64,000 bases of DNA, from positions 1,755-65,754 of the forward strand of contig CAAEFF010000183.1 of assembly GCA_900755085.1 (NCBI GenBank). Direction: 5' to 3'. A program made the translations under genes and the position numbers. The notes beneath the pieces were generated by a model, which saw only the letters and a program-made list of their open reading frames with translations, had not been told where the DNA came from and ran no database searches. Positions 1 through 64,000 of this stretch are shown piece after piece. Position 1 is the first letter of the stretch; each line of letters begins with the position of its first letter. This DNA comes from an uncultured Streptococcus sp. (GTDB lineage: Bacteria; Bacillota; Bacilli; Lactobacillales; Streptococcaceae).

Positions 1-255
1 CGAAACGATATGAGCTCCGTCTACTGCTAACTTTTCATAAATTTCCGCAAAAACTCCAACGGGTGGTTGGCTGGTCTTTGGAAGATTTTTGCTAGACTGC
101 ATTAAGCGCAAGAAGTCCCCTTCACCCAACTCACTGTCAGAATAAAGGACTCCATCCACCATAACAGAAAGCGGCACAATCGTAATGCCATATTCTTCAA
201 CCACTTCAGGCTCAATTGTAATAGATGAGTCTGTAACTATTTTAATATTTGCCAT
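1..255 (-). CDS. DegV family fatty-acid-binding protein (5' part, runs off window)
   Basis: Manual translation from ATG at 255: [31 protein letters not shown]...[15 protein letters not shown] and PKTSQP are DegV motifs. Not in the ORF track. Confidence 0.9.
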
Positions 256-343
256 ATATTCCTATACTCTTCCTAGAATGTTCTGCTCTCATTATATCAA
301 AAAACACGGGTTTTTGCAGTGAAAGATAACTAGTTCGGCTCCC

Positions 344-1072
344 TTAATCATCTGCAGCAGAAAAACCTGTATTGTGAAGGACATGGTCTTGGACAATTCC
401 TTGATCATCCAAGAGCAACCCATGGAGAACCCCTCCATAAACAGCGCCCCCATCGACACCCATTTTTTGATCTGAAATCCAAAGATTTTCGGTACCGACT
501 GGCTCATTGAGCAGTCCATAGACCGGTGTATGACCAAAGACGATCCATTTGCCTGTCTGATTCTCTGCTTCATGGAATGGTTTTCGGATCCAGACTTTTT
601 GGTAATCACTGGTTTCCCGCCAATTTTCAAGGGTTAGATCCACCCCAGCGTGGACGAAGTAATAGGTCTCTGTCTCGTAGTCAAAAGGCAAACTGCGGAT
701 GAAGGCCACCAAGTCAGGAACGGTGCTCTCTACTGCTTGCGCATCTGCAACCCCATCTACAGGAGCATCGATCGGGCGTCCCAATAAAGAATTAATGGTC
801 GTATCGCCACCATTTCTTCTGTAGTGATCATAACGCTCTTCTGGATGGTCCAACCAAGCTAAAAACATGTACTCGTGATTCCCGGAAAGGCAAACAGCTC
901 CGTGATGGTCTACGTAGTCCTTTACGATTTCAATCGATCGTTTGCTGTTTTCGCCTCGATCTATCAAATCCCCTAAAAATACCAATTGAGCTTTTCCATC
1001 CCACTCTGTCATGAGCTCTTCTAGCATTTGTGCTTTTCCGTGAATATCTCCGACTACAAAGTATGTTGACAT
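344..1072 (-). CDS. Calcineurin-like metallophosphoesterase (Ser/Thr phosphatase family)
   Basis: GDIHG, GDLIDRG, GNHE and GHTP motifs. Confidence 0.9.
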   Translation of the reverse strand: MSTYFVVGDIHGKAQMLEELMTEWDGKAQLVFLGDLIDRGENSKRSIEIVKDYVDHHGAVCLSGNHEYMFLAWLDHPEERYDHYRRNGGDTTINSLLGRPIDAPVDGVADAQAVESTVPDLVAFIRSLPFDYETETYYFVHAGVDLTLENWRETSDYQKVWIRKPFHEAENQTGKWIVFGHTPVYGLLNEPVGTENLWISDQKMGVDGGAVYGGVLHGLLLDDQGIVQDHVLHNTGFSAADD

Positions 1073-1092
1073 TGTTTCAAACCCTCTTTCTC

Positions 1093-2751
1093 TTAACGCT
1101 TGAGAAGTTGCTCTGCCTGTTGGCGGGCAGCTTCCGTTAGATCCTCTCCTGCAAGCATCTTGGCAATTTCTTCGATTCGTTCTTCTCTATTGAGCAGACG
1201 TACTGTGGATACGGTTGAGTGTTCATCACTAATTTTCTCAATATAGAATTGATAATCCGCTGCCGCAATGACCTGAGGCAGGTGAGAAATAGCAAGCACC
1301 TGCCCATTCTGGCCGATTTTGTGAATCTTCGCTGCGATGGCTTGGGCCACGCGCCCAGAAACTCCTGTGTCCACCTCATCAAAGACGATACTGGTTTTTC
1401 CTTCTTTTCGAGAAAAAGCAGACTTAATGGCCAACATCAATCGTGACAATTCTCCGCCGGATGCTACCTTGACCAGCGGTTTAAAGTCCTCACCTGGGTT
1501 GGTCGAAATATAAAATTCGACAGCTTCATTTCCTTCACGATTAAACTTAGCTTTGCTAAAGCGTACTTGGAAGCGCGCCTTGTCCATATAGAGATCTGCT
1601 AATTCTTGCTGGATTTCATTTTCCAAAGCTTGGGCCAAGGCATGCCGCTGATCACTCAAATCCTGAGCCAAGGTAACCAAACTCTTTTCCAAACGTTTGA
1701 GTTCTTTTTCCAAGTCCTCAGACGAAAGATTGCTCCCCGTGAGGAGTCTATATTCTTTCGTGATTTGCGCCAGGTATTCCAAGACGTCCTTGACTTGGCC
1801 ACCATACTTGCGCGTGATCGAGTGGATCAAATCCAAACGCGATTCCACCTGCATGAGGCGATTGCCATCAAACTCCAGACCATCAACCACATCTTCCAAG
1901 CGTTTGGTAATGTCTTCCAGTGCATAGAAGGTTTCCGCCAACTGGCCTGAGAGCTCTTTGTAGATTGGATCATATTCTTCGATACTTTCCAGATCATTCA
2001 TGGCCGAACGAACATTGGTGAGGCTAGAGAAATCTTCTGCATCCAGCATGGTATAGGCATTGGTGAGGGTATCAGCAATCATCTTGTGATTAAGTAATCG
2101 TTGGCGTTCTTGCTCCAGACGCGTATCCTCATCCACTTCCAAGGCAACTGCCTCAATCTCTGCAATTTGAAACTCAAGCATTTCAATCCGAGACTTATTT
2201 TCTAGCTGGTTGCGTTGGAGTTCCACCACTTGTCTGCGCAGGTGTTTGTAGTCTTCAAAAGTCTGACAGTAAGCGGCTTTGGTTTGGAAAAAGGCTGCAT
2301 CCCCAAATTCATCCAGCATGGCGATATGCAATTGGGGCCGCATGAGTTCTTCCTGATCATGCTGGCCATGGATATCCACCAAATGTTGGCCGACCGCCTT
2401 TAAGACAGACAAGTTCACCATTTGACCGTTGATCCGACTGACACTCCGGCCATTTTGCAAGATCTCACGGCGAATGATCAACTCATCGGTCCACTCTAGC
2501 CCCTGCTCTTCAAAAAGAGCTGTCAAATGACGATTGCTCTCCACGGTGAAAAGACCTTCGATCTCCGCTTTTGGGGCTCCATGTCGAATGACATCCGTCG
2601 TTGCACGGCTTCCCAGCATCATGTTCATGGCGTCGATAATGATGGATTTCCCTGCACCTGTTTCCCCTGTCAGTACCGTCATTCCCTTCTCAAAATTTAA
2701 GGAAATCTCTTCGATAATGGCAAAGTTCTTAATCGAAATTTCTAATAGCAT
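1093..2751 (-). CDS. recN: DNA repair protein RecN
   Basis: Walker A GETGAGKS, long coiled coil, SGGE signature, FDEVD Walker B; follows argR. Confidence 0.97.
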   Translation of the reverse strand: MLLEISIKNFAIIEEISLNFEKGMTVLTGETGAGKSIIIDAMNMMLGSRATTDVIRHGAPKAEIEGLFTVESNRHLTALFEEQGLEWTDELIIRREILQNGRSVSRINGQMVNLSVLKAVGQHLVDIHGQHDQEELMRPQLHIAMLDEFGDAAFFQTKAAYCQTFEDYKHLRRQVVELQRNQLENKSRIEMLEFQIAEIEAVALEVDEDTRLEQERQRLLNHKMIADTLTNAYTMLDAEDFSSLTNVRSAMNDLESIEEYDPIYKELSGQLAETFYALEDITKRLEDVVDGLEFDGNRLMQVESRLDLIHSITRKYGGQVKDVLEYLAQITKEYRLLTGSNLSSEDLEKELKRLEKSLVTLAQDLSDQRHALAQALENEIQQELADLYMDKARFQVRFSKAKFNREGNEAVEFYISTNPGEDFKPLVKVASGGELSRLMLAIKSAFSRKEGKTSIVFDEVDTGVSGRVAQAIAAKIHKIGQNGQVLAISHLPQVIAAADYQFYIEKISDEHSTVSTVRLLNREERIEEIAKMLAGEDLTEAARQQAEQLLKR

Positions 2752-2757
2752 AGGCTC

Positions 2758-3192
2758 TTACCACCCAAAGATTGATTTGAGGATATTCTCTGCTTCTGGA
2801 GCGGAATAGGCGATCAACAAGATCGTATCATCATCTGCAACAATACTAAAGATATGGTTTTTGTAGATATCTCGCAAGCGACGTTTGACTAAGGGAGCTG
2901 TCCCTGGCACCATGGTGAAATTGACATACTCTCCCATACGGCGATGAGACAAGATATTGCTTTCAATCATCCCGATCCCTTGGTGGTGCTTACGTGGCAA
3001 TTCATAGACATAGGTCATGTCTTTCAGAGGGCGTTTTACGATGCCCAATTCTTTGATATCCCGTGATACCGTCGCTTGGGTTGCTGAGATGCCCTCTTCT
3101 TTCAAATGTTCAACGATCTCTTCTTGAGTCCCCACTTCATGATCACGAATGAAGCGGCGAATTTTTTCTAATCTGATATTCTTACTCTTCAT
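2758..3192 (-). CDS. argR: Arginine repressor family regulator (ArgR/AhrC)
   Basis: TQEEIV...TQATVSRDIKEL winged-helix motif; tlyA-argR-recN synteny. Confidence 0.9.
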   Translation of the reverse strand: MKSKNIRLEKIRRFIRDHEVGTQEEIVEHLKEEGISATQATVSRDIKELGIVKRPLKDMTYVYELPRKHHQGIGMIESNILSHRRMGEYVNFTMVPGTAPLVKRRLRDIYKNHIFSIVADDDTILLIAYSAPEAENILKSIFGW

Positions 3193-4000
3193 GTTTAAAT
3201 TCCTTGTGTGCCAGCTCCACTACAGCCTCAAGCTGCTCTGTAGTTGGCTTTGTTTCCTCTTCTTTTTTTTCTAGATACATCAAAAATTCGATGTTGCCAT
3301 GGCCTCCTTGGATAGGAGAATAATCCACCCCCATTACAGAAAAGCCATGTGTTCCTGCAAATGCAGCGACCTTTTCAAGGACCGCTAAATGAATCTTAGA
3401 ATCCTTAATGATCCCATTTTTCCCGATCTGTTCGCGTCCTGCCTCAAACTGAGGTTTCACCAAGGCCACGACTTGTCCATTTTCTGCCAAAATCCGGTGA
3501 AGGGCTGGCAAAATCAAGTCTAGGGATATAAAGCTGACATCGATACTCGCAAAGCTCGGTGTCGCTTCAAAATCATCTGGCTTAGCATAGCGGAAATTGA
3601 ACTGTTCCATTGAGACCACGCGCGGGTCATTGCGCAATTTCCAGGCCAACTGATTGGTCCCGACATCCACCGAAAAGACCTGGCTGGCTCCATTTTGCAG
3701 CATGACATCTGTAAAGCCACCCGTAGAAGCTCCAATATCAATGGCAATTTTATCCTCTACAGTTAAGCCAAATTGGTTCAAGGCTTTTTCTAATTTGAGT
3801 CCGCCGCGGCTGACATACTTGAGCTTTTCACCCTTTAATTTCAACTCGGTCGCTTCATCAATTTTTTCACCCGGTTTATCGAAGCGCTCCCCATTGATAA
3901 CGGCAACAACAAGGCCTGCCATCACCCCTCTTTTGGCTTGTTCGCGGGTATCAAATAGGCCTTGTTTATAGGCTAATACATCCACTCTTTCCTTAGCCAT
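3182..4000 (-). CDS. tlyA: TlyA family RNA methyltransferase
   Basis: S4-like N-terminus, YVSRGGLKL, DIGASTGGFTD, LVKPQFE. Confidence 0.95.
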   Translation of the reverse strand: MAKERVDVLAYKQGLFDTREQAKRGVMAGLVVAVINGERFDKPGEKIDEATELKLKGEKLKYVSRGGLKLEKALNQFGLTVEDKIAIDIGASTGGFTDVMLQNGASQVFSVDVGTNQLAWKLRNDPRVVSMEQFNFRYAKPDDFEATPSFASIDVSFISLDLILPALHRILAENGQVVALVKPQFEAGREQIGKNGIIKDSKIHLAVLEKVAAFAGTHGFSVMGVDYSPIQGGHGNIEFLMYLEKKEEETKPTTEQLEAVVELAHKEFKHEE

Positions 4001-4868
4001 CTATTCGTAATCCTTCTATTAATTTCTTGATTGCTTGCGGGTCAAAGTCGCAAGCAGCTGTAATCTGATCCAACAAGTCTTCGCAAGCATCTAATTCACT
4101 TGTAAGCAAAGCCTTTGATTCTTCCAATCCCAACAGGGCTGGATAGGTCGATTTTTCAGCTACTAGGTCCTTTTGAGGGGTCTTGCCCAGAGCTTCAAAA
4201 TCAGCGACCAAATCCAAAATATCATCCCGTACTTGAAAAGCCAGGCCTAATTTTTTCCCGATTTTTTCTAAAAGCTGACCAATGTCTGCTGGCAACTCTA
4301 AAATCGAGGTTGCTGCGATGAATGGATAGGCAAGGAGGCGTCCTGTCTTATTAGCATGGATGGTCTGCAATTCTGCCAGGGTGAGCTGTTTGTGCTCCCC
4401 TTCCATATCCAGGACTTGGCCAGCTACCATTCCACGACTACCGGAAGCATCTGATAACTCAAGGATCAAAGAGACCTTGACCGTATCTGGAAGGGCACTC
4501 GCAGCAATCATTCCAAAGGGATCGAGAAAAAGCGCATCTCCTGCTAAAATCGCCAAGTCTTCTCCAAATTTCTTGTGGTTGGTCAATTGCCCCCGACGGT
4601 AATCGTCATTGTCCATGGCCGGTAGATCATCATGAATGAGGCTGCCAGTATGAATCATCTCCAGAGCTCCTGCCGTTTGAAAATGGGCATCAGTCAAATC
4701 CTGACCAAAAGCTTCTAACAATTCTAGAAGAAGCAAGGGGCGCAGGCGTTTTCCACCGGCCTGGATCGAATAGAGGACTGAGTCCACTAAATGGGGCGCG
4801 ACCGTTTTTTCCTCATAAAAAGAGTGAATGGCTTTTTCTACTCTGTTTCGTTTTTCTTCTTGTCTCAT
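3993..4868 (-). CDS. ispA: Farnesyl diphosphate synthase / geranyltranstransferase
   Basis: [31 protein letters not shown]. Confidence 0.95.
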
Positions 4869-5077
4869 GCCAGATCCGCTTCAGTGCCGTCTGCTTGCAT
4901 GACTTTGACCAAGGTTTTCTCTGCTTGATCCAAGGTATCTTGCAATGCTTTCGACAACTTCATTCCTTTTTGAAATTCTGTAAGGGCCTCTTCTAGAGCC
5001 ACATCACCACTTTCCAATTTTTGGACGATGGCTTCCAAATCTGCTAAATTTTCTTCAAATTTCTTTTCTTTCGACAT
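4865..5077 (-). CDS. xseB: Exodeoxyribonuclease VII small subunit
   Basis: [26 protein letters not shown]; overlaps xseA end. Confidence 0.95.
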
Positions 5078-6395
5078 GTTTTACCTCTACTTCTAACTGA
5101 CCATCTCTCATGATGAGGGACAGCGGGTCTCCTTCTTTTACTTTTACCACCGAATCCAATACTCGATCATCTTCCTTGACCATGGCATAGCCACGCGCAA
5201 TAATCCGGCTGGTATCCAGCATCAAGAGAGCCTCTGATAAGCTTTGTACCTTGACTTTTTGCTCTTTTAAGATTTGTTCCATTCGGTTGGTTAAGATGCG
5301 CTTATCTTGGAGAACACGATCCTGATAGCGCTCGATACGATGCAGGGGAGCAGTTGCTTCTAAACGATGACGCAGAGCTTGCAGCTGATTGTCCCCTTGT
5401 CCATAAACTTCGCGCATCCCTTGTTTCAATCGCAATTGCAACTGGTCAATCTTTTGCAGGTAGCCATCATAGAGTCTCTCGTGCTGTCTAAAAATAACCG
5501 ATTGACTTAATTTGGCCAACCGTTCACGATTATATGCCAAACGATTGGACATGGCTGTTGCCATGCGATTCTCCTGCTTTTGTAAATGCGACAAGAGATC
5601 TAATTTCGTCACCGGAGTGGCTAATTCAGCTGCTGCTGTCGGAGTAGCGGCTCGCCGGTCCGCTACAAAATCGGCTAGAGTCGTGTCTGTCTCATGCCCC
5701 ACACTGGAAATAATGGGAATTCTAGACTCAAAAATAGCCCGCACAACCGGCTCTTCATTAAAGGCCCAGAGGTCTTCAATCGAACCACCCCCACGACCAA
5801 TGATCAAGACATCTAGGTCCGTCCGAGCATTAGCCTTCTGGATATTAGCAACCACCTCACTGGAGGCACCTTCTCCTTGAACCTTTGTCGGGTAGAGCAC
5901 AATGTCCACACCAGGAAAACGACGGCTCACCGTTGTGATAATATCGCGAATCACGGCCCCACTTTGACTAGTGACCACCCCGATCTTTCTCGGGAATTGT
6001 GGTAGAGCTTGTTTCCACCGATCCTGAAAAAGCCCTTCTTCGGTCAGCTTTTTCTTGAGTTGCTCAAACTGGATGGCCAAGGCCCCCACTCCATCTGGCT
6101 CCGCCTTTTCGATGACAATGGAATAACTCCCACTTGGCTCATAGAGTTGGATCCGACCAATGACGTTGATTTTCATGCCTTCTTCTAACTCAAAGCCAAA
6201 ACTCTTATAGATCCCAGCCCAAACAGTCGCCTGAATCACAGCCTTTTCATCCTTTAGAGAGAAATACTGGTGATTGGGACGCTTCCGAAAATTCGAGACC
6301 TGGCCTGTCAAATAGACCCGCTCCAGATAGGGGTCCTTATCAAATTTTAATTTCAAATATTTGGTCAAACTTGATACGGATAAATAGTTGGACAT
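5055..6395 (-). CDS. xseA: Exodeoxyribonuclease VII large subunit
   Basis: OB-fold N-terminus, [27 protein letters not shown]. Confidence 0.97.
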
Positions 6396-6702
6396 AGGAA
6401 CTCCTTTCTGCGGAATATGATCAAGTTTAATTATACCAAAAAACGCTAAAAAAGGCTGGCAGACAAAGCGAAATCATGAATTTCCTTTCTCTCCAAGCCT
6501 CATTTTATTCAGATCACTTTCTACTGGTCTATTTTAAACCAGCTTCCTTATTTTTCATACCTCTCTAATCGTTCAATAAAGGAGCTAAGAAGTGCTTGGG
6601 GTTCCCCTTCATTTGGATATTCTAGATAGAGAGTCGGAATTTCCATGAGACCATTCCCAAAAATTTTCTTAAATGAAAACAAGAACTATTTAGGATACAA
6701 CA

Positions 6703-6733
6703 AAAAGAGACAAGTCCGGCGACTTGTCTTTTC
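6703..6733 (-). terminator. Intrinsic terminator downstream of the GH32 gene
   Basis: AGACAAGTC-cggc-GACTTGTCT hairpin flanked by A and T tracts. Confidence 0.8.
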
Positions 6734-6756
6734 TTCTTTAGGAGATTTTTATATAC

Positions 6757-8220
6757 CTATTTTTTATATGTTTTTACAACTAAATCGACCCCTTCATCTG
6801 CTTTGAAGGTATAGACAGGGTTCTCAGTCGTTTCATAAAAGGTCATTGATAGAGTTTTACCATCCACGAATACTTCAATTGAGTTGGTATCTCGAAGAAT
6901 CGAGAAATGATGATCCTTTTCACCATCCAACTGAATCCATCTTGATTGAATTTCTGGGCTTTCTTTTCCAGAAATGAGGTGTCCAAATTGGTCTCGACTC
7001 AAGCTAAAGCGTTTATTGGAGGCATCGTAAATCAATTGCAAGGCACTATCAGCATCAGATTCATTCCCATAGCTTAGGATAAAGGAGCGATCTGATTTAG
7101 CACCTATCTCAAACAAGGTTTGTTTTCCTCTAGCTGGGATCGTGATTTGATTGCCCTTCACAATGGTTTCTGGCGCATTCTCTACAAGGAAGTGATCTTT
7201 CACAGACTCAGGTAATTCCTGAACCAATCTTCCGTCTCTCAAACCTAATTTTCTAGGAACCGTCATGCTTCCTGCCCAACCATGACCTAAGTCATGACTA
7301 GGGATGGAACGTTGCCACATTTGCATCCAAGCAACCATGTATCGTTCGCCATTTGGTCCTTGACAAGTTTGAGGAGCATAGAAGTCCAAGCCACCATCAA
7401 TTTCATCATATGAATCGACAACAAACTGACCCGTTTCCCAATTCATGTCACCGATAAAGGCAACAGTCGAATTTAAATTCCAGTATTTTTCTTGCTGTCT
7501 TTCCATTTCAATGGGAGACATAATCAAGACCCATTTACCATCTAAGGGGAAGAAATCCGGACATTCCCACATGATACCTTGCCCTTTTTCACCTTCCAGT
7601 AAGACTGATTTAAAGCTCCAGTCCTCTAGATTACTTGACGCAAACAAGAGAATTTGCCCTCGATCATCTACTGTTTTGGAAGCAACTACAGTATAATAGC
7701 TTCCTTGGTATTCAAAGACTTTGGGATCACGAAAATCAGCAATATCTGCGATACCATCAATATGCTGCACATGAATCACTGGATTAGTTGGGATTTTTTC
7801 AAAGGTAATGCCATCCGTCGATACCGCAAGACACTGAGTTTCTTCGCGCTTTTCCTCATCGTCTACATGACCCGTATACAGTAAGTAGAGCTTGTCGTCT
7901 TTCACGATAGCACTACCCGAGAAGCAGCCATCCTTATCATAGCTTTCACTTGGCGCTAATGCTACTGGCAGTTCTTCCCAATGGAGAAGATCTTTTGATT
8001 TGGCATGCCCCCAATGCATGGGCCCCCAAACACTATCATAGGGATAGAATTGGTAAAACAAATGGTATTCTCCGCGGAAATAAACAAAGCCATTAGGATC
8101 GTTCATCCAGCCAATTGGAGGTAGTAAGTGAAAGGATCCTCTATATTGCTGGTCAACCTTCTCCCTGTTTTCATCGATATACTGATTCGCTTTTCGAATA
8201 GTTTCCTTCATCCTTATCAC
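6757..8220 (-). CDS. GH32 beta-fructofuranosidase / sucrose-6-phosphate hydrolase family, cytoplasmic (ATG at 8211 is an alternative start)
   Basis: WMNDPNG, FRDP and WECP catalytic motifs; no signal peptide. Confidence 0.93.
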   Translation of the reverse strand: MIRMKETIRKANQYIDENREKVDQQYRGSFHLLPPIGWMNDPNGFVYFRGEYHLFYQFYPYDSVWGPMHWGHAKSKDLLHWEELPVALAPSESYDKDGCFSGSAIVKDDKLYLLYTGHVDDEEKREETQCLAVSTDGITFEKIPTNPVIHVQHIDGIADIADFRDPKVFEYQGSYYTVVASKTVDDRGQILLFASSNLEDWSFKSVLLEGEKGQGIMWECPDFFPLDGKWVLIMSPIEMERQQEKYWNLNSTVAFIGDMNWETGQFVVDSYDEIDGGLDFYAPQTCQGPNGERYMVAWMQMWQRSIPSHDLGHGWAGSMTVPRKLGLRDGRLVQELPESVKDHFLVENAPETIVKGNQITIPARGKQTLFEIGAKSDRSFILSYGNESDADSALQLIYDASNKRFSLSRDQFGHLISGKESPEIQSRWIQLDGEKDHHFSILRDTNSIEVFVDGKTLSMTFYETTENPVYTFKADEGVDLVVKTYKK

Positions 8221-9066
8221 CTACTTAATACCTGTTCCAGACCCACCTAAACCTTGAATAATATATTTTTGTGCTACGATATATACTAGAATAAGTGGAA
8301 TTGTAGAAATTGTCAAAACAGCCATCACTTGATTAATATAAACTGGTTGAGTTGTATTAATGGTTGTAATCGCTACCTGCATTGAAAATTTTGAAGAATC
8401 TGTTAAAACCATCAACGGCCAGATATAATCATTCCAACTAGAAATAAAGGAAAGAACACCGACTGTGGCAACTGCTGGTTTCGACATCGGCAACATAATC
8501 TTGAAAAAGATCCGCAGGATACTTGCACCATCTATTTTTGCAGATTCGATAATTTCTTCTGGAATGGCAATAAAGAAGTTTCGGAAAAGATAGATATTAA
8601 AGACACTAGCTAATCCAGGAATAATAACCGCTAAACGATTATTGACTAAGCCAAGGGAATTAATAATTGTAAATTGAGGAATCAACACTGTTTCAATCGG
8701 AATGATTAACAATGCCAATAAAAAGCCAAATAGAATTTTTTTACCTGTAAAATTAATTTTTGCAAATGCAAATCCCGCTAAGGCATTTACTATAATAGAC
8801 CCCAGTGCAAATGTTCCTGCATATAAAATACTGTTCCCTAAGTATGTTAGAATACTAAAACGTGAAAGAACTTCTTGGTAAGGTTTAAACCAATCAGCTG
8901 GATTAAAACTAGGTAAGAAAGCTTTCCAACTTGTTAAATTCTTATACACATCTGCTTCTGGCTTCATTGCTGAAACTACCATCCAGATCATAGGAAATAG
9001 AAAGAGGCCTGCTAATAGAATTAATAAAACATATTCTAAAATAGTAGTCGGTTTTAAACGTTTCAT
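8221..9066 (-). CDS. Carbohydrate ABC transporter permease (MalG-like)
   Basis: Several TM segments; EAA loop IPEEIIESAKIDGAS; WNDYIWP. Confidence 0.92.
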   Translation of the reverse strand: MKRLKPTTILEYVLLILLAGLFLFPMIWMVVSAMKPEADVYKNLTSWKAFLPSFNPADWFKPYQEVLSRFSILTYLGNSILYAGTFALGSIIVNALAGFAFAKINFTGKKILFGFLLALLIIPIETVLIPQFTIINSLGLVNNRLAVIIPGLASVFNIYLFRNFFIAIPEEIIESAKIDGASILRIFFKIMLPMSKPAVATVGVLSFISSWNDYIWPLMVLTDSSKFSMQVAITTINTTQPVYINQVMAVLTISTIPLILVYIVAQKYIIQGLGGSGTGIK

Positions 9067-9067
9067 C

Positions 9068-9970
9068 CTAATCATCCTCCTTCAAAATTCGCCGTTGTAC
9101 AAGACTAATCATACCAATCAATGTTGTAAATACTAGGGCAATTGAACTTGAGTAGCCAACGAGACGGTCAGTGAAACCTTGTTGATAAATATAATATACC
9201 ATAGTGATTGTTGAGTTCAATGGACCACCTTGAGTCATGACCATTGGTTGTACAATCAATTTAAATGCTGAAATCAATGTCGTCAAGAGTACAAATAAGG
9301 CAGTTGGTTTCAATAAAGGCATTGTGATGTATCTGAATTGAGCCCATTTTGAAAATCCATCCAACTCTGCTGCCTCATAAATATCTTGTGGAATATTTTG
9401 CATTCCTCCAAGGAATAACAACATTTGATAGCCTGCACCTTGCCATGCAGAAACAAATACAATTGCATACATGGCCTGTTTTGGACTTGTCAAGAATGGT
9501 TGTGAAGAAATACCAATTTTATTCAGTAGGGCATTGAGCAAACCATTATTTGGATTTAACAAGTATAGCCAAAGGATTGAGATAACCACGAGAGACATCA
9601 CAACAGGAGCAAAGAATGCTACCTTAAAGAACATGTTTCCTTTACGTTTCTTATTTACGATTAAAGCCATACCAAGGGCTGCCCCAAGTTGTACTGGAAT
9701 AATCCAAACAACAAATTTCAAGGTATTCAAGAAGCTTTTTATAAAGATCGGATCTTGTGCTAAGCGCATGAAATTTTGTAGCCCTACAAATTTTCTGTCC
9801 TCTGGGGTCAATAGGTAATAATCTGTAAAGGCATAATAAATAACCATACCAACAGGTATCACCAAAAAGATAAAAAGTAATACTAAGGCTGGAGCTAAAA
9901 AGCTATAGCCCATAATATTTTCTTTAAGACGTTCTTTCTTTTTTGTTTCGACTTTCTTTGTTTCGCTCAT
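9068..9970 (-). CDS. Carbohydrate ABC transporter permease (MalF-like)
   Basis: FVGLQNF; EAA loop IYEAAELDG; TM segments. Confidence 0.92.
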   Translation of the reverse strand: MSETKKVETKKKERLKENIMGYSFLAPALVLLFIFLVIPVGMVIYYAFTDYYLLTPEDRKFVGLQNFMRLAQDPIFIKSFLNTLKFVVWIIPVQLGAALGMALIVNKKRKGNMFFKVAFFAPVVMSLVVISILWLYLLNPNNGLLNALLNKIGISSQPFLTSPKQAMYAIVFVSAWQGAGYQMLLFLGGMQNIPQDIYEAAELDGFSKWAQFRYITMPLLKPTALFVLLTTLISAFKLIVQPMVMTQGGPLNSTITMVYYIYQQGFTDRLVGYSSSIALVFTTLIGMISLVQRRILKEDD

Positions 9971-10005
9971 TGTTCGTCTCCTAAGATGAAATCATTAAAT
10001 AAAAT

Positions 10006-10043
10006 AAGGTGGAAGGTACATTTCATAACTTTCCTTCCACCTT
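10006..10043 (-). other. Intercistronic stem-loop between binding-protein and permease genes
   Basis: AAGGTGGAAGG (10006-10016) / CCTTCCACCTT (10033-10043) 11-bp inverted repeat. Confidence 0.7.
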
Positions 10044-10054
10044 TTGAATATCAA

Positions 10055-11368
10055 CTATTTATTTAAAGATTGGTCGATTGCTGTTTGCATTTCTTTCGTA
10101 CGAGCATCTAATACTTTTTGTACATCTGGATTATCTTTATAATAGCTGATATCTTGCATCGCTTGTTGGAAAGCGCGTGAAACTTGTGGATAAGCTACTA
10201 CAACAGGACGAGGACGGGCTGATACAGCATTTTGTTCCATCAAGAAGCGCAATGGTTCAGATACTTTATCCTTAATATTTTTAATTGTTGATTTTCTGAT
10301 TGGAAGAACACTGTTCCCCAAGCTTATAATTTCACTAGATTCTGTATTTGTTGCAAACTTAACAAATTCAGCAGCAGCTTCTTTTTTATCAGATTTTGTT
10401 GTAACAGCTAATTGCCAACTACCTGAAGGTGAGACCAATTTCTTCGTTTTATCTGAAACTGGATAAGGAAGAATACCAAAATCAATATCTTTGTAATTTG
10501 TTTGTAGATCCCCAATCGTCCAAGACCCGCTTAGAACCATCGGATACTCACCTGTTTCAAATCCTTTTTCAACAGGACTAACTGTAGTGTAATCCTCTTT
10601 TACTAGATTTTGAATAAATTGAACAGCTTCAACACTTTCCTTACTATTGAAGTAACCTTCAGCTTTTGTTCCTTTAGAATTTACAACAGAACCACCATTT
10701 GACCAAATAAGAGGCATATAAGCATATGGTAACATCTCATCATTTGAATTCAAACGGAAATCTATTGCTGGTTTATTAAAATGATCTTTTAATTTCTTAG
10801 CAATAGCATTAAACTCAGACCATGTCCATGGTTTTTCAAGGGTTGGCAAACTCGCTTCATCAATCCCAGCTTCCTTAAACATCTTCTTGTTATAGTATAC
10901 ACCTACATTTGATTCAGAAAAACCAAACGCATAGAATTTACCATCATAAGTTCCCTGTTGTTTAATACTGTCCAGTACATCATCCATGTCATTGTCCTTT
11001 AGATAATCATCCAAGGGAGCAATCACTTTTGATTTTGCATAGGCAGCAGTATTTGGTCCATCTAGCGTAATAACATCTGGTAAACTATTTGTCGTAACAG
11101 CAGCGTTGACCTTATCTTCATATCCTCCACCGCTACCACTACGTGGAATATATTCTGTCACAACCTTGTATTTGGTTTTCTTTGACTTGTTGAAATTATC
11201 AACAACTTGTTGCCAAGCTTTTCCCTCAGCTGTTTCATCTGAGAATTGAACCCAGACTTTTATTTCATCCGAAGAACTTGCAGTTTTGGATTTTGATCCC
11301 CCACCACATCCTGCAAGCAATCCTAATGATAGTGCTGCAACTACAGATAACTTAATACCTTTACGCAT
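10055..11368 (-). CDS. Sugar ABC transporter substrate-binding lipoprotein
   Basis: Start MRKGIK at 11368 has an AAGGAGG RBS; lipobox LAGC; family 1 solute-binding features. Confidence 0.92.
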   Translation of the reverse strand: MRKGIKLSVVAALSLGLLAGCGGGSKSKTASSSDEIKVWVQFSDETAEGKAWQQVVDNFNKSKKTKYKVVTEYIPRSGSGGGYEDKVNAAVTTNSLPDVITLDGPNTAAYAKSKVIAPLDDYLKDNDMDDVLDSIKQQGTYDGKFYAFGFSESNVGVYYNKKMFKEAGIDEASLPTLEKPWTWSEFNAIAKKLKDHFNKPAIDFRLNSNDEMLPYAYMPLIWSNGGSVVNSKGTKAEGYFNSKESVEAVQFIQNLVKEDYTTVSPVEKGFETGEYPMVLSGSWTIGDLQTNYKDIDFGILPYPVSDKTKKLVSPSGSWQLAVTTKSDKKEAAAEFVKFATNTESSEIISLGNSVLPIRKSTIKNIKDKVSEPLRFLMEQNAVSARPRPVVVAYPQVSRAFQQAMQDISYYKDNPDVQKVLDARTKEMQTAIDQSLNK

Positions 11369-11382
11369 AGCGTCCTCCTTTT

Positions 11383-11451
11383 TGAAACGTTTCATTTTTT
11401 ATTGATTTTTTAACTCAAACTAAAATAGTTGAGTTTTTTTGAAACGTTTCA
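11383..11451. promoter_or_regulatory. Two LacI-type operators TGAAACGTTTCA
   Basis: Identical perfect 12-bp palindrome at 11383-11394 and 11440-11451, downstream of the promoter; central CG typical of LacI sites. Confidence 0.8.
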
Positions 11452-11463
11452 TTTTATGACTAA

Positions 11464-11492
11464 ATTATAACAGCGCTTTCATAATTTGTCAA
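11464..11492 (-). promoter_or_regulatory. Consensus sigma70 promoter with cre-like site in the spacer
   Basis: Minus strand TTGACA-17 nt-TATAAT; the spacer and first -10 bases read TGAAAGCGCTGTTA (CcpA cre-like). Confidence 0.85.
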
Positions 11493-11499
11493 GCACTTT

Positions 11500-12495
11500 T
11501 TATAATTTTTTTGTTGTGTTTCCTTCAAAAAAATGTACCGGTAAACTAATGACATTCTGGTCTATTTTTTCTTCACGAATCAATTTAAGCAATAGTTCAA
11601 CTGCTGCTTGAGCCATCTGAGCTATTTGTTGAACAATTGTAGAAAGTAAGTAAGGTTGATCAAAAGCTGGTCTTAATCCATCAAAACCAATAATCTGATA
11701 ATCTTCTATAGGAATTTTTCCGATCTCCCCTAAAACTTTTATCACACGAAGGGCCATAAAATCATTTACTGTGAAAATCCCATCAATCTGAGGATGCTTT
11801 TCAAAAAAGGTTCTTATTTGCTCTTCTACTTGATTCAGTGGTTCCGGCATTTCAAGACAATAAAGGTTCGTATTTTTCTGTTTAGCCTCCGCTTTGAAAC
11901 CTCTCCCCCGTTCCGTCGTTTCATTCAAATGTTTGTTCACACCACTAATGTAAGCTAGATTTTGACAATCGCGTTTGACTAATTCGCGACAAGCTAGTTG
12001 ACCACCATGAAAATTTTCAGAAGTTACGTAATAGACATTTTCAGAAAAATGACGGTCAATACTGACAAAAGGTAAATTTGATGAGACATACTTATCAATA
12101 TCTGAATAGGTGATCCCTATAATCCCATCTACTTTATTTTTCTCAAGTAATTTTATGTATTCTATCTCATTATTAGAATCTTTATCCGCATTACAAATTA
12201 ATAATTTATATTGATTTTTTAATAGTTCTTTTTCAACATGATAAGCAAATTCAGAAAAGAAAGGATGCCATATAGTTGGAATGAGTAAAGCAATAATATT
12301 ACTACGATTCGTTTTTAATCCTCTCGCATATTCATCTGGGACATAAGAAAGTTTTTCAATTGCTTGTTGAACTTTTTTTAAGGTCACCTCTTTAATGCCT
12401 TTTTCATTATTGATGACACGAGAGACTGTCCCAACACTAACTCCAGCTTCTGCTGCAACATCTTTCATGGTAATCGATTTTTTTTGCTCATTCAT
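11500..12495 (-). CDS. LacI family transcriptional regulator
   Basis: TMKDVAAEAGVSVGTVSRVIN HTH; AAAGGAGG RBS precedes MNEQKK at 12495. Confidence 0.95.
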   Translation of the reverse strand: MNEQKKSITMKDVAAEAGVSVGTVSRVINNEKGIKEVTLKKVQQAIEKLSYVPDEYARGLKTNRSNIIALLIPTIWHPFFSEFAYHVEKELLKNQYKLLICNADKDSNNEIEYIKLLEKNKVDGIIGITYSDIDKYVSSNLPFVSIDRHFSENVYYVTSENFHGGQLACRELVKRDCQNLAYISGVNKHLNETTERGRGFKAEAKQKNTNLYCLEMPEPLNQVEEQIRTFFEKHPQIDGIFTVNDFMALRVIKVLGEIGKIPIEDYQIIGFDGLRPAFDQPYLLSTIVQQIAQMAQAAVELLLKLIREEKIDQNVISLPVHFFEGNTTKKL

Positions 12496-12540
12496 TTTTT
12501 CACCTCCTTTCATCTATACTATCATGAAAACGTTTCATTT

Positions 12541-13401
12541 TCAAACATTTTCGTTTAAATTGTCACTCCACTTCTTCATCCATTTGGGAATTTCTTTGCT
12601 AATGCTTGTAGGTAAAACTACATAAGCCTCCTTGCTCAAGTCTTCAGCAATGGCTGAATGAAGGTAGGTCGCGACCACCACGCGCTCATAGAGACTGACC
12701 TGTGGAAATTGACCTGCAAAGCCCGCAATCATGCCTGCCAAGGTATCGCCCATGCCACCTGTTGCTTGATAGGGACCACCAACATCCAGCTGATATCCTT
12801 CTTCTGTCCCACTTATCCAAATGCGTGTGTGGGGCCCTTTTTCTACAACGACTGTTCCTTTAGGAAAGTGCTGTACTGCTCTTTGGCTTCTCTCTTCCGT
12901 CTGACTTGTGAGATCAAGCCCTGACAGTTTTTCCCATTCTTTTTGATGAGGGGTAAAGACCAACTGAGCTTCTGGCAAGTCAAATTGAGAGGTTGCAAAA
13001 AGACTAATAGCACCTCCATCTAAAATCAGAACCTGATGCCTAGTGGCCTGCTCAAAAATCATTTGTAAGACTGCTAGGTTTTCATTCGATTCCTTTAAGC
13101 CCGGACCGACAAGAATGACACTGGCTTTTTGAATCTGCTCTCGAAGAAGATCCCGATCTGTCAAATCAAAGCCCATAGCTTCAGGAAGATGGCTATGAAG
13201 GGCCGTCAGATTGTCAGGATCTGTTGCAACAGTAACCAGCCCCGCCCCACTATGAACCGCAGCGAGTGCCGCCATAATGATGGCTCCCCCATAGGGATAG
13301 GTTCCTCCGATCAGGAGCAGGCGACCAAAATCTCCCTTATAAGAATTCGCCTCTCGCTTGACAATAACCCGCTGGATCTCGTCTTTCTGAACTGTTCTCA
13401 T
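12541..13401 (-). CDS. nnrD: ADP-dependent NAD(P)H-hydrate dehydratase (YjeF C-domain)
   Basis: SYKGDFGRLLLIGG, GAGLV, TPHQKEW, GGMGDTLAG. Confidence 0.92.
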   Translation of the reverse strand: MRTVQKDEIQRVIVKREANSYKGDFGRLLLIGGTYPYGGAIIMAALAAVHSGAGLVTVATDPDNLTALHSHLPEAMGFDLTDRDLLREQIQKASVILVGPGLKESNENLAVLQMIFEQATRHQVLILDGGAISLFATSQFDLPEAQLVFTPHQKEWEKLSGLDLTSQTEERSQRAVQHFPKGTVVVEKGPHTRIWISGTEEGYQLDVGGPYQATGGMGDTLAGMIAGFAGQFPQVSLYERVVVATYLHSAIAEDLSKEAYVVLPTSISKEIPKWMKKWSDNLNENV

Positions 13402-13453
13402 ACCTTCCTCATTTCTAGCAAAAAAGGAGAAGCCACGACTCTCCCTCCTTCTT

Positions 13454-14236
13454 TTATTTTCCTCTGAATTCTGCGAAGACTTGCAAGATCTTAGCAGCCA
13501 CAGCTTGTGGTTGATTTTGTTTGGCTATTAATTGATCATCTGCATAGGGAGAAAGAGCCGGAAAATCACCAATTTGAACCGCATAAAGAGCTTTTTCAAA
13601 GAATTCAATATCGTTTTGATCATTGCCAAAAGCTACAAAGTTCTCACCGCATAACTCTTCTACCGTTGAAGCTTTATGGGTATCTGCCGGATTGAGGTAG
13701 ATGCATTTTTCATGCGCGTGATAGCGAATGTAGGCCTTATCTGTCTTTTCAATTCGTTCAATGATCTCATCCACGATTTCTTCATGACCACCCATATAGA
13801 TCACAACCTTAATCGGATCACTCAACTCCTCTAAAGACCGATACTGGGCTTTCTTGAGGGGATCCACATTCGCAATAAAAGGAATCTTTTCTAAAATCTG
13901 CCCACTATAATCAAAGGTATCATCCACAAAAAAAGGCAAATTGTAATGGCGACAAAAACCAAGGACTTGCCGGTACACATCCGGGTCCAAGTAGTCCGCA
14001 TGAACCAATTGACCTTGATGATAGGCCACACCGCCATTTAAGCCAATCACGAGCTTTTGGCGCAACTCATCACCTAAAAGCCCCAAACAATCCCGATAGG
14101 AACGGGCAGAAGCAAAGGCAACTTCATGGCCAAATTCTTCTGCTCTTACTAAGACCTGTTTGATTTCATCATCGATTGTGACACCATCGAATGACAGGGT
14201 TCCATCTAAATCAAAAACAAACTTCATCTTGCTCAC
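13454..14236 (-). CDS. Cof-type HAD-IIB hydrolase
   Basis: FDLDGTL motif I, AFGNDQND motif IV. Confidence 0.88.
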   Translation of the reverse strand: MSKMKFVFDLDGTLSFDGVTIDDEIKQVLVRAEEFGHEVAFASARSYRDCLGLLGDELRQKLVIGLNGGVAYHQGQLVHADYLDPDVYRQVLGFCRHYNLPFFVDDTFDYSGQILEKIPFIANVDPLKKAQYRSLEELSDPIKVVIYMGGHEEIVDEIIERIEKTDKAYIRYHAHEKCIYLNPADTHKASTVEELCGENFVAFGNDQNDIEFFEKALYAVQIGDFPALSPYADDQLIAKQNQPQAVAAKILQVFAEFRGK

Positions 14237-14243
14237 ACTTTCA

Positions 14244-15101
14244 TTATTTTACGCTACGAACAGCTGCTTCGTAGGTCTGCTCCATCAGCATGGTAACGGT
14301 CATAGGACCAACCCCTCCTGGTACCGGAGTAATATGACTGGCCAAAGGGGCAACGGAGTCAAAATCGACATCCCCACACAATTTGCCATTCTCATCGCGA
14401 TTCATCCCGACGTCAATGACGACGGCGCCTTCTTTCACGAAGTCTGCTGTTACAAATTTTGCACGACCGATCGCCACAACCAGGATATCCGCTCTTTTAG
14501 CGATTTTAGGCAGATGATGGGTCCGGGAATGGGTCAAGGTTACCGTGGCATTTTTGGCGAGGAGCAACTGCGCCATAGGTTTTCCTACGATATTGGAACG
14601 ACCAATCACGACTGCACGCTTCCCTTCTATATCAATCCTATACTCTTTGAACATCTCCATGATCCCAGCCGGAGTCGAAGGGACCATGATGGGATTTCCA
14701 GCCCATAAACGTCCCATATTTAAGGGATGAAAGCCATCCACGTCTTTAGCAGGATCAATCGCTAATAGGACTGCCTCATCATCTATATGCTTAGGCAGTG
14801 GCAACTGCACTAAGATTCCATGCCAAAGAGGATCTTGATTGTAGTGTTCGATCACTTCTAATAATTCATCTTGGCTGATACATTCAGGAAGTCGTCTCAC
14901 TTCACTGCGAAATCCTGCTGCAATAGCAGAACGCTCTTTATTTCTCACATAGATCTTACTAGCTGGATTGTCTCCCACCACGATCACAACGAGTCCCGGA
15001 ACAACTCCGGTCTCTTCTTTTAGTCGTGCTGTTTTTTCAGCCAATTCTCCCTGTAATTTTGCAGCCAATGCCTTTCCATCAATCAGTATCGCCATATCCA
15101 T
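14244..15101 (-). CDS. folD: Bifunctional methylenetetrahydrofolate dehydrogenase/cyclohydrolase
   Basis: [28 protein letters not shown]. Confidence 0.97.
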
Positions 15102-15262
15102 TCTCTTCCTAGTTATTTAATGAAAATAATTCTTTCCCATTATAGCAGATTTCTGCTCTCAAACCTAACTGTTCCTTCTTAGAATTTCCTATAGACGAAA
15201 ACTATAGCTAGATGGACAAAAAACGAGCTTGAGACCACCCCAAACTCATCCACTGTGCTGTA

Positions 15263-15493
15263 TTAATAAAGCAATTCGTAAATTTCGATTGCAATCAAAT
15301 CAATGCTATCAAATGTATAGGTTTCACGTGCTTCTACATCGCGAAGAGTAAAGGTTGAACCTTCTTCCTCGTTGTGGTTGTAGGCTACTTCAGCAACAAC
15401 AACACCATCACGTTCAAAATTACGTTTTAAGTTTCCACCATCTTTGGTCATTGTTTCCAAACGGTTGATAATCCGTACTAAATGTGATTCCAT
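15263..15493 (-). CDS. DUF1797-type small conserved protein
   Basis: 76 aa with GAGGAG RBS; usual divergent neighbour of clpE in streptococci. Confidence 0.75.
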   Translation of the reverse strand: MESHLVRIINRLETMTKDGGNLKRNFERDGVVVAEVAYNHNEEEGSTFTLRDVEARETYTFDSIDLIAIEIYELLY

Positions 15494-15622
15494 TTTATTT
15501 CTCCTCTTTACTTTCTACTCTCCTATTTTATCATAAAAGAGAAAGCTCTTCCAATAAAAATTCACATTTTTCCCTTGATTTACGGTCTCCACTCCTAATC
15601 CTTGACATTCCGTAGCAAATTC

Positions 15623-15681
15623 TTGCAAACTTTTAGAATACTGATATAATAAAACTAGAAAAACTTTGACTATTTTTGACC
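15623..15681 (+). promoter_or_regulatory. clpE promoter and CtsR box
   Basis: TTGCAA...TGATATAAT (extended -10 at 15642-15650); TTTGACTATTTTTGACC at 15665-15681 is the reverse complement of the CtsR heptad repeat GGTCAAAnAnAGTCAAA. Confidence 0.85.
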
Positions 15682-15744
15682 ATTATCAAAATAGTGCGAT
15701 TATCTTGGCTCAAAGCCATCGAAAACCTATTGTGAGGTATGTTT

Positions 15745-18003
15745 ATGCTTTGTCAAAATTGTAAAATAAATGAATCCACTATCCATTTATACACCAATGT
15801 AAATGGTCGCCAGCAGCAAGTGGACCTCTGTCAAAATTGCTATAAAATTATGAAAACAGACCCAAATAACAGCTTCTTGAAAGGAATGACCCAACGGAGC
15901 CAACTCACTGGAGATCCCTTCGAAGATTTTTTCAATAACCTTGGAAACTTTCAGGGCCCTCAAGAACCACCTACACCTCCAACCCAATCTGGAGGAGGCT
16001 ATGGAAATGGTGGCTACGGTCAAAACAACCATCGGGAAAGTGCTCCAGATCCACGACAAGTACGCCCTCAAAAACCAAAAGGTCTTTTAGAGGAATTCGG
16101 CATCAATGTCACAGAGATTGCACGTAACGGCAATGTTGACCCAGTCATTGGGCGCGACGAAGAAATCATTCGTGTCATCGAAATTCTTAACCGTAGAACC
16201 AAGAACAACCCAGTCCTCATTGGAGAACCGGGTGTTGGTAAAACGGCAGTTGTTGAAGGATTGGCTCAAAAAATTGTGGATGGAGACGTCCCTGATAAAC
16301 TGCAAGGAAAAGAAGTCATTCGATTAGATGTTGTCAGCCTTGTCCAAGGTACAGGTATCCGAGGCCAGTTTGAAGAACGCATGCAAAAATTGATGGAAGA
16401 AATTCGTCAACGTCAAGATGTCATTCTCTTCATTGATGAAATCCATGAAATTGTCGGAGCTGGTTCTGCCGGTGATGGCAATATGGATGCTGGAAATATC
16501 CTCAAACCTGCTCTCGCTCGTGGTGAATTGCAACTGGTTGGGGCTACTACTCTTAATGAGTACCGGATCATTGAAAAGGATGCCGCCCTGGAACGTCGGA
16601 TGCAGCCTGTTAAGGTCGATGAGCCAACGGTAGAGGAAACCATTACCATTCTTAAAGGGATCCAAAAAAGATACGAAGATTATCACCACGTTCACTATAC
16701 TGACGGAGCCATCGAAGCTGCGGCTACTCTTTCCAACCGTTATATTCAAGACCGCTTCCTACCAGACAAGGCTATTGATTTGCTAGACGAAGCTGGATCT
16801 AAGATGAACTTAACCTTGACCTTTGTAGATCCTAAGGTCATTGATCAACGCTTGATTGAGGCTGAAAATCTCAAGGCGCAAGCAACCCGCGACGAAGACT
16901 TTGAAAAAGCAGCCTACTTCCGTGACCAGATTGCTAAGTATAAAGAAATGCAAAAGACTAAGGTAACGGATCAAGACACTCCTATTATCAGCGAAAAAAC
17001 GATTGAGCATATCATTGAACAAAAGACCAATATACCCGTTGGTGATTTGAAAGAAAAGGAACAATCCCAACTCATCCACCTAGCAGAAGATCTTAAGTCC
17101 CATGTCATTGGTCAAGATGATGCAGTGGATAAGATTGCCAAGGCGATTCGTCGGAACCGTGTCGGTCTAGGGTCTCCTAACCGTCCAATTGGTAGCTTCC
17201 TCTTTGTCGGTCCTACTGGTGTCGGGAAGACCGAACTTTCGAAGCAACTAGCTATCGAACTCTTTGGTTCTGCGGACAGCATGATTCGCTTTGATATGAG
17301 CGAATACATGGAAAAACACAGCGTTGCCAAACTCGTCGGTGCCCCTCCTGGTTACGTCGGCTATGATGAAGCTGGACAATTGACTGAGAAAGTGCGGCGA
17401 AACCCCTACTCGCTCGTTTTACTAGACGAAATCGAAAAAGCCCATCCAGATGTCATGCATATGTTCCTCCAAGTTCTGGATGACGGTCGTTTGACAGATG
17501 GCCAAGGGCGCACCGTCAGCTTTAAAGATACCATTATCATTATGACTTCCAATGCTGGTACAGGAAAGGCAGAGGCAAATGTCGGCTTTGGAGCTGCACG
17601 CGAAGGGCGCACCAACTCTGTGCTTGGAGAACTCGGTAACTTCTTTAGCCCTGAATTTATGAACCGTTTTGACGGTATCATTGAATTCCAAGCTCTATCT
17701 AAAGAAAATCTTCTTCAAATTGTTACCCTTATGCTAGACGAAGTCAATCATCGTCTCGCGCAAAACGAGATTCATCTGGATGTGACAGATAAGGTCAAGG
17801 AAAAACTGGTTGACCTTGGTTACGATCCAAAAATGGGTGCACGCCCACTCCGTCGTACCATTCAAGACTATATCGAAGATGCAATTACCGATTACTACCT
17901 TGAAAATCCAAGTGAAAAAGATCTGAAGGCTGTCATGACCAGCAATGGACATATCAGTATCAAAGCAATTCATAAGACGACCGAAAAAACATCAGAATCC
18001 TAA
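15745..18003 (+). CDS. clpE: ATP-dependent Clp protease ATP-binding subunit ClpE
   Basis: N-terminal CQNC...CQNC zinc finger; two AAA+ modules ([16 protein letters not shown]); CtsR box upstream. Confidence 0.96.
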
Positions 18004-18009
18004 TCAGGA

Positions 18010-18194
18010 AAAAGAGGCTGGGACAAAAGTCCTAGCCTCTTAATTGTTTTTGGATTGTCGATCAAGATGCAGTGGTTGAGTGAGCTCTACTAGGCTGATT
18101 TCATCAGCTTTTACAGCCCTAGTCAACTGTGCGGAGGTGGGACGACGAAATCGAATTCTAACGAATGACCGATTTCTGTCCCACTCTCTTTTTT
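18010..18194. repeat. Structured interspersed repeat, family A, copy 1
   Basis: About 185 bp; about 10 mismatches versus 34996-35179 by manual alignment; several hairpins, first GAGGCTGGGAC-aaaa-GTCCTAGCCTC. Confidence 0.9.
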
Positions 18195-18258
18195 CCTTCC
18201 TCCAGATTTTTGCTTAAAAATATGTTATAATGATGAAAAATGAAGAAAAGAGAAAACC

Positions 18259-18708
18259 ATGACCATACCAAGTTTTGGTGAAAAAAAAGAAGATGTAACC
18301 TACGTCAATCGTTACGGCGTCTACGCTGTTATCCCCAATAAGGACAAGGATCAGATCATCCTCGTTCAAGCCCCAAATGGGGCTTGGTTCTTACCAGGTG
18401 GAGAGATTGAAGCTGGCGAAAACCACCTAGAGGCTCTGAAGCGAGAACTGATTGAAGAACTAGGTTTTACTGCTGTTTTAGGGGAGTATTATGGCCAAGC
18501 GGACGAGTATTTCTATTCAAGTCACCGAGATACCTACTACTACAATCCAGCCTATATTTATGAGGTGGTAGATTATACAGAAGCTCAAAAACCTCTGGAA
18601 GATTTTAACAATCTCTCTTGGTTTCCAATTGATGAAGCAATGGAAAAACTCAAACGTGGTAGTCATAAATGGGGCATCAAGCAATGGAAAATTTCCCACA
18701 AAAACTAA
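18259..18708 (+). CDS. NUDIX hydrolase
   Basis: Nudix box GGEIEAGENHLEALKRELIEELG. Confidence 0.92.
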   Translation: MTIPSFGEKKEDVTYVNRYGVYAVIPNKDKDQIILVQAPNGAWFLPGGEIEAGENHLEALKRELIEELGFTAVLGEYYGQADEYFYSSHRDTYYYNPAYIYEVVDYTEAQKPLEDFNNLSWFPIDEAMEKLKRGSHKWGIKQWKISHKN

Positions 18709-18778
18709 GAAACTTCTTCTTTCGTAAACCATAAAAAAGTGCTATAATAAATGAAGATAGAGGTTAGGAGGAACTCAT

Positions 18779-19081
18779 ATGAAGCTCATTAATACCACAA
18801 ATAGTCATGCTACATTGGTGAAAAGTCAACTTGCCAGCACGGATGCCTTGCTTGTTGAGGTTTATTCCGCAGGCAATACCGATGTTGTGTTTACTCAGGC
18901 CCCAACCCATTATGAATTGTTGATCAGCAACAAACACCGTGCTATCCGTGAAACAGAAGTTGAAAAAATTCGTGAGTTCTTTTTAAAACGCAAAATTGAT
19001 CTCAAAGTCATTGATCAATCCGCTATCAAGACCCTCTACACCGATAAACTCATTGAAATTTCATTCCCTATTGTTAAGTAA
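18779..19081 (+). CDS. DUF1827-type conserved streptococcal protein
   Basis: 100 aa with AGGAGG RBS and own TATAAT; usual position between NUDIX gene and ileS. Confidence 0.75.
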   Translation: MKLINTTNSHATLVKSQLASTDALLVEVYSAGNTDVVFTQAPTHYELLISNKHRAIRETEVEKIREFFLKRKIDLKVIDQSAIKTLYTDKLIEISFPIVK

Positions 19082-19120
19082 GGTGAAGCAACCTTACTTT
19101 TTTTGTTTACAATGTAACAT

Positions 19121-19158
19121 AAAAAATCTACCTTCCATACTGAAAGGTAGATTTTTTT
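19121..19158. terminator. Bidirectional terminator between DUF1827 gene and ileS
   Basis: AAAAAATCTACCTT...AAGGTAGATTTTTT. Confidence 0.85.
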
Positions 19159-19162
19159 ACAA

Positions 19163-21955
19163 TTATTTTGCTTCAAATCCTTCTGAAACAGCTTGGCCAA
19201 AGTTTTCTTCGACGATGCTTGCACAGTGGTCGCAGATCGTTGCGTGATAATGACGTTCAGCCGTTGTTGGATCAATGCGACGGCAACGGTCACACACTTC
19301 TCCTGCTGCTCGTTCGACTGTGAAGGCAACATCTTCAAAGGTCACTGCACCTTCTGGAGCTGGTCCTTCTGCGATGGTCAACTCAGAAACAATCAAGAGT
19401 TGAGCCACATTGCTATCAACAGCACCAAGTAGAGTTTTCACAACTTCATTTGGGTAAACTGTCAAGTGAGCTTCTAGTGATTTACCGATCACTTTTTCAT
19501 TACGTGCTTCTTCCAAGGCTTTTTGAGCTTGACCACGGAAGGTCATGAAGGCTGACCAAGTATCTAAGATTTCTTCTTGATTCGCAAACGTTTCTGCTTC
19601 TGGTAATTCTGATAATTGCACATAGTCTTCTGCTTCAAACTCAAGGTAGGACCAGATTTCTTCAGCGGTATGCGGTAGAATTGGCGTCAAGAGTTTAGTG
19701 ATTTTCACAAGGATGTCATAGAAGACTGTTTGCATTTGACGGCGTTCTAGAGACTTCGCACTCTCGATATAGACCACATCTTTGGCAAAATCAAGGTAGA
19801 AGGCTGACAAGTCCACATTGATAAAGTTCACAAGGGCCTTGTAGATGGTCAAGAACTCAAAGTTTTCATAAGCATCACGGATCGTCTTGACAAGTTGATT
19901 GAAGCGAATCGTCATGTATTTATCTACTGAACGAAGCTCATCATAAGCAACTGTATCTTCAGCTGGATTAAAGTCAGAAGTATTGGCAATCAAGAAACGA
20001 AGGGTATTCCGAATCTTCCGGTACGTTTCAGACACTTGGCTCAAGATATCCATGGAAATACGAACATCGTTTGTCGAATCAACACTAGTAACCCAAAGGC
20101 GCAAGATTTCCGCACCAAATTGCTTTTCAACATCACTTGGAGCAATGGTATTTCCAAGAGATTTCGACATCTTTTCACCTTTTCCATCCAAGGCAAAACC
20201 TTGAGACAAGATTTGCTTGTATGGAGCTACGCCATGGTTGGCTACAGAAGTGATCAAAGATGAGTTGAACCAACCACGGTATTGGTCTGAACCTTCAAGA
20301 TAGAGATCCGCTGGATAAGTCAATTCAGGGCGATTCACGATGACACCATTCCATGATGAACCTGAGTCAAACCAGACGTCCATAATGTCTGTTTCTTTCG
20401 TAAATTCTCCATTTGGTGAACCTGGATGAGTGAAGCCTTCTGGCAAGAGGTCTTTGGCATCCCGTTCCCACCAGATAACCGATCCATGTTCTTCAAAGAG
20501 TTGAGCCACATGTTCGATGGTTTCAGCTGTCATGATCGGTGTCCCGTCTTCAGCATAGAAGATTGGGAGTGGAACACCCCAAGCACGTTGACGAGAGATC
20601 ACCCAGTCACCACGGTCACGAATCATGTTGTAAAGACGGACTTTCCCCCATTCTGAGTGGAATTTTACTTTTTCAATTTCATCCAGGATTTCTTGACGGA
20701 ATTTTGATACAGAAGCAAACCATTGTGGCACGGCACGCCAGATGATTGGTTTTTTCGTCCGCCAGTCAAATGGGTAGGAGTGAGAGATTTCTTCTTTAGC
20801 AAGAAGGAGGTCTCCAAGTTTTTCAATAACTGTTGGAACAACTTTGTCATAGAACTGACCAGCAAATTCAGGGCCAGCATTGTCCATCATAATCCCACGC
20901 TCATTGACCGTTACAGCGACTTCAAGACCATTTGCAACACCGACGTTATAGTCATCCTCACCAAAACCAGGCGCTGTATGGACGATACCAGTACCTGAAT
21001 CAAGTGTGACGTGGTCTCCAAGAATCACCAATTCGTCAACTGCTGCATCCCATGGGTGTTCGGTTACGATATGGTTTAATTCTTTCCCTTGGTAGGTTGC
21101 AAGAACTTCTGGATCTTCCCAACCAAATTTTTCAGACAAGCTTGGCAATAACTCAGAAGCCACTACGTATTTACGATCAGAACCAGCAGGTTTCACGACC
21201 ACATAGTCAAAATCAGCGCCTACTGTTAAACCACGAGAAGCTGTGATGGTAAATGGAGTAGTTGTCCAGACAACGATGTAAGTATCTGTATCTAGAACAC
21301 CTTTCCCGTCCTTGACTTTATTCCCATAGTAAAGAGAAGTGGAAACCAAATCGTGGTATTCAATTTCCGCTTCAGCAAGAGCGGACTCAGAAGACCAGGA
21401 CCAATATACAGGTTTCGCACCACGATAGATATAGCCTTTGTTGGCCATTTGTCCAAAGACACGAATTTGGGCTGCTTCATAATCAGGTGTTAAGGTGACA
21501 TATGGATGGTCCCAATCCCCTGAAACACCCAAGCGTTTAAAGTCTTCCCTTTGTTTATCGACTTGAGAAAGAGCGTACTCCCGACACATTTTAAGGTATT
21601 CAGAGCGTTCAATTTCTTTGCGTTTAACCCCTTGTTTGGCCAAGACCTGTTCGATTGGCAATCCATGGGTATCCCAACCTGGAATATAAGGGGCATAAAA
21701 ACCTGACATAGACTTAGAACGAACAATGATATCTTTCGAAATCTTGTTCATAGCATGTCCTACGTGGATATTTCCGTTGGCGTATGGAGGACCATCATGA
21801 AGTGTAAAATGCGGTTTCCCTTCATTCAATTCTTGACGGCGTTGATACAATTTTGCATCTTCCCATTCTTTTTGCCAAACCGGTTCTTTGGTTGGAAGTC
21901 CAGCCCGCATTGGAAAGGCTGTTTTCCCAAGATTCAATGTTTCCTTAAGTTTCAT
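19163..21955 (-). CDS. ileS: Isoleucine--tRNA ligase
   Basis: [11 protein letters not shown] (HIGH), KMSKS, C-terminal CDRC...CDHC zinc motif. Confidence 0.98.
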
Positions 21956-21984
21956 TGTGTCTCCTTATTGATTTAAAAAGCTAT

Positions 21985-22205
21985 AAAAAAACACGAGCAT
22001 CCTAAAAAGGACGATTGCTCGTGGTACCACCTTTGTTCGAGAAGTCGAAAACGACTTTCTCCTCTCATCCCGTAACGAGGGAAACGTCCATTCTTACTTC
22101 AGAGTTCAGAACGAATACTGTAAAAGGATCATCCATTAAGAGGGAGTGCAGATCTTCCACCATCATCTGCTCGCTAGACCTATCATTAATGGACCTGTTT
22201 TTACA
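21985..22205 (-). ncRNA. T-box riboswitch (Ile) leader of ileS
   Basis: Minus strand AAGGTGGTACCACG T-box at about 22020-22033, terminator with U tract, likely AUC specifier at 22127-22129. Confidence 0.9.
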
Positions 22206-22208
22206 AAA

Positions 22209-23036
22209 TTATAAAATATTGACAAATTCACGATTTGCATCATCTTCAGGTTGAACAGTTTCCTCAACCTCAACGACTTCCTCATTTTCATGACGAGCGT
22301 GCTCTGCTTCTTCTAAAGCGGATTGAACTTTTTCATTCAAACCTTCAAACGCTTGTGTCGCACCCAATTCTAAGTTAGCTGCTTCAATGCGTTTTTGTAA
22401 TTCTTCGATTTCAGCTGGAGAGAATTGACGAGTCAGATCAATGTTATCATCTTCTGCTTGATGATGGTGAACAGATTCCCCCAAAGCTTTCTCAACAATT
22501 TCACGGAAAGCTTCATCACTGGTTTGAATATACATAGCTGTTGGGCGAAGAATTTCATCCCATTCAGGCGTATCGATAATGCTCAATTGGCTTTCGATTG
22601 TTGATTTCAAACGTTGATGGAAGACGCGTGTCTTGTTCTTCAACTCCTCTGTTTCAACAGCAACTTTCTTGGCATTATCCGTTGCATGACGAAGGATTTC
22701 ATTTGCTTTTTGTTTTGCTTCATCTACTAAATGCTGTGCATCTTGTTCAGCTTGACGAACAATATTTTCAGAACGTTCGTTAGCTGCTTGTTTTACACGT
22801 TCAGCAGTATCTTGTGCAATCAAAACAGATTGACTCAATGAATCTTTCATTTCATCAAAATAGTTTAAGCGTTCTTCAAGAGCTTGAATTTTTGCTTCTT
22901 GATCATGATTTAAACGAACAAGATCTTCATAATCGCGAACAACGATATCTAGAAATTCTTCTACTTCGTTCGCATCATACCCTCTAAATTTAACGCCAAA
23001 AGTTTTATCTTTAATTTCTAAAGCAGTAAGAGCCAT
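22209..23036 (-). CDS. divIVA: Cell division protein DivIVA
   Basis: LTALEIKDKTFGVKFRGYDANEVEEFLD plus coiled coil. Confidence 0.96.
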   Translation of the reverse strand: MALTALEIKDKTFGVKFRGYDANEVEEFLDIVVRDYEDLVRLNHDQEAKIQALEERLNYFDEMKDSLSQSVLIAQDTAERVKQAANERSENIVRQAEQDAQHLVDEAKQKANEILRHATDNAKKVAVETEELKNKTRVFHQRLKSTIESQLSIIDTPEWDEILRPTAMYIQTSDEAFREIVEKALGESVHHHQAEDDNIDLTRQFSPAEIEELQKRIEAANLELGATQAFEGLNEKVQSALEEAEHARHENEEVVEVEETVQPEDDANREFVNIL

Positions 23037-23045
23037 AACTCCTCC

Positions 23046-23837
23046 TCATTTTTTACTTAAGAGTACTTCAACAGTTACTTTATATTTTCCACTCTTTGAA
23101 ATACCATTTTCAGAAACAATTTTAAGACGCCCAAAGCGTCGGACACTGACTAAATCATTCAAACCTACAGTATAGCTAACATTGGAAGTTGTCGCATAAT
23201 TGACTTTCACTAAGCCAGAACTAATCAACTGACTGACTTGTGAGCGCGAAAGCTTGAAGGTCCCAGCAATCACCTTGTCTAAGCGAAAACTTGACACTAG
23301 AATATCTCGTTGCTGGATTTCTTCCTCTACAACAATCTGTTCAGATAGAGGAACTTCCCTCAGCTTAACAGGTACCCGAGAAATTCTCTGGATGTGATCC
23401 ATGAAATAGGGAACAAAACGCTGTTCAACAAATACTTGGATCTTTCCTTCACTTGTTAGAATATCTCCAAAAGACTTGCGCTCCACTCCTAATTGGTGAA
23501 CAATGGTCCCCAGAACCTGGGAATGGGTCAAGTGATGAAATTTGGAAGCATAGACCATCTCTATTAAGGCCAGATCAAAGTCACTTGGGTCCAATTGATA
23601 ATAATCTGGAGCCACAATGACCTTGGCATACTCCATTTTCTGCTTATTACTGGAAGCAAAGACCTGTAATTGATAGCTTGCCGCAACATTTCGTAAAATA
23701 GCGACCTGATGAGGGTTTAAAAAACCCGTTACCTCAACAGAATAGCGTTCAATTACTCTTTCTGACAATTCAATACAACGATCAATAAATTCGTGATCTT
23801 CGCGATTGAAATGTTGATAAATCTCTTTCTGTCCCAT
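23046..23837 (-). CDS. ylmH: YlmH S4-domain RNA-binding protein
   Basis: SFRLDKVIAGTFKLSRS S4 domain; dcw position. Confidence 0.9.
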   Translation of the reverse strand: MGQKEIYQHFNREDHEFIDRCIELSERVIERYSVEVTGFLNPHQVAILRNVAASYQLQVFASSNKQKMEYAKVIVAPDYYQLDPSDFDLALIEMVYASKFHHLTHSQVLGTIVHQLGVERKSFGDILTSEGKIQVFVEQRFVPYFMDHIQRISRVPVKLREVPLSEQIVVEEEIQQRDILVSSFRLDKVIAGTFKLSRSQVSQLISSGLVKVNYATTSNVSYTVGLNDLVSVRRFGRLKIVSENGISKSGKYKVTVEVLLSKK

Positions 23838-23843
23838 CGTATT

Positions 23844-24107
23844 CTAACCAATCAAAAATAGAAACAACCGATCTAATAGCTGATTCATTAGGTTCAAGAC
23901 CAAAAGTGCTACAAGAACCGTAAAATCCAAGCCTCCAACCTGCAAGGGTAACTTTCTAAAAAGGCTCAAAAATGGTTCAACTAGGCGGTGAACCATTTGT
24001 CCAAGAGTACTCTGAGGTGCCCCAGGGAACCAAGAAAGTAAGGCATAGATGACAAGAATGATGGAATAGATTTGAATGATATTTGAAAGATATTGAAAGA
24101 TAATCAT
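23844..24107 (-). CDS. ylmG: YggT/YlmG membrane protein
   Basis: LSWFP...EPFL...GGLDF motif. Confidence 0.9.
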   Translation of the reverse strand: MIIFQYLSNIIQIYSIILVIYALLSWFPGAPQSTLGQMVHRLVEPFLSLFRKLPLQVGGLDFTVLVALLVLNLMNQLLDRLFLFLIG

Positions 24108-24108
24108 C

Positions 24109-24738
24109 TTAGCGATTACGTTTCATATCATAGTCGAATTCTGTCACTTCCACATCATTTGGAAGGCGAATATCTTCCACATTAACGACTACATTAATTG
24201 GAGTCAACAAGTACATGGTACTTGCAACACGGCGAAGATTTCCTGCCAAAACATAACGAGCCCCATCCAAATAATCCAAACAACGACGGGCTTGTACCTC
24301 TGTCATATATTGGAAGTCAATCAAGATACTCTCATTAGATAGTAATAGATCGACAATTTCAGTCGCTTCCTCGTATTTACGGGGATAGCGTACATCAATG
24401 GTAATCTTTTCATCTGTATTTGCACGATTAGCAGCCAATTCACGTTGACGTTCATGCAAGCGAGTAATATTTCCAGATGTATTTTTCGTTGTTGAAACAG
24501 GTTCCTTCACAGCAACTGTAGATACAGGAGTTGTAACAGGTGCGACAGGAGTCGGTTTTGGTTTTACCGGTTCTTTTTGACTAATCTGTGGACGTGGAGA
24601 AGTCACTTGAGGAGTTGGCTGTGGCTGTGGAACTGGTTGTGTTTCCGCCCCAGCTGCTTTTGCCTCGCGAACTTCTACTTCTTCACCGTCTTCTGTGAAG
24701 TAGTCAATAAAGTTGTTAAATTTATCTTTTAATGACAT
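24109..24738 (-). CDS. sepF: Cell division protein SepF
   Basis: PRKYEEA...[10 protein letters not shown]; dcw position. Confidence 0.93.
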
Positions 24739-24747
24739 AGTTCTTTC

Positions 24748-25416
24748 CTATTTAAAAAATGATGTCCCAATTCTAACATAAGTCGCTCCGTTCGCAACGG
24801 CTACTTCAAAGTCATGACTCATACCCATACTTAGTTCTGAAAAAGGCATATTTTTTAATTGTTTCTTTTCTAGTTGTTTCTGAAGTTGGTGAGTTTTTGA
24901 AAAAATATCCTGCAACTCTTCTTGACTAGCCTCAAAGGGAGCCATCGTCATTAAACCAACAATTTCAATTTTGTCCAGCTGTGCGATTTCCGCTAAAACA
25001 TCATCCAGTTCATCGGGTGCAAATCCATGCTTACTTTCTTCACCAGAAATGTTCACTTGGAGGAAACACTTGATCGGGTGTTCTGCTCGCTTTTGAATTT
25101 CTTGAGCTAGCTTTACCGAATCCAAGGCATGAAAGTAATCGACGAGATTGATCACGTCTTTTACTTTCCGCCGTTGGAGGCTCCCAATCAAGTGCCAAGT
25201 GAGATCATAGTCTTTTAGAGCTTGATACTTTTCTAGGAATTTATCAACACGATTTTCACCGATATGCTGGATACCTGTTTTCACCAGTGCTTCTGTTGTT
25301 GCAACATCTACATACTTGGTGACAGCTATCACATTAACTTGATCTTGACGGTTAGCTTTGTTTCTTGCTGTTTCTACTTGTTGCCGAACAAGATCAGCAT
25401 TCTCTACCAGATTCAT
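24748..25416 (-). CDS. ylmE: YggS/YlmE PLP-binding protein
   Basis: AVTKY, GENRV, WHLIGSLQ, LSMGMS, VRIG. Confidence 0.93.
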   Translation of the reverse strand: MNLVENADLVRQQVETARNKANRQDQVNVIAVTKYVDVATTEALVKTGIQHIGENRVDKFLEKYQALKDYDLTWHLIGSLQRRKVKDVINLVDYFHALDSVKLAQEIQKRAEHPIKCFLQVNISGEESKHGFAPDELDDVLAEIAQLDKIEIVGLMTMAPFEASQEELQDIFSKTHQLQKQLEKKQLKNMPFSELSMGMSHDFEVAVANGATYVRIGTSFFK

Positions 25417-25418
25417 GA

Positions 25419-26690
<1,272 letters not shown>

Positions 26691-26699
26691 TTACACTCC

Positions 26700-28088
26700 T
26701 TAATCAAACATATTACCGATCAAATTTTTCATTCGGTCTGTGAATGTAGTTTTTGGTTCTTGTTTGTGATCATTGCTTGCTGCTGGAATTTCTTGAGCAT
26801 CCACTGGAGATTCAATCTTCTCAGCATTGTATGCAGGTACTACCTGTTGTGCTGGAGCAGAAGGTTGTGGTTGTACTTGTGGTTGCACAGGACGATCAAA
26901 TTGAATCGGTTGTTGACGCAAGACTTCGTCTCCATGAACCGCAGCTTGAGCAATAATATCCACGTCTGTCAAATTGCCTGCATATTCAGACAAACTAATC
27001 ACATGGGCAAAAGCTGGATTGCGAATTCCAATTTGATTTGGAACAAACAATTTCACATTTACACCAAAGACTTCTTGAGCCAATTCTTCAACACCAGGAA
27101 GGATTGCGCCTCCACCGATAATCACAATACCACCAGGAAGATCCAACAAATGTCTTCTCTCAAGGTCTTGCTTGATTTGCTCAAAGATGTGTTTGATGCG
27201 TGCTGAAATGATTTCAGCTAAGTACTTCTCAGTCACTTCAACCGGTTCAACTTCACCAATGACTTCTACATGAAATACTTCGTTTCCAGCAGATGGCACA
27301 TAGGCTTCACCGTAGTTGAACTTCAAGCCTTCTGCCAATTTTTGAGAAGTCTTCAAAACTTTAGAAATATCTTTGGTCACGTAATCGCCACCTTCTTGGT
27401 AGATATTTGTAAATTGAAGTTCTTGGCTACGAACAGATGCCACTGTGGTTTGGCCACCGCCCATATCAATGACTGTTGCTCCGAATTCACGTTCGCCTTC
27501 GTTCAAGACTGTTTTGATCATCGCAAGTGGGGAAATGATGATGTTTTCAACTTGTAAGCCTGCACGTTCAACTGTTTTACGCAAATTGTGCAAGATTGTA
27601 CGAGGTCCTGTATAAAGAAGGCCACGCATTTCAAGTCGGATTCCCATCATTCCGCGTGGATCACGGATTCCTTGGAAACCATCTACTGTGAATTCTTCAG
27701 GAATGAAGGTGATCACTTCACGATCCGGTGTCATGCTTTTTGTGAGTGCAGATTTGACAACATTTTCAACATCTGCATCTGTGATTTCTTTTGAATCACT
27801 TGTGACTGGAATCATTCCTTGAGTTGCTTCGATTTGTAGTAAATTTGCAGGCAACCCAACATTGACTAGATTGATTGAAATCCCTGCTTTTTCTTCAGCT
27901 TGGCTGATTGCAGTTTTAATTGCATTTGAAGCAGCTTCGATATCTACTATAATTCCATCTTTAACGCCAGCACTTTTTGCATTGCTGACTCCAATTACAT
28001 TCATTTCTCCATTGACATGTTCTGCCACCAATACTTTTATTGAACTAGTACCGATATCTAAACCTGTAAAAAAGCCGTCTCTAGCCAT
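26700..28088 (-). CDS. ftsA: Cell division protein FtsA
   Basis: GLDIGTSSIK and IDMGGGQT actin-like motifs. Confidence 0.97.
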   Translation of the reverse strand: MARDGFFTGLDIGTSSIKVLVAEHVNGEMNVIGVSNAKSAGVKDGIIVDIEAASNAIKTAISQAEEKAGISINLVNVGLPANLLQIEATQGMIPVTSDSKEITDADVENVVKSALTKSMTPDREVITFIPEEFTVDGFQGIRDPRGMMGIRLEMRGLLYTGPRTILHNLRKTVERAGLQVENIIISPLAMIKTVLNEGEREFGATVIDMGGGQTTVASVRSQELQFTNIYQEGGDYVTKDISKVLKTSQKLAEGLKFNYGEAYVPSAGNEVFHVEVIGEVEPVEVTEKYLAEIISARIKHIFEQIKQDLERRHLLDLPGGIVIIGGGAILPGVEELAQEVFGVNVKLFVPNQIGIRNPAFAHVISLSEYAGNLTDVDIIAQAAVHGDEVLRQQPIQFDRPVQPQVQPQPSAPAQQVVPAYNAEKIESPVDAQEIPAASNDHKQEPKTTFTDRMKNLIGNMFD

Positions 28089-28221
28089 TACACCAGTCCT
28101 CTCTCTTTATTTGTTTTCACTTTACATCTATTTATAGCCCTTTTAGTTGGAACTATCCAAACTTCATTATATCACAAAGAAGCCTAAAATGGACATTTTT
28201 TCTTCATTTATTTGAGATAAT

Positions 28222-29457
28222 TTATGGGCTTTGCTCATTCCCAGAAGAATTTTCTCCTTCTGGATTCTGTTCTTGGCTTGCTTCCTCAGAATGTTCTTCT
28301 TGCTTTTCTGTACTTTCAGCCTTTTCTTTTTCTGCTTGCTCTTTGGCATCTGCGATGGATTGTTCACTATAGCTGAAGACTCCAGCCTCCATATCAATGG
28401 TGGAATCATCGTCTAATTGCTTACTAATGGTCTTATAATAAGGAAGCTTGCGGGTAATTTGGGAAACAGGGACCAAGATTTTATTATTATTTTTCATGGT
28501 AATGGTCACTAGATCCTTGGTAACCTTGCTTGGTGTCAGATCAACCGAAACAATTTTATCCGTAATGGAAGACGAAATGGATTTCATTTCTTGGACGAAT
28601 TGTCTGACTAATTCCCTATCTGAGAATTTCAAACTAATATAGGAGGATGGTAAGTCCGAAGCAGGCGTTACTGTCTCAACTACTTCTCCATTTTCTAATA
28701 CTGGATAGTGGTCTTCTCCCGTCACATAATAAGCAACCACTTTGTGTTCCACGACATTAACTTTAAAGGTCACTGGAAATTGATAATGCATGTGCACTTC
28801 TTTGATCCATGGACTAGCTGTTTTTATGTTTTGTTCATAGACCGACTTATGAAGGAAGGTCGTCAGAGTATAATCTTCTTCTTTAATACGGCTTTTTTCA
28901 TACAATTTTTGCTGGTCAACCGCTTTATTCCCTGAAAATTCAATCACTTTCTGTGTGGACAAGGGACTTAAAAAATAGATTGAGAGAAGGGCGACAATCG
29001 AGCTGATTCCGATAACCGGAAGCGCACGATAGATATGGCGTTTTGCCACTGTCGGTTCCTTCTTGGTTTTTTTTGTCTTTAAGCGTTCAAAAAACGAAGG
29101 CTTTTTCTCTTGCTTCTCTGAAGGATCTAGCTTCTCTACAGCCGGATCATCCTCTTCTCCTTCTGAACTTTCTCCATCTACTTCTGGATTCTCTTCGACC
29201 TCAGATTCATTTTCTTCTTCAGACTCTTTTCGTTCGTCAGATTCTTCCTCTGAGACAGAAGTTGTTTCTTTTTCTGAAAGGTCTTCGTCTTGTTGTGCTT
29301 CTTCGCTTTCAGTTTCCCCTGTTCCAGTTTCCTCTGTTTCAGCTTCTTCTGCTTTTTCAAGCGCTTTTTTTTCTAAATATTCTTTGTTTCTTTTTTGCCA
29401 GGCTGACAATTCTGTAATTTTGTCATCCGTTGGCGTTTTTTTATTGTCGTCCGTCAT
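28222..29457 (-). CDS. divIB: Cell division protein DivIB/FtsQ
   Basis: Acidic cytoplasmic N-terminus, single TM, POTRA region; start MTDDNKK at 29457 overlaps murG end. Confidence 0.9.
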
Positions 29458-30523
29458 CTTTTCCCTTACTGATATCTTTTTGAAGCAGGCCATAAAAATC
29501 GTCTAGTGAAAGGAGTTCTGTCGATTTTTCCATTGCTTGGTGGTAAACTTGGCTTTGCTTCAACATTTCTTGAATGGTTTCATTAAAGGTTTCGAGGGTC
29601 AATTGATCTTCCTGTAATTGCTCTGCATAACCTTTATCCACAAAATATTGGGCATTTTCAATCTGATCGCCACGACTGGCTTCTTTTCCAAGTGGTACAA
29701 TCAAATGGAGTTTGTTCATAGCCAAGAGTTCAAATAAGGTATTGGCTCCACCCCTAGTCACCACTAGATCAGCTTTCTGGAGCATGGGCAAATACTGATC
29801 GGTTACATAATCCACTCGATACAAGCCTCCCTCAGCCTGATTCAATGTTGAATCGCCCGTCAAATTGATGATATTGTAGTGCTGCAAGAGCTCTGCTTGA
29901 TGCTCTGTCACAAATTCATTAAAGACACGCGCACCGGCTGATCCTCCGACAAAGAGAAGGGTCGGCAACTCTTTTCGGAAACCTTTTGTTTTTTCTTCTA
30001 AAACTTCTGAAGTCAGCAGAATATGATCTGTGACCTTGGTTACCGCACCGATATGCTCACTCTTTGTCAAACCATGTGCTTGCTCAAAAGTCGTGTACAT
30101 CTTGGTAGCAAATTTATAAGCAATTTTATTGGCCAATCCCATCGAGAGATCCGACTCATGGATATAGACAGGAACACGAGTAAGGCGAGCTGCAATCACT
30201 GGCGGTACGGAAACAAAGCCTCCTTTGGAAAAGAGAACTTGTGGACGTACACGAAGCATAATCGCAATAGATTGGAGCGTTCCCCAAGCCACCTTGAACA
30301 CATCCATCATATTTTGGAAGGAGAAATAGCGACGCAATTTTCCGGTAGCAATTGAATGGAAACGCACCTCTAATCCAGACTTCTTGATTTCTTGGTACTC
30401 AATTCCTTTTTTGTCGCCTATGTAATGAACTTCCCAGCCATCTTCGATAAATTTTGGAATCAAGAGGAGATTAAGGGTCACATGACCCACAGTTCCCCCA
30501 CCAGTAAACATTATTTTTTTCAT
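29441..30523 (-). CDS. murG: Lipid I N-acetylglucosaminyltransferase MurG
   Basis: [32 protein letters not shown]. Confidence 0.96.
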
Positions 30524-30524
30524 C

Positions 30525-31874
30525 TTATTTTAACCCTTTTACTGTAGCAAGGAATTCATCCCCACGCACTTCAAAATTCGGATACATATCCCAGCTGGCA
30601 TTGGCAGGACTTAGTAGCACAACATCTCCAGGACTCGCTAATTCGAAGGCTTTCTTTGTGGCATCTGCTACATCTGTCGCATCGACATATGAAACACCCG
30701 CTTTATCTGCCGCCCGTTTCACTCGAGGTGCCGACTCGCCTAAAATCACCATTTCCTTCAAGCCGGTAATATCCGGTACTAAGTCGTCAAACTCATTGCC
30801 ACGATCCAGCCCTCCAGCAATCAAGATGACCTTGCTGTTGTCAAAACCAGAAAGAGCTTTTTGTGTCGCTAAAATATTGGTTGATTTACTGTCATTATAG
30901 AATTTGACACCTTGAATCTCATCCACATATTGGAGGCGGTGTTTGACACCTCCAAAGGCTGACAAGGTTTCTTTAATGACCTCATTTTGCACTCCCCGAA
31001 CTTTTGCGACAGCAATGGTTGCCAAAGCATTTTCAACATTATGGCTACCTGGAACACCAATTTCATCTGCACGCATGACGACTTCTCCCTTAAACTTGAG
31101 AAGTCCATCTTCCAAGTAGGCCCCATCCACTTTTTCGGTTGTTGAAAACGGAAGAACCCTCGCCTTGGTTTTGGTCGCCAATTCCTTAGCCAAATCTTGA
31201 TTGAAGTTCAAAATAATGACATCCTTTTCTGTCATATTCTTTTGAAGATTCCATTTGGCTGCAACATAATTTTCAAAGGAACCATGATAGTCGATATGGG
31301 TTGGCATGAGGTTGGTAATCACTGCAATCTCAGGATGGAAGGCTTCAATTCCCATCAATTGGAAAGAAGACAATTCCATGACCAGAACATTCTTTTCTGT
31401 CGCCGTTTGGGCAACTTGACTAGCTGGAAATCCAATATTTCCAGACAATAAGCCACCTTGACCAGCTGCCGTTAAAACTTCTCCAATCATGGTTGTCGTC
31501 GTCGTTTTTCCGTTTGATCCTGTAATCCCAATAATTGGTGCATCCGAAATCAGATAAGCCAATTCCACTTCAGTGAGGACAGGAATGCCCTTTTCAAGTG
31601 CTTTTTCGACCATTGGATTCGTATAAGGAATTCCAGGATTTTTGACCATGACCGCAAAGTCTTCATCCAACAATTCCAGAGGGTGCCCCCCTGTCACGAC
31701 TTTAATCCCTTCTTCCAGTAAACTTTGTGCTGCTGGATTTTCTTCAAAAGGTTTGCCATCATTGACGGTCACAATCGCTCCTAAGCGATCCAACAAACGG
31801 GCAGCTGACTCGCCTGACTTAGCCAAACCTAATACAAGAACCTTTTTATTTTCAAATTGTTTCACAAATTTCAT
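30525..31874 (-). CDS. murD: UDP-MurNAc-L-Ala--D-Glu ligase
   Basis: [37 protein letters not shown]. Confidence 0.97.
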
Positions 31875-31973
31875 GATTTCTTCGCTCCATTTTTATCACT
31901 CTCTATTTTACCTTTTTTACCTTTTTTTAGCAAAATTAAAAAGCCCAAAGGGCTTTAAAAATCACGTCAATGT

Positions 31974-32222
31974 TTATTTTTTCTGTTTGGTCGTCATTTT
32001 GGAAATATCCACCAAAGCCAAGTAGCCAACAAAGGCGAGAAAGGCACCGACAAAAAACTCAGACGGTAGTTGGAATATCTGAAAAATGGCGAGACAAGTC
32101 AGTACGATAATGGAGACGATCAAGACCACCATTGTGACACTGTTTAAGGTACCACGAATACTCATTGGGGTCATAAAAAGGTAAAAAAGGAGAATCAAAA
32201 TCCCTAAGATAAAATAGACCAT
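31974..32222 (-). CDS. DUF3165-type small membrane protein
   Basis: 82 aa, three hydrophobic segments, AAGGAG RBS, follows typA. Confidence 0.75.
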   Translation of the reverse strand: MVYFILGILILLFYLFMTPMSIRGTLNSVTMVVLIVSIIVLTCLAIFQIFQLPSEFFVGAFLAFVGYLALVDISKMTTKQKK

Positions 32223-32245
32223 TTTGTTTCTCCTTTCTTTTCGTA

Positions 32246-34093
32246 TTATTCAGCAGCCGCTGATTTTTTCTTTTTATTTGCTTTTTCGCGTTCTGCTTTG
32301 TTCAAGATTTGTTTCCGCAAACGGATAGATTCAGGTGTTACTTCCATGTACTCATCATCGTTCAAGAACTCAAGAGATTCTTCCAAAGTCAAGATACGAG
32401 GAGTCTTGATAACCGCTGTTTGGTCCTTGGTAGCTGAACGAACGTTGGTCATTTGTTTTGCTTTCGTAATGTTTACGGTCAAGTCGTTCTCACGAGAGTT
32501 TTCCCCAATGATCATTCCTTCGTAAACTTCTGTACCTGGATTGACAAAGATCGTACCACGTTCTTCGACAGACATAATAGAGTAAGTGGTTGCTTTTCCG
32601 TTATCGATCGAAACAAGAGCACCACGGTGACGTCCACCGATTTCTCCTGGAATCACTGGCAAGTATTGGTCAAAGGTGTGGTTCATGATTCCGTAACCAC
32701 GTGTCATTGACAAGAACTCTGTTGAGTATCCAATCAAACCACGCGCTGGAACAAGGAAGACCAAACGAGTTTGACCGTTACCAGTTGAGATCATATCCAA
32801 CATTTCACCTTTACGTTCAGAAAGGCTTTGGATAACAGATCCTTGGTATTCTTCTGGTGTGTCGATTTGCACGCGCTCAAATGGTTCACATTTGACACCA
32901 TCGATTTCCTTGATGATCACTTCTGGACGAGATACTTGCAATTCGTATCCTTCACGACGCATAGTTTCAATCAAGATAGACAAGTGCAATTCCCCACGTC
33001 CTGAAACTGTCCATTTATCAGGTGAGTCAGTAGGGTCCACACGAAGAGAGACGTCTGTTTGCAATTCTGCTTGCAAGCGTTCTTCGACTTTACGAGAGGT
33101 CACCCATTTCCCTTCACGACCAGCAAATGGTGAGTTATTCACCAAGAAGGTCATTTGAAGGGTCGGTTCATCGATGTGAAGGATTGGAAGAGCTTCGACT
33201 GCGTCTGTCGGTGTGATGGTTTCTCCAACGAAGATATCTTCCATACCAGAGATAGCAATCAAGTCACCAGCTTTAGCTTCTTGAATCTCACGACGTTCCA
33301 AACCAAAGAAACCAAAGAGTTTGGTAACACGGAAGTTCTTAGTCGTTCCATCCAATTTAGAAAGGGTAACTTGGTCCCCAACCTTAACTGTACCACGGAA
33401 GACACGTCCGATACCGATCCGTCCAACGAAGTCGTTGTAATCAAGTAGGGATACTTGGAATTGAAGGGGCTCATCTGAGTTATCAACTGGAGCTGGGATG
33501 TGATCAATGATGGTATCAAAGATCGGTGCCATTGTGTGCTCTTGATCAGCTGGATCATCTGAAAGTGAAGAAGTTCCGTTGATCGCTGATGCATAAACAA
33601 CTGGGAATTCCAATTGGTCGTCATCCGCACCCAATTCGATGAACAGTTCAAGAACTTCATCTACAACTTCTTCTGGACGAGCAGATGGTTTGTCGATTTT
33701 GTTGACTACTACGATTGGAACAAGGTTTTGTTCCAAGGCTTTTTTCAATACGAAACGAGTCTGAGGCATGGTTCCTTCGTAGGCATCTACGACCAATACA
33801 ACCCCATCAACCATTTTCATGATCCGTTCCACTTCTCCACCGAAGTCCGCGTGTCCTGGTGTGTCCATGATATTGATTCGAGTTCCGTTATAAGCAACGG
33901 CTGTATTTTTAGCAAGGATAGTGATACCACGTTCTTTTTCAAGATCGTTTGAGTCCATTGCACGTTCTTGCAATTCTTTACGTTCATCCAAGGTGTGCGA
34001 TTGTTTCAACAATTCGTCTACCAAGGTTGTTTTCCCATGGTCAACGTGGGCAATGATCGCAACATTACGAATATCTTCTCTTAATTTTGTCAT
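32246..34093 (-). CDS. typA: Translational GTPase TypA/BipA
   Basis: [28 protein letters not shown]. Confidence 0.97.
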
Positions 34094-34271
34094 GATTTCC
34101 TCTATAAAATTTTAAATAATATTTCTAACTGAACAATTATACCACAGTCCTATCTAAAAAACACAGTTCAGCTAGTTGTAAATGTTTTCATCCTCATTTC
34201 TTTTCTCCGACTCGATTTCCTTTTCTTTTCATGATACACTGATGGTAAGAATTTCAGAAAAAGAGGCTCCC

Positions 34272-34997
34272 ATGAGATTAGATCAATTGATGGCAGACCA
34301 TCAGTACGCTCGAAAAGACATCAAACAACTTCTGGCTCGAAGACAAATCTTGGTCGATCACTTACCTGCTAAAAAGCTATCACAAAATATTGACCCTGGA
34401 CTCCAAGAGATTCAAATAGGGGAACGGCTCATTCAGGAACCGCGTCACCACTACTACATGCTCCATAAACCAATCGGGGTAGTGACTGCCATAAGAGATG
34501 CACACCATCCAACGGTGATCGAGCTAGTAGATCCCCAGCAAGAGTACCCAGATCTTTATCCGCTTGGTCGCCTCGATCGCGATACGAGTGGCTTACTCCT
34601 CATCACAGATAATGGTCCCCTAGGTTTTCAACTGCTCCATCCTCAATATCATGTGGAGAAGGTCTATGAGGTAGAAGTCAACGGTCCGCTCTATGGCTCC
34701 CACATCGAACAATTTCAGAATGGGATTTCATTCACAGACGGCCCCATCTGTAAGCCTGCTTCCTTAACCATTCTAGAAAGTAGCCCTAGCTACAGCAAGG
34801 CCCAGGTCCGAATCTCAGAAGGAAAATACCACCAAGTGAAAAAGATGTTCTTAGCCATTGGCGTCAAAGTCATGACCTTAAAACGCTTGTCTTTTGGTCC
34901 CTTCACCTTGGATCCTCAGTTAGCCCCTGGCGAAAGCCGGCCTTTGAATGAAGTGGAGCTTACTTGGGTCAAAGATTCCCTTGAAAAAACGAGATAA
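34272..34997 (+). CDS. RsuA family rRNA pseudouridine synthase
   Basis: MRLDQ S4 start after GAGG; GRLDRDTSGLLL catalytic motif; EGKYHQVKKM. Confidence 0.92.
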   Translation: MRLDQLMADHQYARKDIKQLLARRQILVDHLPAKKLSQNIDPGLQEIQIGERLIQEPRHHYYMLHKPIGVVTAIRDAHHPTVIELVDPQQEYPDLYPLGRLDRDTSGLLLITDNGPLGFQLLHPQYHVEKVYEVEVNGPLYGSHIEQFQNGISFTDGPICKPASLTILESSPSYSKAQVRISEGKYHQVKKMFLAIGVKVMTLKRLSFGPFTLDPQLAPGESRPLNEVELTWVKDSLEKTR

Positions 34998-35179
34998 AAG
35001 AGGCTAGGACAAAAGTCCTAGCCTCTTAATTGTTTTTGGATTGTCGAGTAAGACGCAGTGGTTGAGTGGGCTCTACTACACTGATTTCATCAGCTTTTAT
35101 AGCCCTACTCAACTGTGCGGAGGTGGGACGACGAAATCGAATTCTAACGAATTACCGATTTCTGTCCCACTCTCTTTTT
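34996..35179. repeat. Structured interspersed repeat, family A, copy 2
   Basis: Near-identical to 18010-18194; fills the gap between two convergent stop codons. Confidence 0.9.
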
Positions 35180-35180
35180 A

Positions 35181-35567
35181 TTAGGCGTCTTTTTTCACTT
35201 TCCCATTCCAAGAATCAAGACCATAAGACAAAACATAAATGTCTGTATAGCCCTGTTTCTTGAGATAGAGGGCCGCATTGGTCACACGAGAACTACGGCT
35301 ATTTTCATAGAGCAAAATCGGTTTGTCTTTGCGCAAGGCCGCAAGGCTCAACTTCAACTGAGTAGAAGGAATGTTGCGTGCTCCTAAAATATGCTTTGCA
35401 TGAAACTCAACTGGCTCTCGCAAGTCAATCAACTGCCCTTTACGAATCAACTCTTCAAAAGCAGCATTGTCCACAAATTTAGCAGCTTTACGGATGCGGA
35501 AATAATTAAACGCCATCCATCCAACTACTCCTAAAACAACCAACCAAAAAATGATATTTCCCATCAC
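35181..35567 (-). CDS. Membrane-anchored rhodanese-like protein
   Basis: N-terminal TM; IDLREP..F...HILGARNIP. Confidence 0.88.
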   Translation of the reverse strand: MMGNIIFWLVVLGVVGWMAFNYFRIRKAAKFVDNAAFEELIRKGQLIDLREPVEFHAKHILGARNIPSTQLKLSLAALRKDKPILLYENSRSSRVTNAALYLKKQGYTDIYVLSYGLDSWNGKVKKDA

Positions 35568-35782
35568 TCTACCTCACTCTTTTTCAAAAATTCTAATTCT
35601 TGCTTGTGCTCTCTTCTTAAAACGGTATCGGCTTCTAAATAATCGAGCCGTTCCATCAGGCCTGCATCATAAAGACGTTGAAGCTCAATTTTCATCAATT
35701 CGATGTCATAGAGGCGCTTCCCTACGTAAATGATGATTCCAAAACGTTTTAAAAATTGTTGAACATCATACAGGTTTTTCAT
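35564..35782 (-). CDS. YqgQ/DUF910 family protein
   Basis: MKNLYDVQQFLKRFG; start taken at 35782, 7 nt after an extended -10 TGATACAAT. Confidence 0.85.
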   Translation of the reverse strand: MKNLYDVQQFLKRFGIIIYVGKRLYDIELMKIELQRLYDAGLMERLDYLEADTVLRREHKQELEFLKKSEVE

Positions 35783-35854
35783 GTTCATTATTGTATCAAA
35801 TTTAGAAAGGCTTTACAAGATTTTCAAGCAAATGATGACATTTTTCGATTGCTT

Positions 35855-35862
35855 TACGAATA
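35855..35862 (+). promoter_or_regulatory. ComX (sigmaX) cin/com box
   Basis: Exact TACGAATA with upstream T-rich tract, directly before the prepilin peptidase gene. Confidence 0.9.
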
Positions 35863-35869
35863 AATAAGT

Positions 35870-36529
35870 ATGATCAACTTTTATTTTTTTACCATCGGTA
35901 CTTGTATCGCCTCTTTTTTGGGGCTAGTGGTCGACCGTTTTCCAAACCAATCCGTTCTCGCTCCTCGCAGTCATTGCGATCACTGCCAGCACATCCTTGG
36001 CGTTTGGGATCTCATCCCCATTCTCTCACAACTACTGCATCGTTTTCGCTGTCGCTATTGTCATCAGACCTACCCATTTTGGTACTGCCTTTTTGAGGTC
36101 TGGAGTGGCCTGCTCTTTTTAGCCTGTGCCAATGGTTTCCTTTCTCTGCCTCAACTTCTGACGTTACTCGGATCTGCTGTTTTAGCCATCTATGACCTAC
36201 GCTTTATGGAATACCCCTTGGTCATCTGGTGTTGTCTCCATACCTTAGTCCTCTTTTTATCCGGTAGTAATCTCCTCATGCTGGTCTTTTTACTCCTTGC
36301 GATCGGTGCCCACTTTTTCTTCATCGGAATGGGAGCGGGGGATTTTCTCCTAGTCGCTACCTTCTCACTGACCTTCTCTTCTACCAAGATTCTCTGGCTC
36401 ATTCAGATCGCTTCTATTTTAGGAATTCTCGTTTTTACCCTCAAAAAAGAAAGAGACCAGATTCCCTTTGTTCCTTGTCTCTTTCTCAGTTATCATGCCG
36501 TATTGCTGTTTTCGATGTTTAGCAAATAA
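35870..36529 (+). CDS. cclA: Type IV prepilin peptidase (A24), late competence
   Basis: RSHCDHC...DLIP...CRYC zinc domain; YDL and GMGAGD aspartyl motifs; cin box. Confidence 0.92.
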   Translation: MINFYFFTIGTCIASFLGLVVDRFPNQSVLAPRSHCDHCQHILGVWDLIPILSQLLHRFRCRYCHQTYPFWYCLFEVWSGLLFLACANGFLSLPQLLTLLGSAVLAIYDLRFMEYPLVIWCCLHTLVLFLSGSNLLMLVFLLLAIGAHFFFIGMGAGDFLLVATFSLTFSSTKILWLIQIASILGILVFTLKKERDQIPFVPCLFLSYHAVLLFSMFSK

Positions 36530-36535
36530 GCCTAC

Positions 36536-37723
36536 TTATTTTGCAGCTTTGGCTTCTAAATAGTCTGCAATAGCTGCCACGTCCTTGTCTCCACGTCCTG
36601 AAACGTTGATGATGATGATCTGATCTTTGTCCAATTGTGGAGCACGTTTCACAGCTTCTGCAATGGCGTGTGAACTTTCAATGGCCGGGATGATCCCTTC
36701 TGTCTTACTGAGAAGGAGAAGAGCTTCTACCGCTTCATCATCTGTTGCTGCTACATATTCAACACGACCAGAATCTTTAAAGAAAGCATGCTCTGGACCA
36801 ACTCCTGGGTAGTCCAAACCAGCAGAGATGGAGTAAACGGGTGCGACTTTTCCATCTTGGCCAAAGACAGCGTAAGTCTTCATGCCATCAACAACCCCTA
36901 CAGTCCCCTTGGTCATGGTCGCTGCGTGTTGGTCTGTATCTAGGCCATGTCCTGCCGCTTCAACTCCAACCAATTTGACTTCCTCATCGCCTACATATTG
37001 GGAGAAGGCACCGATGGCATTGGAGCCACCACCGACACAGGCAATCACATAATCCGGCAAACGGCCTTCTTTTTCCAAGATTTGACGTTTAGATTCTTCA
37101 CTGATTACTTTTTGGAATTCATGCACAATGGTTGGGTAAGGGTGAGGGCCAACAGCAGAACCCAAAACGTAAAAGGCATCCAGATCCGCCATCCATGCTC
37201 CAAACGCCGCATCAACGGCATCTTTCAAGGTCTTAGTACCGGTTTCAACCGCATGGACGGTTGCCCCCATCATTTCCATGCGGAAGACATTCAAGCGTTG
37301 GCGTTCCACGTCTTCTGCCCCCATGTAGACATCACAGGCCATGCCAAACTTAGCTGCCGCTGCTGCTGTAGCCACACCGTGTTGACCTGCTCCTGTTTCA
37401 GCAATCACGCGAGTTTTGCCCATGCGCTTAGCCAAGAGGATTTGCCCCAAGACGTTATTTAATTTATGCGAACCTAGGTGATTCAAGTCTTCGCGCTTCA
37501 AATAAATTTTTGCCCCACCTAAATGATCTGTCAAACTTTCCGCAAAGTAGAGTGGTGTTTCGCGTCCAGAATAATCTTTCAAATAATGTTTGTATTCTGC
37601 GATAAATTCTGGATCATTTTTATACTGTTCAAAGGTTTCCTCTAATTGATTGAGCAAGTTTTGAATGGGTTCTGGTACGAAAGATCCACCAAATTGTCCG
37701 AAATAGCCTTTTGTTTCTGTCAT
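36536..37723 (-). CDS. trpB: Tryptophan synthase beta subunit (stand-alone)
   Basis: [15 protein letters not shown] (PLP lysine), [35 protein letters not shown]. Confidence 0.96.
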
Positions 37724-37819
37724 GATTGTGTCCTCTTTTCTCTATCTTCAATCTTGTTTATGATCTTTTTCTCTCGCGGGCCCTTTGAGCTGCAGTCTCA
37801 CTGGGTTCCTATGAGATAC

Positions 37820-38077
37820 AAAAAACCTCACACAGAAAAATCTGTGTGAGGACGATTCGATACCGCGGTGCCACCTCAATTGTAGGAAGCTATTTTTTCT
37901 CCTACATCTCTGACCTGTCTAACAACAGGGTGCACGATAAGGTGTGCTCACCGAATTTTTATTGTTTCAAATTCATCATCATAAACGCATCAGCCCATTT
38001 CAAGATTCACCACTGCTTGTTCGCAATCACCACAAGCTCCCTGGAAGTGAGAAAAATCTCTACTTTTCTGATGTCTT
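37820..38077 (-). ncRNA. T-box riboswitch (Trp) leader of trpB
   Basis: Minus strand GAGGTGGCACCGCG T-box, terminator CCTCACACAGA/TCTGTGTGAGG plus U tract, UGG specifier at 37995-37997. Confidence 0.9.
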
Positions 38078-38147
38078 GAAGCTATTATAGCTCCCGCTTC
38101 TGATTTTGTCAACAAAAATTTTAAAAAGTGGTTAAAATGTTCGGATT

Positions 38148-38684
38148 TTACATTTCACCATTTTTTGCTAGCAATCGTGCTCTGAAATACTGAAAGCCTA
38201 TATAAGCCAGATAAGCCCCTAAGGTATTGGTCCACAAATCATCTAGCTCAAAGACACGATTGGCATCAAACAAGAGATCTAACAGAACTTGGCTGCATTC
38301 AATCCACAAGCTCATCGCAAAGCCGAAGCACAAGACCCGTTTGCGGCTCCTCAACCAGGGCCATAGCCAGAGAAGTTGAAAGACCAGCGGGCTTAACAAA
38401 AAGATATTGGCTATATTTTGGAGGATGACCTTAATGAGTTGGAGGACACTGGTAATCTGGCCAAGATTCATCACCGAATTAAGAGGAACTAGCAGGACGA
38501 CGATACGACCGAAATGTTGAATACCCGGTGTTTCCATACCTGGCTCTGGCTGTTGGGGCAAAAAACACATCAAACACAAGAGGATAAAATAGAAGAAGCT
38601 GCCACTCCGTAACAGCCTTCTTCCTCTTTTTGTTAGTTCTGTATGATCCATCAGCCCTTGTTTAAGGTTGCGCATGTTCAACAA
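38148..38684 (-). CDS. VanZ family membrane protein
   Basis: [30 protein letters not shown]. Confidence 0.85.
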
Positions 38685-39750
38685 TCGCTTTCTCCCGGTC
38701 CCGTTTCATGGTATTTGAACGCAATTGGCCACAGGCAGCATCAATATCTGTACCGTGCTCTTGACGCACTACACAGTTAACACCTTGTTTTTTCAAGGTA
38801 TCATAGAAGGCCATGACCCGTTCTTTTGGACTCCGGCTATATTGGTCATGCTCACTGACAGGATTATAAGGAATCAAGTTGACATAAGACAATTTCTTGA
38901 TATTCTTGAGCAATTCTGCCAACTCTAAGGCTTGCTCGACTCCATCATTGACTTCATTGAGCATGATGTACTCAAAGGTCACCCGACGGTTCGTAGTCTC
39001 AATATAGTATTCAATCGCCGCAAACAATTTTTCAATTGGAAAGGCCCGGTTGATCTTCATGATGCTAGAGCGCAAGTCATTGTTTGGAGCATGAAGGGAC
39101 ACTGCCAAATTGACCTGCACACCTTCATTTGCAAAGTCACGAATTTTATGAGCCAAACCAGAAGTTGACACTGTAATATGGCGAGCACCAATCGCTAATC
39201 CCTTGTCATCGTTGACCGTCCGGATAAATTTCAAGACATTGTTATAGTTGTCAAATGGTTCTCCGATCCCCATGACAACGATATGGCTGACCCGTTCATC
39301 TTGGCCACGTTCGTCAAAGTATTTTTGGACCAACATGATTTGAGACACGATTTCACCATTGTTCAAATCGCGTTGTTTTTTGATCAAACCAGAAGCACAG
39401 AAGGTACAACCGATATTACATCCTACTTGAGTCGTTACACAGACAGATAATCCATAGTGCTGACGCATCAAGACGGTTTCAATCAACATGCCGTCTGGCA
39501 ATTCAAAGAGGTACTTGACCGTCCCGTCTGCTGACTCTTGCACGATCCGTTGCTTGAGTGGGTTGACGACAAACTGATCATTCAACTTCGCAATCAAGTC
39601 CTTAGAAAGGTTGGTCATTTCTTCGAAGGACTGGACGCGTTTGCGATAGAGCCATTCCCAGATTTGTGCTGCACGGAATTTCTTTTCGCCGTTTTCTTCC
39701 GCCCAATCAATCATATCCTGGCGTGTTAAACTATAAATGGATGGTTTCAT
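38662..39750 (-). CDS. rlmN: 23S rRNA m2A2503 radical-SAM methyltransferase RlmN
   Basis: [22 protein letters not shown]. Confidence 0.97.
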
Positions 39751-39756
39751 TCTTTC

Positions 39757-40332
39757 TTACTCCTCTTTTTGTCGAATCACAAAATGACGTTTGTTGTCTG
39801 TCTTAGTTGTCTTTTTAGTCTCAGCAGACGATCTTGTTTTTTTCGAGTTTTTGGCTGGTTGTCCCTTGTCGCGTTCTCGTTTTTGGAAACGATCTTTTTG
39901 TTTGCGATTGCGCGAACGCTTCTTCGGCTCTCTTTCTTCTGATTGAGCTTTTTTGACCGGTGATTTCTTATCAAAAGAAGCACGATGGGGTTCCTTATTT
40001 TCAAGGACAAAATAAGCACAACCATAGCTACAATATTCTAACAAATAATCGTCTAAGCGACTTAATTTATCCATCGTTGCAACATCGCGCTCTTCCTTAT
40101 AGAAGCCACGCAAGCGCAACTGCTCATTGCTCCAATCACCAACAATGTAATCAAACTTGGTTAAAATCTCAGAAAATCGCTGACCAAAAACAGTCGCATC
40201 AAAAGCTTCCTTCTCATTTTTCAAGAGCTCAAAGGAGAGGTTTTCTGAAAGGATCTGGTCTCCTACCTGACGAAACACAGGTCCAGGAAATTTATTGTAA
40301 TTATATAATTCAGGGTCAATCTCTTTTCGCAT
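39757..40332 (-). CDS. YutD/DUF1027 family protein
   Basis: DYIVGDWSNEQLRLRGF...YCSYGCAYF with basic tail. Confidence 0.88.
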   Translation of the reverse strand: MRKEIDPELYNYNKFPGPVFRQVGDQILSENLSFELLKNEKEAFDATVFGQRFSEILTKFDYIVGDWSNEQLRLRGFYKEERDVATMDKLSRLDDYLLEYCSYGCAYFVLENKEPHRASFDKKSPVKKAQSEEREPKKRSRNRKQKDRFQKRERDKGQPAKNSKKTRSSAETKKTTKTDNKRHFVIRQKEE

Positions 40333-40450
40333 AGTGTTCCTTCATCAAAATCTATTTACTGTAACACTTTATTTTATCATAAATTTGATGACTTGCGTCA
40401 GATTTGACTAGAAAAGAGTGGAAATTCAACATTGAAAGTTTCCAAAAGGA

Positions 40451-40481
40451 AAAAGAGACAAAGAAGGCAATCTTTGTCTCT
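40451..40481 (-). terminator. Terminator after the histidine kinase
   Basis: AGAGACAAAGA-aggcaa-TCTTTGTCTCT with adjacent A tract. Confidence 0.8.
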
Positions 40482-42192
40482 ATACATGTTCATCAGATGA
40501 TGAAAGGGGTAAAAATAGAGTAATTTTGGTATAGCTATTGGCCTTAGAATCAATCTCCATATGATAGGCTTCGCCAAATTGAAGATGCAATCGTTGGTCC
40601 ACATTTTTCAAGCCAACACCTCCTAAACGAAGAAGGGTTTGGTCTGTTGATTCTGATCGATCAAACCCTCGTCCATTGTCAAAAATCGATACGCAGGCGT
40701 AGTCTCCACTGACTTCAGTTGTCACTCGAATGAGACCTGGCCGATCGATCTCTTTAATGCCATGGTAAATCGCATTTTCCACTAAGGGTTGAAGCACTAA
40801 TTTGGGGAGCTGATAGTCGACCAACCGTTCATCTTCTAGAATTTCATAATTGAGCTTTTCACCATAACGTTGCTTCTGAATGAAAAGATACTGGCGGACA
40901 TGGTCGATTTCATCTCTCAGTAGGATTTGTTCCTGGCCTTGGTTGAGAGCCAGTCGAAAATATTGGGCCAAAGACTTGGTGATGTCGACCACGCGCCGAC
41001 TATCGTTAAACTCTGCCATCCAGACAATCGTATCCAAGGTATTGTAGAGGAAATGCGGATTAATCTGAGCCGAAAGTGCCCGCAACTCGTACCGACGTGC
41101 GTTCTGCTCCTCTTCCTTAACCTGTTGCATGAGGTTATCGATTTGGTCCAACATGGCATTAAAAGCTTGAGCGAGGGCCACCAATTCTGGAGATCCTTTG
41201 GCTGCAGCCCTCACGTGAGCATCTCCTGCTCCAATCCTCAAAATGATAGTCTGAAGGTCTTGTAAGGGTTTGATCCACAAACGCAGAACAAAGCCGATCC
41301 CTATCAAACACATGATCAAAGCTAGTAATCCTAGACCAATGAAAGAGTACAGGAGTTGCGACTGCAGCATCTGAAGACCTTCAAGTGAAGCCACTCCAAT
41401 CAAGGTCCAATCGCTATCTGGAATCGGAACCTGATAGATAAAATTCTGTCCTCCTTTAGCATAGCCATCTGTCACAGCAATATAGGGCTGCATGGCCTGC
41501 ATTTCTTGGCTGGAGGAATAGACCGCCTTTTTAGGATGGTAGACAAACTCATGCTTTTGATTAATGATAAAACTAAAGCCTTGTCTCCCTAGTTGAAGGT
41601 GATCCAAGTAAGCCTGAAGGCTATCGTAGCCAATATCCAAGCGTACGACTCCGAGATTTTGACCAGCCTGATCGACCACTTCTTGGGTAATAGAAACCAC
41701 CCATTTTTCTTTTTCCGAGGTCAAGGATTCCTTTCGAGCTGGCGTCAAAACTGGCATGGCTCTTTCCTTAATCGCCTCTTGATACCAACTTTCATTCATC
41801 ATATCTGAGGAAGTCTGCATGCTGATTTTGGAATCTGTCGCTACCAGACGTCCATCCTTGGTCACCAAGACCGCTGAGACCAGGTCCGGATCCGTTTCTA
41901 TCATCGTTCGCATCAAGTGTTGAACCGTTTCTTGATCCGCACTCTTGTCTTGGGCAAATTGGCGAACAGCCTGTTCCTTGCTAAGCACCGTTGTCGTCTG
42001 CTTTAATTTTTTTAGATAAGAGGTGATAAACTGACTGCTTTGATCGATACTATTTCTTGTCGTCCGTTCCGTTAGCTGGCGGATCGTACCTGAACTCGTT
42101 TGATAGTAAAGGCTACCGATGAGACCAAAAAGTAGGAGAATGAAGAGAAAAAAGTAGAGGACCAGCTGAATCAGCAAGGGATATCGTTTCAT
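40480..42192 (-). CDS. YesM-like sensor histidine kinase (Cache + HAMP; pneumococcal HK09-like)
   Basis: AQINPHFLYNTL, QPLVENAIYHG, DNGRG, GVGLKNV; two TM segments. Confidence 0.92.
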   Translation of the reverse strand: MKRYPLLIQLVLYFFLFILLLFGLIGSLYYQTSSGTIRQLTERTTRNSIDQSSQFITSYLKKLKQTTTVLSKEQAVRQFAQDKSADQETVQHLMRTMIETDPDLVSAVLVTKDGRLVATDSKISMQTSSDMMNESWYQEAIKERAMPVLTPARKESLTSEKEKWVVSITQEVVDQAGQNLGVVRLDIGYDSLQAYLDHLQLGRQGFSFIINQKHEFVYHPKKAVYSSSQEMQAMQPYIAVTDGYAKGGQNFIYQVPIPDSDWTLIGVASLEGLQMLQSQLLYSFIGLGLLALIMCLIGIGFVLRLWIKPLQDLQTIILRIGAGDAHVRAAAKGSPELVALAQAFNAMLDQIDNLMQQVKEEEQNARRYELRALSAQINPHFLYNTLDTIVWMAEFNDSRRVVDITKSLAQYFRLALNQGQEQILLRDEIDHVRQYLFIQKQRYGEKLNYEILEDERLVDYQLPKLVLQPLVENAIYHGIKEIDRPGLIRVTTEVSGDYACVSIFDNGRGFDRSESTDQTLLRLGGVGLKNVDQRLHLQFGEAYHMEIDSKANSYTKITLFLPLSSSDEHV

Positions 42193-42932
42193 TCATGCTC
42201 TCCTTTTTTGTACTGCCTTGGTGTCACCCCAACCACCTGCTTAAAGCGTTGAGAAAAATAGTTCATATCTTCAAAACCAACCTGATCGGCAATCTCATAA
42301 ATCTTTAAATCTGTCGTGAGAAGTAAGAGTTGAGCCTTCTTCATTCGCTCTTGGATGAGATACTCTTGAAAAGGAAGTCCCAATTTTTTCTTGATCAATA
42401 CACTTAGATACGAGGCACTGAAACCAAGTTGGTAGGCTAAATCCTTTAGGGTTAACTGAGGATCTGCTAAACGAGCATGAATGGCTTCTTCCAACTCTGT
42501 CGAATAACCATGGCTGACCAAATTTTCGACTTGCGCCTTCTTTCGCTCTTTGTCTAGCTTTCCTTTCACCTTGGCTAACATCTCTTCAATATCATCTTTT
42601 GAGAAAGGCTTCAGCAAATAATCATCTGCACCTAACTTGATGGCTTTCCTCGCAAACTCAAAGTCATCATAACCTGTCAAAAAAATGATATGACAAGATG
42701 GAGATTGCTCTTTAACGAGATGGGCCAGATCCAAGCCATTCATTTGTGGCATATTGATATCGGTTAGAAGGATGTCGGCTGGTTGCTCTTGAAACTTCTT
42801 CCAGGCCTCACGTCCATTTTCTGCCTGATTGATGACAGTCATTCCAAACTGTTCATAGTCGACCAAGGAAGTCAGTCCTTGCCGAATCAGCTCTTCATCT
42901 TCCACAATCATGATCGCGTACATGTCTTTCAC
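42189..42932 (-). CDS. YesN-like response regulator with AraC HTH (RR09-like)
   Basis: VEDE, TDINMP, YLLKP; C-terminal IADQVGFEDMNYFSQRFK. Confidence 0.92.
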   Translation of the reverse strand: MKDMYAIMIVEDEELIRQGLTSLVDYEQFGMTVINQAENGREAWKKFQEQPADILLTDINMPQMNGLDLAHLVKEQSPSCHIIFLTGYDDFEFARKAIKLGADDYLLKPFSKDDIEEMLAKVKGKLDKERKKAQVENLVSHGYSTELEEAIHARLADPQLTLKDLAYQLGFSASYLSVLIKKKLGLPFQEYLIQERMKKAQLLLLTTDLKIYEIADQVGFEDMNYFSQRFKQVVGVTPRQYKKGEHE

Positions 42933-42981
42933 CTACTTGTTTTTGCTATACTTATTATAGCAAATTATGAGCTGAATTGTC

Positions 42982-44103
42982 TCAGACATAGTCCAATAAA
43001 TAACCGTAGCCTTTTTCTTTCATTTCTGCTTTGGGAATGAAGGTGATAGACAAACTATTGATGCAATAGCGGAGCCCACCTTTTCCCTTGGGACCATCTG
43101 TAAAGACATGGCCTAGATGAGAATTTCCCACACGGCTCCGAACTTCTGTCCGAGTCATATTAAAACTCTTGTCCTCCTTATAGACCGCCACATCAGGACT
43201 AATCGGCCGACTGAAACTTGGCCAACCACAGCCAGAATCAAATTTATCCTTAGAGGAGAAGAGGGGCTCACCGGTCACGACATCTACATAAATACCAGCA
43301 TCAAACTGATCCCAGTAACGATTGGAGAAGGCTCGTTCGGTATCATTTTTTTGTGTCACCGCATACTCTTCAGGAGATAACTTCTTTTTGATCTCCTCAT
43401 CACTCGGCTTGGAGTAGCGGCTTGCATCAATCACTGGATAAGAAGCTTGATTGACATCGATATGACAGTACCCATTTGGATGTTTCTTTAGATAATCCTG
43501 GTGGTAGTCCTCAGCCTTGATGAAATTGGTCAGTGGCTCTTTTTCCACTGCTAACGGTTTGTCGTATTTTTTTGCTTCTTCTTCAAAGACTTGGTTAATG
43601 GTTGGAAGGTCTTCTTGGGAGACATAATAGACACCTGTTCGGTATTGAGTCCCTTGATCATTTCCTTGACGATTCTTCGATGTGGGGTCGATAATTCGGA
43701 AATAGTGCAGGAGCAATTCTTTCAGAGATACCTTCTTGACATTGTAAGTGATGTGAACTGTTTCAGCATGGCCTGTTTGAGGGACCAATTCATACTTGGT
43801 TGTATCTCCCTTCCCATTGGCGTAGCCTGATACAGCATCAATCACACCTGGAACACGGGAGAAATATTCCTCTACGCCCCAGAAGCAACCACCAGCCAAA
43901 TAAATTTCGCGCTGATCCTTTGGATCAACTTTTTCATTTGTTTTCTTTTTGACTACTGGAGTCTGACTCATCGATGCTTTTTTAATCATCTCAGTGCTTG
44001 TTTCTGATTGATCCATTCCATTTGATCCCTTACTAAAGAAAAAGAAACCAATCGATAATAAGCCAATGAGAAGGATAGCAAACACTTTCCATTTTGTTTC
44101 CAT
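42982..44103 (-). CDS. msrAB: Membrane-anchored bifunctional methionine sulfoxide reductase MsrAB
   Basis: N-terminal TM; MsrA GGCFWG and YHQDY; MsrB GCGWPSF, HLGHVF, RYCINS. Confidence 0.96.
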
Positions 44104-44114
44104 TGTCTATCTCC

Positions 44115-44678
44115 TTACTGCATGTTCTCTAGGGTCTTGAGGATATCCTCTTTATTCATATAGCCGATATGACTCTTCGATAAAGTCCCATCACTATTGA
44201 TAAAGAGTGCCGATGGATAAGACCGAATCCCATATTCTTTGAGCAAATCTCCTTTATTATCCAGCAAGACCGGGAAATCCTTGTAATCCAAAGACTGATA
44301 CCAGTTTTTGAAATCTGCTGCTGATTTTTCACCATTAAAGGTTGGAGCTACAACGGATAAAACCACGTAATCCTTACCTGCCTCTTCTTTTGCCAACTCA
44401 TTGGTATCCTCTAATGTCGATAGACAAATAGAGCACCAGGAAGCCCAAAATTTGAGGTAAACTTTCTTCCCTTTGTAATCAGATAAGCGGTAGGTCTTGC
44501 CATCCACTCCTTGCAGGCTAAACTCCTTCACTTTCTTGCCAGATGGTTGCCTAGCCCCAGCTTTGGCTGTTTGTTGGCTCATGTTCTTATTGGAAGTGGC
44601 CATTCCTTGGCTCGAACAAGCGCCCAGAAGTCCAGCGCATACAAATCCAGTAGCTACTAAAGCTAATTTTTTCATCAT
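44115..44678 (-). CDS. TlpA/Etrx1-like thioredoxin lipoprotein
   Basis: Lipobox LGAC; WASWCSIC active site; cis-Pro SYP; start at 44678 after GAGGTG. Confidence 0.92.
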   Translation of the reverse strand: MMKKLALVATGFVCAGLLGACSSQGMATSNKNMSQQTAKAGARQPSGKKVKEFSLQGVDGKTYRLSDYKGKKVYLKFWASWCSICLSTLEDTNELAKEEAGKDYVVLSVVAPTFNGEKSAADFKNWYQSLDYKDFPVLLDNKGDLLKEYGIRSYPSALFINSDGTLSKSHIGYMNKEDILKTLENMQ

Positions 44679-44800
44679 TATCACCTCTTTAAACAAGGAG
44701 AAAGTCATCCTCATATAACTTAGAATGCAGACAAACTTTTTTTAACATAAAACAACCTAAGTAGTGCTATAAACATAGAATGAGAAAGCATATTAGGTAC

Positions 44801-44974
44801 ATTGAAATACACACTGAAACTTTCCGCTGTGAGAAAAGTGTTAGAAACATAAATGTTTCTAACACCCGGGAGTTTTGGAACTTCAGGGCCAAAACTAAGT
44901 CATGGAACTTCTTCGAAGTTCGCTGACGTCCGTCCTCACCTAAGGAAAGTTTCTAAGATGACGTTGTCTTCAAT
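44801..44974. repeat. Multi-branched structured intergenic element (family B)
   Basis: Closing stem GAAACTTTCC 44816-25 / GGAAAGTTTC 44944-53; GTGAG/CTCAC; three internal hairpins. Confidence 0.7.
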
Positions 44975-45009
44975 CTGAGTCATCCTCAGATGACCTCTCC
45001 CTTCTTTCA

Positions 45010-45330
45010 TTAGTTGTCTGATTTCATTTCCGATGAGTTGCTCGTATCCTCCTTCATACTAGAGTCGCTAGAGTTCATCTCATCTTTTTTCATATCGTCC
45101 TTCATTTCAGAACTGCTATCGGACATCATTGATGAATCTTTCTTGTCCTCTTTTTTCATTTTATCATCGGACATGGACGAATCCTTCATGTCGTCCTTCT
45201 TCATATCGTCCTTCTTCATCATGCTACTATTGTCCATTTTTTTCATATCTGAATCTGATTTCTGTCCAGAACAAGCTGCTAAAGTGACGATGCTAAGTGT
45301 AGCAATGGAAAGTGCAAGAATTTTTTTCAT
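45010..45330 (-). CDS. Methionine-rich low-complexity lipoprotein with MKKDD-like repeats
   Basis: AAGGAG RBS; signal peptide with LAAC lipobox (Cys20); 15 Met in the 86 following residues. Confidence 0.88.
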   Translation of the reverse strand: MKKILALSIATLSIVTLAACSGQKSDSDMKKMDNSSMMKKDDMKKDDMKDSSMSDDKMKKEDKKDSSMMSDSSSEMKDDMKKDEMNSSDSSMKEDTSNSSEMKSDN

Positions 45331-45356
45331 GATTTTTCTCCTTTAATCCTTTAAGA

Positions 45357-46067
45357 TTAGTGAAACAGGGATGCGAGGCTATTAAGATTTCCCAGCATCA
45401 GCAAGATACCCATCAAGATGATGAGGGCACCACCAATTTTTTTCAAGGTTCCCATATGGGGCTTGAGTTTAGCAAAATGTTGTAGAACCCAGCTAGAAGC
45501 CAGAGCCAAGACTAAGAAGGGTAGCGCCAATCCCAATGTATAGACCAGCATCAGGAAAGCACCTTGTAAAGCACCATCTCCTCCAGAAGCGGCAATGGCT
45601 AGAACAGAGCTCAAAACTGGTCCGACACAAGGGGTCCAACCAAAACTGAAGGTGACCCCTATCAGAAAAGCATTGAAGAATTCATTGCGTTTTTCGTCCT
45701 TCTTCAGTTGGATACTCTTTTGTTTTTGGAGTTGCTGAAGATTGATGAGGCCCATCTGATGGATTCCCAATAAGATGACAACCCCTCCTAGCAGATAGCG
45801 AAACCATGGAGCATAGAGTACCTGACCAAGGGCCCCTGCACCGTATCCTAGAATCAGGAAAACAGTTGATAGACCTGCGATAAAACAAAGAGTCTTGACC
45901 AGGCCGTACCAAGAAATTTCTCTTCCAAAAATCCGAACAGTTTTCACACGCTCAGAATCCAATAGAATCCCTACATAGACTGGCATCAGTGGCAAAATAC
46001 ACGGGGAGAAAAAGGATAGAACTCCCGCTAAGAATACTGAAATGGAAAACAGGCTATTTTCAATCAT
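45357..46067 (-). CDS. ccdA: CcdA/DsbD-type membrane electron transporter
   Basis: SFFSPCILP and GWTPCVGP; start MIENS at 46067 after GGAGG. Confidence 0.95.
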   Translation of the reverse strand: MIENSLFSISVFLAGVLSFFSPCILPLMPVYVGILLDSERVKTVRIFGREISWYGLVKTLCFIAGLSTVFLILGYGAGALGQVLYAPWFRYLLGGVVILLGIHQMGLINLQQLQKQKSIQLKKDEKRNEFFNAFLIGVTFSFGWTPCVGPVLSSVLAIAASGGDGALQGAFLMLVYTLGLALPFLVLALASSWVLQHFAKLKPHMGTLKKIGGALIILMGILLMLGNLNSLASLFH

Positions 46068-46230
46068 TTCAACTACCTCCCTTACTTTCTGATACCAGTA
46101 TAAAGAAAAAATCCCTCTAAAAATAGAGAGATTGATAAGCAAAAACTTGAATTTGATTAGAAGGTGAATCTTCCTATCTGCCAACTCTACCTCGTACTTT
46201 CAAGTATGAGACTGATCTAGCAAGATACTT

Positions 46231-47313
46231 CTACTTCTTCTTCAAATAATCAATAGCGTCTTGAAGGGTTTTGACGGGTACGATTTTCATCTTCGAATGA
46301 ATTTGTTTTGCTGCTTCTTTAGCGGTTTCATAGTTTGATTTAGCCTTTGGATTGGCTTTCTTTTCTTCTTTAGAAACTGGGTTATTAGGGGCGAAGAAGA
46401 TTTCTGCTCCTTCTTTATCTGCTGCGACGACTTTCTTGTCAATCCCACCGATATCGCCAACCGTTCCATCTTGGTTAATGGTTCCTGTCCCAGCAATATG
46501 ACGTCCCTGACGAAGATCTGGATCCGCCACTTGGGTGTAGATGGCTAGGCTAAACATCATGCCGGCACTTGGGCCACCGATGCCAGCTGTCGCAAACTGG
46601 ACAGGAACATCGCCTTTGGCTTCCGTCCGGTCGATCAGGCTAATCCCGATTCCGTTTTTCCCATTGGTTAATTTGATGATCTTCCCATCTGCGGTCTTGG
46701 TTTGTCCATCCTCAATATAGGTGACCGAAACGGGATCGCCAATTTTTTGAGACCCAACATAGTCAATCAATTCTTTGGAACTCTTAAAGGTCTTGCCATT
46801 CACTCCGGTTACGGTATCCGCAATATTCAAGACTCCTTTAAAGGTCGAGTCATCTGCCACCTGCATGACATAGACTCCTAGAAAGTCCATCTGGGTTTCT
46901 TTGCCAGCTGTCTTCAATCCTTGGTAGATGGCCATATTTTGCGAGGTTTCCATATAGAATTGGTTGATTCGCGTGAATTCTTGACTCGAACTACCACCGG
47001 TCATATCCTTGGCAGAATAGATGTCTGTAAAAGGCGTTGCCCAAGCATAGATCAAATCAGCCGGAGTTGCTTCTTTCACTGCTACGGTCACAAAATCATA
47101 GGTTCCTGGCTTGGTATCCGCTTTTCCATCAACGGTCATCACTGTCCGAATATCTTCGGCCGTTCCCGGCATCTCAATATAATAGGGAAGGCGAATCACA
47201 AAAGCAGCTAGCAAGAGGAGCAAGAAAAGAACTCCTGCAATCGGCCATCGGTATTCTTTCAACCGCCCTTTTTTCTTTTTAGGGGTCAAGCTTGGTTTAT
47301 TCGCTTGGGTCAT
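46231..47313 (-). CDS. sepM: SepM/YlbL PDZ + Lon-like (S16) membrane serine protease
   Basis: TM, PDZ, IGGPSAG, AGTGTI...GGIDKK. Confidence 0.85.
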
Positions 47314-47785
47314 CTTTGATTTCCTCCATTACACTCTCTGGTACATACGGTGAGATATCCTGCTGAAAAGCCAGCAACTCTCGAATACGGGTGGAACTAA
47401 TGGCCTGATAAGGAGGCTGGGCATAGAGATAAATCGTCTCCAATTCAGGTGCCAACTGGTGATTAAAATAATCCATATTGGCTTCGTAAACCAAATCCTG
47501 TGCATTGCGCAAGCCCCGGATCAAGGTGATGACACCAAGATTGCGCGCTACGGTCACAGCCAACTCTTGGGTCGACGTCACAATTTCAACATTTTCCAAA
47601 TGAGCCAAGGCCCCTTCCACCATGCGCACGCGCTGCTCAATGGAAAAGAGCCCGACTTTTTCCGAATTATAAAAAATTCCGACATAGACACGGTCAAACA
47701 AGCGACTCGCCCGCTCAATCAATTGCACATGCCCAATGGTAATCGGATCAAACGATCCTGTAAACAATCCACTTCTATCTGACAT
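47297..47785 (-). CDS. coaD: Phosphopantetheine adenylyltransferase
   Basis: [23 protein letters not shown]. Confidence 0.95.
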
Positions 47786-48314
47786 ATACTGTTACCTTAC
47801 TAATTCCATAGATTTTTTCTTTCCAGATTCCCACTTGTCCGATTTCCTCAGGAAGTTCTACATGTTTATCGGTTTCGCACACAATTAGGATATCCTCTGA
47901 CAAGAGTTGACGCTCGCACAAGGTTTCGATATCGCGGACAATCTCTTCCTTGGCATAAGGCGGGTCTAAGAAAACCAGATCAAAGGTGCCCGTTAGAAGC
48001 CCCAGGGCTTGCTTGGCCTCCATTTTTAGCAGTTGAAACCGTTCCTTTTCCTTGGTCATGGCAATATTAGCTGCCACAATTTCCTGCGCTCGACGATCTC
48101 TTTCCACTAGAACCGCCTCTGACATGCCTCGAGAGACTGCCTCGATAGAAAGGCCACCACTGCCTGCATAGAGGTCCAGCACTCTTCCGCCATCAAAGTA
48201 AGGACCAATCATATTGAACATGGCCCCTCTGACCTTATCAGAAGTCGGCCTGGTTGTTTTTCCTTCAAGTGTTTTGAGGGGACGCCCCCCATAGGTTCCA
48301 GATACTATTTTCAT
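47775..48314 (-). CDS. rsmD: 16S rRNA m2G966 methyltransferase
   Basis: [20 protein letters not shown]; start MKIVS at 48314. Confidence 0.94.
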
Positions 48315-48410
48315 AGGGACCATTATACCAAAAAAAATCAGAAAATTGCGATTTGATATGGTCAAGTGACATATAAAAGAGCCGAGCACTTTGCTCGACT
48401 CATTCTTTTC

Positions 48411-49403
48411 TTATAGGATATTTTCATATTCATCGCGGACAGATTGAGGCCAGACACTGGTTTGAACCTCACCGATATGTTTCTTACGAAGCAAGAACAT
48501 GGCCAAACGAGATTGACCGATCCCCCCACCGATCGTAAGTGGGAAGAGACCATTTAATAAAGCTTTGTGCCACTCTAATTGAAGACGATCCTCGTCCCCT
48601 GTGATGGCTACTTGGCGACGAAGGGTTTCCTCATCGACACGGATTCCCATTGAAGATATCTCAAAGGCGGAACCTAAAACGTCGTTCCAGACGAGGATAT
48701 CGCCATTCAAGCCCTTGTAGCCATTTTCAGATTCGGTTGTCCAGTCATCGTAGTCAGGTGCACGTCCATCGTGTGGCTTGCCATCTGCAAGCTCTCCACC
48801 AATCCCAATCAAAAAGACAGCTCCAAACTCTTTGGCAATGGCATTTTCACGCTCTTTTGGAGTTAAATCTGGATAGCGTTCCACCAATTCTTCTGTGTGA
48901 ACGAAGGTAATTTGTTTTGGAAGAACTGATTCAATATCATATCGCGCTTCTACTGCTAGTTCTGTTAAGCGAATTGCCTTGTAGATTTTTTCAACCGTTT
49001 CTTTGAGGTAGGCGATGTTTCGTTGACCATTTGGAATGACTTTTTCCCAGTCCCATTGATCCACATAAACGGAGTGAATGGCGTCTAGTGAGTCTTCATC
49101 TGGACGAAGAGCCTTCATATGGACGAAGAGGCCTTCGCCTTCTCCAAAACCAAAACGCGCCAAGGTGTGGCGTTTCCATTTTGCAAGTGAATGCACGACT
49201 TCATAAGTCTCATCAGGAATTTGAAGGACCTTTACAGATACTGGATGTTCAATCCCAGAAAGGTTATCTTGCATCCCGTCGCCGACCTTGCTCAAAATTG
49301 GCCCTTGGACTTCAATGATGTCCAATTTATCTTTTAAATACTGCGTAAAGGTCGTTTTAACAAACGAAATTTCCTTTTGTTGATGGATAAAACTTTTTTT
49401 CAT
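48411..49403 (-). CDS. asnA: Aspartate--ammonia ligase
   Basis: [34 protein letters not shown]. Confidence 0.97.
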
Positions 49404-49526
49404 ATAGTTCCTCATTTATAGACATTTTAGAATTGATTATACTCTTTTTTCAATCAAAATCAAGTCTTTTCATTCGTTTTCAACTGAATTTTTCTCTTGC
49501 AAAAAGGTTTCGTTTTTGATAAACTA

Positions 49527-49551
49527 TATGTAACTTTTAAAACGTTACATA
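49527..49551. promoter_or_regulatory. Putative HdiR operator
   Basis: TATGTAAC-ttttaaaac-GTTACATA inverted repeat directly upstream of the AGGAGA RBS. Confidence 0.75.
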
Positions 49552-49562
49552 GGAGAGCTGAC

Positions 49563-50240
49563 ATGTTTGATGCAAAAAAACTAAAAGAAAGACGCCTAGA
49601 AAAAGGCTTGACTCAAGCTGATGTCTATGAGGATCTCAAGATTTCTCGCAAGACTTACTCTAGTTGGGAGAATGGCTTGGCGGAGCCACACGAAAAAAAT
49701 CTCAGGAGGTTGGCCAAGCGCCTCTCCGTTAAAGAGGACTACTTTATTAACAAAGACTCCGCACTCTACACCTACCCTTTATTAACCCCACCTCATCAAA
49801 AGAAAGTCGACCAGTTAGCCAGCCAGTTATTGGAACAGCAACAAAAAGTTGTTTCCTTGACGGCCTATAAGGTTCTTTCGATTGAGTTGGCAGCTGGTTT
49901 GGGACATACCTTTTATGACAATGAGACCGACTATGAAACCGTCTATTTTGACCAAGAAATCCAACACGACTTTGCCTCTTGGGTATCCGGAAATTCGATG
50001 GAACCTCTCTATCCCAACGGCTCTGTTGCCCTCATGAAGCAGACCGGATTTGACTACGATGGGGCGGTCTATGCCCTCATGTGGAACGGGAAGACCTATA
50101 TAAAAAAAGTCTATCGGGAGGCTGAGGGCTTGCGCCTAGAATCCATCAACCCTGACTACGATGATTTATTCGCTCCTTATGAGGACGAGCCAAAAATTGT
50201 CGGCATTGTGGTCGGGCATTTCCTACCGCTTGAGGTGTAA
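49563..50240 (+). CDS. hdiR: HdiR-like XRE HTH + S24 self-cleaving repressor
   Basis: Cro/CI HTH; Ala-Gly site (LAAG); catalytic Ser (GNSMEP) and Lys (YIKK). Confidence 0.85.
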   Translation: MFDAKKLKERRLEKGLTQADVYEDLKISRKTYSSWENGLAEPHEKNLRRLAKRLSVKEDYFINKDSALYTYPLLTPPHQKKVDQLASQLLEQQQKVVSLTAYKVLSIELAAGLGHTFYDNETDYETVYFDQEIQHDFASWVSGNSMEPLYPNGSVALMKQTGFDYDGAVYALMWNGKTYIKKVYREAEGLRLESINPDYDDLFAPYEDEPKIVGIVVGHFLPLEV

Positions 50241-50242
50241 GT

Positions 50243-51655
50243 ATGCTGTTTGATTATTCACGTGAGCCTCATTCTGATATTGCTTTTGTGGATATGAAAA
50301 GTTTTTATGCTAGTTGTGAGTGTGTCCGTCTGGGGCTCAACCCCTTAACGACTTCTCTGTGCGTCATGAGCCGAAGCGACAATTCTGCTGGCCTGATTTT
50401 GGCTAGCTCCCCCGTTTTCAAACAGGTCTTTGGCAAGAGGAATGTTAGCCGGAGCTACGACCTGCCTTTTGATCTCAAGACCAGAAAATTCAATAGCTAC
50501 GTCGCAAAAAAACAAGGATTGCCGACGGATCCATCCTTTGTTTCCTACATTGAATCCTGGGCCAAGAGGACCCTGATTGTGCCGCCACGCATGAATGCCT
50601 ACATTCAGGTCAATATGGAAATTCAGAAGGTTTTTCAAGAGTTTGCGGCACCGGATGATATTTTCCCTTACTCGATTGACGAAGGCTTTATCGATCTGAC
50701 TTCTTCCTTAAATTATTTTATTCCAGATTCTTTCATTCCTCGCAAAGAAAAACTGGACCTTCTCTCTGCCAGGATCCAAAAAAGGATCTGGAAGGAAACT
50801 GGCATCTACTCTACAGTTGGCCTCAGTAACGCCAATCCCCTTCTTGCCAAGCTAGCCTTGGACAATGAAGCCAAGCATTGTCGAAATATGAGAGCCAATT
50901 GGTCTTATGAAGATGTAGAAAGCAAGGTTTGGAAACTGCCCCAACTTACTGATTTTTGGGGCATTGGGCGTCGCACTGAAAAACGATTGCAAGGGATCGG
51001 GATCACGTCGATTAAAGAACTGGCTCAGGCTCATCCAGATCTCTTAAAGAAAGAATTCGGAGTCACGGGGCTTCAACTCTGGTTCCATGCCCATGGCATT
51101 GATGAAAGCAATGTCCACAAACCTTATCGTCCGAAGTCACGTGGCATTGGCAACTCTCAAATCTTGCCTTATGACTACCATCTACAAGCTGACATTGAGC
51201 TGGTGTTTCGTGAGATGGCTGAACAGGTGGCTATTCGCTTGCGACGGAAAAAAAAGAAGACCCAGCTGGTCTCCATTCATGCCTCCTACTCCAAAATTGA
51301 GGGACTTCCGTCCATTCACTGCCAGCAAAAGATTGAACCCACCCAATCCACCAAGGTTTTATCCGATACAGTTCTACGACTCTTTCGCTCCAAATATGAA
51401 GGAGGAGCCATTCGGCAGATTGGCGTTTTTTATGGCGAACTTGTCGAGGAGTCTCTGCAACTCTTTTCTCTCTTTGATGACCCAGTAGCCCTGGAAAAAG
51501 AGGAAAAACTCCAGCAGACCATTGACCGCATTCGGGACCAATTTGGCTTTACCTCTCTTCAGAAAGGCTCCTCACTACTAGAAAACTCACGCGCCATTGC
51601 ACGCAGTAAACTAACAGGCGGACATTCCGCAGGAGGCTTAGATGGATTAACATGA
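50243..51655 (+). CDS. umuC: Y-family DNA polymerase, UmuC/UvrX-like
   Basis: DMKSFYAS, YSIDE, WGIG HhH motif. Confidence 0.92.
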   Translation: MLFDYSREPHSDIAFVDMKSFYASCECVRLGLNPLTTSLCVMSRSDNSAGLILASSPVFKQVFGKRNVSRSYDLPFDLKTRKFNSYVAKKQGLPTDPSFVSYIESWAKRTLIVPPRMNAYIQVNMEIQKVFQEFAAPDDIFPYSIDEGFIDLTSSLNYFIPDSFIPRKEKLDLLSARIQKRIWKETGIYSTVGLSNANPLLAKLALDNEAKHCRNMRANWSYEDVESKVWKLPQLTDFWGIGRRTEKRLQGIGITSIKELAQAHPDLLKKEFGVTGLQLWFHAHGIDESNVHKPYRPKSRGIGNSQILPYDYHLQADIELVFREMAEQVAIRLRRKKKKTQLVSIHASYSKIEGLPSIHCQQKIEPTQSTKVLSDTVLRLFRSKYEGGAIRQIGVFYGELVEESLQLFSLFDDPVALEKEEKLQQTIDRIRDQFGFTSLQKGSSLLENSRAIARSKLTGGHSAGGLDGLT

Positions 51656-52023
51656 TCGACCGTTCTTATCTCCCTTATCAATCCGCCCGCGAATTTCAAG
51701 ACCGTGGCATGGCCAAATGGGCCGGCTTCTTTTTATCCGAGCACACAACCGCCCTGCATACAAAAGAAATTGACCGTAGTCAACTCTACGTTCTTCCTCT
51801 TTCTGAACAGATCCAGCTCCTCGAGCAGGCCTTCCAACAAGAAACGACGATCTCGATCACGACTCTAGAGGGGAATCAATTTGCAACCTACACAGGTTGG
51901 ATTCACACCTTATCTGCCTCTGAGCTTCTTCTCAAAAGCGAGGACCACTACCACCGACTCCTTCTGACCTCTATCATTTTTATTGAATCTGAGGGAACAG
52001 CCTATGAAACCTATTCAAACTAA
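51652..52023 (+). CDS. YolD-like accessory protein of the mutagenesis cassette
   Basis: DRGMAKWAGFFLSEH motif; overlaps umuC stop. Confidence 0.75.
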   Translation: MIDRSYLPYQSAREFQDRGMAKWAGFFLSEHTTALHTKEIDRSQLYVLPLSEQIQLLEQAFQQETTISITTLEGNQFATYTGWIHTLSASELLLKSEDHYHRLLLTSIIFIESEGTAYETYSN

Positions 52024-52330
52024 ACACGAGTTACAATTTGATTATTTTTCAGAGAATTACCACCAATTTGAGACAGACTTTTACAAGTGGGCAGCTACTT
52101 CTACACCACTCGTCTTTTTAGAAGACGATATCCTCTACTCTATGGCCACAGGCCAGCGTAATTATTTTCGTCTTCACCACACCAAAAGTCGAGACCATCG
52201 AGACCATTATTTCTACTTTAAGGTTTCCACTCTTTCCCAATCACCCCTGACACGTATTTACACTTATACAGGACATCACTTACAAAAACTAGATCCTCAT
52301 CAGACAGAGAAAAAGGATAGCTTGATTTGA
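52004..52330 (+). CDS. Small conserved protein, fourth gene of hdiR-umuC cassette (DUF5960-like)
   Basis: Overlapping start MKPIQ after GAGGG; DYFSENY..FE.DFYK motif. Confidence 0.7.
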   Translation: MKPIQTKHELQFDYFSENYHQFETDFYKWAATSTPLVFLEDDILYSMATGQRNYFRLHHTKSRDHRDHYFYFKVSTLSQSPLTRIYTYTGHHLQKLDPHQTEKKDSLI

Positions 52331-52347
52331 GAAGCTATCCTTTTTTT
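52310..52347. terminator. Terminator between the cassette and yebC
   Basis: AAAAAGGATAGCTT...AAGCTATCCTTTTT. Confidence 0.82.
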
Positions 52348-52381
52348 AATTTTTTCTATTCACTACAGTCCGTATGAGTGA

Positions 52382-53098
52382 TTAGAATCCATCTACGTTA
52401 GTATAGATTTTTTGAACGTCCTCATCATCTTCAAGAACGCTGTAAAGTTTTTCAAAAGTTTCCAAATCTTCACCTGACAACTCAACTTCTGATTGAGGAA
52501 TCATCGCCAGTTCAGTGACTTGGAATTCTTCCACGCCTGATTCACGCAAAGCAACGATGGCTTTGTGAAGATCAGTTGGAGCAGTGTAGACTGTGATGGT
52601 TCCTTCTTCAGCTTCTACATCATCTACGTCGATATCAGCTTCTAGCAATTGCTCAAAGATAGCGTCCGCATCATCACCTGCAAATACGATGACACCCTTG
52701 TTATCAAAGAGGTAAGATACAGAACCTGAAGCGCCCATGTTTCCGCCGTTTTTACCAAAAGCAGATCTTACGTTAGCAGCTGTACGGTTGACGTTTGATG
52801 TCAAGGTATCCACGATCAACATAGAACCATTTGGTCCGAAGCCTTCGTAACGTCCTTCTGTAAAGGTTTCGTCCGTGTTTCCTTTTGCCTTATCGATCGC
52901 TTTGTCAATCACGTGTTTTGGTACTTGCGCTTGTTTAGCACGGTCGATAACAAATTTCAAAGCAGTATTTGATTCTGGATCTGGTTCACCCTTTTTAGCA
53001 GCTACATAGATCTCAACACCAAATTTGGCATATACTTTTGAGTTGGCACCATCTTTGGCAGTTTTCTTGGCAACAATGTTGGCCCATTTACGTCCCAT
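52382..53098 (-). CDS. YebC/PmpR family protein
   Basis: [27 protein letters not shown]. Confidence 0.95.
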
Positions 53099-53272
53099 GA
53101 GGATTCTCCTTAAATTTTTTCAAATTATTTTCAATCTTTTATATTATATCACAAATCATAAGACTTGAACTAGATTTTTCTATTTTTAGCGGGGGATTTT
53201 ATGGGAACTTTCTATGAGTGGGATACTTTAAAATAGCTATTCTAACCATCAAAAATCTCCTCTTTTAAAGAC

Positions 53273-53527
53273 TTAATAATGATCTTTAAATGACAGAAAG
53301 GCAACTCCTGACTCATCTAGCATATAAATCAGGCGATTTTCTGCATCAATCCGCCTTGACCATGCTCCTTGAAAGTCATATTTCAAGGGCTCAGGCTTAC
53401 CAATCCCTGCAAATGGATCCCTTTGAATCTCCTTAATCAGGCTATTGATTCGCTTCAGTGTTTTTTTGTCCTGACTTTGCCAGTAACAATAATCCTTCCA
53501 AGCATCTTCTGTAAACTTGAGTAACAT
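53273..53527 (-). CDS. yoeB: Txe/YoeB toxin
   Basis: GKPEPLKY...WSRRI...RLIY, terminal HY. Confidence 0.95.
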   Translation of the reverse strand: MLLKFTEDAWKDYCYWQSQDKKTLKRINSLIKEIQRDPFAGIGKPEPLKYDFQGAWSRRIDAENRLIYMLDESGVAFLSFKDHY

Positions 53528-53530
53528 CCG

Positions 53531-53791
53531 TTACCCTTCAATCTCATGGAGTTGAACCTGATCAGCTCGGACTTCTGCCATGCCCCGCAAGACCTTATCC
53601 GACAATTCCTTGTTCTGGGCTACTCGCAGGGTTTCTTGAATGCTATCCCACTCACTCTTAGAGATGACCACAATATCTTCATCTGGATTCTTATTCACGA
53701 CTGTCAAAGGCTCAAATTCATCGTTCACCTTCTTCATATAATCCTTCAAATGATTGCGGAATGTTGAATAAACGACTGCTTCCATTACCAT
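53531..53791 (-). CDS. yefM: Phd/YefM antitoxin
   Basis: YSTFRNHLK...EWDSIQETL. Confidence 0.93.
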   Translation of the reverse strand: MVMEAVVYSTFRNHLKDYMKKVNDEFEPLTVVNKNPDEDIVVISKSEWDSIQETLRVAQNKELSDKVLRGMAEVRADQVQLHEIEG

Positions 53792-53815
53792 ACCTCATTC
53801 TACCTCTTTTCTTTT

Positions 53816-53859
53816 ATTATACATGAAAAAGATAAACTTGTCAGGAACTTGTACAAGTT
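53816..53859 (-). promoter_or_regulatory. yefM-yoeB promoter and operator
   Basis: CTGACA-17-TATAAT on the minus strand; perfect palindrome AACTTGTACAAGTT at 53846-53859 with TGTACA core. Confidence 0.75.
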
Positions 53860-53907
53860 TTTTCCCTCTCTACCTAATTATTCGTGAAAAGTTTCTAAAT
53901 TTGGTAA

Positions 53908-53944
53908 AAAAAATCTACTGTCTACAAATTTTTGACAGTAGATT
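53908..53944 (-). terminator. Terminator downstream of the nucleotidyltransferase gene
   Basis: AATCTACTGTC/GACAGTAGATT hairpin with adjacent A tract on + strand. Confidence 0.75.
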
Positions 53945-54030
53945 AATACTGATTTCGTGCATCATAATGTTCTTGCCTAACGTGACAAAGATGCTTTTGT
54001 TCTGTGGGTAGAGGGGATACACAAGACCGT

Positions 54031-55125
54031 TTATTCTTCCACTCTCACTGGCACCCGACCCCAGATCTGCTCTTGCAATTGGGGATGGCCTAGTTGATAA
54101 ACTTGATCCGCTTGCTGGGTCAAACTGTCCCAAGGTTCCTTTCCAATCCGCGTTACCAAGTCCACTTGACCTTTTAGTGACTTGAGATGGGCCTGTCCTT
54201 TTTCAGTGAAGCCCAAGACATGGATAGCGGTCAGCAAGATTTCTTCTCTCGCCCCTACTAAGATATAAGTCAAAATGCGGCGCACACGCGCCTTGGTATA
54301 GCGCTTGGTTGCGACTTTCTCCACCAGGTCTTCCACAGAGCTAGCACTTCGAATCGCATCCTTTATCCGATTGGCCAGTTCTTCATTGACTTGAAAAATC
54401 TGTGTCAGCTCCGGATGGGTTAGGATTTGATAACGAAGCAGTTGGTCATAATTTTCCCAAGACACCTGCGGAGCCGACTGAAAGAGTCGACTATTGGGCA
54501 TGAATTTAGCGACAAAGTCCTGATCTTCCTTGTGTAGGCGTAGACTAGTCGCAGAAGCATAGGCCACTTCTTTTTCTTCTGAATGGTAGCCCGCACCTTG
54601 ACGTCGGATGGGCTTGAGCGCAATCCCCTTCCCTGCACAAGCCTTGGCATAAGCCAAGCCCAGGATATGGTTGGGAGTATCCCCTGTGAACTCCACTCCA
54701 GCAAAGGTTTCCCACATTTTTTGGGTCTTCTGTGGATAGGATAAATCGTCAGGAAGACTTCGCAGGAAAGCTTCCATTTCCGCCTCTTTCTCTGAATAAA
54801 CTGTCGCAATCGCTTGGTAATCTAAGACTTCTTCTGTCCCAAAGGTCAATTGATCGATTCCCAGACAGGACAAGATCTCCACCGCACCCTTGGCAAAATG
54901 ATCAGCCGACTGAACGGCAACAAGAAAAGGTAGCTCGACCACCAGGTCCGCTCCATTTTCCAAAGCCATCTGGGCCCGTGTCCACTTGTCTACAATGGCA
55001 GGCTCGCCACGTTGGACAAAATTGCCGGACATGGCAACAATCTTCAAGCCCTCTGCTTGTTCCAATAGGTACTTGTGTCCATTGTGAAAGGGATTAAATT
55101 CTGCAATAATACCTGTAACTGTCAT
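54031..55125 (-). CDS. tmcAL: tRNA(Met) cytidine acetate ligase family (HIGH nucleotidyltransferase, YlbM/TmcAL)
   Basis: [32 protein letters not shown]. Confidence 0.85.
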
Positions 55126-55131
55126 ACTGTC

Positions 55132-55878
55132 CTACTTCTGTGCTACGAAGAACCATCGTTTGCTGGTCTTTGTCGGCTCCTTATCTTCAAAGTCTGCATA
55201 GAGTTTAAAGGATTTAAAGCCAGCCTGCTCCAGCAAAATGTCATAGGTTAAAACTTCATAGGTGCGCTCCTCATGGACTTCATCGTGCCGACTAAAGCTG
55301 CCATCCTCCTCTTGGACAAAGAAAGTCAGCTCATGGACAATCGAGTGAGGGGCTTCATCCTCATAGGTATCCCAGAGCATGGCAAAGTCTTCTGCATTTT
55401 CATGATAAGAATAGCCTGGGAAAACCTCATCCGTCTGGTAGGTCGAATGCACATCAAAGATAAAGACCCCGTCTTCATTAAGGGCATTGTAGACTTCTTT
55501 GAAGACATCTCCTACTTCTACCTCGTCCTGCATATAGCAGATGGAATCCGAGTAGCAGGTCACGAAATCGTAGGTACCCACTTGCGACAGGTCCAGCATA
55601 TTGCCCTCGATAAAATCAATCTTCTGCTTAGCTGAAGCCGCTCTTTTTTCAGCAATTTTCAGCATATCAGCACTCAAGTCTAATCCTGTTACGTCAAAGC
55701 CAGCTTGGGAAAAGCGGACAGACTGAATCCCTGTCCCACATGCCAATTCCAGTAATTTTTTCTTATCTTTTGTCTTTGGGAGATGGCGGAGGGAAAAATC
55801 CGTCCACAAATCATACAGGCTGTCATCCATGACCGCATCATAGACTGCCGCAAAGGTTTCATAAGTCGCCATATTCAT
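55132..55878 (-). CDS. Class I SAM-dependent methyltransferase (YqeM-like)
   Basis: ELACGTG, GLDLSADML; HEERTY. Confidence 0.9.
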   Translation of the reverse strand: MNMATYETFAAVYDAVMDDSLYDLWTDFSLRHLPKTKDKKKLLELACGTGIQSVRFSQAGFDVTGLDLSADMLKIAEKRAASAKQKIDFIEGNMLDLSQVGTYDFVTCYSDSICYMQDEVEVGDVFKEVYNALNEDGVFIFDVHSTYQTDEVFPGYSYHENAEDFAMLWDTYEDEAPHSIVHELTFFVQEEDGSFSRHDEVHEERTYEVLTYDILLEQAGFKSFKLYADFEDKEPTKTSKRWFFVAQK

Positions 55879-55916
55879 GATACCAAGTCCGCCCGTAATC
55901 CGATAGAAAATTAGGG

Positions 55917-56033
55917 GAGTGAGACAGAACGAGTTTTCTTAGAAAATTCGGTCGTTGTCTCACCCCCGCAAGGCTGATTAGGTACTCTTCCGAGCTTAAA
56001 AAGCGAATGAAGAGTCCAATCAGCTACTGCGTC
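55917..56033. repeat. Diverged inverted copy of repeat family A core
   Basis: Aligns to the reverse complement of 18010-18194 and 34996-35179 (GAGTGRGACAGAA...ACTGCGTC) with compensatory stem changes. Confidence 0.7.
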
Positions 56034-56067
56034 AAACAATAAATTTTATAGTTAACAATTTGACATA

Positions 56068-56252
56068 GCCCTATCTATTTTCCGAGAATTACAGGACGGG
56101 TTCAAATCCTTTCTAAGATAAAAAGAGCCTTAAAAGCAAAGAGAAAATAGGAAACTTTCTGCCGTATCGTCAGCTACAAAGGACGTTCCTCTTTTTCTCA
56201 CAGCTTTTAGCTCGTGTTCAGTTGACAAATTAACTAAACACGAGGCCCTATC
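56068..56252. repeat. Long-hairpin intergenic element (family C) flanked by 8-bp direct repeat
   Basis: GCCCTATC at 56068-75 and 56245-52; TAAAAGC/GCTTTTA, GAGAAAA/TTTTCTC, AGGAA/TTCCT stems; CTCGTGTT/AACACGAG hairpin. Confidence 0.6.
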
Positions 56253-56285
56253 CTTTCTTTCCATAGAATTTCAATTTAACCAACA

Positions 56286-56311
56286 AAACTCAGTTGCTAC
56301 CAACTGAGTTT
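56286..56311 (-). terminator. Terminator-like hairpin after rsfS
   Basis: AAACTCAGTTG-ctac-CAACTGAGTTT. Confidence 0.75.
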
Positions 56312-56317
56312 ACCTGC

Positions 56318-56671
56318 TTATGCTAAGGCTGCTGAAAGATCGACAGCACTTGCTTCGTGCCATAGCTTTTCTAGGTTATAGTGGGCACGCATTTCTTCTG
56401 AGAAGACATGGACCACTACACCACCTAAGTCAAGAAGGACCCAACCTCCTGCTGAGTCACCTTCGACGTGGCTGGCATTGCCACCAGCTTCAACGACTTT
56501 CTCGCGAATGTTTTCAGCGATTGCCTCCAACTGACGGCTGTTCATAGAGCTTGCGATGACAAAGTAATCTGTCACGCTAGTTAAGCTTTGGACATCCAAA
56601 GCGACAATGTCTTCTGCACGCTTTTCATCGGCAGCTTTAACAACAAGTTCAAGTAGTTCTTTTTCTTTCAT
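56318..56671 (-). CDS. rsfS: Ribosome silencing factor RsfS
   Basis: [30 protein letters not shown]. Confidence 0.95.
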
Positions 56672-56685
56672 TTAATCCTCTTTCC

Positions 56686-57186
56686 TTAAAAAATTGATTT
56701 GTAATCTAAGACATCCGCAAAACGTCCTGCCCAAATATTTTCATAAAATTCATTAAGCGTTTCTGCTGGGATATCCTCTCCATCAAAGGTTGTGACAGCT
56801 CCTTCTGGAATGACCAGCTTATAGCCGTATTCAAATCCCACTTTGACGGATGTATCGACACAATATTCTGTCTGCATACCACACAGAACCAGTTGTTCAA
56901 TTCCTTGTTGATCCAAGTATTCTTTTAATCCTGTCTCTTTAAATATGCTATTGTATCGCTTCTGAAATACCTTTTCATTCTCCTGTCTTTTCAACAGTTG
57001 CGGTAACTGCCAATCTTCTGAAGTTAAAGCCTCTGGCGTTTCAATATGCTGCATGTAGATGATTTCAAGCTGCTGTTTTCTAGCCTGTTCTTGTAAATAA
57101 GCAATCTTCTCTAAGAGCTTTTCTGTCTCAAAACCTGTCTCCACGAGGATGTTTTGAACATCAATAATGATTAAAGCTGTTTTCAC
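56686..57186 (-). CDS. Isochorismatase-like cysteine hydrolase
   Basis: ALIIIDVQN, K.YNSIF, GMQTEYCVDTS. Confidence 0.9.
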   Translation of the reverse strand: MKTALIIIDVQNILVETGFETEKLLEKIAYLQEQARKQQLEIIYMQHIETPEALTSEDWQLPQLLKRQENEKVFQKRYNSIFKETGLKEYLDQQGIEQLVLCGMQTEYCVDTSVKVGFEYGYKLVIPEGAVTTFDGEDIPAETLNEFYENIWAGRFADVLDYKSIF

Positions 57187-57783
57187 TCACTGCTCCTCTT
57201 TCAAATACTTCACAAAGGCATTGTAGGTTTCAAGGGTTTGGGGATAAATCGGCAATCCTTGGTGAGCCAGGTGTTCGACTGTGCGAGCCGTCTCATAGGC
57301 CACGGCACGATCCAAGGAGACTTGAGCGATGTCACGCGCTTGCTCTACCCCAGGGAAATCCCGATTGTGTTCAATATAATCTGCCACATAGACAATCTTG
57401 TCTAAAGTTGACATCTGTCCACTCCCCACTGTGTGAATCTCAATACTGCGAAGAATGGCTGGATCTGTCAATCCGAGATCTTCTTGGATCTTATAAATCC
57501 CGACCATCCCATGCCAGACATTGTTGCCCCAGTTTTTTAATGCTGGATCCAACTCATAACGATCGATCAGGTCTAGAAATTCCTGATCCGATAATTTCTT
57601 GGCATAGTCATGTAAGAGACCTGCTAGACCAGCCTGCTCTTCATCAGCCCCATAACGTTTGGCCAAGTCACGCGCAGCCTTCTCAACCCCTAAACAGTGG
57701 GTTAGCCGCTTTTCTGGCAGGATTTGACACATTTTTTCAAGCAAGACCTCACGAGAAAAGCCAAGGTAATTTTCATAGATCAT
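57187..57783 (-). CDS. yqeK: YqeK HD-domain Ap4A hydrolase
   Basis: [22 protein letters not shown]; follows nadD. Confidence 0.92.
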
Positions 57784-58412
57784 TGATACAATCCTTCTTT
57801 CTTGATGTAGTCCAAGACTGGTTTTGGCAACATAAAATTCGGCGTCCGGCCTTTGGCTACAAAATCACGCACCATACTAGAGGAGATGTCCATTAGAGGA
57901 ACGTCCACCCAGATCACCGGATAAGAAGTCCCCGCCTTATAGCGTGGTCGCTGTACCCCGACAAATTGCACAATCTCCACCAATTCATCGATGCGGTGCC
58001 ATTTGGGTAAATAATCCACCATATCTGCACCAATAATAAAGTAATAATCTGTGTCTAGATCCCGTTCATTGAGCAAGAGCATGGTGTCGTAGGTATAGGA
58101 AATTCCTTTGCGTTCTAGCTCGATCGTCTCGATTTCCAGACCTTCAATGCCTTCAATCGCTAATTCCAGCATCTTAAGGCGATGGTGCTCTGCAATCGTC
58201 CCCTTGGCATCGACATGCGGTGGTAAATACTCAGGCATCAAGAGCACCTTATCTAACCCTAATTGTTGGCGCACTTGATCCGCAACGACCAAATGGGCAT
58301 TGTGGACCGGATTGAAATTCCCACCCAAAATACCAACTTGTTTGCGTTTCTTGTTTTTGATCTCTGGCTCTAACTCTACCTTGGTAAAGGGAGTCAATAG
58401 TTCAATTGCCAT
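57780..58412 (-). CDS. nadD: Nicotinate-nucleotide adenylyltransferase
   Basis: [26 protein letters not shown]. Confidence 0.95.
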
Positions 58413-58433
58413 AGGTTTGCTCTCCTCGATGTC

Positions 58434-58745
58434 TTAAATTTCTTTTACCTTCGCTGAAATTTTACGATTTTCTTTTTTACTCGATTGTTTGAACAAGATG
58501 AGAATCCGACCAATCTTTTGGACCGTTTCCACACCGATTTCTTCTTCCAAGATTTCTGCTACTTCATGGATATTCTCATCCGTATTTTGAAGAAGGGTCA
58601 CCTTGATCAGTTCGCGCGCATCAAGCGCTTGACGCACACTGGTTTTGATTTGGTCATTAAGCCCATTTTTCCCAATTTGGATAATGGGTTTGAGACTATG
58701 GGCTTGGCTATTGAGGAAAGCCCGTTGTTTGGATGTTAATGTCAT
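58434..58745 (-). CDS. yhbY: YhbY CRM-domain RNA-binding protein
   Basis: LTSKQRAFL, IGKNGL, RELIKV. Confidence 0.94.
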   Translation of the reverse strand: MTLTSKQRAFLNSQAHSLKPIIQIGKNGLNDQIKTSVRQALDARELIKVTLLQNTDENIHEVAEILEEEIGVETVQKIGRILILFKQSSKKENRKISAKVKEI

Positions 58746-58766
58746 GCTTTTACTTCCTTATTTTTT

Positions 58767-58950
58767 GATCGTTATGTTAAGTGGTGGGGACGGTCGAAAC
58801 TAATTTTTCAAAGATCTCATCTTTGAAAAATAGATTTCCTTACCTCAAAATGGAGCCTTGGTCTCCATTTTGCCCTTGCCAATCGATCGATTGGCAACTA
58901 CACCACGGCAATAACGATCCCTATTTGAGCTCACTTCGTTCGCTCTTCAA
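58767..58950. repeat. Multi-branched structured intergenic element (family D)
   Basis: GATCGTTAT/ATAACGATC and GTGGTG/CACCAC closing stems; three internal hairpins including a 22-bp perfect palindrome at 58876-58897. Confidence 0.7.
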
Positions 58951-58970
58951 TTTCATTCTATTTCATATTT

Positions 58971-60077
58971 TTAAATAATAGCTTTGCGGGTGACGACGGC
59001 GACGCCTTCTGGTGCCCACACAGCTACTTTTGCTTCCCCATTGACGCGGATCCAGCCGAGTCCTGAGATGACGAGGTCTGTCTTGTCCTTAATCGTGAAT
59101 ACATGCTCAACCAAAGACGGAAAATCTTCTTTTTCCTTGCTATTAGGGGGAGTTAATAAGCTACCTACATGCTTATCATAAAAGGCCGTCGCTCCTTCGA
59201 GTTTGGTCCGATGAAGCTTGAGTTCGTTATCAAAGAAGGCGGTGAAACCTTGCTTTTCTCCCTTGATAAAGTCAAAGCGTCCCAAGCCGCCCAAGAAGAG
59301 GGTTTGTTCTGGATTGAGCTGGTAGGTCTTGGGCTTGATTTCCTTTTTAGGGCTGACATACTTGAGGTTTTTCGCCGTCAAGTAGTGGGCCATCTGGTGG
59401 CGATGGATAATCCCAGGTGTATCGTAGATGTAGGATCCATCGTCCAGTGGGATTTCGATCTTGTCCAGTGTTGTCCCTGGGAAGCGAGAAGTCGTAATGA
59501 TATCCTTGTCCCCTGTGATTTCTTGGATGATCGCATTAATGAGGGTCGATTTCCCAACGTTGGTCACACCTACCACATAGACATCACGTCCCTTACGGTG
59601 CTGCTCAATTTTTTCCATCAAATCCTTGATAGCACTCTTGTTTTGGGCAGAGGTGAGGACCACATCGACAGGACGCATGCCTTCTTCGTGGGCTCGCTCC
59701 ATCAACCAATGGGTCACCTTGCTATCCTTGACAGACTTGGGCAAGATATCCTTTTTATTTCCGACCAAAAGCACATCATTTCCTGCTACAAAACGGGGTA
59801 AGCCGGGAATGACGGAGCCATTAAAGTCAAAAATATCGACTACATTGACCACAAGAGCATCACTATCTCCTACCTCGTGTAGCAATGTCAGGAAATCATC
59901 ATCTGTCAGATGCACATCTGTGATTTCATTGTAGTGACGAAGACGGAAACAGCGTTGGCAATAAACTTCGCCTGTTTCCAAGCCCTTTTCAAGAGCTGAT
60001 TGGGGAGTATAGCCTAGCCCCTCTTTGTTTTCTGTCTGAATGGGGGCTCCACAGCCAATACAGAATAATTCTTCCAT
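58971..60077 (-). CDS. yqeH: Ribosome biogenesis GTPase YqeH
   Basis: CIGC...CQRC zinc finger, NKKD, GVTNVGKS, DTPG (circularly permuted). Confidence 0.97.
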   Translation of the reverse strand: MEELFCIGCGAPIQTENKEGLGYTPQSALEKGLETGEVYCQRCFRLRHYNEITDVHLTDDDFLTLLHEVGDSDALVVNVVDIFDFNGSVIPGLPRFVAGNDVLLVGNKKDILPKSVKDSKVTHWLMERAHEEGMRPVDVVLTSAQNKSAIKDLMEKIEQHRKGRDVYVVGVTNVGKSTLINAIIQEITGDKDIITTSRFPGTTLDKIEIPLDDGSYIYDTPGIIHRHQMAHYLTAKNLKYVSPKKEIKPKTYQLNPEQTLFLGGLGRFDFIKGEKQGFTAFFDNELKLHRTKLEGATAFYDKHVGSLLTPPNSKEKEDFPSLVEHVFTIKDKTDLVISGLGWIRVNGEAKVAVWAPEGVAVVTRKAII

Positions 60078-60079
60078 TC

Positions 60080-60607
60080 TTAAATTCCTTTTTTGTATAC
60101 AATCGGACCATATTTTTCGGCCATTTGCTTCATGACACGGCGTTCACGCGCCCGGTTGATCTGCGTCTTGATGGAGTCATGCTCGACCAAAGGCTTGACC
60201 AAAATCGAACGAATGCCTGCACGATGGGCAGCCCGGATATCCGTCATCAGTTGATCCCCGACCATGACCACTTCATTTTTTTCATAGTGGAAACGTTTGA
60301 GAGCTCGATCAATCCCAAAAGTAAAAGGCTTGAGCGACCAAGCTTCATAATCAATATCAAATTTCTCAACCGCACGTTTGACCCGTTTGGGACTATTATT
60401 AGACACCACGATAACCCGAATCCCACCATCACGAAGGTCATGCAACCACTGGCGCATCTCAGGAGTTCCATCCGGATTATTCCATGCAATCAAGGTGTTA
60501 TCCAAATCCACAAGGACCGCCTTGATGCCCTGTTTTTTCAAGTCTGCAACGGTGAGATCATAGGCTGCTTCCACCGCAAAATCTGGTTTGTAATTTTCGA
60601 TTGACAC
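60080..60607 (-). CDS. yqeG: YqeG HAD-IIIA phosphatase
   Basis: DLDNTL, VGDQLMTD; GTG start after GGAG. Confidence 0.93.
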   Translation of the reverse strand: MSIENYKPDFAVEAAYDLTVADLKKQGIKAVLVDLDNTLIAWNNPDGTPEMRQWLHDLRDGGIRVIVVSNNSPKRVKRAVEKFDIDYEAWSLKPFTFGIDRALKRFHYEKNEVVMVGDQLMTDIRAAHRAGIRSILVKPLVEHDSIKTQINRARERRVMKQMAEKYGPIVYKKGI

Positions 60608-60801
60608 GTTTTTCTCCAAACATTCGTATTCTCCCCATTATAGCATAAAATAGGCTTTTTAGCACGGATGACTTGATCTCAGAGGAGAGATCTACTCATA
60701 AACAAATGGAGAAGGTCTTCGTTACTTTTTTAGACAAAAAAACTTTCCAAAATGGAAAGTAATGAGGTTAGAGTAGAGAGCAGTTTCATTCACAAGCCGT
60801 A

Positions 60802-61479
60802 CTATTCTCCATTCTTTTCTTCCTCCGAGTTCTTTAAATATAGAAATTGAAGGTCGCTAACAATACTAGAAGTACCTACTTTTTCACCTCTTTTTATATG
60901 AAGTACTTTAGAGAACTTCTGAAAATCTTGTTCTTCGGCATCTGGAGCAATACGAATATCCACAGATTGCCATCTACCATTTTTTTCTTTATATCCAATT
61001 AAAGCAATCAGAAAATGATCCCCTACCTTCTGTTGACGTGATAGCAACATGGATGGTTTTCCAAACAGCGCATCATAATACGTTGGATTAGATACTGCGA
61101 ATAGGATAATATCTTGTCTTTTTAATTTTCCATCAACACTGGCTATGGGAATTTTATCAATATTCTCAATCATAGGTAAAACGTTGTCACGTTTTAACCC
61201 TTCAAAACTCCATTCAGTGTTATAATCTGATTTCGGATTCATAATTTTATCATAACTGTATAGATACTCCGCTCCCATACTAAGAAAGAATAAGAAAAAA
61301 GGAATACAAGTAACAATCAGGACGCGTTTTTTATTCCCTGCTAAGAGATCAAACATGACATAACTGAAAAAAATTAATAACCCCCAGGAAAGTGTATTTT
61401 GATTGACGAAAGTATCTCGTACATTACTAAGAGCTATTTCCCATAATTTCTGATGGTATAAGTTTATATATTCTTCCAC
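60802..61479 (-). CDS. Hypothetical membrane protein (2 TM + soluble domain), AT-rich
   Basis: 225-aa ORF, GTG start after GGAGG; hydrophobic segments near the N-terminus; no motif recognised. Confidence 0.7.
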   Translation of the reverse strand: MEEYINLYHQKLWEIALSNVRDTFVNQNTLSWGLLIFFSYVMFDLLAGNKKRVLIVTCIPFFLFFLSMGAEYLYSYDKIMNPKSDYNTEWSFEGLKRDNVLPMIENIDKIPIASVDGKLKRQDIILFAVSNPTYYDALFGKPSMLLSRQQKVGDHFLIALIGYKEKNGRWQSVDIRIAPDAEEQDFQKFSKVLHIKRGEKVGTSSIVSDLQFLYLKNSEEEKNGE

Positions 61480-61626
61480 TACAGCCTCCCTGAATACCTA
61501 GTATACTTATTTGATCCTTAATTACATCATTATACCATCTTTTAAAACTTTCATCACCTTCATCACCAGAGCTTACAAATAGACAAAAAAATGGTATAGT
61601 AGAAGAAAAAAATACACGGAAGAGTT

Positions 61627-62247
61627 ATGATAACAAAAGAAAAAAAATTGAGGGAGGTCTCACCTCTTCTCCAGCGCATCATTAATTGGTCATCCATCAT
61701 TGGGGCTCTTGGGACCTTGGCCTTTTGTATCTGGGCCTACTTTTCTGGAATCCTTCAATCCAAAGAAACCTTGTCAGCTTTTATTCTCCAAGCTGGAATC
61801 TTCGGACCACCTCTCTTTATCTTTCTTCAGATCCTCCAGACAGTGGTGCCTATTATTCCTGGCGCTCTAACATCTGTCGCTGGTGTCTTTATCTATGGCC
61901 ACATCATTGGGACCATCTATAACTACATCGGCATCGTCATTGGCTGTGCCATCATCTTCCATCTCGCCAGAATGTACGGGCCCAAGTTCGTCCAATCCAT
62001 GGTCAGTCAGAAAACCTACGACAAGTACATTGGCTGGCTCAATGAAGGCAAGCGGTTTGATCGTTTCTTCATCTTCATGATGATTTGGCCAATTAGCCCC
62101 GCCGACTTCATCTGTATGCTGGCAGGTCTGACCAATATGACCTTCAAACGCTACATGACCATCATCATCCTCTGCAAACCCATCACCCTCGTCATCTACA
62201 CCTACGGCCTAACCTATATCATCGATTATTTCTGGAAAATGGTCTAA
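61627..62247 (+). CDS. TVP38/TMEM64 (DedA/SNARE-associated) membrane protein
   Basis: QTVVPIIPG, WPISPADF; multiple TM segments. Confidence 0.9.
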   Translation: MITKEKKLREVSPLLQRIINWSSIIGALGTLAFCIWAYFSGILQSKETLSAFILQAGIFGPPLFIFLQILQTVVPIIPGALTSVAGVFIYGHIIGTIYNYIGIVIGCAIIFHLARMYGPKFVQSMVSQKTYDKYIGWLNEGKRFDRFFIFMMIWPISPADFICMLAGLTNMTFKRYMTIIILCKPITLVIYTYGLTYIIDYFWKMV

Positions 62248-62252
62248 AGCAT

Positions 62253-62289
62253 AACACCACCTCCTAATTGACTAGGAGGTGGTGTTTTT
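62253..62289 (+). terminator. Intrinsic terminator
   Basis: AACACCACCTCCTA-attgac-TAGGAGGTGGTGTTTTT. Confidence 0.85.
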
Positions 62290-62401
62290 GTAAAAAAGAG
62301 AACCTTAACCAATTTTTTAAAATTACTCTCTATATGGTTATCCCATTCCATCTATGAGCTCATATCAGTAAGTGTAGTAAGCGCTGATACGTTTACATTC
62401 A

Positions 62402-63157
62402 TTAATATAAATCTTCCAAACTTCTATATTCAACGACTTCATTTTTAATAACATTTTTTTCAAATTCAAAATGGTTAAGTGGGTTATCAATCAATACCAA
62501 CCTTGGAATATCGTCGAGATTGGTGACTAGAGACAGAATAAAATCTGATTGATATTCCTTAGCTTTCTCAAATTCTTTGGAGGTCAAACGAATACGTCCT
62601 TTAGGTTTTCGGATACCTTTAACCTCAGCAAGGTATGAATGTTCTTGAACATCTACTTGGAAATCATATCCATCACCATAAAGACGGGCATCAGTCAATT
62701 GGCCACCTTGAAATTTTTCTTCCTTATCAAAATGGTGTATGAAATAATTCTCTGCTTCCATTCCCGTTTCTTGTAGACGTTTGAATTTCGTTCGAATGAT
62801 TGGTTTTTCAACGATGGTTATGCCTGTTTTCTTCCCTTCACTCGCAAGCAACATTTTAACGATTTCTGCAAAACTGTGAACATCCTCATTTCCAAACATC
62901 GTGTCAATAAAGTCTTTTCGAAAACGGTAGACTTCAGCTTTTTGCCACCAACCTTTTCGATTGTTATCAAAATAGGGGTCGAATAAATCCATTCTATTTT
63001 TGACTACACCCGTTGTTTCTGCAACGCCTAAAGAAACTATGTAACGATAAAACTCAGATTTACTAGAGCATTGAAATTCCTTTATAAAAGTATCATCAAA
63101 CTTAGCAAGACCATAGCCAATCAAGTTTAACAATTCATAGTGAGGGTGTTTAGACAT
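62402..63157 (-). CDS. DUF3883/NOV-C-like PD-(D/E)XK nuclease-domain protein
   Basis: TGMEAE...GDGYDF...LAEVKG...LTSKE pattern; start MSKHP at 63157 after GGAG; own TGGTATAAT. Confidence 0.8.
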   Translation of the reverse strand: MSKHPHYELLNLIGYGLAKFDDTFIKEFQCSSKSEFYRYIVSLGVAETTGVVKNRMDLFDPYFDNNRKGWWQKAEVYRFRKDFIDTMFGNEDVHSFAEIVKMLLASEGKKTGITIVEKPIIRTKFKRLQETGMEAENYFIHHFDKEEKFQGGQLTDARLYGDGYDFQVDVQEHSYLAEVKGIRKPKGRIRLTSKEFEKAKEYQSDFILSLVTNLDDIPRLVLIDNPLNHFEFEKNVIKNEVVEYRSLEDLY

Positions 63158-63194
63158 AACTTTCTCCATCAATAGATATTGATTTTATTATACC

Positions 63195-63221
63195 AAAAAA
63201 ACACGGCATACCGCCGTGTTT
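63195..63221 (-). terminator. valS terminator
   Basis: AAACACGGC-atacc-GCCGTGTTT with U tract on the minus strand. Confidence 0.8.
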
Positions 63222-63227
63222 CTGTGT

Positions 63228-64000
63228 TTATTTAACGAGTTTCTTCATCTCATCGATACGTGCGACTGTCGCGTTGTACTTCGCTTGGTAGTCGGCTTGT
63301 TTGTCGCGTTCTTTTTGGACGACTTCTGGTTTGGCATTGGCTACGAAGCGTTCGTTAGAGAGCTTCTTACCAACCATATCCAGTTCTTTTTGCCATTTGG
63401 CTAATTCTTTTTCAAGACGAGCCAATTCTTCTTCAACATTAAGAAGGTCAGCAAGTGGCAAGTAGATTTCTGCCCCTGTGATGATGCTGGACATAACCAA
63501 GTCAGGTACTGCTACATCTGCTGCAATTTCCAAGTGTTCTGGGTTTGTGAAGCGTTTGATGTAGTTGACATTATCATTGAAGAAAGCATCAAGCTTGCTG
63601 TCGCTTGTCTTAATCAAGATAGTGATTGGTTTGCTTGGTGCTACGTTCACTTCTGCACGTGAGTTACGTACTGAGCGAATCACGTCTTTAAGAGCCTCAA
63701 CGCCAGCTGCAGCTTCTTCGTTTTCAAATTCTGGACGAACTACTGGGTATTCCGCAGTCACGATTGTTCCTTCAGAGATTTGGCCGTAGATTTCTTCGGT
63801 TACGAATGGCATGATTGGGTGAAGGAGACGCAAGATTTGGTCCAAAGTGTAAAGAAGGACAGAACGAGTGATAACTTTTTCGTCCTCGTTATCGCTGTAA
63901 AGCACTTCCTTAGTCAACTCAACATACCAATCCGCAAACTCATCCCAAATGAAGTTGTAGAGGATGTGACCAGCTACACCAAATTCAAACTTATCAAAGT
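63228..64000 (-). CDS. valS: Valine--tRNA ligase, 3' part (5' end outside window)
   Basis: [13 protein letters not shown] anticodon domain; C-terminal coiled coil [17 protein letters not shown]. Confidence 0.95.

Follow-up and report, generated by a model that had tools for sequence, protein, structure and literature searches.

The small exported protein MrpX of Azospira suillum, which is probably unfolded and made up of ~20% Met plus charged residues, is encoded together with the Met-sulfoxide reductase YedYZ (MsrPQ) and with SigF/NrsF; it is oxidized by HOCl and re-reduced in vivo (Melnyk 2015, PMC4436054). Brucella BcrX carries MxKDx-like pentapeptides after a signal peptide, and a bcrXQP mutant is sensitive to HOCl, but not to H2O2 (PMC8315932). 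A different arrangement is found in the pneumococcal CcdA1-Etrx1-MsrAB2/TCS09, S. gordonii CcdA1-Sgo_1177-MsrAB (PMC7034828) and Fusobacterium ccdA-trx-msrAB-modRS (PMC9239216) operons, for which electron flow from CcdA via thioredoxin to MsrAB is established in S. gordonii and pneumococcus. No Met-rich gene features in the descriptions of these operons; in the S. gordonii paper (PMC7034828), the gene count is five and the figure leaves out sgo_1178 and ssa_1116. Survival of oxidative stress by streptococci and Fusobacterium has been linked to the TCS09/YesMN and ModRS regulators, and the accessible parts of the published descriptions name no sensing mechanism for the TCS09/ModRS kinase. For the E. 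coli kinase HprS (YedV/HypV), conserved extracytoplasmic Met residues were proposed to act as an RCS switch with Msr feedback (bioRxiv 10.1101/2021.09.09.459708).

We analyzed a window of 64,000 nt from an uncultured Streptococcus sp. with an S. parasanguinis-like genome and found an operon of the order ccdA-[Met-rich lipoprotein]-trx-msrAB-RR-HK, with all genes on the minus strand (Table 1). HMM searches bore out the neighbors that a first-pass annotation had named (ccdA, a WCSIC thioredoxin, MsrAB and a two-component system). With ccdA, a thioredoxin lipoprotein, a membrane-bound MsrAB and a YesN/YesM pair, the locus matches the CcdA1-Etrx1-MsrAB2-TCS09 (CTM) operon in gene set and order; it shares orthologous thioredoxin and kinase families with all three operons above, and its kinase is ~50% identical to mitis-group orthologs. 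A second msrA-domain gene is present elsewhere in the genome. The terminator-like hairpin at the operon end draws its support from its position, the number of such sites being at chance level. Three features of the region, namely a 275-bp repeat, a conserved promoter box and a set of kinase methionines, go beyond the first-pass annotation.

Table 1 Features of the ccdA-msrAB operon, with positions in the window
Feature	Position	Strand	Basis
Terminator-like hairpin, operon end	40454..40481	(-)	Position
YesM-type histidine kinase, dCache_1-HAMP-His_kinase-HATPase	40480..42192	(-)	HMM; sensor model matches dCache ligand-binding domains
Sensor Met codons M125 (41818-41820), M131 (41800-41802), M132 (41797-41799), M146 (41755-41757)	41755..41820	(-)	
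YesN-type response regulator, receiver + AraC HTH	42189..42923	(-)	HMM
MsrAB, N-terminal membrane segment	42982..44103	(-)	PF01625, 190 bits; PF01641, 158 bits
Thioredoxin-like lipoprotein, WCSIC, Etrx1/Sgo_1177 type	44115..44678	(-)	Redoxin PF08534, 74.9 bits
Dispersed repeat insertion, 264 bp + 11-bp target duplication (44703-44713, 44978-44988)	44703..44988	.	Genome copies, empty site
Met-rich lipoprotein, 106 aa, lipobox Cys20, predicted disordered	45010..45330	(-)	ORF + composition
AGGAG ribosome-binding site of the Met-rich gene	45338..45342	(-)	7 nt before ATG
ccdA, 236 aa, transmembrane electron donor	45357..46067	(-)	HMM: DsbD_TM PF02683, 69.5 bits
-10 hexamer TATACT, no good -35	46097..46102	(-)	Same spacing from box across loci
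17-nt box conserved ahead of ccdA, candidate AraC-type RR site	46141..46157	(-)	By-eye comparison of loci

The Met-rich gene was found as first annotated, with its own AGGAG and a LAAC lipobox at whose Cys the encoded protein is predicted to be lipidated. Downstream of this Cys, 15 of the 86 residues are Met. The mature part lacks aromatic residues and a second Cys and is dominated by Ser (25%), Asp (22%), Lys (21%) and Met (17%), including the repeats MKKDD (twice), MKDSS and MKKDE. The disorder anticipated from this composition agrees with an AlphaFold model built on an alignment of only six sequences (pLDDT 55, pTM 0.12), in which the mature part is devoid of secondary structure. Among the 48 lipoproteins predicted in the genome, no other exceeds four Met over the first 60 residues of the mature part, where this one has 12 and the runner-up four. 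Across 82 distinct Met-rich proteins with mature lengths of 43-105 residues, Met accounted for 18.2%, and merely 10 of 7145 residues were Leu, Ile, Val, Phe, Trp or Tyr. Met is retained in this set and almost never replaced by Leu or Ile: a codon comparison of the homologs returned 1298 ATG against two codons one change away from ATG toward Ile, Leu or Val.

A Pfam scan matched the Met-rich lipoprotein to no family. TIGR02953 (pentapeptide MXKDX repeat protein) describes small proteins with a signal peptide and imperfect MxKDx repeats. Of the suggested relation to this family, the repeat pattern held up (three MxKDx plus one MxKEx, with a Met period of mostly five), but the score of 14.4 bits missed the curated cut-off of 41, and we rejected formal membership. 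The best of 11 free Met lipoproteins reached 32.8 bits, so that scores ran from 14 to 33 bits. ESM Atlas clusters named pentapeptide MXKDX repeat protein matched at 0.96, and the ortholog in S. parasanguinis FW213 was annotated under that name in 2012. The first-pass annotation knew of no characterization in streptococci, and our literature search found no biochemical or genetic work on the Met-rich lipoprotein. It represents an overlooked gene inside a well-studied oral streptococcal operon, corresponding to ssa_1116 and, by numbering, to sgo_1178.

By analogy, the lipoprotein likely works like MrpX and BcrX: it is predicted to be exported and unfolded, is charged and Met-rich to a similar degree (~20%), and is encoded with a Met-sulfoxide reductase. 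It departs from MrpX in its predicted lipid anchor, in being Gram-positive and often Trx-fused, and in that the locus holds CcdA/thioredoxin/MsrAB and a two-component system rather than MsrPQ (YedYZ) and an ECF sigma factor. The pentapeptides and the link to HOCl, here via orthologous operons, are shared with BcrX, which differs in not being a lipoprotein and in its reductase and regulator. Likeness to MrpX is confined to low-complexity sequence, and homology is not established. If the analogy is true, sacrificial Met defense of the MrpX type would also operate on Gram-positive surfaces, served there by another reductase chain.

Of 301 Streptococcus genomes, 67 had a relative of the Met-rich lipoprotein, in every case at the ccdA-trx-msrAB locus. 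The proposed linkage to msr genes stood firm: msrAB was present at 64 of the 66 other loci and at 78 of 80 named loci, with two misses in each set explained by contig ends. All 67 genomes were among the 208 bearing the operon's kinase and none among the 93 others, related genomes in this set not being independent of each other. The Met gene lay separately between ccdA and trx at 63 of the 66 other loci, while at three the repeat sat on trx itself. Three weak off-locus matches to the Met-rich query (E ~3-6e-6) were returned, neither of the two examined being flagged as a Met-rich lipoprotein, and a plasmid search with the gene gave no match. Searching a protein collection with the same query yielded 22 proteins, mostly fragments, and all six full-length sequences checked were absent from that collection.

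Fused forms, with the Met repeat at the N-terminal end of the protein, reinforced its tie to this very thioredoxin; they occur in clostridia and, within the order, in streptococci and one other family. Met tails occurred on 40 of 109 single-domain representatives of the WC[SP]IC thioredoxin (a query-biased set), as opposed to none of 12 distinct linkers of the WC[GP]PC paralog with more than three Met; the operon's own thioredoxin has a short linker with two Met. Among metagenome loci, 26 of 79 (17 of 24 clusters) possessed a Met module, and 46 of the 53 Met-less ones kept msr. The Met-rich gene is optional and dispensable in many relatives: nine of 16 unbiased streptococcal loci had no Met module whatever, the gene is missing in mitis-group loci, and the published numbering of the pneumococcal operon leaves no space for it. 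In a phylum-wide draw, thioredoxin matches appeared in six of 400 genomes; the loci viewed were of other types without Met tail or flanking msr, implying a patchy distribution of the module across the phylum.

The sensor domain of the operon kinase resembles in fold the amino-acid-binding dCache_1 domains of Mlp37 and PctA (Foldseek E ~1e-11 to 1e-10). Such domains bind amino acids through an Aromatic-x4-R-x-W-Y ... Y ... D motif. Aligned to Mlp37, the kinase keeps the W, Y and D, whereas the aromatic residue is changed to Ser, the Arg to Glu and the second Tyr is lost, turning DPRxRPWY into SDMMxExWY; we therefore rejected amino-acid sensing. What is new here is that four conserved Met stand in the dCache pocket where the binding motif would be, within and around the sequence M-x-x-S-x-D-M-M-x-E-x-W-Y. 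Of the 36 msr-locus kinases left after dereplication, 30 carried at least three of the four, at identities as low as 27%, and the remaining six (one of them a fragment) two or fewer, compared with zero or one in all 18 unlinked control kinases, which are more distant and partly redundant. M131 and M132 were invariant in 120 of 120 distant homologs, including Fusobacterium, Clostridium and Sporosarcina, in a word-seeded search that may favor the motif.

Conserved extracytoplasmic Met, for which HprS gives a precedent, appear to be a specific trait of msr-linked kinases in these alignments. That Fusobacterium and mitis-group kinases have the four-Met set in common suggests a Met-redox sensor that would be reset by MsrAB, and we consider the chances of the operon kinase being such a Met switch to be evenly balanced. 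These Met offer a residue-level, testable candidate answer to what TCS09/YesMN and ModRS sense. HprS is a CusS-like kinase. The operon kinase shares with it the msr operon and the conserved Met, but it is of the YesM type with a dCache_1 sensor, and its motif is another one, so that it would embody a separate solution.

Transcription of ccdA likely depends on an activator, judging from a -10 hexamer that lacks a good -35; a sigma-70 scan did not list this promoter. The 17-nt box further upstream may be bound by the AraC-type response regulator. It recurred within three mismatches in 19 of 26 loci, some of these being chance matches since whole loci were searched; mitis-type loci and most clostridial ones lacked it. 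In the genome, the copy upstream of ccdA is the only exact one among 14 matches (≤2 mismatches). The Met gene is nearly silent in plain culture of two species (3 and 1 RPKM in FW213; 22.5 TPM in S. sanguinis SK36). Three RNA runs contributed partial, mostly <90% matches from other species that left the Met gene uncovered, one run (X1) being probably DNA, and the supplement of PMC6904348 held no matching tags. Inducibility by the response regulator or by oxidants, as had been predicted, is seen in orthologous operons: RR09 overexpression strongly induces ccdA1-etrx1-msrAB2 in pneumococcus, and reviews list the pneumococcal operon as HOCl-induced.

Our best explanation, which we hold to be about as probable as its negation, combines a Met-rich sink with Met oxidation in the kinase that switches the operon on. 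We infer that the Met polymer, putatively lipid-anchored and predicted to be disordered, likely serves as a decoy that is sacrificed to HOCl or chloramines, bleach-type immune oxidants that make plausible targets, and that MsrAB would re-reduce it with electrons from CcdA and thioredoxin. Oxidation of the kinase's own pocket Met would likely turn the operon on, with MsrAB resetting these residues in a negative feedback. Taken alone, the sink role of the lipoprotein might equally prove right or wrong. More tentatively, a self-contained Met-redox circuit might span Firmicutes and Fusobacteria, in which the amino-acid pocket of a YesM-type dCache kinase has become a four-Met oxidation switch and so the signal input that TCS09/ModRS had lacked; the switch induces CcdA-Trx-MsrAB, MsrAB resets it, and many lineages add a recyclable, lipid-anchored Met polymer, as a free gene or a thioredoxin tail, that absorbs HOCl or chloramines.

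The original proposal of a recyclable substrate forming a catalytic shield against H2O2 or HOCl is, overall, partly supported. Met reacts with H2O2 at 1e-2 /M/s. A preprint prints this rate as 2 x 10^2, still at least 10^5-fold below that for HOCl, and in Brucella the system protects against HOCl alone of the two; on kinetics, a direct H2O2 sink is unlikely, and we rejected H2O2 as a direct substrate of the polymer. Two points count against the explanation: msrAB pathway phenotypes in S. gordonii and Fusobacterium were reported with H2O2, and the oxidant that predominates in saliva, HOSCN, reacts specifically with thiols. A rough model put HOCl interception at ~4% for 10^4 and ~31% for 10^5 copies per cell, so that the shield looks weak unless ~10^5 copies are made. 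Rather than shielding the whole cell, the polymer more likely protects locally, near the cysteines of Trx and MsrAB, or communally, in a dense biofilm.

Such a small capacity is easier to reconcile with regulatory buffering than with shielding. The polymer might compete with the kinase Met for oxidant and MsrAB, or contact the dCache pocket once oxidized, and so set the threshold or duration of induction; its restriction to kinase-bearing genomes fits this, and the HprS authors leave room for an accessory Met-oxidized partner. We nevertheless regard signal tuning as unlikely, given that the kinase does without a Met gene in about two thirds of the genomes bearing it (the Met-rich query search giving a lower bound on Met genes) and that thioredoxin tails reaching 28-31 Met suggest selection for capacity.

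Handling of Cu(I)/Ag(I), the alternative raised from the outset, seems improbable to us. Here, the polymer would buffer soft metals at the surface, the kinase Met would sense Cu(I), and MsrAB would keep the thioethers reduced for binding. Met-only Cu(I) sites do exist in Ctr1, CusF and CueO. A published study reports that MsrP repairs CusF during copper stress, and the clustered Met of the sensor pocket would suit Cu(I), as they could equally line a ligand pocket. Ctr1/CusF/SilE-like binders have MxM/MxxM clusters, often with His; the 82 Met-rich proteins have no His and one Cys in 7145 residues and a Met-to-Met spacing of mostly five (MxM 0, MxxM 31 and MM 150 of 1216 intervals). In scans for non-copper gene families, the fixed neighbors were redox genes in all loci examined, and the orthologous operon responds to HOCl.

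A predicted disordered, highly charged chain that many lineages fuse to Trx as a flexible linker might also be a hydrophilin-like or redox-gated chaperone stabilizing envelope proteins, or a tether by which the Trx tail recruits MsrAB, with Met serving as sticky residues; the MrpX paper notes a likeness to the yeast hydrophilin Sip18. We doubt this account, as Leu and Ile would be equally sticky yet are essentially excluded, and as the same Trx also works with linkers devoid of Met. A near-neutral origin, in which repeats at the trx 5' end expanded by slippage, gave rise to a free gene by duplication and disappeared again several times, would fit the near-identity of free gene and Trx tail in genome G299, the hybrid in G018, the variable copy number, the 12 gains or losses along the Trx tree and the low expression, but is very unlikely because ORF, lipobox and Met positions stay intact across species whose Trx are ~70% identical and because only one of 63 separate Met genes is frameshifted, in an assembly whose neighboring genes are all fragmented too.

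Finally, the mobile repeat that separates the Met gene from trx has 47 matches in the genome. It is absent at this site in genome G019, whereas the same site is occupied at three further loci (L065, L098 and L099). The element is strongly folded (z = -5.2) and contains a hairpin (44838-44865) with a U-run behind it on the minus strand; its match to Rfam SSRC8_2 scores 45.8 bits, below the gathering score of 72. Because of its insertion, the Met gene and trx-msrAB may no longer be coupled in this strain.

The first-pass annotation had described a small gene within the ccdA-trx-msrAB operon by its ribosome-binding site, lipobox, methionine content and neighbours, and re-reading the sequence proved this description accurate. 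The mature lipoprotein contains 15 Met in 86 residues, without any aromatic residue or a second Cys, and exceeds four Met in its first 60 mature residues, as does no other of the 48 lipoproteins predicted for the genome. AlphaFold returned no structure (pLDDT 55), in line with the earlier suggestion of probable disorder. The closest named match (98% identity) is labelled S. parasanguinis. Comparison with the TIGR02953 family model (pentapeptide MXKDX repeat protein) did not support formal membership.

Features of the operon and of other genes in the window
Feature	Coordinates	Strand	Remark
ccdA	45357-46067	-	
Met-rich lipoprotein ORF, 106 aa	45010-45330	-	AGGAG site and LAAC lipobox
Dispersed repeat	44703-44988		264 bp plus 11-bp target duplication, in the 331-nt gap before trx
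Thioredoxin lipoprotein (WCSIC), trx	44115-44678	-	
msrAB	42982-44103	-	
AraC-type response regulator (RR)	42189-42923	-	
dCache histidine kinase	40480-42192	-	
Conserved 17-nt box and TATACT -10			5' of ccdA; no good -35
SepM-family pheromone-processing protease	46231-47313	-	directly 5' of the operon in parasanguinis-group loci; position taken by other genes in other groups
Mutagenesis-type cassette	49497-52330	+	HTH/peptidase S24 repressor, IMS (UmuC/DinB) polymerase, 123-aa ORF (no Pfam match), DUF5960
NOV_C (DUF3883-like) domain protein	62402-63172	-	after valS, lower-GC stretch

To map its distribution, a profile built from six orthologues was run on 301 Streptococcus genomes and matched 67, a count that underestimates Met modules (the free gene or a Met-rich tail on the thioredoxin). 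At the best locus of each of the 66 other positive genomes, a separate gene occupied the same position in 63 (in one case frameshifted and in another truncated at the contig end), and the repeat formed an N-terminal tail of the thioredoxin in three. msrAB was visible at 64 of these 66 loci, both misses being contig ends. The confirmed named loci number 134, and the best 80 of them have ccdA upstream in every case, trx downstream in 79 and msrAB in 78, so that the linkage of homologs to msr genes held. Named loci include S. parasanguinis, australis, cristatus, sanguinis, rubneri and others. Eight of ten readable distant-species loci missed by the profile have the free gene, a tail with at least five Met, or both; three mitis-type loci have neither. 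An unbiased thioredoxin search yielded 16 loci, five with the free gene, two with a Met tail and nine with neither. Given these nine loci and the mitis-type ones, the Met module is an accessory of the operon. Some mitis-group trx-msrAB loci (L012, L015, L209, L214 and metagenome cluster 20) have no adjoining ccdA, and several mitis-group genomes of this kind also lack a kinase match.

Free and fused forms are closely related in places: one genome (G299) carries a free gene and a thioredoxin tail near-identical in DNA, and in another (G018) the thioredoxin begins with the signal peptide of the free gene, a hybrid that, judging by sequence, would be the expected product of deletion between repeats. 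Outside Streptococcus, the free gene (one locus) or Met tails beside msrAB also occur in another family of the order. Among 150 representative hits, 109 were single-domain, 40 of them with at least five Met in the linker, a share biased by the Met tail of the query itself; two such representatives carry the names Vallitalea and Peptostreptococcaceae. The module occurred in 26 of 79 parsed metagenome loci (80 in total) and in 17 of 24 clusters. msr accompanied it in 22 of the 26, the other four lying on short contigs, and was present in 46 of the 53 loci without it. A tree of 55 thioredoxin domains required 12 gains or losses of the module, and none of 12 distinct linkers from WC[GP]PC paralogue thioredoxins had more than three Met.

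Several loci carried variants. L279:3213-3836, flanked by ccdA and a Trx-Msr fusion, encodes a lipoprotein whose tail is rich in Met and in which a rhodanese domain seems recognisable by eye; protein P0057 likewise has a rhodanese-like domain, within the thioredoxin linker. L265:810-1274, 5' of RR-ccdA-trx-msrAB, encodes an exported 154-aa protein with a 22-Met insert. The thioredoxin linkers of P0029 and L267 combine Cys-rich repeats (CKGDGTCKEDCEC-like) with Met and may bind metal, and the only His-rich variant seen is the tail in L379:1912-2766, where 16 Met are accompanied by recurrent His (MKKHDK).

Across 82 distinct, though related, free proteins (7145 mature residues), Met makes up 18.2%, mostly spaced every five residues, and all other hydrophobics total 10, with no His and one Cys. 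Ile/Leu/Val codons one change from ATG number 2 versus 1298 ATG. This near-absence suggests that sulfur chemistry, rather than hydrophobicity, has been conserved.

As for the mechanism, an oxidant would reach the kinase methionines and the response regulator would then activate the operon promoter. Electrons would pass from CcdA via thioredoxin to MsrAB, a relay that the first-pass annotation had invoked and that is established in relatives; MsrAB would in turn repair envelope proteins, recycle the Met polymer and reset the kinase. HOSCN is reported to be thiol-specific. H2O2, put forward earlier as a sink substrate, is an unlikely direct target because Met reacts with it at least 10^5-fold more slowly than with HOCl (3.4 x 10^7 /M/s; bioRxiv 10.1101/2021.09.09.459708). 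The proposed detoxifying shield would likewise be demanding cell-wide, since a rough 20-nm-shell model with assumed geometry and diffusion has ~0.4%, ~4% and ~31% of HOCl intercepted at 10^3, 10^4 and 10^5 copies, respectively. Local protection of redox enzymes, suggested by the Met tails fused to thioredoxin, or communal scavenging in biofilm appears more plausible.

The kinase Met motif is the more surprising lead than the lipoprotein. The kinase is present in 208 of the 301 genomes, including all 67 with the Met gene. After dereplication at 80%, the msr loci gave 36 kinases, of which 32 keep M125, 31 each M131 and M132, and 27 M146 (window kinase numbering), on par with structural W, G and D columns; 30 retain at least three of the four, down to 27% identity, and six retain two or fewer. 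Among 18 aligned sensors from 20 control loci without msr, 14 had none of the four and four had one. The closest control (L369:5377-7092; 33% identity, no msr in the stretch read) has one; it adjoins an unrelated 744-aa gene. A word-seeded search with a clostridial member, which gives no genomic context, found M131 and M132 invariant, M125 in 118 and M146 in 107 among the best 120 of 154 homologues. Fusobacterium, Clostridium, Sporosarcina, Neobacillus and Paenibacillus are among the names these carry, and S. mitis, oralis and pseudopneumoniae proteins have three of the four Met.

The sensor is modelled as a dCache fold, with moderate confidence in the Met loop. The four Met occupy the DPRxRPWY position of amino-acid-binding dCache domains, and the window kinase lacks the ligand-binding aromatic, Arg and second Tyr of that motif. 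We interpret the cluster as a switch that would respond to Met oxidation and be reset by MsrAB; it could alternatively line a new ligand pocket or bind Cu(I). E. coli HprS belongs to a different kinase family. Its conserved periplasmic Met are needed for the HOCl response, their oxidation being without direct proof (bioRxiv 10.1101/2021.09.09.459708).

The Met-rich protein would resemble MrpX of Azospira suillum and BcrX of Brucella in its mode of working, but has another reductase, anchor and regulator. MrpX is HOCl-specific with a mild fitness defect, and excerpts of that paper do not mention Gram-positives (PMC4436054); BcrXQP, as a triple mutant only, shows a phenotype with HOCl and none with H2O2 (PMC8315932). 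For S. gordonii, a five-gene ccdA-trx-msrAB pathway with H2O2 phenotypes is reported, with no mention of 1178 in the excerpts available, and S1 Fig skips sgo_1178 and ssa_1116 (PMC7034828). In S. sanguinis SK36, SSA_1116 (321 bp) lies between ccdA and trx, with TPM of 22.5 versus 5.1 for ccdA, 9.1 for trx, 11.0 for msrAB and 162-166 for ccdA2-sdbB (PMC7674665). Its gaps of 27 and 70 nt equal those in locus L004, and it was identified as the Met-rich gene solely through position and length. S. parasanguinis FW213 Spaf_0569, labelled "pentapeptide MXKDX repeat protein", has RPKM of 3 and 1 (operon 1-18; ccdA2 232 and 173; PMC3329508). The pneumococcal operon is strongly induced upon RR09 overexpression (PMC11034029) and HOCl-induced, according to PMC10543277 and PMC10715087 citing Fritsch 2023; in Fusobacterium, ModR activates trx and ccdA (PMC9239216). 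Excerpts of two reviews (PMC13488963, PMC8076862) and of PMC2909906 contain nothing on the gene. A literature search covering few subscription journals returned no study of the Met-rich protein, in agreement with the first-pass annotation, which was aware of no characterisation in streptococci, and no report that sensing by this kinase involves Met.

The first-pass annotation had overlooked the upstream box, the -10 and the inserted repeat. The box with TATACT and no good -35 would fit an activated promoter. The repeat has 47 matches in the source genome, is absent from the same site in another (G019), and its insertion is common to three other loci. It is strongly folded (z = -5.2) and could attenuate read-through into trx. 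The family is MITE-like, with copies usually directly 3' of terminator hairpins and some with duplicated flanks. Its weak resemblance to Rfam SSRC8_2 suggests that this "sRNA" family may correspond to the dispersed repeat itself.
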